64,000 nucleotides of DNA from Heterodontus francisci (lineage: Eukaryota), in NCBI RefSeq assembly GCF_036365525.1, contig NC_090378.1, forward strand, positions 119,521,593 through 119,585,592. Direction: 5' to 3'. Below, piece after piece: positions 1-64,000 of this stretch. The notes beneath the pieces were generated by a model that worked only from the letters and a program-made list of their open reading frames with translations, did not search any database and had not been told where the DNA came from. The position numbers and the translations under genes are program-made. The number at the start of each line of letters is the position of its first letter. The stretch's first letter is position 1.

Positions 1-3000
1 CCAATATTATATATTATATATAACTGTGGGATGTGTCAGTGCGGGAGGTGGGACTGTGTGTCCATTATTATATATTATATATAACTGTGGAACGTGTCAG
101 TGTGGGAGGTGGGACTATGCGTCCATTATTATATATTATATATAACTGTGGAAAGTGTCAGTCGAGGAGGTGGGACTGTGTGTCCATTATTATATATTAT
201 ATATAACTGTGGGATGTGTCAGTGCGGGAGGTGGGACTGTGTGTCCATTATTATATATTATATATAACTGTGGGATGTGTCAGTACAGGAGGTGGGACTG
301 TGTGTCCATTATTATATATTATATATAACTGTCGAACGTGTCAGTCGAGGAGGTGGGACTGTGCGTCCAATATTATATATTATATATAACTGTGGAAAGT
401 GTCAGTCGAGGAGGTGGGACTGTGTGTCCATTATTATATATTATATATAACTGTGGGATGTGTCAGTGCGGGAGGTGGGACTGTGTGTCCATTATTATAT
501 ATTATATATAACTGTGGGATGTGTCAGTACAGGAGGTGGGACTGTGTGTCCATTATTATATATTATATATAACTGTCGAACGTGTCAGTCGAGGAGGTGG
601 GACTGTGCGTCCAATATTATATATTATATATAACTGTGGGATGTGTCAGTGCGGGAGGTGGGACTGTGTGTCCATTATTATATATCATATATAAATGTGG
701 GATGTGTCAGTACAGGAGGTGGGACTGTGTGTCCACTATTATATATTATATATAACTGTGGGATGTGTCAGTGCAGGAGGTGGGACTGTGTGTCCATTAT
801 TATATATTATATATAACTGTGGGATGTGTCAGTCCAGGAGGTGGGACTGTGTGTCCACTATTATATATTATATATAACTGTGGGATGTGTCAGTGCAGGA
901 GGTGGGACTGTGTGTCCATTATTATATATTATATATAACTGTCGGATGTTTCAGTGAGGGAGGTGGGACTGTGTGTCCATTATTATATATTCTAGATAAC
1001 TGTCGGATGTGTCAGTACAGGAGGTGGGACTGTGTGTCCATTATTATATATCATATATAAATGTGGGATGTGTCAGTACAGGAGGTGGGACTGTGTGTCC
1101 ATTATTATATATTATATATAACTGTGGGATGTGTCAGTGCAGGAGGTGGGACTGTGTGTCCATTATTATATATTATATATAACTGTCGGATGTGTCAGTG
1201 CGGGAGGTGGGACTGTGTGTCCATTATTATATATTCTAGATAACTGTCGGATGTGTCAGTACAGGAGGTGGGACTGTGTGTCCAATATTATGTCTTATAT
1301 ATAACTGTGGGATGTGTCAGTGCGGGAGGTGGGACTGTGTGTCCATGAACATATATTATATATAACTGTGGGATGTGTCAGTACAGGACTTGGGCCTGTG
1401 AGCCCATTATTATATATTCTAGATAACAGTGGGATCTGTCAGGACAGGAGGTGGGGCTATGTGTCCAATATTATATATTATATATAACTGTCGGATGTGT
1501 CATAATGGGAGGTGGGACTGTGTTTCCAATATTATATATTATATATAACTGTGGAACGTGTCAGTCGAGGAGGTGGGACTGTGCGTCCATTATTATATAT
1601 TATATGTAACTGTGGGATGTGTCAGTGCGGGAGGTGGGACTGTCTGTCCATTATTATATATTATATATAACTGTGGAACGTGTCAGTCGAGGAGGTGGCA
1701 CGGTGCGTCCATTATTATATATTATATATAACTGTGGGATGTGTCAGTGCAGGAGGTGGGACTGTGTGTCCATTATTATATATTATATATAACTGTGGAA
1801 CGTGTCAGTCGAGGAGGTGGGACTGTGCGTCCATTATTAGATATTATATATAACTGTGGGATGTGTCAGTGCGGGAGGTGGGACTGTGTGTCCATTACTA
1901 TATATTATATATAACTGTGGAACGTGTAAATCAAGGAGGTGGGACTGTGTCTCCATTATTATATATTATATATAACTGTGGAACGTGTCAGTCGAGGAGG
2001 TGGGACTGTGCGTCCCTTATTATATATTATATATAACTGTGGAAAGTGTCAGTCGAGGAGGTGGGACTGTGTGTCCATTATTATATATTATATATAACTG
2101 TGGGATGTGTCAGTGCGGGAGGTGGGACTGTGTGTCCATTATTATATGTTATATATAACTGTGGGATGTGTCAGTACAGGAGGTGGGACTGTGTGTCCAT
2201 TATTATATATTATATATAACTGTGGAACGTGTCAGTCGAGGAGGTGGGACTGTGCGTCCATTATTATATATTATATATAACTGTGGGATGTGTCAGTGCG
2301 GGAGGTGGGACTGTGTGTCCATTATTATGTATCATATATAAATGTGGGATGTGTCAGTGCAGGAGGTGGGACTGTGTGTCCATTATTATATATTATATAT
2401 AACTGTCGGATGTGTCAGTGCGGGAGGTGGGACTGTGTGTCCATTATTATATATTCTAGATAACTGTCGGATGTGTCAGTACAGGAGGTGGGACTGTGTG
2501 TCCAATATTATGTCTTATATATAACTGTGGGATGTGTCAGTACAGGACGTGGGACTGTGAGCCCATTATTATATATTCTAGATAACAGTGGGATCTGTCA
2601 GGACAGGAGGTGGGGCTGTGTGTCCATTATTATATATTATATATAACTGTGGGATGCGTCAGTACAGGAGGTGGGACTGTGTGTCCATTATTATATATTA
2701 TATATAACTGTGGGATGCGTCAGTACAGGAGGTGGGACTGTGTGTCCATTATTATATATTATATATAACTTTGGGATGTGTCAGTGCGGGAGGTGGGACT
2801 GTGTGTCCATTATTATATATTATATATAACTGTGGGATGTGTCAGTACAGGAGGTGGGACTGTGTGTTCATTATGATATATTATATATAACTGTGGGACG
2901 TGTCAGTGCAGGGCTTGGGACTGTGTATCCATTATTATATATTATATATAACTGTGGGATGTGTCAGTACAGGAGGTGGGACAGTGTGTCCATTATTATA

Positions 3001-6000
3001 TATTATATATAACTGTGGGACGTGTCAGTGCAGGGGTTGGGACTGTGTATCCATTATTATGTATTATATATAACTGTGGGATGTGTCAGTACAGGAGGTG
3101 GGACTGTGTGTCCATTATTATATATTATATATAACTGTGGGACGTGTCAGTGCAGGGGTTGGGACTGTGTATCCATTATTATATATTATATATAACTGTG
3201 GGATGTGTCAGTACAGGAGGTGGGACTGTGTATCCATTATTATATATTAGATATAACTGTGGGACGTGTCAGTGCAGGGGTTGGGACTGTGTATCCATTA
3301 TTATATATTATATATAACTGTGGGATGTGTCAGTACAGGAGGTGGGACTGTGTGTTCATTATTATATATTATATATAACTGTGGGCCGTGTCAGTACAGG
3401 AGCTGGGACTGTGTGTCCATTATTATATATTATATATAACTGTGGGACGTGTCAGTGCAGGGGTTGGGACTGTGTATCCATTATTATATATTATATATAA
3501 CTGTGGGATGTGTCAGTACAGGAGGTGGGACTGTGTGTCCATTATTATATATTATATATAACTGTGGGACGTGTCAGTGCAGGGGTTGGGACTGTGTATC
3601 CATTATTATATATTATATATAACTGTGGGATGTGTCAGTACAGGAGGTGGGACTGTGTGTCCATTATTATATATTATATATAACTGTGGGACGTGTCAGT
3701 GCAGGGGTTGGGACTGTGTATCCATTATTATATATTATATATAACTGTGGGATGTGTCAGTGCGGGAGGTGGGACTGTGTGTCCATTATTATATATTATA
3801 TATAACTGTGGGATGTGTCAGTACAGGAGGTGGGACTGTGTGTTCATTATGATATATTATATATAACTGTGGGACGTGTCAGTGCAGGGCTTGGGACTGT
3901 GTATCCATTATTATATATTATATATAACTGTGGGATGTGTCAGTACAGGAGGTGGGACTGTGTGTCCATTATTATATATTATATATAACTGTGGGATGTG
4001 TCAGTGCAGGGGTTGGGACTGTGTGTTCATTATTATATATTATATATAACTGTGGGACGTGTCAGTGCAGGGGTTGGGACTGTGTATCCATTATTATATA
4101 TTATATATAACTGTGGGACGTGTCAGTGCAGGGGTTGGGACTGTGTGTTCATTATTATATATTATATATAACTGTGGGCCGTGTCAGTACAGGAGGTGGG
4201 AATGTGTGTCCATTATTATATATTATATATCACTGTGGGATGCGTCAGTCTCGGAGGTGGGACTGTGCGTCCATTATTATATATTATATATAACTGTGGG
4301 CCGTGTCAGTACAGGAGGTGGGAATGTGTGTCCATTATTATATATTATATATAACTGTGGGCCGTGTCAGTACAGGAGGTGGGACTGTCTGTCCATTATT
4401 ATATATTATATATAACTGTGGGATGCGTCAGTATAGGAGGTGGGACTGTGCGTCCATTATTATATATTATATATAACTGTGGGATGTGTCAGTACAGGAG
4501 CTGGGACTGTGTGTCCATTATTATATATTATATATAACTGTGGGATGCGTCAGTATAGGAGGTGGGACTGTGCGTCCATTATTATATATTATATATAACT
4601 GTGGGCCGTGTCAGTACAGGAGCTGGGACTGTGTGTCCATTATTATATATTATATATAACTGTGGGATGCGTCAGTACAGGAGGTGGGACTGTGTGTTCA
4701 TTATTATATATTATATATAACTGTGGGCCGTGTCAGTACAGGAGGTGGGACTGTGTGTCCATTATTATATATTATATATAACTGTGGGCCGTGTCAGTAC
4801 AGGAGCTGGGACTGTGTGTCCATTATTATATATTATATATAACTGTGGGATGCGTCAGTACAGGAGGTGGGACTGTGTGTTCATTATTATATATTATATA
4901 TAACTGTGGGCCGTGTCAGTACAGGAGCTGGGACTGTGTGTCCATTATTATATATTATATATAACTGTGGGCCGTGTCAGTACAGGAGCTGGGACTGTGT
5001 GTCCATTATTATATATTATATATAACTGTGGGATGCGTCAGTACAGGAGGTGGGACTGTGTGTTCATTATTATATATTATATATAACTGTGGGCCGTGTC
5101 AGTACAGGAGGTGGGACTGTGTATCCATTATTATATATTATATATAACTGTGGGCCGTGTCAGTGCTGGAGGTGGGACTGTGTGTCCATTATTATATATT
5201 ATATATAACTGTGGGCCGTGTCAGTACAGGAGGTGGGACTGTGTGTCCATTATTATATATTGTATATAACTGTGGGCCGTGTCAGTACAGGAGGTGGGAC
5301 TGTGTGTCCATTATTATATATTATATATAACTGTGGGCCGTGTCAGTACAGGAGGTGGGACTGTGTGTCCATTATTATATATTGTATATAACTGTGGGCC
5401 GTGTCAGTACAGGAGGTGGGACTGTGTATCCATTATTATATATTATATATAACTGTGGGATGTGTCAGTACAGGAGGTGGGACTGTGTGTCCATTATTAT
5501 ATATTATATATAACTGTGGGCCGTGTCAGTACAGGAGGTGGGACTGTGTGTCCATTATTATATATTATATATAACTGTGGGCCGTGTCAGTACAGGAGGT
5601 GGGACTGTGTGTCCATTATTATATATTATATATAACTGTGGGCCGTGTCAGTACAGGAGGTGGGACTGTGTGTCCATTATTATATATTATATATAACTGT
5701 GGGCCGTGTCAGTCCAGGAGGTGGGACTGTGTGTCCATTATTATATATTATATATAACTGTGGGCCGTGTCAGTACAGGAGGTGGGACTGTGTGTCCATT
5801 ATTATATATTATATATAACTGTGGGATGCGTCAGTACAGGAGGTGGGACTGTGTGTCCATTATTATATATTATATATAACTGTGGGATGTGTCAGTACAG
5901 GAGGTGGGACTGTGTGTCCATTATTATATATTATATATAACTGTGGGCCGTGTCAGTGCTGGAGGTGGGACTGTGTGTCTATTATTATATATTATATATA

Positions 6001-6222
6001 ACTGTGGGATGTGTCAGTACAGGAGGTGGGACTGTGAGTCCATTATTATATATTATATATAACTGTGGGACGTGTCAGTACAGGAGGTGGGACTGTGTGT
6101 CCATTATTATATATTATATATAACTGTGGGATGTGTCAGTGCAGGAGGTGGGACTGTGTGTCCATTATTATATATTATATATAACTGTGGGATGTGTCAG
6201 GACAGGAGGTGGGACTGTGTGT
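1..6222. repeat. 61-bp minisatellite, about 102 units visible, truncated by window start
   Basis: Unit ATAACTGTGGGATGTGTCAGTACAGGAGGTGGGACTGTGTGTCCATTATTATATATTATAT repeated head-to-tail with point variants. Ends 5 bp from the RSS nonamer. Confidence 0.98.
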
Positions 6223-6227
6223 ATTGA

Positions 6228-6255
6228 GGTTTTTGTAAGGCTCTGTCTCACTGTG
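6228..6255 (-). other. V(D)J recombination signal sequence, 12-bp spacer
   Basis: Minus strand CACAGTG (6255-6249), AGACAGAGCCTT (12 bp), ACAAAAACC (6236-6228). Consensus heptamer and nonamer directly after the V coding end. Confidence 0.98.
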
Positions 6256-6557
6256 GATAGACCAGCTTTTAGCTTGCTGACAGTAATAATCTGCGACATC
6301 CTCATTCTGTACATTACTGATTGTCAGAGTGAATTTGAGGTTCTGTTGACTGCCGGTGAATCGTTCGGATGTTCCTGTGTATCGAGTTGTTGCATAATAG
6401 ATCAGGAGAGTGGGTTTCTGACCGTCTCGCTGCTGATACCAAGCTACATACTTGCTCACGGACTGGCTGGCCGTACAGGTGATCGTTGCGGTCTGTCCCA
6501 GTGTCACTGACAGTGCCGGTGGAGACTGGGTCATGATGATGGTGTCTCCACTGATAC
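6256..6557 (-). CDS. IGKV: Ig light-chain V exon, kappa-type (shark type III/NS4-like), unrearranged
   Basis: Acceptor TATTACCCCTCAG. Translates [101 protein letters not shown], with conserved Cys, WYQQ, LLIY and DYYC. A 12-RSS on V fits kappa polarity. Confidence 0.95.
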
Positions 6558-6743
6558 CTGAGGGGTAATAGAGAAACAGAGTGAAGTAAGAACTGTCACA
6601 GAAAGACCCTGTAAAATGAGATATTATTAGAGACAGTGACCGCTCCTCATGTTTCAGCATTTTCTCTCCAATCACAAGTCAGTAGAATTGGACTGAAACA
6701 AACAGCAGGAAAATATTAACCGTGGAAGGAGAGAGATTTGTAC

Positions 6744-6792
6744 CTGCGACGCAGAATGCCAGAGGCCAGATCAGCTGGATGGGTGAAATCAT
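6744..6792 (-). CDS. IGKV: Ig V leader exon (signal peptide part 1)
   Basis: ATG at 6792, MISPIQLIWPLAFCVA+G, donor G|GTACAA. The phase-1 intron (6558-6743, 186 bp) splices in frame to the V exon. Confidence 0.93.
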
Positions 6793-6852
6793 GGTGCCTG
6801 CTCCTGTCTCTGTGCCTGGTTACTGATAAACTCTCCCTTCACTGGGCTCTGC

Positions 6853-6949
6853 TTTATAAAGCTGCAGCCTGTGAGAGTCTGACTGCCTGTTTCTCAGTAT
6901 GTAAATGGTATCACCCAGAGAAAGGCACGTCAGCAACTCTCACTTCCTC
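6853..6949 (-). promoter_or_regulatory. V-gene promoter: TATA, variant octamer, CRE-like and Ets sites
   Basis: Minus strand TATAAA 6858-6853; ATTTACAT 6906-6899 (1 mismatch to ATTTGCAT); TGACGTG 6932-6926; GAGGAAGTG 6949-6941. Spacing is typical of light-chain promoters. Confidence 0.7.
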
Positions 6950-7600
6950 TTCTCTCTTTCTGTTTCCCTCACTACCTCCCTCCTTCTATTTCTCACCCCC
7001 TCTCTCTCTGCCTCTTTATCTCCTATCTCAATCCCTTTCCCTCTTTTGCCCTCTCCCTCTCACTCACTGTCTCTCTCTCCCCCACCCTCCTGAAATCTTT
7101 CTCACTCCCCTTCCCTCATTCTCCTTGTCTCTCTCTCCATATCTCTTTCTCTCTTTTTCTGCTTCTCCCCATCCCTACCTCTCACTCTTTGTCTCTCTGC
7201 CTGCTCTCTGTCCGCTCTCTCTCCCTCATTCTCTGTCTGTATCTCTCTCTGTCTGTGTCTTTGTCTTTCTGCCTACTCATCTCTCTCTCCCTCACTCTTT
7301 GCCTGTCTCCCCATCTTGTTCTTCCAATCTCACTCTCCCTATTTTGCTCTCTCCTCCTCTCCCTGTCTCCCTGTCTCTGTCTCTCTCCCTCCCCATCTCT
7401 CTATCTCTCTGTCTTTGTTCCTCTGCCTACTCATCTCTCTCCCACCCTCCATTGTTCTGTAATTCTGTAACTGATCTCTAAAACAGGAGTTATTACTGGA
7501 GACTGGAACACTTTGAGGCCTGGTGCAGCAGTTAAATGTCTCCCCCTCTATCTCTCTCTGTCTCACAGCCTCCACCTCACTCTCTCTTTCCCACAGTCTC
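6937..7600. repeat. CT-rich low-complexity polypyrimidine tract
   Basis: About 650 bp dominated by (CT)n, CCCT and CTGT. ORFs here are compositional. Confidence 0.9.
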
Positions 7601-8078
7601 CCAGGTGGAGCACAGTTAAATGAAGGGTAAAACTCCCTCTGCTCTGCCCCACCAATGGATGTTAACCCTTGACACCAGAAACATGCCTTCTCCTGGAGTA
7701 AGGCCCCATTACCCACAGTGACCATGCTTTGGCCTCTCTCAGTAAGACTGGCAGATTATTGTTAAATTTAGGGCAGTTCTGTGCTGTTGGTCTATTCTCA
7801 ATGGGACTGGTTTGGACAGAAAGCTCATTTCATGAAGGCCCAGCAGAGAGAGGAGATCCTCACCCCATCAGTGTGAGCTGGAGGGACAGGACAGAGTCTG
7901 ACCCACTGCCCCATCCTGTCAGCTCATAACATGTTCAAATCCCTTCCCGTCTCCATCCCCTTCCATGGTCAGGCTCCAGGTCATTGGAGTTTTACTGGGA
8001 TGAGGGGCGGACAATCAAACATTTACAACATGAAGGAGCTGTCCTCCACATCAACCATAGTGTCCATGTTCCATTGGT

Positions 8079-8539
8079 CCTCCAATAGGGACCAGTAAAC
8101 ATGGGCCTCCTTCCCACTGGACCTCCAATAGGGACCAGTAAACATGGGCCTCCATCCCACTGGGCATCCAATAGGGACCAGTAAACATGGGCCTCCTTCC
8201 CACTGGGCATCCAATAGGGACCAGTAAACATGGGCCTCCTTCCCACTGGGCATCCAATAGGGACCAGTAAACATGGGCCTCCTTCCCACTGGGCATCCAA
8301 TAGGGACCAGTAAACATGGGCCTCCTTCCTACTGGGCATCCAATAGGGACCAGCAAACATGGGCCTCCTTCCTACTGGGCATCCAATAGGGACCAGTAAA
8401 CATGGGCCTCCATCCCACTGGGCATCCAATAGGGACCAGCAAACATGGGCCTCCTTCCTACTGGGCATCCAATAGGGACCAGCAAACATGGGCCTCCTTC
8501 CTACTGGGCATCCAATAGGGACCAGCAAACATGGGCCTC
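8079..8539. repeat. 43-bp minisatellite, about 10.7 units
   Basis: Unit GGGACCAGTAAACATGGGCCTCCTTCCCACTGGGCATCCAATA. Confidence 0.95.
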
Positions 8540-8574
8540 TGTTTTCCTCCATGGCCTCACTCCTCCCTACCTTT

Positions 8575-8890
8575 GCCTCCTGCTGCAGACTCACATTCCC
8601 TCTCTCACTCTTCCATATTCTGACACTGCTTTCCTGCCCATCGCTGCTTCCTTCATCCCACCATTGACAGCAGGGTCTTCAGATGCCTCGGCCCTGCTCT
8701 CTGAACTCCCGCCATTAATCCCTCTCCCTCTCCAGGTCTCTCTCTGCTCCATCAAACTCTATCCTTTCACCCAAGCCTTTGATCACTCTTCCTAAAGACC
8801 CCTCACCACCTCCTCCGTTCCTCATACTGCAGCTCTGTGAAGCATCTTGTGACGTTTTGTATATTATAGGCGCTATATAAATTCAAGTTG
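8575..8890 (+). mobile_element. L2-clade LINE 3' end fragment
   Basis: Degenerate ORF2 C-terminus (...CCCAAGCCTTTG...) and L2-type tail GGCGCTATATAAATTCAAGTTG. Confidence 0.6.
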
Positions 8891-9189
8891 GGTGTGGATT
8901 TCGGGTGGGGACAGAATTGGATACAGTGGTGATGGTCCCTGTAGTCAAATATCCTGTTGACAGGGTCCAGGCTTATAGACACAGAATGGGGAAGTGGGTG
9001 AGGTAGGAATGTGCTGTCGGGGCCCATGGAACTGTCACCCCAGCATGAAGTGTCGCTCAGGAGGGGAGAGGGAATGTTCGGAGTCCTGAGCTCCATTTCC
9101 CACACCAGGCATTTTGTCTTCCAATGAATGAATGAGATGCCAATTTCGAGCCCAGGTTAGGGACAGTCTCGTACTGTGGGCCCAGGTCT

Positions 9190-9325
9190 CGATAAGGGAA
9201 TTGGAGATATACCTGAAAAGGAAAGATTTTCTGGGTTATAGGGCTAGAGAGGGGCAGTGGGACTAATTGGGTAGCTCACAGGCACGATGGGCTGAATGGC
9301 CTCCTTCTGTGCTGTAAAATTCTAG
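9190..9325 (+). mobile_element. CR1 3' tail fragment
   Basis: GGGCTGAATGGCCTCCTTCTGTGCTGTAA resembles the CR1 tails at about 15630-15660 and 52180-52215. Confidence 0.6.
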
Positions 9326-9329
9326 ATAG

Positions 9330-9560
9330 TGTGTGCGGTTCACAGTTTTCTCCCGTGTCATTAACAAACGTCCAGCTGCTCCAAGCTCCTTCTTTCACTT
9401 CCTCTGTTGGTTAAGTTTCAATCTTCCGAACTGACAGTCTTTGCAGTTATTTTTTACATTGGGGATTTCTGCTGTGGTCTGAGTCTCTAATAATAACCGT
9501 CCAATCAGTGAAAATAACAGCAGCTGAGAGCAGTCAGCACTGAGGACCCAGTCTCACTGG
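9330..9560. promoter_or_regulatory. Candidate B-lineage enhancer (EICE, E-boxes, kB-like, RUNX)
   Basis: TTTCACTTCC 9393-9402 (GGAAGTGAAA on minus); CAGCTG 9373-9378 and 9521-9526; GGGGATTTCT 9461-9470; TGTGGT 9473-9478. Lies in an island with no TE I could recognise. Confidence 0.4.
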
Positions 9561-9589
9561 GAAACACATTGGGAAGATCAAAGCTGATT

Positions 9590-11095
9590 GTTTAGTGAAT
9601 TCTCTGAATACTCTTGACTCCCCCACCAGAGGAAACAGTTTCTCTTGATCTCTCTGAATCATTTTAATCCTTTATTCATCTTAAATACCTCAATGAGATC
9701 ACCCCTAAATTCTCTGAACTCAAGGGAATACAAGCCTAGTCTATACAATCTGTCCTGATAATTTAACCCTTTCAGTCCCGGTATCATTCTGGTGAATCTG
9801 TGCTGCACCCCCTCCAAGGCCAATCTCTCCTTCCTGAGGTGCGGGGCCCAGAACTGAACACAGTTACTCCAGATGCAGTTAAACCAGAGCTTTATTCAAC
9901 TGGAGTAAAACCCCTTTGTATTCCAGTCCCCTTGATAGAAAGACCAACATTCCATTAGCCTTATTCAATATGTTTTGTACCTGTCACTAGATTTTAGTAC
10001 TTTCTGTACTTGGACCCTTAAATCTCTCTGTTCCTCCACAGTTCTCAGCTTCTCACCATTTAGAAATTACTCTGATTTATCTTTCTCAGGTCCAAACTGG
10101 ATGACCTCACACTGTCCACATTGAACTCCATCTGCCATTGTCTTCGGTCCCCATCACAAACTCCATTCCCGAGCCACTGATTCCATCCCTCTCCCAGGGA
10201 CTGTCTGAGACTGAACCAGGCAGTTCACAGCCATGGCATTGTAGTTGATGCTGAGATGTGTTACTGACCACATAAACCACATCATCACTAAAACCACCTA
10301 TTTCCACATTGCTAACATTACCAGTTTCTACCACACCTCAGCTCATCCACTGCTGAAACCCTCATCCATGCATTTATTACCTCTAGACTTGAGTATTCCA
10401 ATGCTCTCCTGACAGGTCTCACACATTCTACCCACTGTAAACTTGATCTCATCTAAAACTCTGCTGCCTGCGTTCGAACTCGCAGAAAGTCCTGTCCTGT
10501 TCCCCCATCACCTCGATGCTCATTGGACAACATTGTCTCCTGGTTCGGCAATGGCTCAGTTTTAAAATTCTCATCCTTGTTATCAAATCCCTCCCTATCT
10601 CTGGAACCTCCTCCAAGCTGCTGAACTTAGTGTCATCAGCAATCTTGGATAGATGTCTCTATTCCTTCATCCAAGTCATTGATCAATATCGTGAAAAGTT
10701 GAGGCTCCAGCACAGATCCCTGGGGACACCACTATTCACAGCTTGCTAACTGGAGTAAATACACATTATCCCTACTCTCTGTCTCCTACCTCCTAACCAA
10801 TTCCTTACCCATGTCAAAACATTTCCTCACATTCCATATGCTTCCATTTTGCGAACAGTCTCTTGTGTGGAACCTTCTCAAATGCCTTCTGGAAATCCAT
10901 ATAAATAACATCCATAGACATTCCCTTATCGACCACATTAGTGACCGCTTCAAAAAATACAACTCGGTTAGTTAAACATGTTTCACCCTTTTTAAATCCG
11001 TGCTGACTCTCTCTGATCAGTTTATATTTGTCAGTCATTCTGTCCCTAATAACAGATTCAAATAACTTCCCCAAAACAGATGTTAAACTGAGATG
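9590..11095 (-). mobile_element. Degenerate CR1 LINE RT fragment, split by an L2 piece
   Basis: ORF 10814-11074 (QHGFKKG.TCLTN...DVIYMDFQKAFEKVPH). RT C-terminal motifs at 9590-10140. Confidence 0.8.
10200..10615 (+). mobile_element. L2-clade LINE RT C-terminal fragment
   Basis: Encodes AETLIHAFITSRLEYSNALL...NSAA...FKILILVIKSL. Confidence 0.75.
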
Positions 11096-11330
11096 TTAGT
11101 CGTGAATTACTCAAGCAAACAGCCGTCAGAGAGACGAGGGCTGAACGGCCTCCTCCTGTGCTGCAGAATTATACTGCTTTTTGGCTGAAACATGTGGATT
11201 GGAACAGGAGGTGTGCTGGAGTTTAAACAATGAGTTAAATATGGAGGTAGTGTCATTAGTGGGTAATGCACAGTCTACATTGTGTCCAGGACCCTCTCTA
11301 AAAGATGTCTTTCTCTTTTTCCTTTTTCAG

Positions 11331-11421
11331 GTCCAGGGCTGTAATTAAGGAGCTGAAAGAATATTTAGTGAAGAAGTTTCCGGACTGTGCGGTGTGTGTG
11401 AAGGTGTTCGGCAGTGACTGA
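11331..11421 (+). other. Candidate isolated terminal coding exon, product unknown
   Basis: Strong acceptor TTTCTCTTTTTCCTTTTTCAG|; phase-2 frame SRAVIKELKEYLVKKFPDCAVCVKVFGSD*. Confidence 0.3.
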
Positions 11422-11791
11422 TGATTACAGCTCCTTGTTCAGTCTGCTCCGCCCTCACCACTGATCAAGCCATGTAACCTCCTGTCACACTGAGTGAAAT
11501 TACAATCGATATCATAGTGTCAGTCACAGAAAACAACAGCATCACAGTCTGAGTCACTGGGACAGACATCACTGCCTCACATCAAAGAACAGACCCCTTA
11601 TCCCCTCTCACCATGTTCATAAACCATACAGTAGAGAAAATATACTGACAAACACCACCTTATATTAAACACTCACATCCATAGAACACCTTCAGAGGTA
11701 GAGGATGGGACAGAGATTGAGAGAGATAGATAGAAAGAGAGAGTGAGATGGAGAGAGAGAGAGATAGACTCTGTGTCAGCTCCTGTACATG

Positions 11792-14700
11792 TTTTTTCTT
11801 ATTCATTCATGGGATGTGGGCATCACTGGCTAGGCCAGCATTTATTGTCCATCCCTAATTGCCCTTGAGAAGGTGATGGTGAGCTGCCTTCTTGAACCGC
11901 TGCAGTCCATTTGGGGTAGGTATACCCACAGTGCTGTTAAGAAGGGAGTTCCAGGATTTTGACCCAACGACAGTGAAGAAATGGGAATATAGTTCCAAGT
12001 CAGGATGGTGTGTGACTTGGAGGGGAACTTGCAGGTGGTCGTGTTCCCATGCATCTGCTGCCCTTGTCCATCTAGGTGGTAGATGTCACAGGTTTGGAAG
12101 GTGTTGCCTAAGGAGGCTTGGTGTCTTACTGCAGTGCATCTTGTAGATGGTACACACTGCTGCCATTGTAGGTCTCTTGTGGAGGGAGTGAATGTTTGTG
12201 GATGGGGTGCCAATCAAGCAGGCTGCTTTGTCCTGGATGGTATCGAGCTTCTTGAGTGTTGTTGGAGCTGTACCCATCCAGGCAAGTGGAGAGTATTCCA
12301 TCACACTCCTGACTTGTGCCTTGTAGATGGTGGACAGGCTTTGGGGAGTCAGGAGGTGAGTTACCCGCCACAGGATTCCTAGCCTCTGACCTGCTCTTGT
12401 AGCCACGGTATTTATATGGCTACTTCAGTTCAGTTTCTGGTCAATGGTAACCCCCAGGATATTGATTGTGGAGCATTCCGCGATTGTAATGCCATTGAAT
12501 GTCAAGGGAAAATATTTAGATTCTTACTTGTTGGAGATGGTCAGTGCCTGGCACTTGTGTGGCGCGAATGTTACTTGCCACTTATTAGCCCAAGCCTGGA
12601 TATTGTCCAGGTCTTGCTGCATTTCTACACGGACTGCTTCAGTATCTGAGGAGTCACAAATGGTGCTGAACATTGTGCAATCATCAGCGAACATCCCCAC
12701 TTCTGACCTTATAATTGAAGGAAGCTCATTGATGAAGCAGCTGAAGATGGTTGGGCCCAGGACACTACCCTACAGAACTCCTGCAGTGTTGTCCTGGAGC
12801 TCAGATGATTGATCTCCAACAACCACAACCATCTTCCTTTGTGCTAGGTATGACTCCAGCCAGTGGAGGGTTTCCCCCTGATTCCCATTGACCTCAGTTT
12901 TGCTCGGGCTCTTTGATGCCATACTCTGTCAAATGCTGCCTTGATGTCAAGGGCGGTCACTCTCACCTCACCTCTTGAGTTCAGCTCTTTTGTCCATGTT
13001 TGAACCAAGGCTGTAATGAGGTCAGGAGCTGAGTGGCCCTAGCGGAACCCAAACTGAGCGTCACTGAGCCGGTTATTGCTAAGCAGGTGCCGCTTGATGG
13101 CACTGTTGATGACACCTTCCATCACTTTACCGATGATTGCGAGTCGGCTGATGGGGCGGTAATTGGCCGGGTTGGATTTGTCCAGCTTTTTGTGTATAGG
13201 ATATACCTGGGCAATTTTCCACATTGCAGGGTAGATGCCAGTGTTGTACCTGAACTGGAACAGCTTGGCTATGGGCGCAACAAGTTCTGGAGCACAGGCC
13301 TTCAGTATTGTTGTTGGAATGTTATCAGGGCCCATAGCTTTTGCAGTATCCAGTGCCTTCAGTTGTATCTTGATATCACGCGGAGTGAATCGCATTGGCT
13401 GCAGTCTGGCATCTGTGATGTTGGGGACTTCAGGAGGAGGCTGAGATGGATCATCTACTCAGGACTTTTGGCTGAAGATTGTTGCAAATGGTTCAGCCTT
13501 ATCTTTTGCACTGATGTGCTGGGCTCCCCCATCATTGAGGTTGGGGATATTTGTGGAGCCTCCTCTTCCAGTTAGTTGTTTAATTGTCCACCACCATTCA
13601 CGACTGGATGTGGCAGGACTGCAGAGCTTAGATCTGATCCGTTGGTTATGGGATTGCTTAGCTCTGTCTATCGCATGCTGCTTACGCAGTTTGGCAGGCA
13701 AGTAGTCCTGTGTTGTAGCTCCACCGGGTTGGCACCTCATTTTGAGGTATGCCTGGTGCTTCTCCTGGCATGCCCTCCTGCACTCTTCATTGAACCAGGG
13801 TTGATCCCCCGGCTTGATGGTAATGATAGAGTGGGGGATATGCCAGGCCATGAGGTTACAGATTGTGATTGAGTACAATTCTGCTGCTGCTGATGGCCCA
13901 TAGTGCCTCATGGATGCCCAGTTTTGAGTTGCTAGATCTGTTCAAAATTTATCCCATTTAGCACGGTGCTAGTGCTACACAACATTATGGAGGGTATCTT
14001 CAATACGAAGACGGGACTTCGTCTCCACATTGATTGTGCGGTGGTCACTCCGACCAATACTGTCATGGACAGAAGCATCTGTGGCAGGCAGCTTGGTGAG
14101 GATGAGGTCAAGTATGTTTTACCCTATTATTGGTTCACTCACCACCTACTGCAGACAGTCTTGCAGCTATGTCATTTAGGACTTGGCCAGCTCAGTCAGT
14201 AGTGGTGCTACCGAGCTACTCTTGGTGATGGACATTGAAGACTCCCACCCAGAGTATATTCTGTGCCCTTGCCAGCTTCAGTGTTTCCTCCAAGTGCTGT
14301 TCAACATGGAGGAGTACTGCTTCATCAGCTGAGGGGGGCAGTAGGTGTTAATCAGCAGGAGGTTTCTTTGCCCATGTTTAACCTGATGCCATGAGACTTC
14401 ATGGGGTCTGGAGTCACAGTTGAGGACACCCTCCCAACTGTATACCACTGTGCTGTCCCCTCTGCTGGTTCTGTCCTGCCGGTGGGACAGGACATAGGCG
14501 GGGATGGGGATGGTGATGGCAGTATCTGGGGCATTGTCTGCAAGGTATGATTACGTGAGTATATCTATGTCAGGCTGTTGCTTGACTAGTCTGTGGGACA
14601 GCTCTCCCAATTTTGGCACAATCCCTAGGTGTTAGGAAGGAGGGCTTTGCAGGGTTGACAGGACTGGATTTTTCGTTGTCATTTCTGGTGCCCAGGTCAA

Positions 14701-15049
14701 TGATGTGTGGTCCGTCCAGTTTCATTCCTTATTGACTTTGTAGCAACTAGATACAACTGAGTGGCTTGCTAGGCCATCTCAGAAGGCATTAAGTATAAAA
14801 CGCATTGGGACTGGAATCACATATAGGCCAGACCAAGTATGGATGGCAGATTTCCTTCCCTAAAGGGAATTAGAGAACCAGATGGGCTTTGACAACAATC
14901 GGCAATGGTTTCATAGCCATCATTAATTCCAGATTTATTAACTGAATGCAAGTTTCACCTTCTGCACTGATGGGATTTGAACCCATCTCCCCAGAGTAAT
15001 ACCCTGGGTCGCTCGTCCAGTGACAGTACCACTACACCACCACCTCCCC
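11792..15049 (-). mobile_element. Apparently full-length ~3.26-kb CR1-group LINE (APE+RT, decayed) with tRNA-derived 5' head and no ORF1
   Basis: A box TGGTGTAGTGG 15039-15029 and B box GGTTCAAATCC 14983-14973. Endonuclease region from about 14650; RT (KAMGPDNIP...NYRPIS...QFGFR); tail AATAAATGCTGGCC...ATGAATGAATAAGAAAAAA. ACATGT at both flanks. Confidence 0.85.
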
Positions 15050-15665
15050 ACATGTAAGAGTGAAGAAGTCTTATTGCAGTTCGATCGGACCTTGCTGAGA
15101 CCACACCTGGTGAACTGTGGACAGTTTTGGTCTCTTTACCTAAGGCAGGATATACTGGCCTTGGAAGGAGTGCAGCAAAGATTCACCAGACTGATTCCTG
15201 GGATGAGGGGATTGTCCTATGAGGAGAGATTGAGTAGACTGGGACATTATTCCCTGAAATGTAGAAGAATGAGAGGTGATCTGATTGAAAGATATACAAT
15301 TTGTAATGTGATTGACAGGGTAGATACTGGGAGGATGTTTTCGCCTGGCTGGGGAATCTAGAACTAGGGGTCCCAGTCTCAGAATAAGGGGTCGGCCATT
15401 TCGGACTGAGATAAGGAGAAATTTCTTCACTCAAGATGTTGTGAATCTTTGGAATCTTTGGAATTCTGTATCCCAGAGAGCTGTGGATGCTCAGTCCTTG
15501 AGTATATTGAAGACAGGGGTCCATACATTTTTGGTTACAACAGAAATTAAGGAATAGGGGATAGTACGGGAAGGTGGAATTGAGTGAGAAGACCAGCCAT
15601 GATCATATTGAATGGTGGAGTAGATTCAAAGGGCCGAATGGCCTCCCCTGCTCCTATTTCTGGTG
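15050..15665 (+). mobile_element. CR1 (HER1-like) 3' fragment
   Basis: ORF 15020-15361 (LRPHL.NCGQFWS...LEGVQQRFTRLIPGMRGLSYEERL...RGDLIE) plus CR1 tail. Confidence 0.85.
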
Positions 15666-15887
15666 TGATTATAATTGTGTCAGTGTGTGTTAATAATAAA
15701 TGGGTTTCCTCTGTTTTAACTGGTCATTATTTAATGATTGAGCTGTTACCCAGGATAAGCTGCAGAAGGTCCAGTTTCTAACCAGAAACTCACCACTCGG
15801 GCTCTTGGTCAACATGAACTGGTTACTGTCCCGCCCTCCCTGACTAGTCTCTGAGTTACTGTATTTAAAATGTACATTTTCCTTTAA

Positions 15888-16537
15888 TCCATCCACTGCA
15901 GTCTCCAGCCAGGGCTCCATTCATCCAGTGCAGTCTCCAGCCAGGGCTCCGTTCATCCAGTGCAGTCTCCAGGCCAGGGCTCCATTCATCCAGTGCAGTC
16001 TCCAGCCAAGGCTCCATTCATCCAGTGCAGTCTCCAGCCAGGGTTCCATTCATCCAGTGCAGTCTCCAGCCAAGGCTCCATTCATCCACTGCAGTCTGCA
16101 GCCAGGGCTCCATTCAACCACTGCAGTCTCCAGCCAGGGCTCCATTCATCCAGTGCCGTCTCCAGCCAGGGCTCCATTCATCCAGTGCAGTCTCTAGCCA
16201 GGGCTCCATTCATCCAGTGCAGTCTCCAGCCAGGGTTCCATTCATCCAGTGCAGTCTCCAGCCAAGGCTCCATTCATCCACTGCAGTCTGCAGCCAGGGC
16301 TCCATTCATCCACTGCAGTCTCCAGCCAGGGCTCCATTCATCCAGTGCCGTCTCCAGCCAGGGCTCCATTCATCCAGTGCAGTCTCTAGCCAGGGCTCCA
16401 TTCATCCAGTGCAGTCTCCAGCCAGGGCTCCATTCATCCAGTGCAGTCTCCAGCCAGGGCTCCATTCATCCAGTGCAGGCTCCAGCCAGGGCTCCGTCCA
16501 TCCAGTGCCGTCTCCAGCCAAGGCTCCATTCATCCAT
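15888..16537. repeat. 32-bp minisatellite, about 20 units
   Basis: Unit TCCAGCCAGGGCTCCATTCATCCAGTGCAGTC. Confidence 0.95.
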
Positions 16538-16665
16538 CACATCAGTAAAACGTACAAGGTGAAAACCATCGAACTGTAATAGTGGAGACTGTCGTCAGGA
16601 TGGGGGAGCAGGGAGCTGCATGGATTGGTGGAGGGACATCCTCTTTCCTCTCAGATACACACCTC

Positions 16666-17293
16666 CCTGAGCTCCATCCCTCCCTCCATCCAAGCTCCAT
16701 CCCTCCCTCTATCTGATCTCCATCCCTCCATCTATCTGAGCTCCATCCCTCCCTCTATCTGAGCTCCATCCCTCCCTCTGTCTGAGCTCCATCCCTCACT
16801 CTATCTGAGCTTCATCCCTCCCTGTGTCCGAGCTCCATCCCTCCCTCTGTCTGAGCTCCATCCCTCCCTCTATCTGAGCTCCATCCCTCCCTCCATCCGA
16901 GCTCCATCCCTCCCTCTATCTGATCTCCATCCCTCCATCTATCTGAGCTCCATCCCTCCCTCTATCTGAGCTCCATCCCTCCCTCTGTCTGAGCTCCATC
17001 CCTCCCTCTGTCTGAGCTCCATCCCTCCCTCTATCTGAGCTTCATCCCTCCCTGTGTCTGAGCTCCATCCCTCCCTCTGTCTGAGCTCCACCCCTCCCTC
17101 TATCTGATCTCCATCTCTCCATCTATCTGAGCTCCATCCCTCCCTCTATCTGAGCTCCATCCCTCCCTCTGTCTGAGCTCCATCCCTCCCTCTGTCTGAG
17201 CTCCATCCCTCCCTCTATCTGAGCTTCATCCCTCCCTGTGTCTGAGCTCCATCCCTCCCTCTGTCTGAGCTCCATCCCTCCCTCTATTTGAGC
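16666..17293. repeat. 23-bp pyrimidine-rich minisatellite, about 27 units
   Basis: Unit TGAGCTCCATCCCTCCCTCTATC. Confidence 0.95.
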
Positions 17294-18114
17294 TGCTGGG
17301 AGTCAGACCTGAGTTTGTTACATTTAATACCATTCAGAATAATGTCTGCATATTTTAAGTGTAAGTTTGATGAAATAAATTTGAACAGCACCAAAAACAT
17401 TACAAATGGCTACTACATTTGGCAAAGTAGAAACCACAGCATTGTGTCAATGAGCATAGAACTAATGAAAGGGAGAATAAAAACTTTATGAATATGATTA
17501 TCAGAAATGTGTCATTATTATATTTAAAAAGGTCTCCTTGTCAGTAAAGATATATCCTGTTGAGTAATATATGCAGACAGGCTGTGCTAAAGTTGGACAA
17601 TGTTGAGATGTTGATTTCATGTTTTAACAATAAGCAGAATTAAGTTAACAAGATGTGAACAAGATGAGCAGAAATTGTTTACAGATGCTGATGACAGCCT
17701 CTGTGTTCCTCAGAGGGTCCCAGTTGTGTTGTTCACAAACCATGTTTTGCAGCCAGGCTGCTCTTCTTAAAGGCAGGCTGTCCCTTTTAAAGGAAATCTG
17801 AACTGAATAATATTGCTGCAGTTTAAATGATGCCAAACAGAATGCCAGGGGAGGGAGGGGCTTCAAGGATGACAGAGGCATGAACAGTGGAGGTGGGTAG
17901 GAGCAGAGATACCATGGTTCTTCAGGGGGTGGGGGTTGCGGTTAGGATGCATTGGTGGGTGTGTGAGGGTGAGGTGGAGTATTTGACTGTCAGGAGTGAA
18001 TCCTGAGTGCTCGGGATTGTTACTGGGTGAGTGATGGGGGTGTGGTACAATGAGCAGGAGGAGAGGTTGGTGCTGTGCTTGGTGGGAGATGTCCTGTGAA
18101 GATACATTCACTGA

Positions 18115-18345
18115 CCTTGACCACCCTGTGAGGTCACTGAACTTCTCGCGACACTGCTGTCAGGTCCTCAGGTCCAGACTCCAGGAATTGACCTCCCTGG
18201 TCATCGCTCCCATTCTCTTCTGAGAGTTTTGCTTTGAGGGCCTCCTGGCTTCTTGTGCAAACATTGATTCTCTCCTCCTTTGTACCTCCTCTATTAATGT
18301 CTCCAGTGTCACATCGGGAAACTTGGGAGCCCTCTCTCTGCTCTC
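18115..18345 (-). pseudogene. Myb/SANT-like DNA-binding domain remnant (Harbinger accessory-gene type)
   Basis: Manual translation RERAPKFPDVTLETLIEEVQRRRESMF...REVNSWSLDLRT*QQCREKFSDL, with an internal stop. Confidence 0.65.
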
Positions 18346-18349
18346 CAGC

Positions 18350-20453
18350 CTGTGTTTTCAGGTACATCACACTTCACAGTCCAGTCTGTGTACTCAAGTA
18401 GATCACACTTCACAGTCCAGTCTGTGTACTCAGATACATCACACTTCACAATCCAGTCTGTTTACTCAAGTAGATCACACTTCACAGTCCAGTCTGTGTA
18501 CTCAGATACATCACACTTCACAATCCAGTCTGTGTACTCAGGAACATCACACTTCACAATCCAGTCTGTGTACTCAGATACATCACACTTCACAATCCAG
18601 TCTGTGTACTCAGATACATCACACTTCACAATCCAGTCTGTGTACTCAGGAACATCACACTTCACAATCCAGTCTGTGTACTCAGATACATCACACTTCA
18701 CAATCCAGTCTGTGTACTCAAGTAGATCACACTTCACAATCCAGTCTGTGTACTCAAGTAGATCACACTTCACAGTCCAGTCTGTGTACTCAAGTAGATC
18801 ACACTTCACAGTCCAGTCTGTGTACTCAGATACATCACACTTCACAATCCAGTCTGTTTACTCAAGTAGATCACACTTCACAGTCCAGTCTGTGTACTCA
18901 GATACATCACACTTCACAATCCAGTCTGTGTACTCAGGAACATCACACTTCACAATCCAGTCTGTGTACTCAGATACATCACACTTCACAATCCAGTCTG
19001 TGTACTCAGATACATCACACTTCACAATCCAGTCTGTGTACTCAGGAACATCACACTTCACAATCCAGTCTGTGTACTCAGATACATCACACTTCACAAT
19101 CCAGTCTGTGTACTCAAGTAGATCACACTTCACAATCCAGTCTGTGTACTCAGGTACATCACACTTCACAATCCAGTCTGTGTACTCAGATACATCACAC
19201 TTCACAATCCAGTCTGTGTACTCAGATACATCACACTTCACAATCCAGTCTGTGTACTCAGGAACATCACACTTCACAATCCAGTCTGTGTACTCAGATA
19301 CATCACACTTCACAATCCAGTCTGTGTACTCAAGTAGATCACACTTCACAGTCCAGTCTGTGTACTCAGGTACATCACACTTCACAATCCAGTCTGTGTA
19401 CTCAAGTAGATCACACTTCACAATCCAGTCTGTGTACTCAGGTACATCACACTTCACAATCCAGTCTGTGTACTCAGATACATCACACTTCACAATCCAG
19501 TCTGTGTACTCAGATACATCACACTTCACAATCCAGTCTGTGTACTCAACTAGATCACACTTCACAATCCAGTCTGTGTACTCAGGTACATCACACTTCA
19601 CAATCCAGTCTGTGTACTCAGATACATCACACTTCACAATCCAGTCTGTGTACTCAGGAACATCACACTTCACAATCCAATCTGTGTACTCAGGTACATC
19701 ACACTTCACAATCCAGTCTGTGTACTCAGGTACATCACACTTCACAATCCAAACTGTGTCCTCAAGTAGATCACACTTCACAATCCAGTCTGTGTACTCA
19801 GGTACATCACACTTCACAGTCCAGTCTGTGTACTCAGGTACATCACACTTCACAATCCAGTCTGTGTACTCAGGTACATCACACTTCACAATCCAATCTA
19901 TGTACTCAGGAACATCACAATTCACAATCCGGTCTGCATACTCAGGAACATCACACTTCACCATCCAGTCTGTGTACTCAGGTACATCACACTTCACAAT
20001 CCAGTCTGTGTTCTCAGGAACATCACACTTCACAATCCAGTCTGTGTACTCAGGTACATCACACTTCACAGTCCAGTCTGTGTACTCAGGTACATCACAC
20101 TTCACAGTCCAGTCTGTGTACTCAGGTACATCACACTTCACAATCCAGTCTGTGTACTCAGGTACATCACACTTCACAGTCCAGTCTGTGTACTCAGGTA
20201 CATCACACTTCACAGTCCAGTCTGTGTACTCAGGTACATCACACTTCACAGTCCAGTCTGTGTACTCAGGTCCATCACACTTCACAGTCCAGTCTGTGTA
20301 CTCAGGTACATCACACTTCACAGTTGAGTCTGTGTACTCAGGTACATCACACTTCACAATCCAGTCTGTGTACTCAGGTACATCACACTTCACAGTCCAG
20401 TCTGTGTACTCAGGTACATCACACTTCACAATCCAGTCTGTGTACTCAGGTAC
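18350..20453. repeat. 36-bp minisatellite, block 1 (about 58 units)
   Basis: Unit GGTACATCACACTTCACAATCCAGTCTGTGTACTCA with variants. Confidence 0.97.
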
Positions 20454-21832
20454 TTTTTTTTTTTATTTCCAAAATATACTTTATTCATAAAAATCTGTAA
20501 AAATTACATTGCCAAACAGTTTCCAAACTGCACCAAAAAATACAAACATTGCAAGGGAGATCAGTTTCCTTTAATACTGTCATGAGTTTCTTCCCAACCC
20601 CTCCGTTTCACAATTGTCATGTCAATTACAGTTTTACATTTACAACAATTGAGAATATTAACGATACAGTTCGAGGGGTTTCCCATGGATCCAGCCCCTC
20701 AGTCCAGCTTGGTGGGGGAACCTTACACTGTGGTCTTTCCCCATTGAGCCTTTGCTGCGGCTGCCCCAAGCTTTAGTGCGTCCCTCAGCACGTAGTCCTG
20801 GACCTTGGAATGTGCCAGTCTGCAACATTCGGTGGTGGACAACTCTTTGCGCTGGAAGACCAGCAAGTTTCGGGCAGACCAAAGGGCGTCTTTCACCGAA
20901 TTGATAGTCCTCCAGCAGCAGTTGATGTTTGTCTCGGTGTGCGTCCCTGGGAACAGCCCGTAGAGCACAGACTCCTGTGTTACAGAGCTGCTTGGGATGA
21001 ACCTTGACAAAAACCACTGCATCTCTTTCCACACCTGCTTTGCAAAGGCACATTCCAGGAGGAGGTGGGCGACCGTCTCTTCCCCACCACAGCCAACGCG
21101 GGGGCACTGTGCGGAGGGGGCGAGACTTCGGGTGTGCATGAAGGATCTGACGGGGAGGGCCCTTCTCACCACCAGCCAAGCTACGTCTTGGTGCTTGTTT
21201 GAAAGTTCTGGTGATGAGGCATTCCGCCAAATGACTTTGACGGTCTGCTCGGGGAACCATCCGACAGGATCCACCGTTTCCTTTTCCCGTAGGGCCTTGA
21301 GGACATTCCGTGAAGACCACTGCCTGATGGACCGGTGGTCAAAGGTGTTTTTCCGCAGAAACTGCTCCACGAAGGATAGGTGGTATGGCGCCGCCCAACT
21401 GCATGGTGCGTTCCGCGGCAATGTGACCAGGCCCATCCTTCGCAACACCGGGGACAGATAGAACCTCAGCACGTAGTGACACTTGGAGTTTGCGTACTGG
21501 GGATCTACACATAGCTTGATGCAGCCGCACACGAAGGTGGTCATCAGGATGAGGGCCACGTTGGGTACATTTTTCCCGCCCATGTCCAGAGATTTGAACA
21601 TCGTGTCCCTCCGGACCCGGTCCATTTTAGATCCCCAGACGAAGCGGAAAATGGCTCGGGTGACTGCCACGGCGCAGGAGTGGGATATGGGCCAGACCTG
21701 CGCCACGTAGAGCAACAACGTGAGCGCCTCGCACCTGATGACCAGGTTCTTACCCACAATGGAGAGAGATCGCTGCCCCCACATGCCCAACTTTTGTCGT
21801 ACCTTGGCTACTCGCTCCTCCCATGTTTTGGT
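20454..21832 (-). mobile_element. 5'-truncated Tx1/L1-clade non-LTR retrotransposon
   Basis: Uninterrupted 355-aa ORF2 C-terminus (20723-21790) with WGQRSLSIVGK, GGKNVPNV and zinc finger CPRVGCGGEETVAHLLLEC. Has a 3' UTR and poly(A) (T-run at 20454). Confidence 0.9.
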
Positions 21833-22799
21833 ACTTCACAGTTGAGTCTGTGTACTCAGGTACATCACACTTCACAGTCCAGTCTGTGTACTCAGGTACA
21901 TCACACTTCACAGTCCAGTCTGTGTACTCAGGTACATCACACTTCACAATCCAGTCTGTGTACTCAGATACATCACACTTCACAATCCAGTCTGTGTACT
22001 CAGATACATCACACTTCACAATCCAGTCTGTGTACTCAACTAGATCACACTTCACAATCCAGTCTGTGTACTCAGGTACATCACACTTCACAATCCAGTC
22101 TGTGTACTCAGATACATCACACTTCACAATCCAGTCTGTGTACTCAGGAACATCACACTTCACAATCCAATCTGTGTACTCAGGTACATCACACTTCACA
22201 ATCCAGTCTGTGTACTCAGGTACATCACACGTCACAGTCCAGTCTGTGTACTCAGGTACATCACACTTCACAATCCAAACTGTGTCCTCAAGTAGATCAC
22301 ACTTCACAATCCAGTCTGTGTACTCAGGTACATCACACTTCACAGTCCAGTCTGTGTACTCAGGTACATCACACTTCACAATCCAGTCTGTGTACTCAGG
22401 TACATCACACTTCACAATCCAATCTATGTACTCAGGAACATCACAATTCACAATCCGGTCTGCATACTCAGGAACATCACACTTCACAATCCAGTCTGTG
22501 TACTCAGGTACATCACACTTCACAATCCAGTCTGTGTACTCAGGTACATCACACTTCACAGTCCAGTCTGTGTACTCAGGTACATCACACTTCACAGTCC
22601 AGTCTGTGTACTCAGGTCCATCACACTTCACAGTCCAGTCTGTGTACTCAGGTACATCACACTTCACAGTTGAGTCTGTGTACTCAGGTACATCACACTT
22701 CACAATCCAGTCTGTGTACTCAGGTACATCACACTTCACAGTCCAGTCTGTGTACTCAGGTACATCACACTTCACAATCCAGTCTGTGTACTCAGGTAC
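21833..22799. repeat. 36-bp minisatellite, block 2 (about 27 units)
   Basis: Same unit. Variant order copies the end of block 1. Confidence 0.97.
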
Positions 22800-23190
22800 T
22801 TTTTTTTTTTATTTCCAAAATATACTTTATTCATAAAAATCTGTAAAAATTACATTGCCAAACAGTTTCCAAACTGCACCAAAAAATACAAACATTGCAA
22901 GGGAGATCAGTTTCCTTCAATACTGTCATGAGTTTCTTCCCAACCCCTCCGTTTCACAATTGTCATGTCAATTACAGTTTTACATTTACAACAATTCAGA
23001 ATATTAACGATACAGTTCGAGGGGTTTCCCATGGATCCAGCCCCTCAGTCCAGCTTGGTGGGGGAACCTTACACTGTGGTCTTTCCCCATTGAGCCTTTG
23101 CTGCGGCTGCCCCAAGCTTTAGTGCGTCCCTCAGCACGTAGTCCTGGACCTTGGAATGTGCCAGTCTGCAACATTCGGTGGTGGTGGACA
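22800..23190 (-). mobile_element. Second, shorter copy of the Tx1-like 3' end
   Basis: Near-identical to 20454-20840 (two substitutions and an extra GGT seen). Followed by a final satellite part-unit, TCACACTTCACAATCCAGT. Confidence 0.9.
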
Positions 23191-23789
23191 TCACACTTCA
23201 CAATCCAGTATGAATACAACATGCAGTGTTTCACTCACAAGTCTTATCCTAATTCTACTTTATCTACAGCTACATTCCATTCATACTGCCACTGAGTCAG
23301 AGGACATCAAAGATACATAAAAGTGATTTCAGAATAACCACATGGAGCCAGCAAAGGCTCTTTATTCCTCTCTATCCCTTCAAATCATCCTGTTCCAATG
23401 GTTACATTGCCCTCTGAAGCTCCATGATTATATTGCTGTTACAAATTCCTCTGATGATTTGAATAATATAAACACAAGTGAGCAGATTAACATTTCCAGA
23501 GTATCAGAGACATGGATGAGTGAATTGCAGTACAAGTAGAGGCCACCCCAATGTCTGAGTGCTCCAGTCGAAGCTCAGACTGTGGTATTGTAATCTGAGC
23601 TTGCTGCCACACAGGCTCAGACTGCTGCCATCATGGCTGTGGATGCCAGTGCTCAAAGGGGCTTGCAGGCTCACCCAGCAGCCCAGCACCAAGTCCAGCT
23701 TGATGGAGTACTGCTTCAAAAGATACCTAACTCGGAGAATTGGGGATTGAGGGAATTCAGTGCAATGACTGAAGAGATTCTATTCTGAT

Positions 23790-26700
23790 CTTTGACAAAA
23801 CACGGAGCAGTAGAGTGATGGAGCGGGAGACAGCGAGACCTGGTGATCAGCTCTAAGTGTTTCTAGATAATAGTCTAGAAAGTAAAACATGGCAGGGAAC
23901 CTCAGCCCTGTGGAATACACATCCTGTGTCATGTGGGAAATCCTGGACACTTCTCATGACCTGGATGACCACATGTACAGGAAGTGTCACCGGTTACAGC
24001 AGCTCGAGCTCTGGGTTTCGGAGTTTGAGCACTGACTGGAGTCACTATGCAGCATCCACGAGGCTGAGAGCTTTCTGGAGGTGGTCACCCTACAGTTTAA
24101 AAATGTGCTGGCAGAGGGGGAATGGGTGAGGGCCAGAAGAACAAGGAGGACCAGGCATGCAGGACAGTGATCCCATGAGTGCATCTCACTCTCCAACTGG
24201 TATTCAGTTCTGAATACTGGTCAGAGTGATGGTTCCACTGGGGAGTGCAGGCAGAGCCAAGTCCACAGCACCATGGGTGACTCAGCTGTACAGGGAGGGA
24301 GGAAGAAGAGTGGAAGAGCAATAGTGGGAGGGGATTCGATAGTGAGGAGAATAGACAGGCACTTCTGTGACTGCAGAGGTGTCTCCATGATGGTATGTTG
24401 CCTCCCTGGTGCCAGGGACAAGGATATCACTGAGCGGCTGCAGGACATTCTGACGGGGGAGAGTGAACAGCCAGAGGTCGTGGTCCATATTGGCACCAAT
24501 GACAGAGGCAGAAGGAGGGATGAGGTTCTGAAGCAGAATTTAGGCAGCTTGGAGGGAGATTGAAAAGCAGAACCTCAAAAGTATTAATCTCCAGATTACT
24601 CCCAGTGCCACGTATTAGTGATTACAGAAATAGGAAGATAGAACTGATGAATACATAGAGCTGGAGAGATTATGCAGGAGGGAGGGCTTTAGATTCCTGA
24701 GGCTTTGGGACTGCTTCTGGAGGAGCTGGACCCTGTACAAGACGGACTGTTTGCAAATCAACAGGGCCGGGACCAATATCATCGCAGTGAGTTTTACTCG
24801 TGCTGTTGGGGAGAGTTTAAACTAGCTGAGCACAGGGATGGGAACCTGAGAGTAGATTCAGAAGAGAGAGAAGAAAAGTTCGAAATGGAAGGCAGTAAAT
24901 TAGTCAGCGTCTTTGGAAGGCAGAGAAAACGAAGGTTAGAAAATAAACAAGGGAGTTTGACAGAGCTAAATAATATATCCTTCAATACAAGTTGAGGAAA
25001 TAAGGCATATGAGCTGACAGCACAGATTGACACATGGCAGTATGATATTTTAGCTATTACTGAGACATGGCTGAAAGAAGGGCAGGAATGGCAGCTCAAC
25101 ATTCCTAATTACAGGGTTTTCAGACGAGACAGAGATGGGGATATCTCAGGAGGGGGTGAGTTGCAATATTGATTAAAGAAACAATTATAGCTGTGAGGAG
25201 AGAAGATATGGTAGAAGGATAAACAAATGTTGCCATATGGGTTGAACTGAAGAACAAAACAGGGGCAATCACACTACTGGGAGTGTGCTATAGACCCTGA
25301 AACTGTTAGAAGGAGAGAGAAGAGCAAATATGTGGACAAATTTCAGAACTGCAAAAACAATTAAACAGTGGGGGATTTCAACTGCCCCAATATTAACTGG
25401 GGTAGAGTTTATGTGAAAGACTCAGTGGTCACAGAATTCTTCAAATGCATTGAGGAGAACATTGTTATCCAGTATGTATCAAGTCCAAAAAGAGGGATTG
25501 TGAGACTGGACAAAATTTTAGGGAATGAAGCTGGGCAGGTGGAAGGGGGATCGGACGGGGCGCACTTTGATGGAAGTGATCATAATTCAGTTTGATTTAG
25601 AATAGTTATGGAAAAGGACAAAGACAGACCAGGAATAAAAGTTCTCAACTGGGGAAAGCTAATTTTACTAAGCTGAAATGTGATTTAGCTATATGGGATT
25701 GGAAACAGTTACTTGAAAGTAAATCAGTGCTGGATCAGTGGGAGGCATTCAAGGAAGAGATAGTGAGGGTTCAGAGCAAGTTTAGTTTAGAGAGAGATAC
25801 AGCACTGAAACAGGCCCTTCGGCCCACCAAGTCTGTGCCGACCATCAACCACCCATTTATACTAATCCTACACTAATCCCATATTCCTACCACATCCCCA
25901 CCTGTCCCTATATATTTCCCTACCACCTACCTATACTAGGGGCAATTTATAATGGCCAATTAACCTATCAACCTGCAAGTCTTTGGCATGTGGGAGGAAA
26001 CCGGAGCACCCGGAGGAAACCCACGCTGACACAGGGAGAACTTGCAAACTCCGCACAGGCAGTACCCAGAATCGAACCCAGGTCCCTGGAGCTGTGAGGC
26101 TGCGGTGCTAACCACTGCGCCACTGTGCCGCCCTTAAAGAAATATGTTCCCTTAAAGAAAAAGGGTGGGACTAACAAATCCAGAGTCTTGTGGATGTCAA
26201 GGGGCTGAAAGGAGAGGATAAAGTAAAACAGGAAGATTAATGACAGATACCAAGGCAGAAAATCGAGAGGAGTATAAAAAGTGTAGGGGTGAAATTAAAA
26301 AGGAAATTAGGAAAGCAAAGAGAGGGCATGAAAAAAATTGGCAAGTCAAATAAAATCAAGAAAACTAAAGGTTGTTTTATAAATACAGAAAGGCAGGATT
26401 ATAATGAAAGAAAGAGTAGAGCCTATTTGGGTCCACCAGGGTAACCTGTGGATGAAGGAGGAGGATTCGCATTTATTTTCACTAAAGAGAGGGATGATAC
26501 AGAAATTGCAATCAGGGAGGAGGAGTGTGCAATGTTAGATAAAACTAATATAATGAGATGAGATATTAAGGGATTTAACATGTTTGAAAGTGGTTAAATC
26601 ACCAAGCCCAGATGAAATGCATCCTAGGCTGTTAAATGAAGCAAGAGAAGAAACAGCAGAGGCTCTGACCATCATTTTCCAATATTCTCTGTCTACAGGT

Positions 26701-27225
26701 GTGGTGCCAGAGGACTGGAGGACAGTTCACATTGTACCATTGTTTAAAACGGGAGAAAGGAATAGACCGAGTAATTATAGGCCAGTCAGCCTACCTCCGG
26801 TGGTGGGAAAAATATTGGAAAAAGCTCTGAGGGACAGGATAAATCTTCATTTAGTCATACATGGATTAGTCAAAGATATTCAGCATGGATTTGTTAAGGG
26901 AAGGTTGTGTCTGACTAACGTGATTGAATTTTTTGAAGAGGAAACAAGGAGGGTCGATGAGGGTAGTGCATTTGATGTAGTCTATATGGATTATACCTAG
27001 GTTTATGATAAAGTCCCAGATGACAGACTGGTCATGAAAGAAAAAGCCCAGGGGACCAAGGCAAAGTGACAAGATGGATTCAAAATTGGCTCAGAGGCAG
27101 GAAACAAAGGATAATGGTTGATGGGTGTTTTTGTGACTGGAAGACTGTTTCCAAATGGGTTCTGCAGGGTTCAGTACCAGGTCCCTTGCTTTTTGCAGGA
27201 TATATCAATGATTTGGACTTCAATG
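23790..27225 (+). mobile_element. CR1 LINE with esterase ORF1, endonuclease and partial RT (decayed, 3' part missing)
   Basis: ORF1 GDSIVRRIDR...CLPGA...VVHIGTND (SGNH esterase); EN GDFNCPNINW and SDHNSV; RT KSPSPDEMHP...NYRPVSL...QHGFVKGR. Confidence 0.9.
25780..26133 (-). mobile_element. tRNA-derived V-SINE (HE1-like) inserted in CR1
   Basis: Minus strand A box TGGCGCAGTGG and B box GGTTCGATTCT; V-domain GGGTTTCCTCCGGGTGCTCCGGTTTCCTCCCAC; CR1-type tail ending in CTAAA repeats. Confidence 0.85.
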
Positions 27226-27663
27226 TAAAGGCCTGTGACCCGACCGGGACCCGACGACATGTGTTGGGTTCAGGTCGGGTTGGGCCCCTCTTCCAGGTCC
27301 GGCTTTCGGGCTCAGGTCGGGCCGGGTTCGGGTCCGTGTCCGGGTCAGGCCGGACACAGATGGTTATTGCTCTGCTGGTCAGTATTAAAATTAAATAAAA
27401 CGTACCTGAGCTGGGAGTGCGGGACGTCAAGCAGGGAAACTGAGTGTGTGCAGTTAGTGAGTGACGTCTCCATGATGCCATCACACACATGCTGCAGCTT
27501 CCTGGACGTTCCGAGTCGGAAGGTAAGTAAAGGGATAGTCGAGTCGGGCTCGGGTCGGGCTTGGGGCAAAATCGGAGGGACTGGGGCCGGGTCGGGCTCG
27601 GGTCCACTGTGGTTCCGTCTGGTTTGGGTTGGGTTCTTTTTCCCTAACCTGAGCAGGTCTTTA
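27226..27663. mobile_element. hAT-type MITE
   Basis: TIRs TAAAGGCCTG / CAGGTCTTTA; 8-bp TSD CTTCAATG / CTTCAATC; many subterminal CGGGT/TCGGG motifs. Confidence 0.8.
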
Positions 27664-27957
27664 CTTCAATCAGGCACAGAAATCAAATACCTGTACATTG
27701 AAACTTTACTGCCTTAATGCAGACAGTTCTATACAAAAGCATTGCCAGATTCCAAAATGCTGTTAACATAAAAATATACCTTATCTTCATGTGACCGGCT
27801 GACAAAATTTATGGCCTGACACTCCTGTGATGCATCTTGGACAATTTTATGATGTTGATAAAAGCGAGATAAATAAAGTTATTATTACTGTTACTACCTC
27901 TGACAGAACCTTTTTCAAATGTAATTCTTTGTGATCAAAATATAAATGGGATCTAAT

Positions 27958-28052
27958 GAAAGATCACAGACATGAAACACTAACTCAGTTTCTCTCTCCA
28001 GAGATGCTGCCAGACTTCCTGAGTATTTTCAGCATTTTCTGTTTTTATTTCA
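27958..28052 (+). mobile_element. Short Penelope-associated terminal repeat fragment
   Basis: Matches the reverse complement of 41960-42050 and 40935-41025 (CTCTCTCCA.AGATGCTGCC.GAC). Confidence 0.6.
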
Positions 28053-28216
28053 ATAAGTTGCATTACAGGCCCAGGATGGAATCGAGCAGGTGATTCTAAT
28101 AAATTGCAAAAACTATTCATTATATCGGGCCATTGTTGAGTGACCAACTACCAAGTGCTACCTGAATCAGCAGTAAACTCTTTCTGTACAGCGTAGCAAC
28201 TTTAGTATTCTTTCAG

Positions 28217-28350
28217 TGTTTTTGCTGATGAATCCCTTTCCCTCATGTCGGCTATTTCACGGGACAGATGTCACAGACAGCACTCCAAGCAAGAGCAGTG
28301 ACCAGCCGAAATCCCCTCAGAGCGGGAGCTCGGGGGAGAACATGGACTTG
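28217..28350 (+). CDS. Orphan gene candidate, exon A
   Basis: Acceptor TATTCTTTCAG| or ATG at 28228; MNPFPSCRLFHGTDVTDSTPSKSSDQPKSPQSGSSGENMDL; donor TTG|GTCAGT, phase 0. Confidence 0.45.
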
Positions 28351-29758
28351 GTCAGTGATTTGATTTATGTGAAATACAAGCTTGGCTTGTTTTGTGTAAT
28401 ATTTTATATCCTTTAAATATGTTCGAAGGAAGCTTTGCGTGTTAAAACATATTGTCACACTAATAACCAAAATCTTTAATTTTAATTCTTTAAAGATCAT
28501 TAATGACTTCATGGTTGACCATAAAGTTAGCACCTGGGCTGTGACTGTAGCAGCTTAAAGTGCATAGTCCATCAAAAACGGTATTTTGGGATCAAATCTA
28601 GTAAACTGCTGCCCAAATCGCAACAACGTAATACACCTCCCTGCATGCACACCAGATTCCCTCTTGAATGCAGGCTTTGTTTTTTCTATAGTTGACCTTT
28701 AGTTGCTATTTAGCATCTTCTCTACAGAAGGGTGGTGTTTCCTGGAAGTTTATCAGTAAGCTGGTATCATTGGTTTTAGTAGAAAGTGTCTCTCACCTGT
28801 TCCCTGGAAATTTCAGCAATTCAGTCTTTTAGCAGTTCAGTTAACCATTATTATATCTGTTCTGCATCTTTAGGGTCCTATTTCTGCTTTAAAATACCCT
28901 CCCTATTTATGGATTCTCCTCTTTTGGTCCTTATACACCCCCTCTTCAGTGCCTTTATTGCTTCTTCATTACCAATATTCTGCACTCACCTGGTAAGAGC
29001 TGCATTAGAATGAACTGAGTGATTTGACTCCTAATTTCCTTACTTCTAACTCTCTCTATTTCTAGTTCTTGCTGTCTCTTTCTGTCTCTCGAGCTCTTGC
29101 CTGCATGTGCGCTGGCTGGCTTTCTCATTCAGGCAAGCTCACCAATACTTTTTTGCACTCATGCTCTTTCTTGACTTGTTCAAGCCCAGCAGCACCACAG
29201 GATATGTTTTAACTTCATCCTATATAGGTGGATGCTGCAAAGTTACAATGAGTAACTGGGTGAGGCAGGCAAGTAAATATCTGCATAGATATAGGAGTGT
29301 TCAAATACTGAGTGTTCAACTGAAAAGCAAAGGGATTATTTGATAACTTAGAGTTAAAACAGTAGCATAAGTATTCAAATGTAATGGCCGTGATGAATTT
29401 GTGCATGCCATGTGCTAACAATCTAACTGGGTAATTTACAAACGTGCTAAATGATGAACTGTCAATGTTGGCTTATCAACCAGTGGATGTGAGATGGCGG
29501 CATCATTCTTCGGAGCAGACTTTGGCTGAGCGAGGGAGGAAAACCAATGGAAAGATTTCACAGTTTAACTATCATGGAATCATGCATTACTTCCCCTTCT
29601 CAAGACCAAGCTGTTGTATCCACAATGCCTCCATTTTTTTTGCGGGGTGGGGTGTGGTAAGTGCCAGGGAGTTTCATGGCACAATAGATGTAACTGGGAA
29701 GAGGGAACTTTCTGAGATATAATCATTGACACACTTTATCAAAAATAAATTTCTGCAG

Positions 29759-30082
29759 TCATCTGAAGTATCGTCTCATTCACCCATTCGCCCTGTGGAC
29801 ACTGTCTCCTCGGGAGTATCATCCTCGCTGAGTAGTGTGTCGTCATCATCATCATCATCGTCCCACACTCCCAAGGTTCCCAGGCGTTCCATCTTCGCAG
29901 CCGTCTGCAGTTGGATTCAGAAGTGTTCTGTCAGAACAACTTCCGGCAATTGGGCTCTCAAGTGTTCGGCCTCAGTGACTGCCTGCATTTCAAAAGTGGC
30001 ATTTCCTGGGTGCAGGCAGAAGAATGGCCACGATAACATCGGAATCAGGCAAGAGGATGACGATCTGTACCAAAGCACTTTG
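29759..30082 (+). CDS. Orphan gene candidate, exon B (Ser-rich, 108 codons)
   Basis: Acceptor TTTCTGCAG|, donor TTG|GTAAGT, phase 0/0, fully open: SSEVSSHSP...QEDDDLYQSTL. Confidence 0.6.
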
Positions 30083-31009
30083 GTAAGTACATGGATTGTT
30101 TCTATTAGTCATGTTCATGCTGCTCAATGGCTGTTGCTTCGGTCAATATATTCACAGACATTTAAAAAAAGTTCCTCTTGTATTTAAGAAAAAAATTACC
30201 TCAGACCATTTGTTGCCATCTAGTCATATTGAAGATGGCGGTGTGGCTGCTATTAGTGCTAATTCGCAATGTCTAATTTCCACATTGTTGATATCTTTTC
30301 TGTCTCTTGAGTATTTTGGCCATCATTTCAACTTTCTTTTGGAATGTTGCAATACTGTTTGAGTTTTGCTGACATTACTCATTAAATGTACAGGCCACAC
30401 CAAGGTGTGGCACACTCATACCCTTATTCAGGGAATGAGCTGAAATCTATTAATTTCTGATTTCTCCCCATCCTTGTACCTGATTGCAACAATGTCCCAA
30501 GCAGGTACAGATTGAACGCTGGGTTCTACAATTAGTGTGTAGCTAACCACAGGCACCTCCTGTTAGTTAATTGAGTAATAATAGCAGAGTCCTTGAACAG
30601 TTTTTCTTCCTTGGCCTTGGCTCACGTGAAGTTTCAAAGATGGGAAGAGAGCAAATGAAAAATAGGAGTGGAGAAAGGTACAGTCCAAAATAGAATTGTC
30701 ACCATGTGACTGATTCAAAAATGACTATTCAAATCTAAACAATATTGGTCACATGGGTAACACGCAGGCCATATAACTTAATGACCCACTCGTATATTTT
30801 ATGTTGGGAAAAATTATTTCAAGCCTCTTTGATTGAAAACATGGAATCAGTCCATTGCAAGATATGAAATGGGAATTTTTAATACAGCAGAGTGGGTGTA
30901 TAAAGGCAACGAATGGTCAGAATTTTCATCTTATTACTGATCTAATCAGCCTTTACAGCCTGTATCAAATCTTCACATCACCTTCTCTGCTGAAAGGAGA
31001 ACAACCACA

Positions 31010-31280
31010 GCTTTGAATTAGAATTTCAGGTGAGAAAGGAGGAATGAGAGGAGAGGGAGAGAGAGAGTGCTTTCCAGAGGGAAAAGTTTGAGAAGGAATT
31101 ACAAGCACAAAAAGACAGTGAAATCAGACAGATAGAATTGGTGAGGGAAAAATTGTCTTTACGTAGTGGAGAAGCCGCTGGTAATTCAAATGATCCTAGT
31201 CCAGAGACAAGCTGTGATTTCTTACGCTATTCCTGGTTAGTATCCAAATTTGAAGATGATGATATTGAAGCCTTGTCTCA
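31010..31280 (+). mobile_element. Gmr1-like gag fragment
   Basis: Close match to 49850-50110 (AFQREKFEKELQAQKD...KFEDDDIEA). Confidence 0.7.
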
Positions 31281-31432
31281 CATACTTTGAGAAGAGGTTG
31301 CTGAGACAGAACACTTGCGAACCTTGCCTTTTAGAAAGGTTTTGCACTTTTTATAAAATATATTCATGAAATGTAATTAATTTTCTATTTCTTCATGTTA
31401 CTGACCAAGATAGGACACCTGTTATTTTGCAG

Positions 31433-31511
31433 AGAGCCTCATCCAATCAGACCCTGGAAACAGAACCTCCAGAGAATTCTCAGTTCACACAGACCATTTC
31501 ACAAGATCGAG
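31433..31511 (+). CDS. Orphan gene candidate, exon C
   Basis: Acceptor TTATTTTGCAG|, donor GAG|GTGAGG, phase 0/1: RASSNQTLETEPPENSQFTQTISQDR. Confidence 0.55.
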
Positions 31512-32219
31512 GTGAGGGGTGAAAATTGTCTCAATTTGATAAATCTATCCCAAAAGATACATAAACCTCTGCCAGCAGATTTATATTTTCTTCTGATTTC
31601 ACAAAAAGCTGGGAAAATCCAGATTCTTATAATTGAACTAACCCAACTGCACTCAGCAGGATCCAACTTGGAGTCATTTAGCTTCACATTACTCAGTAAC
31701 AAGCTATTTGTCAGCACCTAATGAAAGCATAAAGCCTCCTCCAGTTTAGTGGCTCATGTCAGCTAATCCCTCGAAAAGCTATATTGTGTCATAGGTAAAA
31801 ATCTGGAGTTGATTGTGGATTTAACTAAAAATAATTCAGAATTTATCAGCATTATTCTGGTTTCTTCATTGTAATTCAAATTGATTATTCAACAATGCAT
31901 TAAACATTTTATTTTACTGAAATCAAGAACCATCTTTTTTCAGTTGGCTGCAGAGCACCTTGACGATGAAGCAGGAAAATTCAATGGGGTCCTCAGCACC
32001 TAATGTGCTAATCAGTGACACCCTCCCCACCACCTTTTCTGGTGAAAACCAGAAAAAAGTTGAAGACAGGATCAGCCTTCATGGCTGTGATTCTCTCATG
32101 ATTAAAAATCCTGTCAACTCCCACTGTCCAGATTCCACCAAGCAGAAGGCCTCATTAGGTGAGGATTCCCAGTGCCTGTGGAATGATATTCCAGTCAGAG
32201 TTTTAAAAAATTCTCTGAA

Positions 32220-32690
32220 TACAAGCATCACTGGTAAAGCTGTCATTTATTGTTCATCCCTCATTGCCCTGAGAAGGTGGTGGGACAGGCCCTATCATTG
32301 AGCCGCTGCTGTTTTTTTGATGATGGTGTTTCCCCATTTGTATTAGGTAGGGAATTCCAAGATTCAGACCCAACAATGAAGGAAGAATGACGTTTGTCAA
32401 TGTTTTGCAGTGGTAACTCAATAGCTGTTTAACTGTTGGACCAGAGTAAAAACCCAATTGTTCATTCATGTTCTTTAAGAAAGGAAACCTGATATCCTTA
32501 CCTGGCCTGGCCCATGCATGGTTGACCCTTAACTGCCCTCTAAAGAGGCTTAGCAAGCCACCTAATTCTATCAAACTGTGACGAAAAAGGCAGCCAGTAC
32601 TGATCTTCTCGGGGGGGGGGGGGTAACTAAGGACAGGGAATAAATTCTGGTTGTGCCAGCAATACTCATATCCTGAGAATGGATTTTAAA
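32220..32690. mobile_element. Minus-strand LINE tail fragment (32220-32400) plus decayed plus-strand SINE (32420-32690), both related to the 11792-15049 LINE
   Basis: The SINE core matches the LINE 5' head and the SINE end matches the LINE 3' tail. Confidence 0.65.
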
Positions 32691-32912
32691 ATGTTTTTCT
32701 TTTCAGTTATTGGGCCTATGCAATAATGGTGTAAACCTTCAAACTTTTCACTTGTGGGTTTGTGATACATTCTGAATCCTTGCAACAAATTCTAATCCTA
32801 TTACTCTCAGCCATTCATAATTCTACATCTAGATTATAGTTGGATGCTTTATCCAATCAACACGATAAAAATGTATGTGTAAATACCAATGTACATTTCT
32901 CCTGCTTTTCAG

Positions 32913-33070
32913 AGTTGGTCCGTGCTTGGTACCCTGCGAACCTTGACCTTCTCCTGAGAATTCCAAACACAGACGAACTGGCTTGGCTGCAAACGCAATC
33001 GTGCTCGACACTACCCAGAGCACCCAAAGAGGGAACCTTGATGCATACACTAAGCAGGATTACACTGTGA
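32913..33070 (+). CDS. Orphan gene candidate, exon D (to stop)
   Basis: Acceptor TTTCTCCTGCTTTTCAG|, phase-1 entry, open for 52 codons: ELVRAWYPAN...LSRITL*. Possible donor CAG|GTGTGA at 33091. Confidence 0.5.
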
Positions 33071-33318
33071 GGAGACAAACGTTTTATGCAGGTGTGATCT
33101 ACCACTCAGTAGTGGGATAGCCCTTGAGATCTTTAGCAGACCTTTCCTGCCTTCTCTTATTTTTCCAGTTCTTCAATCTCTTCTGCAGGCACAGAATCAG
33201 ACTTATCTTCAACAAAGGACAACTGCAAGAAATTAGAAAAAAGTTTATGATTGCCATTATGTTCCAATTGTTTTGAATTCATGTTCAGCTTTATATTTTA
33301 CTGTTATTTTGTATACAT

Positions 33319-36300
33319 TGTTATGACTAAGTGAGAAAGGTGTCGAGGGCTCCTTTTCAACCTTCACCTGGACTACTGCAGCAGGATTTAATTTGAAACA
33401 CACTGTGTTTTGAGCTCCCTCTTGGTGAATCCTTGTTCACCGCTTTCCAATTATAAGACAAAGAAATGAACACAAACAGGCATTCTTAGGTTTAAAGAGA
33501 AGTGAAATTTATTAAAACTTAAATTTGAACTCTAATCCGGTTAACGCCTACGGATACACGCTGCGCCCCTCGCTAGCATGCATACGCGATATGCACATGC
33601 AAATAGAGACAGAAAAGAGCAGAAGAAAGATAAAGTGAAGAGGTCTGAGGCAATCTCTGAACAGTTTCTTGTTACTGTGCTTCAAACTCACTGTAGAGTC
33701 CTTTTGTAGGCAGTTCTTGCTGGAGGTAATTCTTGCTTTTCGTTGGGGCCCAGTATTCTTCTTAAACCTTGTTCCCTGTAGGAGACATTTCTCTCTTTTA
33801 GGGTTCCATTGTCTACAATGGATTCCAAAGCTGGGGAGAATGAGATGAGAGGAGACAAGATAGAGATGTTCCCAATCCAGGAGCCAGCAGCTTTCTGTCT
33901 TCAGATTCTCTGTGGCGAGTTCAAAACCTGCAACAGCCAGTTCGTCATATGACTAAACTGGTCTGATCATGTCTTCTGTGTACTGGGAGGAGGGACAGGT
34001 TCCTTTATTCCAACATTGTCTGCTAGTCTTTCCGGCTAGGGGCCTGGCAATTCCTTGTAATAGACCCTCTTTTCTTCCCAGCAACAATTTGAAGTTTAAT
34101 GTCCATGTGGCAAAATTTATGTGCCTCATTCTTGGCTGGTGGGGGCCTGCACAACACCTTCAGACCCTGGGGAATGAAATGCGATTTGAAAAAAAGATAT
34201 TTCATTAAAAGGTGCGAGAGAAAGAAAACCATGTATTTCGCTCATTCATTTCCATGCATTCATAAATCTTAAAGCTTAATAAAATTGTCTTTTCTGGGTG
34301 CTGCTTTAATTTCCCCTTTTTGGCATCCCAGCAACCAGGTGGTTCTTTGGGGAAGCTTTTCTTCAGTTTGCCCAATGCCCAATGACTTCAGGGGATGTTT
34401 GGTTCCCTTTTTCTCTGACTGTAAGGGAAAATTCTTTGTTAATCTGCCCTTTGTTCTCTGAGACACTCATACCTGTAGGTAGTTGTGCAGACTTGACCGT
34501 ATTCTCCTGTGGCACTTTGGCTAGGTGAGGCATCACCCTCATGGTTTCTGTGCCTCCCCTAGAGGTCTCTCTTTATCGCTGCAGGTTCCTGTAAATGATG
34601 TTAGCAATTCTGGTGGGGTGCTTCTAGAGTCTGCATTTACGTAGGAGGATGTGGGGTCCAACTTTTCACACTTTTCGGGGTTGGCTGACCAGACAGTAGG
34701 GATTTTCTTCAGGACTTTCTCTCGGGCTTCCTTTAACCTGCCCTCTTGGTCACTTTTTCCCCTACTTTTTCTGAACTTTTGCCAGCCTTGCACCTGCCTG
34801 TCCCTTTTTGTTCTTGGTCGAGGTCTCTTACAGTGCACCAGCCTTCAGATGGAGGGTCTGCCTAACACCAGTACAGGACATAGGGATGCATGTTTCATCG
34901 TAGGTCGGGGTTTCCCCTCAATCTGCCATATGTAGCAACTCCTCCAGTACTCCGCCATATCTTTGTGCAGTTTTGGCCAGTCAAACTGCTGTCTTATGCG
35001 GGCTTTGGTCTTTCGTATACTGACATGTACAGCCACTGTGGCCTCGTAGGCCCTTCTTAATATTTCCAACCGGTACCTCTGCGGAACCACTAATTGGTGA
35101 ACTAATGCCCTCTCCTTGCTCTCAGGTCTGTGAGGAGAACTCCATTTCCTCATCAGTACCTCATTCTTTAAATAGTAGCAATTAGGGACTCCCTCTGCTT
35201 CTCTTTCAGACCAGACAACCCATGCTAACTCTCGCAATACTGGGTCAGCTTGCTGAGCCACAGCTAGGGATAATCCATTTAATTCATTCCCTGGGTCTTC
35301 TAACTTTCCAAAGAATGTCTCGGACAGGCAGACCTCATGGTCATCTGCCTGCAGTGCAAATGCAGTAATTTCTGGGGGAGCTGGTTTGATCATGGCCCGA
35401 TCCACTACACATTCAGGGAAACTGCAGGAGACCATCTCCTGCCACTGCCCTGTCTTTCTGACCTCCTGTGGTCTTTCTTTCACTACTTGGTGGGGGGATT
35501 GGGGCTACCACCTTCACCCTCGCCAGATCATTACCACGGAACAGGTCAATCTTGTCCACAGAGAAACTAGGGACAATCCCTACGGTCACTGATCTCGAAA
35601 CAACGTTGCACTCCAGGTGCACCCGGTAATCAGGTACAGTTATACACTGCCCTCCAACACCATTCACAACCATTTTGGTATTCACTGCACTCCCTGGGGG
35701 AAAGGTCAGGCCTTTTCCCAGTAAAAGGGATCGAGTGGGTCCTGTGTCCCTGAGAATTACTCTGGGCTTGCTGGCCTCACTCGAGGGGTATGGGGTTAAT
35801 TTCCCTTCAAACACAAAACCCTGATAGCCTTCAGGAATCCTATCAGCTTTTCCAGCACTGGCTGTAGTAAGCTTCCTGGGTTGCATTCTTGCTGCAGTTA
35901 AAGCCACAGCTTGTTCTGTGTTTTGCACCAGGTCCCCGTCTTCACTGAGCAGGTGTGCCCTGATTAATCCTATCGATTTTCCCTTTAGTTTCCAGCAGTC
36001 AGCTTTTAAATACCCTGCTTTATTACAATGGAAGCACACAGGTCTCCGAGTCTCACTCTTGCTCACTGCACCTTCCTTTTTGTCTGGAGGAGGGCCCCCT
36101 GTGTCTCCTGCTTTCCTTTCTCTCCCAGGATTGCCTGGGTGGAGATCACCTTCCCACCCTTTGTCCTTTTCGGATTTGTGGGAGTGATTAGGAAAGGTTT
36201 TCCCCTGGGAAACCGACCGATAAATTAAAGCAAACACATCAGCCAGAATGGCCTCTTGCCAGCCATTCTGGACGCACTGCTCCACTATATGGGTCTTTAT

Positions 36301-39300
36301 TGAGAGTGGGAGAGAGATTTTTAATTCCTCCAACAGAACTACTTCCCTGAGATTCACATAGCTTTGCGGTATTTTAAGAGCCCTCAGCCACTGGTCAAAA
36401 GCCAGCTGCTTACTTCTTTTAAACTCCAGGTAGGTTTGATTAGCTTGCTTCCTGAGGGTTCATATGCCCCAAGGATAGCCTTTTTGGTCAGTTCATAATT
36501 TGCTGAACTCTTATCTAGCAACAAGGAATGAACCTCATGGGCTTTTCCAGTTTGCTTGCTTTGAAGTAAAAGAGACCAGGTCTCAGCTGGCCATTTCAGC
36601 TGCCTTGCCAGTTTCTCAAAAGACACAAAAAAGGCCTCCACATCTTCATCATTGAATTTTGGCATTAGTAAGTTTTAGCAATTTTTTGCCCAGTCTGAAT
36701 TATGCTCCTCCATATTGGCCATGCTTGCACTGAGGTTACTCTGTCACCCCTGAGTTAACTCAAGCCGCTTCAGCTCTCTTTCTTCGGATTCTTTCTGGAA
36801 TATTCTTTCTCTCTCTCGCTCCTCTCTCTCTTGTTCCTTCTCCTGTCTTTCTCTCTCTTTTGCCTTTCATTCTCTTCTCATTCCTTTCTGGAAGGCTCTC
36901 TCTTTCTTTTCCCATTCTTTTTTGGAAGGCTCTCTCTTTCTCTTCACATTCCTTTGGAAGGCTCTCTCCTTCTCCCACTCTCTTTCCTCAAAGCCAAGTT
37001 TCCTCTGTTCCAATTGTACCTTTGCGAACAATACCCTGTCGAATTCTGCTTCGGACCCTGTTTCTGCTTCTTCAGATTCAAGGAGACAATAGTTGGCCAC
37101 TAGCCTTCGGAGTTCAGACTTCCTAGTACTGTGATCCCACACTGCTCAGCCGTGTTCCTCAACACCTCCATAGACAGTGCTTTTAAGTTATCCCAAGTTA
37201 CTTCACCCTGGCTTGGAGAGCTGCTAGCTTCAGTTGCAGACATGTTAGTATTCAATCACACACGACCAGGAGAAAACCTGTATTGAAAACTTGCTCTTTT
37301 TGATTGTGAACAATTAGGTTTCCCATTTCCAATTTCTCTTGTTTGTCTATGGGTAAAGTTACGGACACAGGCACCCAAATTTCTATTATGACCAGGTGAG
37401 AAAGGTGTCTGGGGATCCGCTTCAGCCTTCACCTGGTCTTCCTGTAACAGGCTTTACTTTTAAACATGCCGTGTTTTGAGCTCCCCCTTTGGTGAATCCT
37501 TGTTCACCACTTTCCAAATATAAGGCAAAGAAATGAGCACAAACAGGCTTTTTTAGGTTTAAAGAAGAAAAGTCAAATTTATTAAAATTTAAATGGTAAT
37601 TCGGTTAACGCCTACGGATACACATCATGCCCCATGCTCTGCAGAGTGTTTCCGATTGTGTGAGGTTCATTTAGCCTTGCTGGTCACAACCGAACCCACT
37701 TATTTACGGTCGAAGGTCTGGGCTTACCTTCATGAATCAAACTGAAGGATGATGAATAATGCAATCGATGCAGGTTTCAGATTTCGAATAATGAAAGTAT
37801 GTTCAATATGTACTGCGGATCTCAGTGTGGCAAAACCCATGCTAATGTTCCTATATGACTAACAACAAATCGATTACTTCCCCTTGGACTTCTTAAACTA
37901 AGCCCCTCTGTGTTCCCTAACTCACAGTCGGTTAATTCCCAACACTACACTAACCCCCTTTTCTAAAGTTTGGTCGGGACATGCAGAGGTAACTCTCCAC
38001 ATGACTGTGAGTTGAGTATTCTGCAGGCTGCTCACCCTGCTGACTTTGAATGCCGGGTCGTGTCTTCTACGATCAAAGTCCTTGGGGCTGTAACCATTCC
38101 TTAGGGCATGCAACTTCCTTTGGTCCTGGTTGTAGAGGGAGCAGCGTGCTCTGATCTTCTGTCCTGTAGAGCTGTGTGGCTGCTGTCCATTTGACATCAA
38201 CTGTTCAATCCTCTCCTTCCTCAGGCTGCTTCACTTCTACTGTTTCAGCGGTCTTGCTTTTTCCACCAAAATCGGAATGTTCCCTTTTTTCTGACTGATC
38301 TTGTCATGTCCCTGGTGAGAAAGCTTTGTTTGAATCTGTGGTATTTTCATCTGGCTGGTTTCGGTGGGGGAGTGGGGAGGACGGACAATGGGAACTGTTG
38401 GTCTTGCATCATCTAGTTGAGTACTATACGAAGTGTGAACTGCTTCCGATGGGTTCTGTTGTCCGATTGACTTGATTATATATAAAACCAGTGGATTTCA
38501 TTGTCTCCTTAGGCACCTTGGAGCCAGTGATGATGTGGGTGGCTGGTTGAGAGCAGAAGGCAATGTCTCTGTTGGGTGGAGTGGGTTTTGGTTTAGCATT
38601 TGAAAAGCTTGTCCTTTCTGATGTGAGACCAACAGCCTGTCCTCTGGTAATTGTGTTTTAAACACTGTTCTTTTCACAGCCATTTCCCCCCAACTGGGGT
38701 TTTAATCGTGGCAAATAAAGTCTTGGATTAAAAACGATAATCCTTTAGCTCGCATGCATACGCGATGGGCACATGCAAATAGAGACAGAAAGAGCAGAAG
38801 AAAAATCAAGTGGAGAACTTTGAGGCAATCTCTGAACAGTTTCTTGTTACTGTGCTTCGAGCTCACTATAGAGTCCTTTTGTAGGTAGTTCTTTCTTGTA
38901 GGTAATTCTTGCTTTTCATTGGGGCCCAGTATTCTTCTTAAACTTTGCTCACTGTTGGAGACATTTCTCTCTCTTGGGGTTCTTGTGTCTTCAATGGATT
39001 CCAAAGCTGGGAAGAATGAAATGAGAGCAGACAGGAGAGAGATGTTCTCAATCCAGGAGCCAGTAGCTTTCTGTCTTCAAATTCACTGTGGCGAGTTCAA
39101 AACCTGCAACAGCCAGTTAGTCAGGTGACTAAAATAAAAGCACAATACTGCAGATGCTATATTATAATTATTTATGTGACTAAAGTAGTCTGACCATGTC
39201 TTCTGTGTGTCGGGAGCAGGGACTGGTTCCTTTGTGCCAACACTGTCTGCTAGTTCGCAAAAATGTATTTTCCAGGCTAGGGGCCTGGAATTTCTTGTAA

Positions 39301-39393
39301 TAGGCCCTCTTTTCCCAGCAACAATTTGAAGTTTAACGTGCATGTGGTGAAATTAATGTGCCTCATTCTTGGCTGGTGGGGGCCTGCATGACA
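33319..39393 (-). mobile_element. Gmr1-like Gypsy LTR retrotransposon, internally deleted
   Basis: LTRs at 33319-34156 and 37384-39393 (interrupted); degenerate PBS near 37362-37378. SCAN-like gag (PKFNDEDVEAFF...; LREVVLLEE), degenerate zinc knuckle CFHCNKAGYLKADC, protease LRDTG, then directly the integrase N-terminus (QLVVPQRYR...FDWPKLHKD). No RT seen. Confidence 0.85.
37640..38745. mobile_element. About 1.1-kb unclassified insertion inside the 5' LTR
   Basis: Absent from the partner LTR at about 33572; LTR homology resumes at about 38746. Confidence 0.65.
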
Positions 39394-41957
39394 ATGTATA
39401 TATATATTTGTAAATGTTAGCCTTGTTTGGGAAAGAAATCTTCAAAGGATGCAGAGGGGGGACCAGATCCCTGAGATATGAATACTTTTACACTTATTTT
39501 TGTCCCCCATTTATCCTTATTTGTGTTCAATTACTTGAAACTGCCATTATCTAGTGTGGGCTAGCCTACAGTGATCTGTTAAAAGAATAAGCAATACCCT
39601 TTGTGAGTGAAAGTGCAGGGGCCTTGATGTTCAAGATCCGAATAAGACACTAATTCCTTGACCTCTTCATTTTCGTGCAATCACTTCACAGGTGTAGGAC
39701 AGCATTGATTCTGTATGTTCACTCAATAGATTTATCCAAAACAAAATCCCTTCAAAGTAGCAAAAATTCCAAGAATGTCTTAACAGTATATGAGACCCTA
39801 TCAAATTCAGTTTTGCACTATGTGTAAATTAACCAGCAGAGAAAGCAAGTGTTGAAGCACTTTAACATTTCTAGTGTCTTCCACACACACTGTTCCAGTG
39901 TCCTTTCCCAATCTGAATCTATGTGCTGTGATGAGGAGGGTCTTTATGGAGCTCATTACCCTGGTTTCGGGAGGCCAATGTATTTTCTTTCCTCCTCCTA
40001 TCCATCACTTGGTGCCCTGTAAAGGATTTACTAATCAGACACAATTACAGAAAGCCACTCACTATAAAAAGGTTCAGAATCTGGGCTTTGCCAACAACAG
40101 TCGACACAGATATTAAAGGAAATCATCTGAGTTATTTGTGAAATTTTCTAAGTGTACATTTTTGTAAATATTTTCCATATTCCTTTTATATTATGTAATT
40201 TGTTTTAAAAAGTTACTAAAATAAATTTCAGTGCATAAATGCTCCGTGATTTTATTTTGAAATGGAAGCAAAGTTCTGGTATGATGTGAGTACTTCATAT
40301 ATAAATAATGTTACTTCACTGCCCATAATTACTGCCATCTGCATGTTTCATGCATTGAGAGCTCACCTACTTGAATGTGACTATTTGACCTTTATTGATA
40401 GCCGTATCCTCGAAACCAAGGCCAGTGACTGGGTAACAGCAGTGTTACCATGTTTTTACAACAGCTGATCAAAACAGAGTAACAAAACCACATACACTTC
40501 AATAGTCTAGTCGCTGGTTTGCATTCCTCATATGCAAGGTCTTTGTTTTTCCTCCTGATTTGTCCCAGTTTTCCCCAGTACGAATTTTTTTATTATTTTA
40601 TTATTGATCATCAGCTGTAAAATGACACTGGGCATACCCACAGACTATTTGGTCTGGTCAGTATGACTTCCAACATCAGCCCACACCTCCAACCCCCCAC
40701 CGCCCTCCCTGCCCCCACCATCCTCCATTTCAGTGTAAGAGGCAAAAAGATATTCACCTAAGTGGTGGTCTGAACAATTTGATTTACAACTTCTTGTGTG
40801 GCCACTTCCACATTCCCTATTTTATATTGTCTGCCCCCATCCCATGCTGAAATGTCTGGATTTTTTTGCTGTTGCCTATGGTATTTCCTCAGTTTTCCTT
40901 GTATCCCAGTCTTCTCTCCTTCCCAAATTCTATGTGTAATAAAAACAAGAAATGCTGGAACCACTCAGCAGGTCTGGCAGCATCTGTGGAAAGAGGAGAG
41001 TTAACGTTTCGGGTCAGTGACCCTTCTATGTGTATCTATTTATCTCTATCACCACTAGCTTGATCAGTTTCAAAGTTGGTGTTCCGAGGTTGCTATGAGT
41101 TGAATGATTTGAATAAGCTTTAACCAAACTGGAGAGTGTTATAAACATGTGCTACGCCGAATGATTTTTTTAATCCATTGGTTGGAAACCTGAATTAAAC
41201 TTGAAAAAGAAAGCAGCTAAAATGGCCACCACAATTTGCATTGAAATATCTCACATACCAGTGTATCAAGGCAGAGACGAATATCTGATTAATTTCCCAC
41301 CAGAACAATGGCTTGCGAATTTTGAATGAGCTCTGCCTTACCTCCATTAACAAGACATTCAAAGCCATCTTGGAACATTAACACTGTTGGAGACTAACTT
41401 CAAAGGGTAAACACTGAAACAGTGGGGCCTTGAGAGATTGGAATCCAGACATGATCTAACTAAATTACAAAAGAGAGAAAACATTGGACAGCCATGACAT
41501 GACAGTCTTTCCATCTGTGTGAAAATTGGCAGTTTCTTTTCACTACGGGAGACAAGCACCTGCTTTTGACCAGTGCAGATGCAAGTAGTGGGTCTGTCTG
41601 TCTCTCTCTCTCCAGGCAGCGCTGTAAATTCAAACCCTGCCTGGGGCTGCAAAACACCCAAGTTTATCATTGCTGCAGACAGAGACTTTGAACTCTGCGG
41701 GGTGCCCGCATTCAGCTGCGACTGCCAAAGCCCCGTGATATTTCGCACAGGGGCTCATTAGCATCACTGCGATTAGCCGTCCCCTGCCCCCCATATTACG
41801 TGGGGAGAGACGGGAATCTGGCAAAGTGAGGAACCTGTTGATAGCTGTGCAGCAGGTGCTGGGGCCCTATTTAAAGCGCCCCTGCACCTGCTTCCTGACA
41901 GTTGTCCAACAAATACTTAGCTCTCTGTTGAAGACTGGGGCTGCTGTCAATCTGGCA

Positions 41958-44605
41958 GCAAAGCAGAAAGTGCTGGAGAAACCCAGCACGTCAGGCAGCA
42001 TCTGTGGAGAGAGAAGCAGAGTTAACGTTTCAGGTCAGTGACCCTTCTTCAGAACTGGCAAATATTAGAAATGTGAAAGGTTATAAGCAAGTAAAGCAGG
42101 GGTGGGGCAAGAGATAACAAAGGAGAAGGTGTAGATAGGACAATGTCACAGAATAGCTGACCAGAAGGTCGTGGAGCAAAGGCAAACTATATGTTAATGG
42201 TGTGTTGAAAGACAAAGCATTGGTACAGATAGGATGTTAACGGACTGAAAATTGAACAGCCACAGGTACCAACAAGAAAAAAAACGGTGGGTAAGCAAAC
42301 TGAACTGAGATGAAATAAAACAAAATGAACACAAAAAAAAATTTAAAAAAGAAAAAGAAAAAATAACTAAAAATAAAAGTAAAATGGGGGGCCTGTCACG
42401 CACCGAAATTATTGAACTCAATTTTCAGGCCGGCATGCTGTTGTGTGCCTAATCATTAAATGAGATGCTGTTCCTCGAGCTTGCGTTGATGTTCACTGGA
42501 ACACTGCAGCATCCCAGGACAGAGATGTGAGCATGAGAGCAGGGGGGAGTGTTGAAATGGCAAGCAACAAGAAGCTCGGGGTCCTGCTTGCGGACGGAGC
42601 GGAGGTGTTCCGCAAAACGGTCACCCAGTCTGCTTTCGGTCTCTCTGATGTGGAGAAGACCACACTGTGAGCAGCGAATACTACATTGAAAGAAGTACAA
42701 GTAAATCGCTGCTTCACGTGAAAGGAGGGTTTGGGGCCTTGGATAGTGAGGAGAGAGGAGATGGGCAGGTATTGCACCTCCTGCGATTGCAGGGGAGGTG
42801 CCGTGGGAAGGGGATGAGGTGGTGGGGGTAATGGAGGAGTGGACCAGGGTGTCACGGAGGAAACAATACCTTTGGAATGCTGACAGGGGAAGATGCCTTT
42901 GGTAGTGGCATCATGCTGGAGGTGGCAGAAATGGCAGAGGATGATCCTTCGGATATGGAGGGTGATGGGGTGGAAAGTGAGAACAAGGGGAACCCTGTCG
43001 CGGTTCTGGGAGGGAGGGGAAGGTGTGAGGGTAGAGGTGCGGGAAATGGGGCGGACACGGTTGAGGGCCCTGTCAACCGCAGTGGGGGGGGAATCCTCGG
43101 TTGAAGAAAAAGGAAGACATATCAGAAGCGCTGTCATGGAAGGCAGCATCATCAGAGCATATGCGTCGGAGACAGAGAAACTGGGAGAATGGAATGGAGT
43201 CCTGACAGGAGGCGGGGAGTGAAGAAGTGTAGTCAAGGTAGCTGTGGATATTAGTGAACAGCCTATCCCCAGAAATAGAGATAGAGAAGTCAAGGAAGGG
43301 AAGGGAAGCGTCGGAGATGGACCATGTAAAGGTGAGAGAAGGGTGGAAATTAGAAGCAAAGTTGATAAAGTTTTCCAGTTTGGGGCGGGGGCAGGAAACA
43401 GCACCGATACAGTCATCAATATACCGGAAAAAGAGGTGGGGGAGGGGACCTGAGTAGGACTGGAACAAGGAATGTTCGACATATCCCACAAAAAGACAGG
43501 CATAACTAGGACCCATGCGGTACCCATAGCAACACCTTTTATTTGAAGGAAGTGAGTGGAGTTGAAGGAGAAGTTGTTCAATGTGAGAACAAGTTCAGCC
43601 AGGCGGAGGAGGATGGGGACTGGTTGGGCCTGTGTTCAGGAAGAAGCGGAGACCCCTCAAACCGTCCTGGTGGGGGATGGAGGTGTAGAGAGATTGGACG
43701 TCCATAGTGAAGAGGAGCCGGTTGGGGCCAGGAAACTGGAAATTGTCAAAATGAGGTGGGGCATCAGAAGAGTCACGGATGTAGGTGGGAAGAGACTGGA
43801 CCAGCGGAGAAAAGATAGTCAAGATAGGAAGAAATAAGTTCAGTGGGGCAGGAGCAGGCTGACACAATGGGTCTGCCGGTACAGTCCTGTTTGTGGATTT
43901 TGGGAAGGAGGTAGAAGCAGCCTGTCCGGGGTTGTGGTGCTTTGAGGTTGGATGCTGTAGAGGGAAGATCTCCAGAGGAGATGAGGTCAGTGACAGTCCT
44001 GTGGACAGTAGCTTGATGTTCGGTGGTGGGGTCATGGTCCAGAGGGAGGTATAAAGAAGTGTCTGAGAGTTGGCGCTGAGCCTCTGCAAGGCAGAGGTCG
44101 GTATGCCACACAACAGCAGCACCACCCTTGTCTGCATGTTTGATGACCATGTCAGGGTTAGACCTGAGAGAACGGAGTGCCTCAGGTTCAGAGGGGGACA
44201 GGTTAGAGTGAGTGAGAGGGGCAGAGAAATTGAGGTGACCAATGTCTCACCGACAGTTTTCAAAGAAAAGATCAAGAGCGGGTAAGAGGCCGCGGAGGGG
44301 TCCCAGTAGAGGGAGAATGCTGGAGGCAGATGAATGGGTCTACTGATCGGGGTAAGGATTCCTGGTCAAAGAAGTGAGCCCGGAGGCAGAGGCGACAGAA
44401 GACGAGCGCAATGTCATGCCCAGTGCGAATGTCATTGAAGTGGGGGCGTAAGGGGATAAAACTGAGTCCTTGCTGAGTACAGAATGTTCAGCATCAGAGA
44501 AAGGGAGGTCAGAGAGTATAGTGATTGCACGGCAAGGGGTCAGATCAGAAGGGGTGGGGTCAGAGGGAAGTGAAGAAGGATCTGGAGGGGCATTAGGCCC
44601 CATAG
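41958..44605 (-). mobile_element. Penelope-like element (RT + GIY-YIG), decayed
   Basis: VIKHADKGGAAVVW, FYLLPKIHK...GRPIVS, LFTMDVQSLYTSIP, GVAMGT, FRYIDD, and CSQCGLLHIRETESRLGDRFAEH. Confidence 0.9.
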
Positions 44606-44689
44606 TACATAGTTTTAAGATGTTCTTTACACTTTTTAATTTACACTAGGGGTAGGTTGAGGTTTTTAGTCAACATTCTCACTTATTAA

Positions 44690-46143
44690 TGATGTTGTCG
44701 GTCCTCAGTGTCCTCATAGTCCAAGGAGGAATGCTGTTGATGTCTCTCCTCATCATGCCAGACCTGGCCCCTATTGGGTGCGTAGTTGTGCAGGGCATCT
44801 CCCTATCCGTACAGGCATTGGAAAAGCTCTTTCAGCATGTCAATCTCCTGCTCAATGGCAGCTCTTTTAGCTCAGTGACTGGCATTGTATCTCTCCTCTG
44901 CAGCAGTTTTGGGGTCTCTCACTGGTGTCAGGAGCCATGTCTACAAGGGATAGCCCTTATCTCCAAGAAGCCACCCCTCCATTTGAGCCAGTTCAGTGAA
45001 CAGAGGCGGCAGCTGGGAATGGCACAGGTCTCAGGCGTCATGGCAGCTGTCTGTGAAGCAGGCACAGGTTTTCATGAAGCATCTCCGGTGATCACTTACC
45101 AGCTTCACCCAGATTGAGACGATTCCTTTAATGATGACATCTGCAGGTGGTAGCCTGGCAGGAGGCCTGATGGCCACATGGGTGCAATCTCTAAACCCTA
45201 AAACCTTTGGTTATCTGGCAATGGTGGCGAAACCGGTGACCCTCTGGGCCTAGCTGTGAGAGTCTGTCCTGAAGTGGACATACTCACTGGCCCTCCAGTG
45301 CAGGGCATTGGTGACCTCCCTGATGCAGCGGTGCACTGCTGACTGTGTGACCCCACAAAGGTCTCTGGTAGGCCCCTGAAAAGCTGCAAAGGCGTCAAGC
45401 TTGAGAACCGCTGCCATGATGAGGAACAATGACATGGGATTTCCACCAAAGCCCATGGGCTGCAGATCATCCTTGATCAGGGCACAGAGACATGTCACCA
45501 CCTTCTCTACACACACAAACTCCTCTGACACTAGTACTCTGACATCTGATGGCATGTCATGCAGGGCCTGTAGATGCACGGCAATCGTAAAGGCGAGCTC
45601 CCCTTGGGGGTTGCTGCTCACGACCGGGGGCCTCTACATGGATCGCACCTGCCTGTTGATTTTGCCTCTGGTGCAAACGGATACGCAAGAGCAGAGGATC
45701 ACACAATGTAGGATGAGCCATTCCTATTTCCAGGGCAGGGATTGGTGTTGACGGGTACATCAGCTGCTTTCATGGATCAACTATGTGGCATGGCATGGCA
45801 TTGCCCAGCTTGGCCAACACTCAGAGTGGTACAGCTTGACCACATCAAGATCTTCCAGCTGCATTGATTGCCCCCACCATCCATATAAGCTTAATGCTCC
45901 CTACCCTTTCTGGCACCCTGCCCACGGACAGGGTGACTGGAGTGCCATTGCTCCTTCACAAACACAAACAAACGCAGTGCGTACACTGTTTACGGAGGGA
46001 GGGTCGCACTGAGGTCCCCCCACTGCTATTAAGATGCGGCATCCTTTCTCGACGTCATGCGTCAAGGCAGGCCTCACCCCGCAGAACTTTGCCAGTCCGT
46101 GTGCCGCAACCTGCGGCATTGAGGGGCTGATAAAATTGAGCCC
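44690..46143 (-). mobile_element. PIF/Harbinger transposon remnant (HARBI1-type transposase)
   Basis: FQGPTRDLCGVTQSAVHRCIREVTNAL...YVHF; TIR-like end AAAATTGAGCCC at 46132-46143. Confidence 0.75.
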
Positions 46144-46149
46144 TTTATT

Positions 46150-46496
46150 CTTTTATTTGTCTGGACTCTAATCCAACCAATCTATTTTTCTTCAGTCTGC
46201 AGCCTATTCGTGTGTGTGTGTGCATGCATGTGTGTGTATGTGTGTAAAAGTTGGAGCATAGTTTATTATTTTACTTAGATCGGGTTTTGATTTGAAGTAT
46301 AATAAACTGACTCTTTCTTGTTTAAACTCAAGAAAACCTGTCCGATTGGTTCTTTTATGATCATAGCACCTAAAAGGGTTAAACACTCATTGAATTGGGA
46401 GGCACACCTACTGCTTAAAAGAAAAACTCTGTTGCCATCAAGCAAGGAGAGGGACAAGAGGAGAGCCATTCGACCCCTCCTCACCTGCGCATAACA
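46150..46496 (+). mobile_element. LTR 3' portion related to the Gmr1-like LTR
   Basis: AATAAA and terminus CCCCTCCTCACCTGCGCATAACA resemble the reverse complement of 33319-33360. Confidence 0.6.
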
Positions 46497-46739
46497 AGAG
46501 TTTTTTTTAAAAGTTTGAAACAATCTTCCCACGCTAACAAATCCAAATGAGTGACTTTCCCTCAAATAAGATTGGAAGGAAAATATTTTAAAAACTAGGA
46601 ATAATTAGTAAGTAACTGAATGAATTGATTTTGCTTAGTATTTGTAACATTGTATTCTTTCTGCCATACTCTAGCTCCATCTCTCTCTCTCGCTCCCTCT
46701 AATTTTCAACCATTAAGAAGTGACTACGAGGCTGGTTGA

Positions 46740-48460
46740 GCAATGTTTCACTTTATCAGCTTCAGAACCATTTCTCTCAAAGCCAGGAAATCCTCCCATG
46801 TCCTGCAAGTGGTGGATTTCGGGATTCAAGACCTACTTGCTTGCCTTGGGGATTGACAGCCAAGATGCAGCAGCGATTCACAAGAAAGCGATCCTGTACA
46901 TTGTGAGCAGAAAGACAGCGCATATTCAAGCAGTTCACAGAAGATACGTCTAAGTTTGATACAGCAGTAAGTGCTCTTGAAAAATACTGCGGGCCAAAGA
47001 AAAGTGTGATGATAGAGCCAGATACATTCCACCAGAGATCGCAGAGACATGGTGAGTCCATTAAACACTACGGGCAGCATTGCAGCAATAGGCATCTACA
47101 TGTAAATTTGGCACACTAAGCAATGAACTAATTTGTGACCAATTAATTGAAAAGGCTTCAATTCCATGAATTAGGGAATGCCTCCTCATGGAGGATGAAG
47201 ATTTAAGCTTGGAAAACACCACAACCTTGGCAGTCCAAATCAAATCTGCCATGTTAGATTCAAAGAGGTTACACAAACATGCATCCTTCGACTCAGGGTT
47301 GCAGACACAGCTTCTCCAACCAGTTTCAGTGCAGGGGTTAAGGACAAAGAGACTTTAACAACCTCATCAAAGGTGTCCCATCAAGGTCAGTTACCTTCAA
47401 AACTGTGCCCATATTGTGGAAATGCTCATCAAGTCACAAGACCATGTCCCACTCGAGGGAAAAAGTGTAATTCATGTTTAAAGTGGAACCATTTTGCAAA
47501 GATTTGCAGGTCGTCAAAGAAAAAGACGTCATCAGTTCGACACATGGGGGGAGTCTCTTCCTGAGAGTGAGGTATAACATGTATATACCATCACAAAAAG
47601 TAAAGCACCAGGTCATTTTAAGGAGAGCTCAGTCGAGATCGCAGCCATCCCTTTGTCATTTCTTATTGATGTTGGCGTGAAAGTATCTTATTTTGAGTGA
47701 CAAACTCTAGAATCAGTATTTTTTGCAATTCTCTCTCACTCCTGCAACAGACACACTTCAAGCTTATGAGTACATTATCATTTCAGTTTTGGAAATGATC
47801 ACAGTTTCAGTACGCTGTAAAAATATCACCCTAGACAGGTTCATTTTCTATGTAGCCAAAGGCCGAAACCTTATGGGGTAAACCTTTTCAATAGGCTTGG
47901 ATTCAAGCTTAAAGGTCTGCTGCAGCACACATTAACAGGATTGACGATGCAGATTATACACACCAGTATCCTTCCTTATTTACTGGATTTGGGAAGATCA
48001 AGGGCTACTGTCATGTTCCTTGCATTGACACATTCAATCAACCAGTTTCACAACATTTCAGGCAGTTGCCATTTGCAATCCATGCTGAAGTGTCACAGGA
48101 GCTGAAACGACTAGGAACAGATGGCATAATTGACTAAATCGATTCATTGCTGTGGATATCAAATCTAGTCATTCAACAAAGAAAAAATGGCAAAATTAGA
48201 CTATTCATTGACCTTAAGGCGGTCAATAAAGCTATCATACCAGAAAAGTAACCACTTCCTACAATTCAAGAACTGTCAGCATCATTTCATACCTCCACAA
48301 TCCTCACAAAGCTTGATATGCAAGGGAGTTATCTTCAGATACCTCGAGCAGAACAAAGCCGATAACTTACAGCTTTTGTTACTCATGAATGTGTGTTTCA
48401 GTACTGCAGAATGCCCAACGGAGTAAGTTCAGCACTGAAGGCATTCCAGAAGATCGCTTC
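46740..48460 (+). mobile_element. Gypsy internal fragment (gag-protease-RT), decayed
   Basis: EPFLSKPGNPP..WWISGFKTY; CPTRGKKCNSCLKWNHFAKIC; RT KNGKIRLFIDLKAVN...FQYCRMPNGVSSA. Confidence 0.8.
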
Positions 48461-48539
48461 TTCACACTCCACTCCTCTCTGCTCCTCTCCCCACCTCTCT
48501 GTTCCTCTCCACTCCTCTCTGCTCCTCTCCCCACCTCCC

Positions 48540-50260
48540 TGCTGGCCTGATCTGTGTATTCAAAAACTCATGAAGAGGTGTCACCAACGTCGATCCTGAA
48601 ACCATCAGGAGACATTCTTGAATTGAATGGTTTTCTCCGAGGACAAAGAAACTGATTTCCTTAACCCTTCTCAGGATGAATATCTTACAACAATAAACCA
48701 AAATGGAGTTAATAAAACTAGACCCCCACCATATTTGGCAAAGGAGCTGTGAGAAGTCACATGGTGGGGCAGCTATATTGGTCTCCTTGTAAAGATCGTT
48801 ATAATACAATCTTCAGGAAAGAAGTAGCAAACAGACCAGGCAGTACGAACGTGCCTTAAAAGAACAGGAAACTGTAATATCTGTAAGGTCTCCAAGACTG
48901 TTTCTTTTCAAATCCACCAGTACAGAAAACCAACCTCCAAATAATGAGAGTACAAGCAACTATCTTCATGACTTGCTGAAAATCCATCTCTGAGAGAATC
49001 CTGCAACGACTTCGATGTACAACATCGGCTATCGAATTCACCTAATTACATTTCAGCAGTAAAAACACCTTCTTCACTGGGCCCACAATGCATGCCTTTT
49101 CCCCAAGACAAGACAAATCAGGTGAATTACAAACTGTTCCTTTGCTTGTAATTTGTAAAAGTAGACTATCCTCTTTAATGCCTTTCTTTCTTGAGTGTGT
49201 GTGTGGTGAGTGACCTCGTGTCAGACTTTCAGGGTGAACATGTGAATAAAAATAATCCTCTTTATTTAAACTGACGAAAAGCGTGCTGCTGCTTATTCAA
49301 ATTGGCTATACACTCAGGAGTTCAGAAACACACAAATCTTCCTTTTCAAAAACACACTGATTCTGGGCAGTAAAGGGAAAAGAACAGGGGTTTCAGTTCT
49401 CTCTCAATTCTGTCTGTAAAAGAATTGGGAACTGCATCCACGATCCAAACCAACTGGACTTAAATTAGCTGAATCTGAACTTAAAAGAATAAATTGGAAG
49501 AAAGAGGGAAAAGTATAATCGCTGAAATTGTTTCTTTCAATAAAAAGGATTACAGCAGCAGGCTTCGCGTATATTAACAGTAAAAAATAGAATGGCTGGC
49601 TGTAAGTGAAATAATTTGAAGAACAGGATGATTTAACTTGGCATAAGTGAGCTACCTTAAACATCAAACAGTTCAGAGCAGTAGCTGACCAGGTGGAACT
49701 TCGTGTGAGGGAAAGGGCAAAAAGACCCGAGGTGCTAAAAGTGCTGGCTGAGCATTTCTCCCTCACCCCAGAACTGGAACAGGCAGAAGATCGAGAACCT
49801 GAAACAGACCAGGTCACCTCAGCAAAAATTCACCTGGAAGAGCAGAGGCTTGAGTTAGAATTTCAGGTGACAAATGAGGAATGAGAGGAGAAATAGAGAG
49901 AATGCTTTCCAGAGAGAAAAATTTGAGAAGGAACTACAAGCACAAAAAGATCGTGAAATGAGACAGATTGAATTGGCTAGGGGAAAATCATCTTTACATC
50001 GTGGAGAAGATGCTGATAATTCAAATGATCCTAGTTCAGAGACAAGCTTTGACTTCTTAAAGTATTCCTGGTAAGTACTCAGATTTGAAGAAGATGATAC
50101 TGAAGTCTTCTTCATATCCTTTGAGAAGTTTGTAGATTAGTTAAAGTGGTCTGAAGGAACTTGGACTCTCCTGCTACAGGGCCAGTTAACAGGAAAAGCT
50201 AGCAAGGTTTATTCCCTGTTGTCTGAGAGCTCCTCAAGCTCAGAGCAAATGAAAAATGGA
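48540..50260 (+). mobile_element. Gmr1-like LTR plus gag start, decayed
   Basis: LTR-like segment with AATAAA (49245) and PBS-like sequence near 49425; gag ...KVLAEHF...RLELE...RFEEDDTEVFFISFEK...LKW. Confidence 0.65.
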
Positions 50261-50519
50261 TTGTAACTTCTCAAGTGTAGGAGATTGAGGGGTGATGTGA
50301 TTGAGGATATAAAATTTTAAAAGGATTTGATAGGACGCAACCATATAAATTAAGAGGTAGGAAAAGATCAGCTGGTGCATCAAGCATGCCCCACACCTCA
50401 TGATGGCTGCAACATCACGATGACACTTTTTACCAAACGCACCTTACCCACGCACCTCCACCCACCCTCACCAAATCGTCCAAATCCTCTGTCTCTCCAC
50501 CTCCCGCCCATTCACCCTC

Positions 50520-52375
50520 CAATGTCTGTCTACTTGCCTGGATGGGTGCAGCTGCAACAGCACTCAAGAAGCTCGACACCATCCAGGACAAAGCAGCCCA
50601 CTAGATTGGCACCCCATACACTAACATTCCCTCCCTCCACCACCAATGCACTGAAAACTTCAATAAAATACAGCAGTGTGTACCATCTACAAGATGTACT
50701 GCAGCAATGCACTAAGGCTACTTAGACAGCACCTTCCAAACCTGCGACCTCTTCCACCGAGAAAGACAAGGGGAGCAGATGCAAGGGAACACCACCACCT
50801 GCAAGTTCCCCTCCAAGCCACACACCATCCTGACTTGGAACTATATCGTTTTTGACTGTTGCTGGGTCAAAGTCCTGCAACTCCCTGCCTTCGGGACAGG
50901 TTTTACTCCCATTTGGAAACAAATGGACTTATGAGCGAGAGGCAGCATGGTTTTGTGAAGGGGAGGTCGTGCCTCACTAATTTGATTGAGTTTTTTGAGG
51001 AAGTGACAAAGATGATTGATGAAGGAAGGGCAGTGGATGTTATCTATATGGTCTTCAGTAAAGCCTTTGATAAGGTCCCTCATGGCTGACTGATACAAAA
51101 GGTGAAGTCACATGGGATCAGAGGGCAGCTGGCAAGATGGATACAGAACTGGCTCAGTCATAGAAGACAGAGGGTAGCAGTGGAAGGGTGCTTTTCTGAA
51201 TGGAGGGATGTGACTAGTGGTGTTCCGCAGGGATCAGTGCTGGGACCTTTGCTGTTTGCAGTATATATAAATGATTTGGAGGAAAATGTAGCTGGTCTGA
51301 TTAGTAAGTTTACAGACGACACAAAGGTTGGTGGAGTTGCGGACAGTGATGAGGATTGTCAGAGGATACAGCAGGATATAGATCGGTTGGAGACTTGGGC
51401 GGAGAAATGGCAGATGGTGTTGAATTTGGACAAATGTGAGGTAATGCATTTTGGAAGGTCTAATGCAGGTGGGAAGTATACATTAATTTGTAGAACCCTT
51501 AGGAGTAATGACAGGCAGAGAGATCTGGGCGTTCAGGTCCACAGGTCACTGAAAGTGGCAACGCAGGTGGATAAGGTAGTCAAGAAGGCATACGGCATGC
51601 TTGCCTTCATCCGTCGGGGCATAGAATATAAAAATCGGCAAGTCATGCTGCAGCTGTACAGAACTTTAGTTACGCCACACTTAGAATATTGCGTGCAATT
51701 CTGGTCGCCACACTACCAGAAGGACGTGGAGGCTTTGGAGAGGGTACAGAAGAGGTTTACCAGGATGTTGCCTGGTCTGGAGGGCATTAGCTAGGAGGAG
51801 AGGTTGGATAAACTCAGATTGTTTTCACTGGAACGACGGAGGTGGAGGGGCGACATGATAGAGGTTGACAAAGTGATAAGCGGCATGGACAGAGTGGATA
51901 GTCAGAATCTTTTTCCCAGGTTGGAAGAGTCAGTTACTAGGAGACATAGGTTTAAGGTGAGAGGGGCAAAGTTTAGAGGGGATGTGCGAGGCAAGTTCTT
52001 TACACAGAGGGTGGTGAGTGCATGGAACTTGTTTCCGGGGGAGGTGGTGGAAGCAGGTACCAGAGAGACGTTTAAGAGGCATCTTGACAAATACATGAAT
52101 CGGATGGGAATAGAGGGATACGGACCCCGGAAGTGCAGAAGGTGTTAGTTTTGGCAGGCATCAAGATTGGCGCAGGCTTGGAGGGCCGAATGGCCTGTTC
52201 CTGTGCTGTACTGTTCTTTGTTCTAACAGCACTGGGGGTGCACCTACTCCACATGGGCTGCAGCAGTTCAAGAAGGCAGCTCACCATCACCTTCTCGAGG
52301 CAATTAGTGATGGGCAATAAATGCTGGCCAGCCAGCAACATCCACATCCCATGAACAAAATCAAAACATTTTCTT
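50520..52375 (+). mobile_element. 3' part of the tRNA-headed LINE family (50520-50890, 52224-52375), interrupted by a well-preserved CR1 3' half (50891-52223)
   Basis: Outer parts match 11792-12300. Inner ORFs 50859-52148 (QHGFVKGRSCLTN, GVPQGSVLGP, FTDDTK, LERVQKRFTRML) plus tail. Confidence 0.88.
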
Positions 52376-52437
52376 TTTAAATATTTCTTTGTACTTATTT
52401 TCGACAATGAATCATTCATGTGTGATTGTCAGGTAAC

Positions 52438-53110
52438 TGTTGTGTGTGTACACCATTCAGATGTGTGGCTACAAGATCATGTTAGTTATGTAAGAGTTAT
52501 AATGTAACACAACATGTGATTGAGTGTTGGTCAGTCTTGATGATACACGTGTACAGTTACTATCTCAATGTATTTGCTGCTCTCTCAGTAATTAACAAAG
52601 AACCCACAATACTGCATTACTGATCTCATCTTGAGTGACAGTCTTTGTGTACAGTCTATACAGACACAGAGGTTCAAGGAACATGCAACATGTTGGCTGC
52701 GGTGAGATTTCTGAAGACTCAAAGACGAAAACGGTGTTAAGATTATGAAGAGAGCACTTTTCTTTTACTTTTAGAAGATCAGACCATATTGCAAGCTTTT
52801 TCTCCTCTCAAATCTACTCAGCAATGATCTGGATCTCCAACACCCTAACCCATCCAGCTTTCTGACCTTTGAAGCAGTGCAGTCAGCAGCAACTGGCTCA
52901 GCTTCTTTTCATTTTGTCTGTGAGGTCGGGTGTGGCTGCAGACTCCGGTTGACTTTACTTATCCAATGATGATTTTATCTGCATCTTTCCACAGGCTTGA
53001 CATGGATCACAACGTTGATAACACAACAGAGATACTGTGGGAATGGTTAAAGAATGTTCAGCGAGCCGACCACGATGTGGAGTGGAGGACACTGGATAAT
53101 CCCAACTGAG
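52438..53110 (+). mobile_element. Short Gypsy-type LTR (52438-52690), PBS and decayed gag start
   Basis: TGTTG...CAACA termini; TGGCTGCGGTG PBS-like sequence immediately after. Confidence 0.55.
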
Positions 53111-53519
53111 TCGTCTGCTTTGCACAGCCATCTCACTCAATGCTTGTTCCCTCCTTTAAATCTTTACAACCATATTTTAGATGACTTCCAAATATTTTCA
53201 GAAATCTCATTCACCAAGGCAATTGATGCAAGAAAATGTGCCTTTAAAATGGAACAAGAGAAATTAAATGTCTTCATCCGATAAAGTGTTGGCTGAGCTT
53301 TATTTTAACACTCTGAGGTAGATCACATCAGCACTGTGCCACAAGCCTGCAACATCATCATGACAAAAGTGTCTTTCCAGCCTCTTTTCCTCCTCAAATA
53401 TCGATCAGGAAAGTCAAACAGCCTTTTTAATGAAGGCAGGGTAGCTGTAAGGTTTATTTTGTCAGACACTATTTGATTTTACAGCTGCCCAGCGCTTTGC
53501 TTCAGTGCTCAGCCGGTTT

Positions 53520-53680
53520 AAATGTTCCCACGTGACCGGCCACTAACGGTCACTTCAAGGGCCCGACCACGTGACTGAGAGGGAGGCTTCCCAGAGCCGG
53601 AGCCGCAGACGTGTTCAGTGTCAGTCGTTTAGGCTGAGCAACTGGGCACAATATTCATTCAGAATATCAGGAGGTTAGTG
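53520..53680. promoter_or_regulatory. Promoter-like CpG-containing patch with two CACGTGAC boxes
   Basis: CACGTGAC at 53529-53536 and 53568-53575; possible donor GAG|GTTAGT at about 53673. Confidence 0.3.
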
Positions 53681-55789
53681 AGGGCTCAAAGTCCACAGTC
53701 AGATCGAATGAGAGTCAGCAGAGTGGACAGAAAAGGCCATGGCAAGTATTTTGATTGAAGTTTTCAGTGGAATCTTTGTGGGCCCGGAGGAGCAGAACCT
53801 CTGCCAAATACTAATCCGGTGATAAAATCATCGGGCCCGGAGTGAGGAGATTCCTGGCTGTCCCTCCGGTTAAACTCAGGGCTTGAAAGTTCTAGAAGGG
53901 ATGTGTTATGTGTAGGAAATGATAACATAGTCTCTATCACAAGGCTCTCAGTAGAATTTACTAACAGCTCTGATGTCATTTACAATATTGACTCTCAGTT
54001 TTTGACGCTCATCACCTCTACAGTAAGACCTTTATTCTATAGATAATGCACAACTTCACTTCCACTCCAGTGAAATGTCATGACAAGCACTGCTCCTCTG
54101 AATCCTCTATTCTATAAAGACCTATCTGACCTGGATTATATTGGAACATCAAGAAGATGTAGTAACAGTTGTCAAGCAATGGGAAAATGTCAGGGAGGGA
54201 AACAAGTTGCAAACCTGTTTAAACATTCATCTGAGTTTATTTTCAAAGAGTGACTGAGCTCAAAACTCTCCATATTTATAAACTAAAATGAAAGCTCATC
54301 GCTGCTAATGGATGGCACTTGGCAACTTGTGCATCGGTTCTGGGCTCCTGCTTGAAGTGATAGAAAATAAAGATGTATTCTGCAAGTTTCACAGAACAGC
54401 TCCAGTATTTTGTACAGGCTGTTTATTCATGTTGCTTATCGTACTGTCCTCCTCATCCATGTGCTCCTGGCTCACACTGGCCACAAATTTGGTTCCATAG
54501 TGCCTCCAGTTTTCGCACTACAGGGTCTGTTTTGCTGCCAAACAAGTGACCACTACCCTTGCTCACCTCTGGCACAGCCTCTTCCAGAAACCATTTTGAT
54601 GAGGGCAATAGCGTGTGCGTTAGAAGCATGCACCACAAGTATGTAGAGTAGGCAGATCATGACGTCAGTCAGTGTGTGATGCTGATTTGACACCGGCGCT
54701 GCCATTTCCAACCTCGCTGCTTGGCGGAATGCCCTGTCTTAAACACACAGCTGAATATGTGTTTAGCAGCAGGAAGGAATCTCCCATCAGCTCTGTTTAA
54801 AGTGATTGTCACCTTTGCTCAGGTTAGTTACTGACTGATCTCGACTGGCTCTGTCTGAGTTTGCAGAGGTGAGTTTTTACTGCCATTTAAATTTGGTGAA
54901 GTTGACGGGGACTGGTGTTGCACGTGGTGAAGGTCTTGGTTCTGACTTCAAGGGTTCTGATCAGACCACTGGCTCCTGGTCATGGGTTCAGTAAGTTTCC
55001 ATCCACCTTGGTCTGCAGCCATGACTGGGAGAATGAGCAGAGGCAACATGGAGGAAGACAAGCTGCTGCAAGAGGGCAGAGGAGGAGGGGGAAGAAGGGC
55101 TCTCAGTAGGAGGCCTTATCAACCTGGGGTCTTCTGGAAGCATTTTTCTTACTTCAACCTCAGCCAGGATCAGTGTGTGTGATGTCTCTGCTTTACAAAG
55201 GAGGTGCTCACGGAAGTCTGCCACCTCTTGCAACCAGACCTGCAGCCTCAGAGCAGGACAAGAATGGTGCTGTTAGTGGCTTTGAAGGTGACCATGGCCC
55301 TGAATTTCATTGTGTGGGGATACTTTCAGACTGAAGCAGGCAGCATTTCTTAACATCTCCCAGTTTGGCTGTTGGTTGCTGCAGGAGTGAGGTGATGGAC
55401 ACTCTTTATATCAGGAGAGGGGAGTACATTACATTGTCTCTGACCAGAGAGAAGCAGCGAAGCGTGCACGTAGCTTCACCAGGATAGCTGGGATCCCTAT
55501 GGTGCAGGTGCCATTTATTGCACACACATTGCTTTGTGAGTGTCGTGTCTAAATGCAGAGATGAACCACAATCACAAAGGGTTCCACTTTCTGAATGTGC
55601 AGTTGGGATGCAACCATGCTCAGTAGATCATGTTGGTAAATAGCTGGTATCCTGGCAGCAGTTAAGATGTCTTTATTCTGTGCCAATCTGCTGAGCCACC
55701 ATGTCAAACCAGAGGGTGGCTGCTGGGCCATCAGGGCTATCCACTGACCACCTGGGTTATGCCATTGGTGTGCGTCCCATGCACACGTA

Positions 55790-58700
55790 AAATCATAGAA
55801 GTTTAAGGCACAGAAAGAGGCCACTTGGCCCATCGTCTTTGTGCCGGCCGAAAAACAATCCACCTATTCTAATCCCACCTTCCAACATTTGGTCCGTAGC
55901 CCTGCAGATTACTGCACTTGAGGTGTATATCCAGACTCCTTTTGAGTCTATCCTCCTCGCTATCTACCACATGGCAAATCTTTGTGTCGTCTGCAAACTT
56001 CTTGATTATGCCCTCTATCTTCACGTTCAAATTATTAATAGACACAAAAAGCAGGGGACCCAGTACTGAGCCCTGCGGAACATCACTGGAAACAGCCCTC
56101 AGTACCTAAAACATGTCAATAATTACCCTTTGTTTCCTGCCACTGTACCAATTTGGTATCCACCTTGTTGCATTTCCCTGGATCCCATAGGACTTTATTT
56201 TTTTAACCAGTCTGCCATGTGGGACCTTGTCAAAAGCCTTGCTAAAATCCATGTAGACCACACCAGCTGCACCACCCTCATCTATCTTCCTTGTTACTTC
56301 TTCAAAAAATTTGATCAAGTTAGTCAAACAAGATCTTCCCTTAACAAATCCATGCTGATTATCCTTGGTTAATTTGTGCCTCTCTAAGTGACAGTTTATC
56401 CTGCCTCTCAGAATACATTCCAATGGTTTTCCCACTACTGAGGTTAGACTGACTGGCTGTAAGTATTCAGTCTATCCTTGTCTCCGTTTTTAAATGGAGG
56501 TACAATGTTAGCAGTTCTCCAATTCTCCGACGCGACATCTGTATCTAGTGAGGACTGGAAAATGATGGTCAAGCCTTCTGCTATTTCCTCTCTTGCTTCT
56601 TTTCACAGCCTGGAGTACATTTTATCTGGACCTGGTGATTTATCAACTTTCAAGGATGCTAATCCCATTAATTCTTCCTCTCTCCCTCGGTTTATCATAT
56701 CCAATACTTCACACTCCTCCTCAACTGCAATATCTGCATCGTCCCCCTCTTTTGTGAAGACAGACGCAAAGTATTCATTAAGAACCATACCAACATTTTC
56801 TGCCCCTACGCATAGGTTACCTTTTTGGTCTTTTATGGGTCCTACTCTCTCCTTAGTTATCCTCTTACCCATAATGTATTGATAAATTATCTTTGGGTTC
56901 ACCTTGATTTTGCTTGCCAATATTCTTTCATGCCCTTGCTTTGCTTTCCTAATTTCCTTTTTGATTTCACCCCTCCGCTTTCTGTACTCCTCTTGGCTTT
57001 CTATAGTTTTGAGTTCTCGGTGTCGGACATAAGCTTTCCTTTTCTGCCTTATACCCTGTTGGACTTGCTACATACTGGACAAAAAAGGTTCTCCTGAATG
57101 CACCTCAAGAATTCTGCTCCCTCAATTCCTTTCACAGTAAAACTATCCCAGTTAATATTGGGGTAGTTAAAATCCCCTACTATTACTGCCCTATTGTTCT
57201 TGCATTTCTCACAGACTTGCCTGCATATCTGCTCTTGTATCTCCCTCTGACTGTTTGGGGGTCTATAGTTCCATTCCAGCAGTATGATTGCCCTGTTTTT
57301 GTTCCTCAGCTGAATCCATATGGCCTCATTTGATGAACCTTCCAACATATCATCCCTCCTCACAGCTGTAATAGTTTCCTGGACCAAAATTGATACTTCC
57401 CCTCCTTTCTTATTCCTCCTCCCCATTGCACCTGAAAATCCTGTAACCAGGCTCGTTGAAATGCCATTCCTGTCCCTCCTTAAGCCATGCTTCTGTCTTC
57501 TTTTCTCTTCTTTGGCCTCCTTATCTCGAGAGACAATGGATAAGCGCCTGGAGGTGGTCAGTGGTTTGTGAAGCAGCGCCTGGAGTGGCTATAAAGGCCA
57601 ATTCTAGAGTGACAGGCTCTTCCACAGGTGCTGCAGAGAAATTTGTTTGTCGGGGCTGTTACACAGTTGGCTCTCCCCTTGCACCTCTGTCTTTTTTCCT
57701 GCCAACTACTAAGTCTCTTCGACTCGCCACACTTTCGCCCCGTCTTTATGGCTGCCCGCCAGCTCTGGCGAATGCTGGCAACTGATTCCCACGACTTGTG
57801 ATCAATGTCACAGGATTTCATGTCGCGTTTGCAGACGTCTTTAAAGCGGAGACATGGACGGCCGGTGGGTCTGAAACCAGTGGCGAGCTCGCTGTACAAT
57901 GTGTCTTTGGGGATCCTGCCATCTTCCATGCGGCTCACATGGCCAAGCCATCTCAAGCGCCGCTGACTCAGTAGTGTGCATAAGCTGGGGATGTTGGCCG
58001 CCTCGAGGACTTCTGTGTTGGAGATACGGTCCTGCCACCTGATGCCAAGTATTCTCCGGAGGCAGCGAAGATGGAATGAGTTGAGATGTCGCTCTTGGCT
58101 GACGTACGTTGTCCAGACCTCGCTGCTGTAGAGCAAGGTACTGAGGACACAGGCCTGATACACTCGGACTTTTGTGTTCCGTGTCAGTGTGCCATTTTCC
58201 CACACTCTCTTGGCCATTCTGGACATAGCAGTGGAAGCCTTTCCCATGGGCTTGTTGATTTCTGCATCTAGAGACAGGTTACTGGTGATAGTTGAGCCTA
58301 GGTAGGTGAACTCTTGAACCACTCCCAGAGCGTGGTCGCCAATATTGATGGATGGAGCATTTCTGATGTCCTGCCCCATGATGTTCGTTTTCTTGAGGCT
58401 GATGGTTAGGCCAAATTCATTGCAGGCAGCCGCAAACCTGTCGATGAGACTCTGCAGGCACTCTTCAGTGTGAGATGTTAAAGCAGCATCGTCAGCAAAG
58501 AGGAGTTCCCTGATGAGGACTTTCCGTACTTTGGACTTCGCTGTTAGACAGGCAAGGTTGAACAACCTGCCCCCTGATCTTGTGTGGAGGAAAATTCCTT
58601 CTTCAAAAGACTTGAACGCATGTGAAAGCAGCAGGGAGAAGAACGCAGCCCTGTTTCACACCACTCAGGATCGGAAAGGGCTCTGATGAGGAGTCACCAT

Positions 58701-59860
58701 GTTGAATTGTGCCTTTCATATTGTCATGGAATGAGGTGATGATACTTAGTAGCTTTGGTGGGCATCCAATCTTTTCTAGTAGTCTGAAGAGACCACGTCT
58801 GCTGACTAGGTCAAAGGCTTTGGTGAGATCAATGAAAGCAATGTAGAGGGGCATCTGTTGTTCACGGCATTTCTCCTGTATCTGATGAAGGGAGAACAGC
58901 ATGTCAACGGTCGATCTCTCTGCACGAGAGTCACACTGTGCCTCAGGGTAGACGCGCTCGGCCAGCTTCTGGAGCCTGTTTAGAGCGACTCGAGCAAAGA
59001 CTTTCCCCACTATGCTGAGCAGGGAGATTCCACGGTAGTTGCTGCACTCACCGCGGTCACCTTTGTTTTTATAGAGGGTGATGATATTGGCATCGCGCAT
59101 GTCCTGGGGTACTGCTCCCTCGTCCCAGCATAGGCATAGCAGTTTCTGTAATAGCTAGGATATCTTACGACCATGTGTTTATTTGTGCCATCAGCTTTAT
59201 TTTCTAAACTGCTTGCATTAAAATAGATACCCCTGAGCACTGCAAAACTCTTTTTTATTTTCTCACCTTTGTTTCCTCTGTCTTCCAGACTCGTCCATTA
59301 ATTTTCTGATTTTGTCCCAATTGAGTCTACCCTCAGGTCCCCATTCCCCTGCCAAACTAGTTTAAACCCACCCCAACGTGACTAGCAAAACATCCCTCAA
59401 GGAACTCCGTCCCGGCTCTTTTCAGGTGCAACCCCTCCGGCATGTACAGGTCCCATCTTTCCCCAGAGCCGGTCCCAATGTCCCAGGAATCTAAAACCCT
59501 CCCTCATGCAGCATCTCTCCAGCCACACATTCATTTGTCTTATCCTTCTATTCTGTACTCACTTATGCATGGCACTGGGAGTAATCCGGACATTATTACT
59601 TTTGCGGTCCAGTTTTCTAACTTCTTATCTTGCTCCCTAAATTCTGACTGCAGGACCACATCCCTTTTTCTACCTATGTTGTTGGTTCCAATGTTGAGCA
59701 TGACGGCTGGCTGTTCCCCCTCCCCCTTCAGGATGCCCTGCAGCCGCTCAGTGACATCCTTGACCCTTGGCACAAGGGAGGCAACAACCCATCCTGGATT
59801 CACGTCTGCGGCTCCAGAAACGTCTGTCTGTTCCCCTGTCTATTGAATCACCTATCACTA
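55790..59860 (-). mobile_element. CR1 LINE (esterase ORF1, EN, RT with internal deletion)
   Basis: ORFs 59540-59803 (NIGTNNIG), 57049-57426 (YRPPNS, VGDFNYP), 56106-56435 (QHGFVKGRSCLTN); tail at 55790. Confidence 0.88.
57497..59141 (-). mobile_element. RTE-clade LINE, 5'-truncated, inserted in CR1
   Basis: NYRGISLLSIVGK...FIDLTKAFD...GVKQGCVL; ELLFADD; RRLRWLGHVSRM; C-terminal CSTCGRACHSRIGLYSH. TTCTGT at both flanks. Confidence 0.92.
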
Positions 59861-60574
59861 TGGGCAGCCTGCATATAAAGAAAAGCCATGTTTGCTATCT
59901 GAAACGTCATAAAGTGATTGGGTTCTTCAAGAAGTGGCTCCGCTGCCTGGACCACTTTGGAGGAGCCCTCGTTGTAGCATGTGTCACGATTAGTCATGGT
60001 CTGCTGTATCCTGTACAACCTCAACATCATGAGGGCACAGCCCTTTCCACCAGGGATCAGGCGAGCGGCTGAGGAGGAGGAAGGCAGGAGGCAAACACAT
60101 CCCCTTTCCAGTCCGGCTGTCTGTTATCACCTCATGGACTGAGGTACCAGTGAGCATAACCCCAATTCCCCATTCACCGACACTCCCACACCTTAGTGAC
60201 CATCAGTGTCCTCTTGGAAGCAACGAGGAAATAAAAGCCACCACAGAACCATTGCAAACTGACCTTATCAAGCAAAACATCTAATATTCCAAACAAAAGT
60301 CAAGTGATCACCCTTGTGCATTCCCTTAATGCCTGTATTGCAGGTGCTTAGACTGTCCCAGTGCTCCTATGCAGTGCTACCAATGTGGCTGCAGCCTTGA
60401 CTGGGGGAGACTGCAGATGGCCTTGGAGGACACTCTCGAGTATCTGAATCTAGAAGGCCCAGCTTCACACTGCACTATCTCAGTATGGGAAGTGGCAATC
60501 TGGGCTGGCTGACGGACAGGCAACAACAAGGGCACTGGTGGAGTGTCAATGGTGAAAAGACATACATCCGTACA

Positions 60575-60840
60575 AAGGAACATACATGAAATTAGGAGCA
60601 GAAGTAGGTCATTTGATAAGATCATGGCTGATTGAATGTGGCCACACCTCTGCTTTCCTGTCTGCCCTTCATAACACCTGCCTGCATTGTCAATCAAAAA
60701 TCTATCTAACTTTTTCCTGAATATATTCAATGACCCTGCCTGAACTGCTCTCTGAAGAAGTGAATTCCACGGATTAACAACCCTCAGAGAAAAAAATTCA
60801 CCTCACCCCCATCTTAAATGGGAGATCCCTTATATTTTTA
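60575..60840 (-). mobile_element. CR1 3' fragment
   Basis: IFRKKLDRFL plus CR1 3' UTR motifs. Confidence 0.7.
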
Positions 60841-60969
60841 GCAGTTTGAGTATCTGAAGCCATGATAGGTGCTATATAAACATGGATTCTTCTTGAATAA
60901 AACCTGGGGCGGAAACCAACTAGAAGTTAAAAAAAGGGTCATTATTGGAAATTGCATGACCCATGAACC

Positions 60970-62600
60970 ATTTCGGCCTCCTGAATTCCCCAGCATCATA
61001 GATGCCAGTCTTTAACCAATTTGATTCACTCCACGGGATATCAAGAAATGGCTGCAGGTGCTGGATACTGCAAAGGCTATGGGCCCTGACAACATTCCAG
61101 CAATAGTACTGAAGACCTGAACTCCAGAACTTGCCGCGCCCCTCGGCAAACATTTCCAGTACGGCTACAACACTGGCATCTACCTGGCAATGTGGAAAAT
61201 TGCCCACGTATGTCCTATACACAAAACACAGGACGAGGAACCCGGCCAATTACCATCTCATCAGTCAAGTGACGGAAGGTGTCGTCGGTAGTGCTATCAA
61301 GCGGCACTTGCTTCGAAATAACCTGCTCAGTGATGCTCAGTTTGGGTTCCGCCAGGGCCACTCGGCTCCAGACCTCATTACAGCCTTGGTTCAAACATGG
61401 ACGAAAGAACTGAACACGAGGTGAGGTGAGAGTGACTGCCCTTGACATCAAGGCAGCATTTGACCGAGTATGGCATCAAGGAGCCCTAACAAAACTGAAG
61501 ACAATGGGAATCGGGTGGGGGGAAAGCTCTTAGCTGGTTGGTGTCATACCTAGCATGAAAGAAGATGGTTATTGGATGATCATTTCATCTCAGCTCCATA
61601 ACAAGACTGCAGGAGTTCCTCAGGGTAGTGCTCCATAGAAAATACAGCACAGAACAGGCCCTTCGGCCCACGATGTTGTGCCGATCTCCAGGCCCAACCA
61701 TCTTCAGCTACTTCATCAATGACCTTTCTTCCATCATAAGGTCAGAAGTGGGGATGTTCACTGATGATTGCACAGTGTTCAGTACCATTTGCATCTCCTC
61801 AGGTACTGAAGCAGCCCGTGTCCATATGCAGCAAGACCTGGACAACATCCAGGCTTGGACTGATGTTTAGTGCCAATGTTACTTGCCACTTAAGTGCCAG
61901 GCAATGACCATCTCCAACTATCTCCCTTTGGTGTTCAATGACATTGCCATCACTGAATCTCCCACTATTGACATCCTGGGTTACCATTGACAAAAAACCA
62001 GATCAGCCACATAAATACTGCAGCTACAAGAGCAGGTCAGAGGCAGGGAGTTCTGCGGCGATTAACTGACCTGTCCCCCCAATGCCTGCCCACCAACTAC
62101 AAGGCAGAAGTCAGGAGTGTGATGCAATACTTTCCACTTGCTTGGATGGGAGCAGCTCCAACAACACTCAAGAAGCTCGACACCATCCAGGACAAAGCAA
62201 CCCACTTGACTGGCACCTCATCCACCAACAACAACATTCACCACCGACGCACAGTGTCAGCAAGATGCACTGCAGCAACTCACCAAGGCTCATTTGACAC
62301 ATTCCAAAACTGCAACCTAGAAAGACAAGGGTAGCAGATGCATGGGAACACCACCACCTGCAAATTCTTCTCCAAGATACACACCATCCTGACTTGGAGC
62401 TATATCACCGTTCCTCCACTGTCACTGGGTCAAAACCCTGGAACTCCCTTCCTCACAGCACAGTGGGTGTACCTACACCCCAAAGACTGTAGCATTTCAA
62501 GAAGGAAGCTCACCACCACCTTCTCAAGGGCACTTAGGGATGGGCAATAAATGCTGGCCTAGCCAACGATGCCCACATCCCATGAACGAATAAAAAATAA
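60970..62600 (+). mobile_element. 5'-truncated copy of the tRNA-headed LINE family
   Basis: Colinear with 13440-11792 (KAMGPDNIP, QFGFRQGHS, LDIKAAFD, tail GGGCAATAAATGCTGGCC). Small antisense CR1-tail insert at about 61634-61685. Confidence 0.88.
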
Positions 62601-62690
62601 GTAGAAATTTCCTTCTAACATCCACTGTTATTGGGTGCTGGAAGTTGCCAAGTTGGAACCGGCTCCTCCGTGTTCCTTGACCGTGACCGC

Positions 62691-63009
62691 TACCCAACCC
62701 GAACCCAACCAACCTGATGACATGTCGGGGTCGGGTTGGGTTGCTCTTCCGAGTCCGGCATTCGGACTCGGGCTGGGTCGGACACTGACAGCCAGGATGC
62801 CAAGGTGGGGTATGTGCATTTGGACTCCGCACTGGTCTGCACTGTCGATCTCATCCAAGGTAGAGCACAACCTCTTTAATATAAACAACTTTATTCCGGT
62901 GGTCGGGTCGGGCGCGGGAAAAAATCGAAGGACTCGGGTTGTGCTCGGGTCAGATGTAGTTCTGTTTGGCTCGAGTCGGGTTTCATTTGCAGACACAAGC
63001 AGGCCTTTA
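62691..63009. mobile_element. hAT-type MITE related to 27226-27663
   Basis: Right TIR CAGGCCTTTA; flanks GTGACCGC / GCGACCGC (8-bp TSD, 7/8); left TIR largely lost; same TCGGGT motifs. Confidence 0.7.
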
Positions 63010-64000
63010 GCGACCGCAGGCTTTCTGACGGGACTGAAAATGCACCAAGTATTTCATTGTGCTGAACCAACAGCCTTTGTCTGTACTCTGCCCCATCAAA
63101 GTCCTCATCTGAGTCCTCTGCAACAGAACTCTTATGTGACCTTGCCCGACAGCGCATTGGTACTTGTGCTATCCTTTCCCTTGTGGCTGGTGTCTCACCA
63201 CATGCAGATCTCACCTCTGATCAATATCTGAGTTAGTGGCTGTGAATGTGATATTGAGTGACAATATTTCATTGTCATCAGTTTCCTGCTGCTCTTGGAC
63301 TTGACACGCCCATAACATTGTCTGGCCAGGTGACCGTTCTTGGGTAGCTGAAAGGAGAAAGGCACAAGGGTAGGAGATTGAGAAGGAAAGCAAGTGGTGC
63401 ATATTGACACTATCTGTGACTTGTAAATCAGAAGAGATTGTGGGATGAGGGGGAAGTGGGATGTCAGAAGGTGGATTAAGTGGGAACATCTGCTATTATT
63501 TCAGCCCCATCTCTGGCCATGATATTAGTTACGGCTACTCCAATAATTGCAAGCACTGTCTCCTCCATCAAGGTGGGGACAAACAGCCGAGCCTACACCC
63601 GCCGGTTAGCTGCTGCAGTCTAGTTATACCACCACCTTGTCATGCAAGAGAGAGGGAAGTGTTTCAGTGAGTGTGGTGCAATGTACCTGTCATTGATGAA
63701 TACCTGGCAGTGTGTGCAAGCTGTCAGGTGTGAATGTGAGGCTTGAAACTGTGTGTGAGGGTGAGGTGAAGTTTATGAAAGTAGGAGTCCTTGATCGAGA
63801 ATTTTGTTACGTGAGTGAAGGGTGGTGGTGAATGGAGGAGTGTGTGAGGCTTGTTTTGAACGCTGGACTTTGTAGCATGACTGTTTTAAAAACTGGTTTT
63901 AATGTTGTTTAAAATGGAATTCGAGAAATCAGGTGACCTTACATCAACTCCACTTAAAGACAAGGGTCTTGGTTACCAGGACAACAAAGAACCCAGATCA

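What the first reader, a model, noticed from the sequence alone, without database searches (positions are those of the whole stretch)
1..6222. Each 61-bp unit reads as a cryptic 23-RSS-like lattice
Seen on the minus strand: unit = CACAGTT + 24 bp + CACAGTC + 23 bp, so two 6/7 heptamers with intact CAC per unit. From CACAGTT, an exact 23-bp spacer leads to ACACAGTCC, a 6/9 match to nonamer ACAAAAACC that lacks the functionally important A-tract. All point the same way as the V 12-RSS. Inference: up to about 100 weak 23-type signals beside a 12-RSS could serve as RAG loading or decoy sites, or as partners for inversional, locus-inactivating joins. RAG is also thought to act in the shark germline (pre-joined Ig genes), so nicking could drive array instability.
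Basis: partly seen in the sequence, partly recalled or inferred. Interest (0 to 1): 0.7.

Follow-up and report, generated by a model that had tools for sequence, protein, structure and literature searches.

The report
Weak RAG signals in kappa satellite
In this shark a 61-base repeat, 48 kb long at this gene, lies between the V and J pieces of every kappa antibody light-chain gene, and most copies here resemble the signal cut by the antibody-joining enzyme RAG, but the resemblance is likely a by-product of tandem duplication and is predicted to be cut only weakly, since the genes stay intact and V is found joined to J in sequencing contigs that are likely RNA.

Summary
The geometry is real: 71 of 102 units in the window read CAC-heptamer, 23 bp, then a 6/9 nonamer, all on the strand of the V 12-RSS. 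The scan found this giant spacer before, on other DNA of this genome. Published RAG screens rate the heptamer as usable, but the consensus nonamer is absent from the top 1000 predicted nonamers, where the true J nonamer ranks 7th. The nonamer forms only across the unit junction, is no better conserved than the spacer, and 69 of 78 indels hit the spacer. No germline RAG footprints: 0 inverted units against 6,057 forward, and 28 of 28 V and J keep their RSS. Best reading: a locally amplified satellite carrying accidental weak cryptic RSS. If RAG mis-cuts it, deletional J-to-array joins are likelier than the proposed V inversions. The selected decoy role and germline nicking are unsupported; no cleavage assay or RIC score could be run.

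The parts
1..6222 (-). V-proximal 102 units of a 61-bp satellite. The whole array is 794 units, 48.4 kb, and continues 42 kb beyond the window start. About 3.1 kb of other sequence follows, then J (23-RSS, heptamer 51,485 bp from the V heptamer), then the C exon at about +59 kb; all three lie outside the window.
6151..6189 (-). First cryptic 23-RSS-like site: CACAGTT 6189-6183, 23-bp spacer, ACACAGTCC 6159-6151. The nonamer lies in the next unit. 71 such sites in the window.
6228..6255 (-). Perfect 12-RSS of the V (CACAGTG, 12 bp, ACAAAAACC). A 5-bp linker (6227-6223) separates it from the array.
6256..6557 (-). Ig kappa (type III / NS4-type) V exon, open frame
   Evidence: (splice joint skipping 186 bp)
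6744..6792 (-). Leader exon, coding part
   Evidence: sequence; spliced to V in contigs
6853..6858 (-). TATA-like box of the V promoter
   Evidence: sequence; function inferred
6202..6215 (+). CTCF-consensus-like 14-mer (11 of 14) in the first unit, 12 bp past the V nonamer and repeated in each unit; marginal
   Evidence: 268 of 5000 shuffles reach 11 of 14; consensus from PMC6746451

Best explanation
The array is a 61-bp satellite that starts right behind the V signal of all 28 Ig-kappa clusters of this shark and fills the 10 V-J intervals that were read; it likely grew by tandem duplication from a short element that other sharks keep there in one or a few copies, and its 23-RSS look-alike is likely an accidental product of that duplication, predicted to be only a weak RAG substrate. 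Shown: the unit holds CACAGT twice, and head-to-tail repetition places the second copy 30 bp behind the first, where it reads as a 6/9 nonamer; V, J, C and both true RSS are intact; V-J joined, spliced contigs exist. Inferred: B cells join the perfect V 12-RSS to the good J 23-RSS over tens of kilobases and discard the array on the excision circle, so expansion is tolerated. Rare mis-cuts probably occur, more likely as deletional joins of J to the facing CAC motifs (76.6 per kb on that strand, 0.7 on the other) than as V inversions; they would waste one of many clusters in single cells.
For: Position and size; intervals filled by the unit in 10 of 10 clusters read. Origin: a contig from organism C aligns through V, RSS and about 50 bp of one unit, then leaves into sequence like the tail behind these arrays, with no nonamer 23 bp after its CACAGTT; runs X13 and X14 show low-depth tandem copies; X9 shows a high-depth array. 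Weak signal: ACACAGTCC is not in the top-1000 nonamer table, while the J nonamer is rank 7 and the V nonamer rank 1. No selection on the signal as a whole: nonamer identity 0.954 against spacer 0.959, and the 7+9 mask ranks 10 of 61 rotations; 69 of 78 indel events fall in the 23-bp spacer. No germline RAG footprints: 0 reversed against 6,057 forward units, no 28-33 or 89-94 bp periods; the three distinct insertions lie away from the CAC border; 28 of 28 V open with leader and RSS, 28 of 28 J with RSS. Rearrangement works: loose ends at the V 3' end are J sequence in all 4 runs laid, and cDNA-type protein P0004 is V-J-C joined. General repeat growth here: a neighbouring 36-bp array has 745 copies in the next cluster against 59+27 in this one.
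Against: The CAC of CACAGTT is the best-conserved triplet of the unit (rank 1 of 61 averaged over 10 arrays, 0.987 against 0.986 for the next; per-array ranks 2-35; the arrays are related). The shuffle null gives only 0.4-1.9%. The heptamer is functional-grade and at least 279 sites have top-1000 nonamers, 223 of them in the longest array. The element is retained behind the V nonamer in other sharks, so the single copy may do something. All RSS-strength data come from mammalian RAG in other spacer contexts. The runs are only guessed to be RNA, come from one sample, and contigs drop rare joins.
Confidence: 0.68

Rival explanations
1. The array is kept as a RAG loading, decoy or kill lattice: hundreds of weak 23-type signals bind RAG near V or capture the V 12-RSS by inversion, throttling or inactivating kappa clusters.
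For: Exact 23-bp geometry in 462 of 794 units; usable heptamer; heptamer CAC is the best-conserved triplet; one-step variants are top-ranked nonamers; gamma-satellite precedent.
Against: Nonamer arises only across the junction and differs in relatives; nonamer not conserved above spacer, indels concentrate in the spacer; strong variants have not swept (none of the five top-1000 variants checked occurs in the window; 15 sites in this array, 14 with a degraded heptamer); no germline inversions; 28 of 28 genes intact.
Confidence: 0.08
2. Length, not sequence, is what matters: the array acts as a distance or chromatin barrier that lowers kappa rearrangement, sets cluster usage and blocks germline joining, and is maintained for that.
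For: V-J spans 7.5-217 kb while three other split light-chain clusters of this genome span 0.3-0.4 kb; a review states that kappa dominates in nurse shark but sigma-2 in horn shark; 0 of 28 kappa genes are germline-joined here whereas nurse shark has joined ones.
Against: Lengths vary 29-fold with all V open; kappa contigs are abundant in two runs (not a measure of expression); an effect on usage need not mean selection; no usage-versus-length data obtained.
Confidence: 0.16
3. The unit is an amplified protein-binding site, such as an RSS-associated CTCF site, and the array alters loop extrusion between J and V.
For: 11 of 14 match to the CTCF consensus 12 bp past the nonamer; mouse VH genes carry such sites 17-19 bp past the nonamer; element retained in other sharks.
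Against: 5.4% of shuffles match as well; two of the three misses are invariant C positions of the consensus and the third is a pyrimidine position; only 450 of 6,158 units reach 12 or more; no binding data.
Confidence: 0.05
4. The array lengths, or some clusters, are assembly artefacts.
For: Four cluster pairs are identical over 728 bp and one pair has identical V-J length; repeat lengths are hard to assemble.
Against: No N in the stretches read; 1,753 distinct 61-bp variants with cluster-specific patterns and nested insertions; a high-depth array also in another organism's run.
Confidence: 0.03

Closest known systems
Cryptic 23-RSS in mouse gamma (major) satellite (Cowell et al. 2003, PMC2193808; outline and section 19 read)
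   Same: Tandem repeat whose unit holds CAC heptamer-like motifs scored as 23-cRSS; weak but, in mouse, detectable RAG cleavage.
   Different: That repeat is an abundant genome-wide satellite; this one lies inside an Ig gene between V and J, appears confined to the kappa clusters, and has its CACs on one strand, facing J. Cleavage is untested here.
Shark Ig kappa (type III / NS4) V-J-C clusters (Lee et al. 2000, PMC2193156; passages read)
   Same: One V with 12-RSS, one J with 23-RSS, one C, same orientation, many clusters; C 85% identical to the nurse shark chain and 100% to proteins labelled Heterodontus francisci kappa.
   Different: V-J is 502-524 bp in nurse shark, 7.5-217 kb here; nurse shark has germline-joined copies, here 0 of 28.
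Convergent cryptic-RSS use during RAG scanning at mouse Igh and Igk (PMC11153149, PMC13190342; passages read)
   Same: A J-based RAG centre would meet CAC motifs in convergent orientation on its way to a strong V-kappa RSS.
   Different: Here CAC density on the convergent strand is 3-4 times background and near zero on the other strand; whether sharks scan at all is unknown.

Membership tests
Functional 23-RSS | Heptamer with intact CAC and permissive sequence | tested here: met
   614 CACAGTT in 794 units; CACAGTTAT 0.067 against 0.096-0.097 for the true heptamers in SARP-seq, 12-RSS context
Functional 23-RSS | Spacer of 23 bp | tested here: met
   462 sites at 23, 3 at 22, 0 at 24; but 69 of 78 indels fall in it
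Functional 23-RSS | Nonamer of functional grade | tested here: not met
   ACACAGTCC absent from the top-1000 table and fails purine at position 4; a minority of variants pass
Functional 23-RSS | Flanks a coding gene segment | tested here: not met
   Flanked only by repeat units
Functional 23-RSS | RIC score above threshold | not testable with these tools
   No RIC model parameters available
Active cryptic RSS | RAG cleavage or junctions at the heptamer border | tested here: inconclusive
   No germline footprints; no strand-change joint among the 15 of 20 joints shown in contigs, which drop rare variants; no assay possible
Cartilaginous-fish Ig kappa cluster | Single V(12-RSS)-J(23-RSS)-C, same orientation, kappa-type sequence | tested here: met
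Cartilaginous-fish Ig kappa cluster | V and J 250-500 bp apart | tested here: not met
   51,485 bp here; 7.5-217 kb in 28 of 28; norm from PMC5192425 and PMC2193156
Cartilaginous-fish Ig kappa cluster | Rearrangement confined to the cluster | tested here: inconclusive
   Loose ends at the V end typical of this subgroup carry a J of its own type, but J types are shared between clusters and consensus agreement is 0.57
Tandem satellite / VNTR | Head-to-tail copies with variable number and spreading variants | tested here: met
RSS-associated CTCF site | Consensus match 17-19 bp past the nonamer | tested here: inconclusive
   11 of 14 at 12 bp, reached by 5.4% of shuffles
RSS-associated CTCF site | CTCF binding | not testable with these tools
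   needs EMSA or ChIP

The most novel reading that the evidence does not exclude
The satellite is a built-in RAG sink: thousands of heptamer-like CACs, all facing J, plus a minority of near-functional 23-signals, make each kappa cluster fail in proportion to array length. Repeat length would then set cluster usage and light-chain isotype balance, and junction maps along the array would be the first direct read-out of RAG scanning in a cartilaginous fish.
Probability: 0.12. Interest if true: 0.85.

Novelty: new variant of a known kind. Interest (0 to 1): 0.55.

Why it matters
Shark Ig clusters are described as keeping V and J a few hundred bases apart, without long-distance recombination (PMC2435157, PMC5192425). 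Here V must reach J across up to 217 kb of one-stranded CAC-rich satellite, and 6 of 26 deletional inter-cluster V-J distances are no longer than the longest intra-cluster one. The locus is thus a natural test of what confines shark rearrangement to a cluster, and of scanning versus diffusion by RAG in early vertebrates: the array would record scanning as junctions at its CACs. The cryptic-RSS lattice itself is probably incidental.

Tried and rejected
A consensus J-RSS pattern search found 0 matches genome-wide; the kappa J heptamer and nonamer are non-consensus, and J was then found by reading the DNA. Apparent 'reverse units' from an AT-rich probe were false hits of the near-symmetric AT run; a GC-core probe gave 0. 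12-type cryptic signals: none at the thresholds used. No RNA holder was on record as RNA; four runs guessed to be RNA were laid. Absence of V-to-array strand-change joints there is not counted as evidence, since contigs drop rare variants and 5 joints were not shown. Depth ratios of unit against intron in those runs are not used as copy numbers. A shark RSS weight matrix was not built: only about ten true RSS were recovered from 20 other V loci. Two reviews sought by DOI were not held; PMC2192082 gave no matching passage; the original description of horn shark type III genes was not seen. Searches for prior reports of the long spacer or its repeat found none, but cover open-access papers only. 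Derivation of the unit from the true RSS: no resemblance beyond CACAGT by inspection. The relatives look-up of earlier notes was empty.
Full report
Observation. The array at 1-6222 is 102 head-to-tail units of 61 bp. On the minus strand the unit is CACAGTT, 24 bp, CACAGTC, 23 bp, as stated. It starts 5 bp behind the nonamer of a perfect 12-RSS at 6255 that flanks an open Ig V exon. With intact CAC, at most one heptamer and three nonamer mismatches, 71 of 102 units score at spacer 23, one at spacer 11, none at 12, 13, 22 or 24, and none on the other strand. Background in 102 kb of flanks lacking this unit was 1 and 4 such 23-sites per strand. Of 20,000 dinucleotide shuffles of the unit, 0.36% reach it at 23 bp and 1.9% with relaxed spacers. 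The thresholds were fitted after the fact, and the nonamer match is the second CACAGTC with its two neighbours.

What the array is. Reading beyond the window start shows 794 units (48.4 kb), then 3.1 kb of other sequence, a J with a 23-RSS facing V (heptamer CACACTG, nonamer ACAATATCC) 51,485 bp from the V heptamer, and a C exon at about +59 kb. The C domain is 100% identical to proteins labelled Heterodontus francisci kappa light chain and 85% to the nurse shark chain, so this is likely a horn shark kappa (type III/NS4) cluster. The genome holds 28 such V, 28 J and 28 C on one contig. All 28 V are followed at once by the array, and V-J spans 7.5 to 217 kb, median 49 kb. I read 10 of the 28 intervals (8 whole, one lacking 1.4 kb, one lacking 20 kb); each is filled with the unit apart from a 3-5.5 kb tail and three distinct insertions. 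Four pairs are identical over 728 bp, so independent clusters are fewer than 28. An exact 48-mer of the unit occurs 4,346 times in the genome, against 4,400-7,100 expected from these intervals alone; this fits confinement to the locus but is an estimate, as only 100 places were listed. None of 20 other V loci carried the unit, and three split light-chain clusters among them had V-J of 0.3-0.4 kb. Nurse shark NS4 has 502-524 bp (PMC2193156, passages); a review gives 250-500 bp as the rule (PMC5192425, passages). The scan had noted this spacer from another cluster; my counts were obtained before that look-up.

Origin. Contigs from four runs of other organisms were laid on V plus one unit. One contig of organism C aligns through V, RSS and about 50 bp of the unit, then continues into sequence resembling the tail that follows these arrays. 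Taking its loose end as adjacent, there is no nonamer 23 bp after CACAGTT (4 of 9 by my count), and the CACAGTC copy reads CACAGCA. X13 and X14 show tandem joints at low depth, and X9 shows the unit at about 100 times the depth of V. Organisms are coded and contigs are short, so this is a sketch: an old element behind the V nonamer, amplified in this lineage. The cryptic signal spans the unit junction and so cannot predate tandem duplication (inference).

How strong is the signal. No RIC model was available, so I used published mammalian screens. In SARP-seq (PMC9723617, passages and supplement rows) mean frequencies were 0.067 for CACAGTTAT, 0.096 for the true V heptamer+2, 0.097 for the true J heptamer+2, 0.012 for CACAGTCCC and 1.14 for CACAGTGAT. 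The first heptamer is therefore usable. In the top-1000 predicted nonamers of PMC12711392 (abstract, part 1 of 3 of Results, section 25, Table S2 look-ups) the V nonamer is first, the J nonamer seventh, and ACACAGTCC is absent. Five variants seen in the arrays are listed (ranks 2, 25, 95, 359, 405); three other variants queried are not. Those five occur at 279 CAC sites among about 6,000 units, 223 in the longest array, 15 in this array and none in the window. This is a lower bound. Transfer to shark RAG is inference.

Selection and footprints. Across 5,705 full-length units, identity to consensus was 0.969 for the heptamer, 0.954 for the nonamer, 0.959 for the spacer and 0.930 elsewhere; the 7+9 mask ranked 10 of 61 rotations; 69 of 78 indel events lay in the spacer, which is AT-rich and slip-prone. 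Against my reading, the heptamer's CAC was the best-conserved triplet in two parsings, by a margin of 0.001 in the less biased one, with per-array ranks from 2 to 35; this is a weak hint on related arrays. Germline RAG action would leave inverted blocks, 30/31-bp-offset deletions, or fused V or J. I found 0 reversed against 6,057 forward units, no such periods, insertions away from the CAC border, and all 28 V open with leader and 12-RSS and all 28 J with 23-RSS. In-register events would be invisible. Mirror-image cluster pairs differ by only 1-7 units, if they are true paralogues.

Rearrangement. In four runs guessed to be RNA (one sample), contigs show leader-V splicing and J sequence as loose ends at the V 3' end; at position 6256, the end typical of this V subgroup (V-J 46-103 kb), the J is of the subgroup's own type, with low consensus agreement. 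A deposited joined protein matches this V among the four best (91 of 97 residues). So V reaches J despite hundreds of nearer look-alikes.

Mechanism. Most likely the strong V and J signals pair over distance, the array leaves on the excision circle, and expansion costs little; neighbouring minisatellites also vary widely between clusters. Orientation matters: CAC density is 76.6 per kb on the strand facing J and 0.7 on the other, against 18-24 in flanks. In mouse, scanning RAG uses cryptic sites as simple as CAC overwhelmingly in convergent orientation (PMC11153149, PMC13190342, passages). If sharks scan from J, deletional J-to-array joins, not V inversions, are the expected error. This is untested.

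Novelty. Cryptic RSS in satellite DNA is known (PMC2193808, section 19). A satellite that widens shark V-J intervals a hundredfold was not found in seven searches of open-access papers; older papers on type III genes were not seen. It departs from the described short-range cluster model (PMC2435157, passages). For 5 of 28 V a foreign J is nearer than their own. Verdict: observation confirmed, functional lattice unsupported, locus architecture unusual and experimentally useful.

Noticed in passing
window 6202-6215 (+) and every unit: CTCF-consensus-like 14-mer, 11 of 14, 12 bp past the V nonamer, antisense to V; marginal against shuffles.
   Followed up: partly
window 8081-8539, 15890-16536, 16667-17294, 18344-20453, 21833-22799: Minisatellites of 43, 32, 23 and 36 bp upstream of V recur in the next cluster with very different copy numbers, e.g. 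the 36-mer 745 copies, the 32-mer 205.
   Followed up: partly
G000:C8:119.17-119.53 Mb (-) and 122.82-123.18 Mb (+): Three clusters form a mirror-image duplicate with V regions identical over 728 bp and V-J lengths differing by 1-7 units; recent inverted duplication or assembly duplication.
   Followed up: partly
L045-L072 (J loci): The kappa J 23-RSS has a non-consensus heptamer CACACTG in 27 of 28; one (L067) reads CATACTG and has lost the CAC, so that cluster may not rearrange.
   Followed up: no
L074 (G000:C23:55947400-55950450): A split light-chain-like V and J about 0.3 kb apart, J with a 12-bp-spacer RSS, near germline-joined lambda-like genes; a review says lambda genes are all joined.
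   Followed up: no
L114-L122 and L107-L109: Insertions inside arrays (469-bp gap repeated three times, one of 2.9 kb, one of 0.36 kb) that look like retrotransposon fragments and sit in or next to the AT-rich run.
   Followed up: partly
array of this gene, 7-37 kb from V (outside window): 14 units carry a near-consensus nonamer ACAAAATCC at 23 bp but with a degraded heptamer CACATTT.
   Followed up: partly

What the first reader, a model, noticed from the sequence alone, without database searches (positions are those of the whole stretch)
28217..33091. Hidden four-exon orphan gene candidate in the TE-poor island
Seen: exons 28217/28228-28350, 29759-30082, 31433-31511 and 32913-33070 have canonical AG/GT sites and matching phases (0,0,1). 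They splice into one 227-aa frame from ATG 28228: Ser-rich N-half, a Cys/Trp-containing middle (IFAAVCSWIQKCS...WALKCSASVTAC), an acidic Tyr motif EDDDLYQST, and C-terminus ELVRAWYP...SRITL*. It is invisible in the ORF track and I recognise no family. Inference: a lineage-specific, largely disordered protein or recent pseudogene about 21 kb from an Ig cluster. Upstream exons may be missing.
Basis: partly seen in the sequence, partly recalled or inferred. Interest (0 to 1): 0.7.

Follow-up and report, generated by a model that had tools for sequence, protein, structure and literature searches.

The report
Truncated RGL1 copy in shark antibody array
This is not an orphan gene but the last four exons of the signalling gene RGL1, cut off from its catalytic exons and likely a pseudogene; it is one of 23 copies mixed among a shark's antibody light-chain genes, 11 of which keep open catalytic exons and are predicted to activate Ral without Ras control.

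Summary
The four exons are real and splice into 227 codons, but they are not an orphan. They are the last four coding exons of RGL1 (RalGDS-like 1; parent at C8:98.4 Mb), with the same introns, phases and stop codon. Source names identify the horn shark. The window copy is 5'-truncated at 27665 beside a MITE-like element and lacks all REM/CDC25 exons. Its first acceptor is dead, its ATG is former intron, and its Ras-association (RA) domain is wrecked. It is one of 23 copies in a 7-Mb array interleaved with 27 kappa-type V genes: 9 window-type (each head-to-head with a V, 21-35 kb away), 3 broken, and 11 that keep the GEF exons without stop or frameshift. RNA contigs show all three junctions, but with alleles of sister copies; the main form retains intron 1. 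Window-type copies vary neutrally (pN/pS 1.08). RefSeq already models a near-identical twin. Verdict: likely an unprocessed partial pseudogene. What remains of interest is the sister set: an apparently Heterodontus-specific amplification of RA-dead RalGEFs inside an Ig light-chain array, whose expression and activity are untested.

The parts
27225..27664 (.). GC-rich MITE-like element bounded by an 11-nt inverted repeat; the RGL1-derived segment starts right after it
   Evidence: (pair I14)
27665..33318 (+). Duplicated 3' part of RGL1 with its introns (the 'TE-poor island'); aligned blocks mostly 78-88% identical to the parent gene, 95-96% to a GEF-bearing sister
28228..28250 (+). ATG and following codons taken from ancestral intron; the natural acceptor AG at 28249-28250 reads CG; weak start context
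28251..28350 (+). Remnant of the RGL1 exon for residues 659-722; ends at a cryptic in-phase donor because a ~1.07-kb deletion removed the exon's end and natural donor; second ATG at 28342
   Evidence: junction in X1 and X4 with a non-window allele
28351..29758 (+). Intron 1, covered end to end by unspliced contigs in X1/X2; if retained, the frame from 28228 stops at 28414 after 62 codons
29759..30082 (+). RGL1 exon for residues 723-808 (Ser-rich linker and start of RA domain), net +69 nt by in-frame indels; natural splice sites
31397..31432 (+). First 12 codons of the ancestral exon, now intronic because the natural acceptor AG reads AT; removes part of the RA core
31433..31511 (+). Rest of the RGL1 exon for residues 808-846, entered at a cryptic in-frame acceptor
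32913..33070 (+). Last RGL1 coding exon (846-906), same stop position; 24-nt in-frame deletion after 32918 found in 2 of 23 array copies
23188..27224 (.). Repeat-rich upstream flank covered by long contigs in X1/X2 at depth like that of intron 1; possible long 5' leader (strand and continuity not shown by contigs)
6255..6600 (-).

Best explanation
The four exons are the 3' end of a duplicated RGL1 gene that has lost its catalytic exons and first splice acceptor, and it is likely a pseudogene that makes no working protein. Shown: RGL1 was duplicated at the DNA level in the Heterodontus lineage; the duplicate lost RA-domain integrity through in-frame changes; it was amplified with kappa-type V genes into a mirrored 7-Mb array; one sub-lineage (9 copies, with the window's) was cut at a MITE-like element and lost the acceptor of its first remaining exon. 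Inferred: these copies are transcribed by read-through from the new 5' flank, mostly keep intron 1, splice introns 2 and 3, and would be poorly translated or degraded by nonsense-mediated decay; the open frame is inherited from GEF-bearing ancestors and has not yet had time to break.
For: Exon-by-exon match to parent RGL1 with introns, phases and stop. No REM/CDC25 exon in the window; homology begins at 27665. Dead acceptor and shared new flank in 9 of 9 window-type copies. Variation among those 9 in the four exons is neutral: 24 non-synonymous, 7 synonymous, pN/pS 1.08; 2 of 9 have a 1-nt deletion in exon 1, and 3 of 3 related tail copies have stops. Contigs cover intron 1 at depth 51-81 against about 2-12 in most bins of introns 2-3 in X1/X2, and an X3 contig runs from inside intron 1 into the 30082/31433 junction. 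101 ATGs lie between 23188 and 28228. RA: no Pfam hit at E<=10 for the 235-aa paralog while the parent scores 1.3e-12; 15 of 31 invariant RA sites changed, the same share as variable sites.
Against: 7 of 9 window-type copies, the window's included, still have a fully open frame, and RefSeq lists six 197-235-aa protein sequences for such copies. All three junctions exist in RNA contigs, two of them also in a second organism. The family is young (98-100% identity among window-type copies), so neutrality tests have little power (31 variants). No contig could be assigned to the window copy itself, so its own transcription is inferred from sisters. Contigs give no strand, start or true level, and the runs are only guessed to be RNA.
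Confidence: 0.75

Rival explanations
1. Window-type copies are young protein-coding genes: a MITE-derived first exon or promoter feeds ATG 28228 or ATG 28342, giving a 190-235-aa mostly disordered protein with a new role, as with primate core-duplicon genes.
For: Frame open in 7 of 9; RefSeq models including P0010, identical to the window model but for the 8-aa deletion; spliced exon 1/2 junction at depth 18 in X1; tail indels against the parent are all multiples of 3 while 25% of intron indels are (about 7 indels, p about 6e-5); tail second codon positions diverged more than introns (41 of 202 vs 0.142, p=0.011); ATG 28342 has a strong start context.
Against: The in-frame history predates truncation and is shared with GEF-bearing copies, where a frameshift would hit the whole protein. 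pN/pS is 1.08 after truncation. The 17 dispersed copies lack exon 1 altogether and several are broken. The main contigs retain intron 1.
Confidence: 0.15
2. The transcript works as a non-coding RNA or as a by-product of the neighbouring Ig cluster's regulatory elements (divergent transcription that opens chromatin, or an RNA that modulates RGL1 or GEF-bearing sisters).
For: Fixed head-to-head position 21-35 kb from a V in 9 of 9; depth differs about tenfold between runs of one sample code (X1/X2 vs X3).
Against: The pairing is explained by co-duplication alone; tissue and strand are not on record; no conservation test supports an RNA function.
Confidence: 0.08
3. A true orphan gene born from non-coding DNA.
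For: No Pfam hit for the paralog model; the first 8 codons do come from intron.
Against: BLASTP E=2e-39 to RGL1 and shared exon-intron structure; weak match to solved RGL/RalGDS RA domains (E 7.6e-7).
Confidence: 0.01

Closest known systems
[quoted passage not shown]
   Same: Last four coding exons, intron positions, phases and stop; 38% identity over residues 659-906.
   Different: The window copy has no REM or CDC25 domain, a dead first acceptor, two cryptic splice sites and an RA domain below Pfam detection.
RefSeq tail-only 'RalGDS-like 1' models of Heterodontus francisci (XP_067894083.1 = P0010, XP_067894065.1 = P0003 and four more sequences)
   Same: Same four-exon model and same ATG; P0010 differs from the window model by the 8-aa deletion.
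   Different: Automatic annotation names them RGL1 without noting truncation; no 227-aa member was among the 6 in the cluster.
Human RGL4 (Rgr)
   Same: A lineage-restricted RalGDS-family duplicate (PMC3141262, passages: present in primates, missing in rodents) lying beside IGLL1 and VPREB3 at 22q11.23 (PMC7827884, passages). It is not among the four RA-bearing RalGEFs named in PMC10576006 (passages). This resembles the 11 GEF-bearing sisters.
   Different: Single copy, separate origin (the shark copies group with horn shark RGL1, 99% bootstrap); the window copy itself has no GEF domain. The shared Ig light-chain neighbourhood may be coincidence.
Primate core-duplicon gene families (TBC1D3, NPIP, GOLGA; PMC6920530, abstract and section list seen)
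   Same: Transcribed, fast-changing gene piece expanded along one chromosome within segmental duplications and also dispersed.
   Different: Shark lineage; embedded in an Ig cluster array; no function or translation shown.

Membership tests
RalGDS/RGL family (descent) | Sequence and exon structure derived from RGL1 | tested here: met
   a GEF-bearing sister groups with horn shark RGL1 (99% on GEF, 89% on tail)
RalGDS/RGL family (functional member, window copy) | REM (PF00618) and CDC25 (PF00617) domains | tested here: not met
   No tblastn hit for P0001 residues 1-568 in the window; GEF exons in the next 100 kb belong to a separate, opposite-strand broken copy
RalGDS/RGL family (functional member, window copy) | Intact RA domain (PF00788) | tested here: not met
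   No Pfam hit on the 235-aa paralog; 12-codon and further deletions; 30 duplicate-lineage changes vs 0 in the parent lineage among 70 columns (sister copy)
Unprocessed partial pseudogene | Introns retained (DNA-level copy) and a functional parent elsewhere | tested here: met
Unprocessed partial pseudogene | Disabling lesions | tested here: met
   5' truncation and dead acceptor; no stop or frameshift in the window's four exons
Unprocessed partial pseudogene | Neutral coding-site variation | tested here: inconclusive
   pN/pS 1.08 on 31 variants: fits, low power
Unprocessed partial pseudogene | No functional protein made | not testable with these tools
   needs ribosome profiling or proteomics
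RA-less RalGEF (RGL4-like), 11 sister copies | Open REM+CDC25 frame under constraint | tested here: met
   9 of 11 give 16 exons and 701-703 open codons; 0 frameshifts vs 7.7 expected, p=5e-4; invariant GEF sites spared, p=3e-8
RA-less RalGEF (RGL4-like), 11 sister copies | Expression of GEF exons and nucleotide exchange on Ral | not tested
Orphan / de novo gene | No homolog outside the lineage | tested here: not met

The most novel reading that the evidence does not exclude
Horn sharks carry an undescribed family of about 11 Ras-uncoupled RalGEFs: RGL1 duplicates that kept REM and CDC25 under purifying selection while the Ras-binding domain was dismantled by in-frame changes, and that were amplified inside the kappa light-chain array together with transcribed tail-only copies such as the window's. 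This would be an independent parallel of human RGL4 beside IGLL1/VPREB3 and could tie Ras-independent Ral signalling to Ig-locus or germline expression.
Probability: 0.35. Interest if true: 0.62.

Novelty: new member of a known kind. Interest (0 to 1): 0.33.

Why it matters
For the window copy itself: little; it is a truncated duplicate that automatic annotation misnames as RGL1. The context matters more. Shark Ig clusters are usually pictured as repeated V-J-C units (recalled); here the repeated unit also carries three kinds of RGL1 derivative, which gives markers for dating and ordering the cluster duplications. If the GEF-bearing sisters are expressed and active, they are a natural experiment in cutting a Ras effector loose from Ras, in a gene system that a survey of mammals found almost fixed in copy number (PMC3141262, passages).

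Tried and rejected
Pfam on the tail-only models: no hit; this is why the family was missed, not evidence of orphanhood. AlphaFold2 on P0003 without alignment: mean pLDDT 35, no RA fold; uninformative, no fold search run. Run search listed no holder on record as RNA; GT..AG joints show the contigs are spliced RNA. No joint for the window's 24-nt-deleted form among the 12 joints listed: contigs drop rare variants and may be from another individual, so this is no evidence of silence. First guess that the parent lay at C8:98.03 Mb was wrong: that is another partial copy with a stop; the parent is at 98.38-98.47 Mb. The idea that the GEF exons 45-110 kb downstream are this copy's inverted 5' half was rejected: they have their own last exon and form a separate, broken copy. 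Pairwise dN/dS of 0.21 for the GEF part is flattered by high synonymous divergence, so constraint is argued from invariant sites and missing frameshifts instead. A regex search found no J or C segment within 20 kb beyond the window's left end; not pursued. Paper searches for a description of this family gave nothing relevant in the listings; subscription papers are not covered. Three look-ups of earlier scan findings were empty. Other sharks were tested only at protein level: among the best 120 of 1966 hits, 10 other chondrichthyan species gave RGL1 orthologs only.
Full report
1. Observation. The four segments are at the stated places, the three introns are GT..AG with phases 0, 0, 1, and the join gives 227 codons and a stop. 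RNA contigs support each junction in the gene family: 30082/31433 in X1-X3, 31511/32913 in X1-X4, and 28350/29759 in X1 (depth 18) and X4 (depth 4). The four runs are at most two samples of two organisms and are only guessed to be RNA; the spliced joints show that they are.

2. Identity. A search with exon 2 returned 5 proteins of 864 candidates, all horn shark, four named RalGDS-like 1; three carry RasGEF_N and RasGEF. A search with the C-terminal part found the 906-aa parent P0007 with an RA domain. The window model aligns to its residues 659-906 (38% identity, E=2e-39). The parent lies at C8:98.38-98.47 Mb, about 21 Mb away. DNA alignments show the same exons, flanking introns and stop position.

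3. Lesions of the window copy. Homology to parent and sisters starts at 27665, directly after an element with 11-nt inverted ends; no REM or CDC25 exon is in the window. The natural acceptor before 28251 reads CG, and ATG 28228 is intron in the parent. A deletion of about 1.07 kb removed the end of that exon; a cryptic in-phase donor is used. The acceptor before 31397 reads AT and a cryptic one 36 nt on drops 12 RA residues. A 24-nt deletion in the last exon is found in 2 of 23 array copies. Ras binds the RA domain through its first two strands and first helix (PMC10576006, passages); these are the parts deleted or most changed here.

4. The array. Exon 2 matched 43 places among 80 scored: 23 on C8 between 117.1 and 124.4 Mb, 19 rows at 17 loci on other contigs (some may be assembly duplicates), and one at C8:98.03 Mb. 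The window's V segment matched 28 places on C8 at 81-100% identity, 27 of them within 117.0-124.6 Mb. Strands mirror around 121 Mb and the order V, V, tail copy, broken copy, GEF copy recurs. All 23 were examined: 11 carry GEF exons, 9 share the window's 5' flank and dead acceptor, 3 have stops and frameshifts. All 9 window-type copies have an opposite-strand V 21-35 kb upstream; about 3% of random positions do, but the copies are not independent. The 17 dispersed copies have no match to exon 1.

5. Transcription. In X1 and X2, long contigs cover the region from 23188 through intron 1 at depth about 50-100, against about 2-12 in most bins of introns 2 and 3. An X3 contig runs from inside intron 1 into the exon 2/3 junction. 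Of 12 differences from the window that I picked from those contigs, copies at 118.59 and 124.42 Mb carry 9 and the copy at 117.74 Mb carries 8 (the window scores 0 by construction). An X2 joint carries alleles of the 122.07/123.76 Mb pair. So window-type copies are transcribed, but no contig is assignable to the window's own copy. With intron 1 kept, the frame from 28228 stops after 62 codons, and 101 ATGs precede it from 23188. That such RNA is poorly translated and open to nonsense-mediated decay is inference from general knowledge.

6. Selection. Among the 9 window-type copies the four exons show 24 non-synonymous and 7 synonymous variants, pN/pS 1.08. The 11 GEF-bearing sisters differ: 9 give all 16 exons tested with AG/GT ends and 701-703 open codons; in two the first tested exon was not recovered, and one of these has a lost acceptor; none has a stop or frameshift, against 7.7 frameshifts expected from intron indels (p=5e-4). 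Their start codon was not located. Against 14 vertebrate RGL1 proteins, one sister changed 25 of 209 invariant GEF sites but 67 of 190 variable ones (p=3e-8), and 15 of 31 invariant RA sites against 19 of 39 variable ones (p=1). It groups with horn shark RGL1 (99%), so the duplication is younger than the split from the other sharks sampled. Against this: dN/dS of 0.21 for the GEF part rests on fourfold-site divergence of 0.54 where introns show 0.15, which I cannot explain; measured against introns, constraint among sisters is modest (24 of 1119 sites vs 0.031, p=0.03); 34 residues inside CDC25 are deleted; and the RefSeq models of these copies contain odd extra exons, which suggests thin RNA support. 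The tail has dN/dS 0.92 against the parent with 69 vs 6 lineage-assigned changes: relaxed, possibly positively selected.

7. Mechanism, committed. Shown: DNA duplication of RGL1, in-frame ruin of the RA domain, co-amplification with V segments, 5' truncation of the window's sub-lineage, splicing of sister copies. Inferred: read-through transcription from the new flank, intron 1 retention as the main form, no working protein; the open frame is a recent inheritance. Confidence 0.75. A young coding gene (0.15) or a functional RNA (0.08) remain possible.

8. Known and new. RefSeq already holds six tail-only protein sequences, one matching the window model but for 8 residues, so the exon structure is not new. 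Four paper searches on this family and locus gave nothing relevant in their listings. Ten other chondrichthyan species gave only RGL1 orthologs among the best 120 hits; a second organism (X4) holds spliced family transcripts. Closest parallels are human RGL4 (PMC3141262 and PMC7827884, passages) and primate core duplicons (PMC6920530, abstract and section list). No supplements were read. Verdict: the finding as stated is ordinary; the sister family deserves a follow-up of its own.

Noticed in passing
G000:C8:120.84-120.91 Mb (L031-L037) and ten further copies in 117.4-124.2 Mb: Eleven GEF-bearing RGL1 duplicates with open frames, in-frame loss of one CDC25 exon and a wrecked RA domain; RefSeq models of them seem mis-spliced.
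   Followed up: yes
parent C8:98.38-98.47 Mb vs copy at C8:120.84-120.91 Mb: Fourfold sites in GEF exons diverged 0.54 against 0.15 in introns (51 of 132, p=1e-12); mostly on the parent or shared stem branch; unexplained.
   Followed up: partly
G000:C8:119.599-119.661 Mb (L061-L067), minus strand: A third, broken RGL1-derived copy type (missing exons, lost acceptor, frameshift in last exon); 11 similar GEF exons listed in the array.
   Followed up: partly
G000:C8:117.0-124.6 Mb: 27 kappa-type V segments in a mirrored array whose strands flip near 121 Mb; one more at 115.7 Mb.
   Followed up: partly
C44, C9, C21, C23, C25, C46, C49, C670, C1696 and small contigs (L011-L029, L091-L100): 17 dispersed copies of the last three exons with introns, 92-95% identical to the window; some are transcribed in X1-X4; how they moved is unknown.
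   Followed up: partly
parent RGL1, L054-L057: A 78-nt exon is repeated about five times in tandem within the REM region of horn shark RGL1; other galeomorph RGL1 proteins are also long.
   Followed up: no
window 27225-27664 and about 62500-63050: GC-rich element with short inverted ends and a splice-donor-like site near 27523; could supply a promoter or first exon to window-type copies.
   Followed up: no
window 18200-22850: Long 33-nt tandem repeat with open frames in several phases, interrupted by a LINE fragment at 20454-21832.
   Followed up: no
G000:C8:98.01-98.06 Mb (L024, L025, L039-L041): Older partial RGL1 copy 0.35 Mb from the parent, opposite strand, with a stop; shares the window's 3' flank out to about window 49300.
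   Followed up: partly
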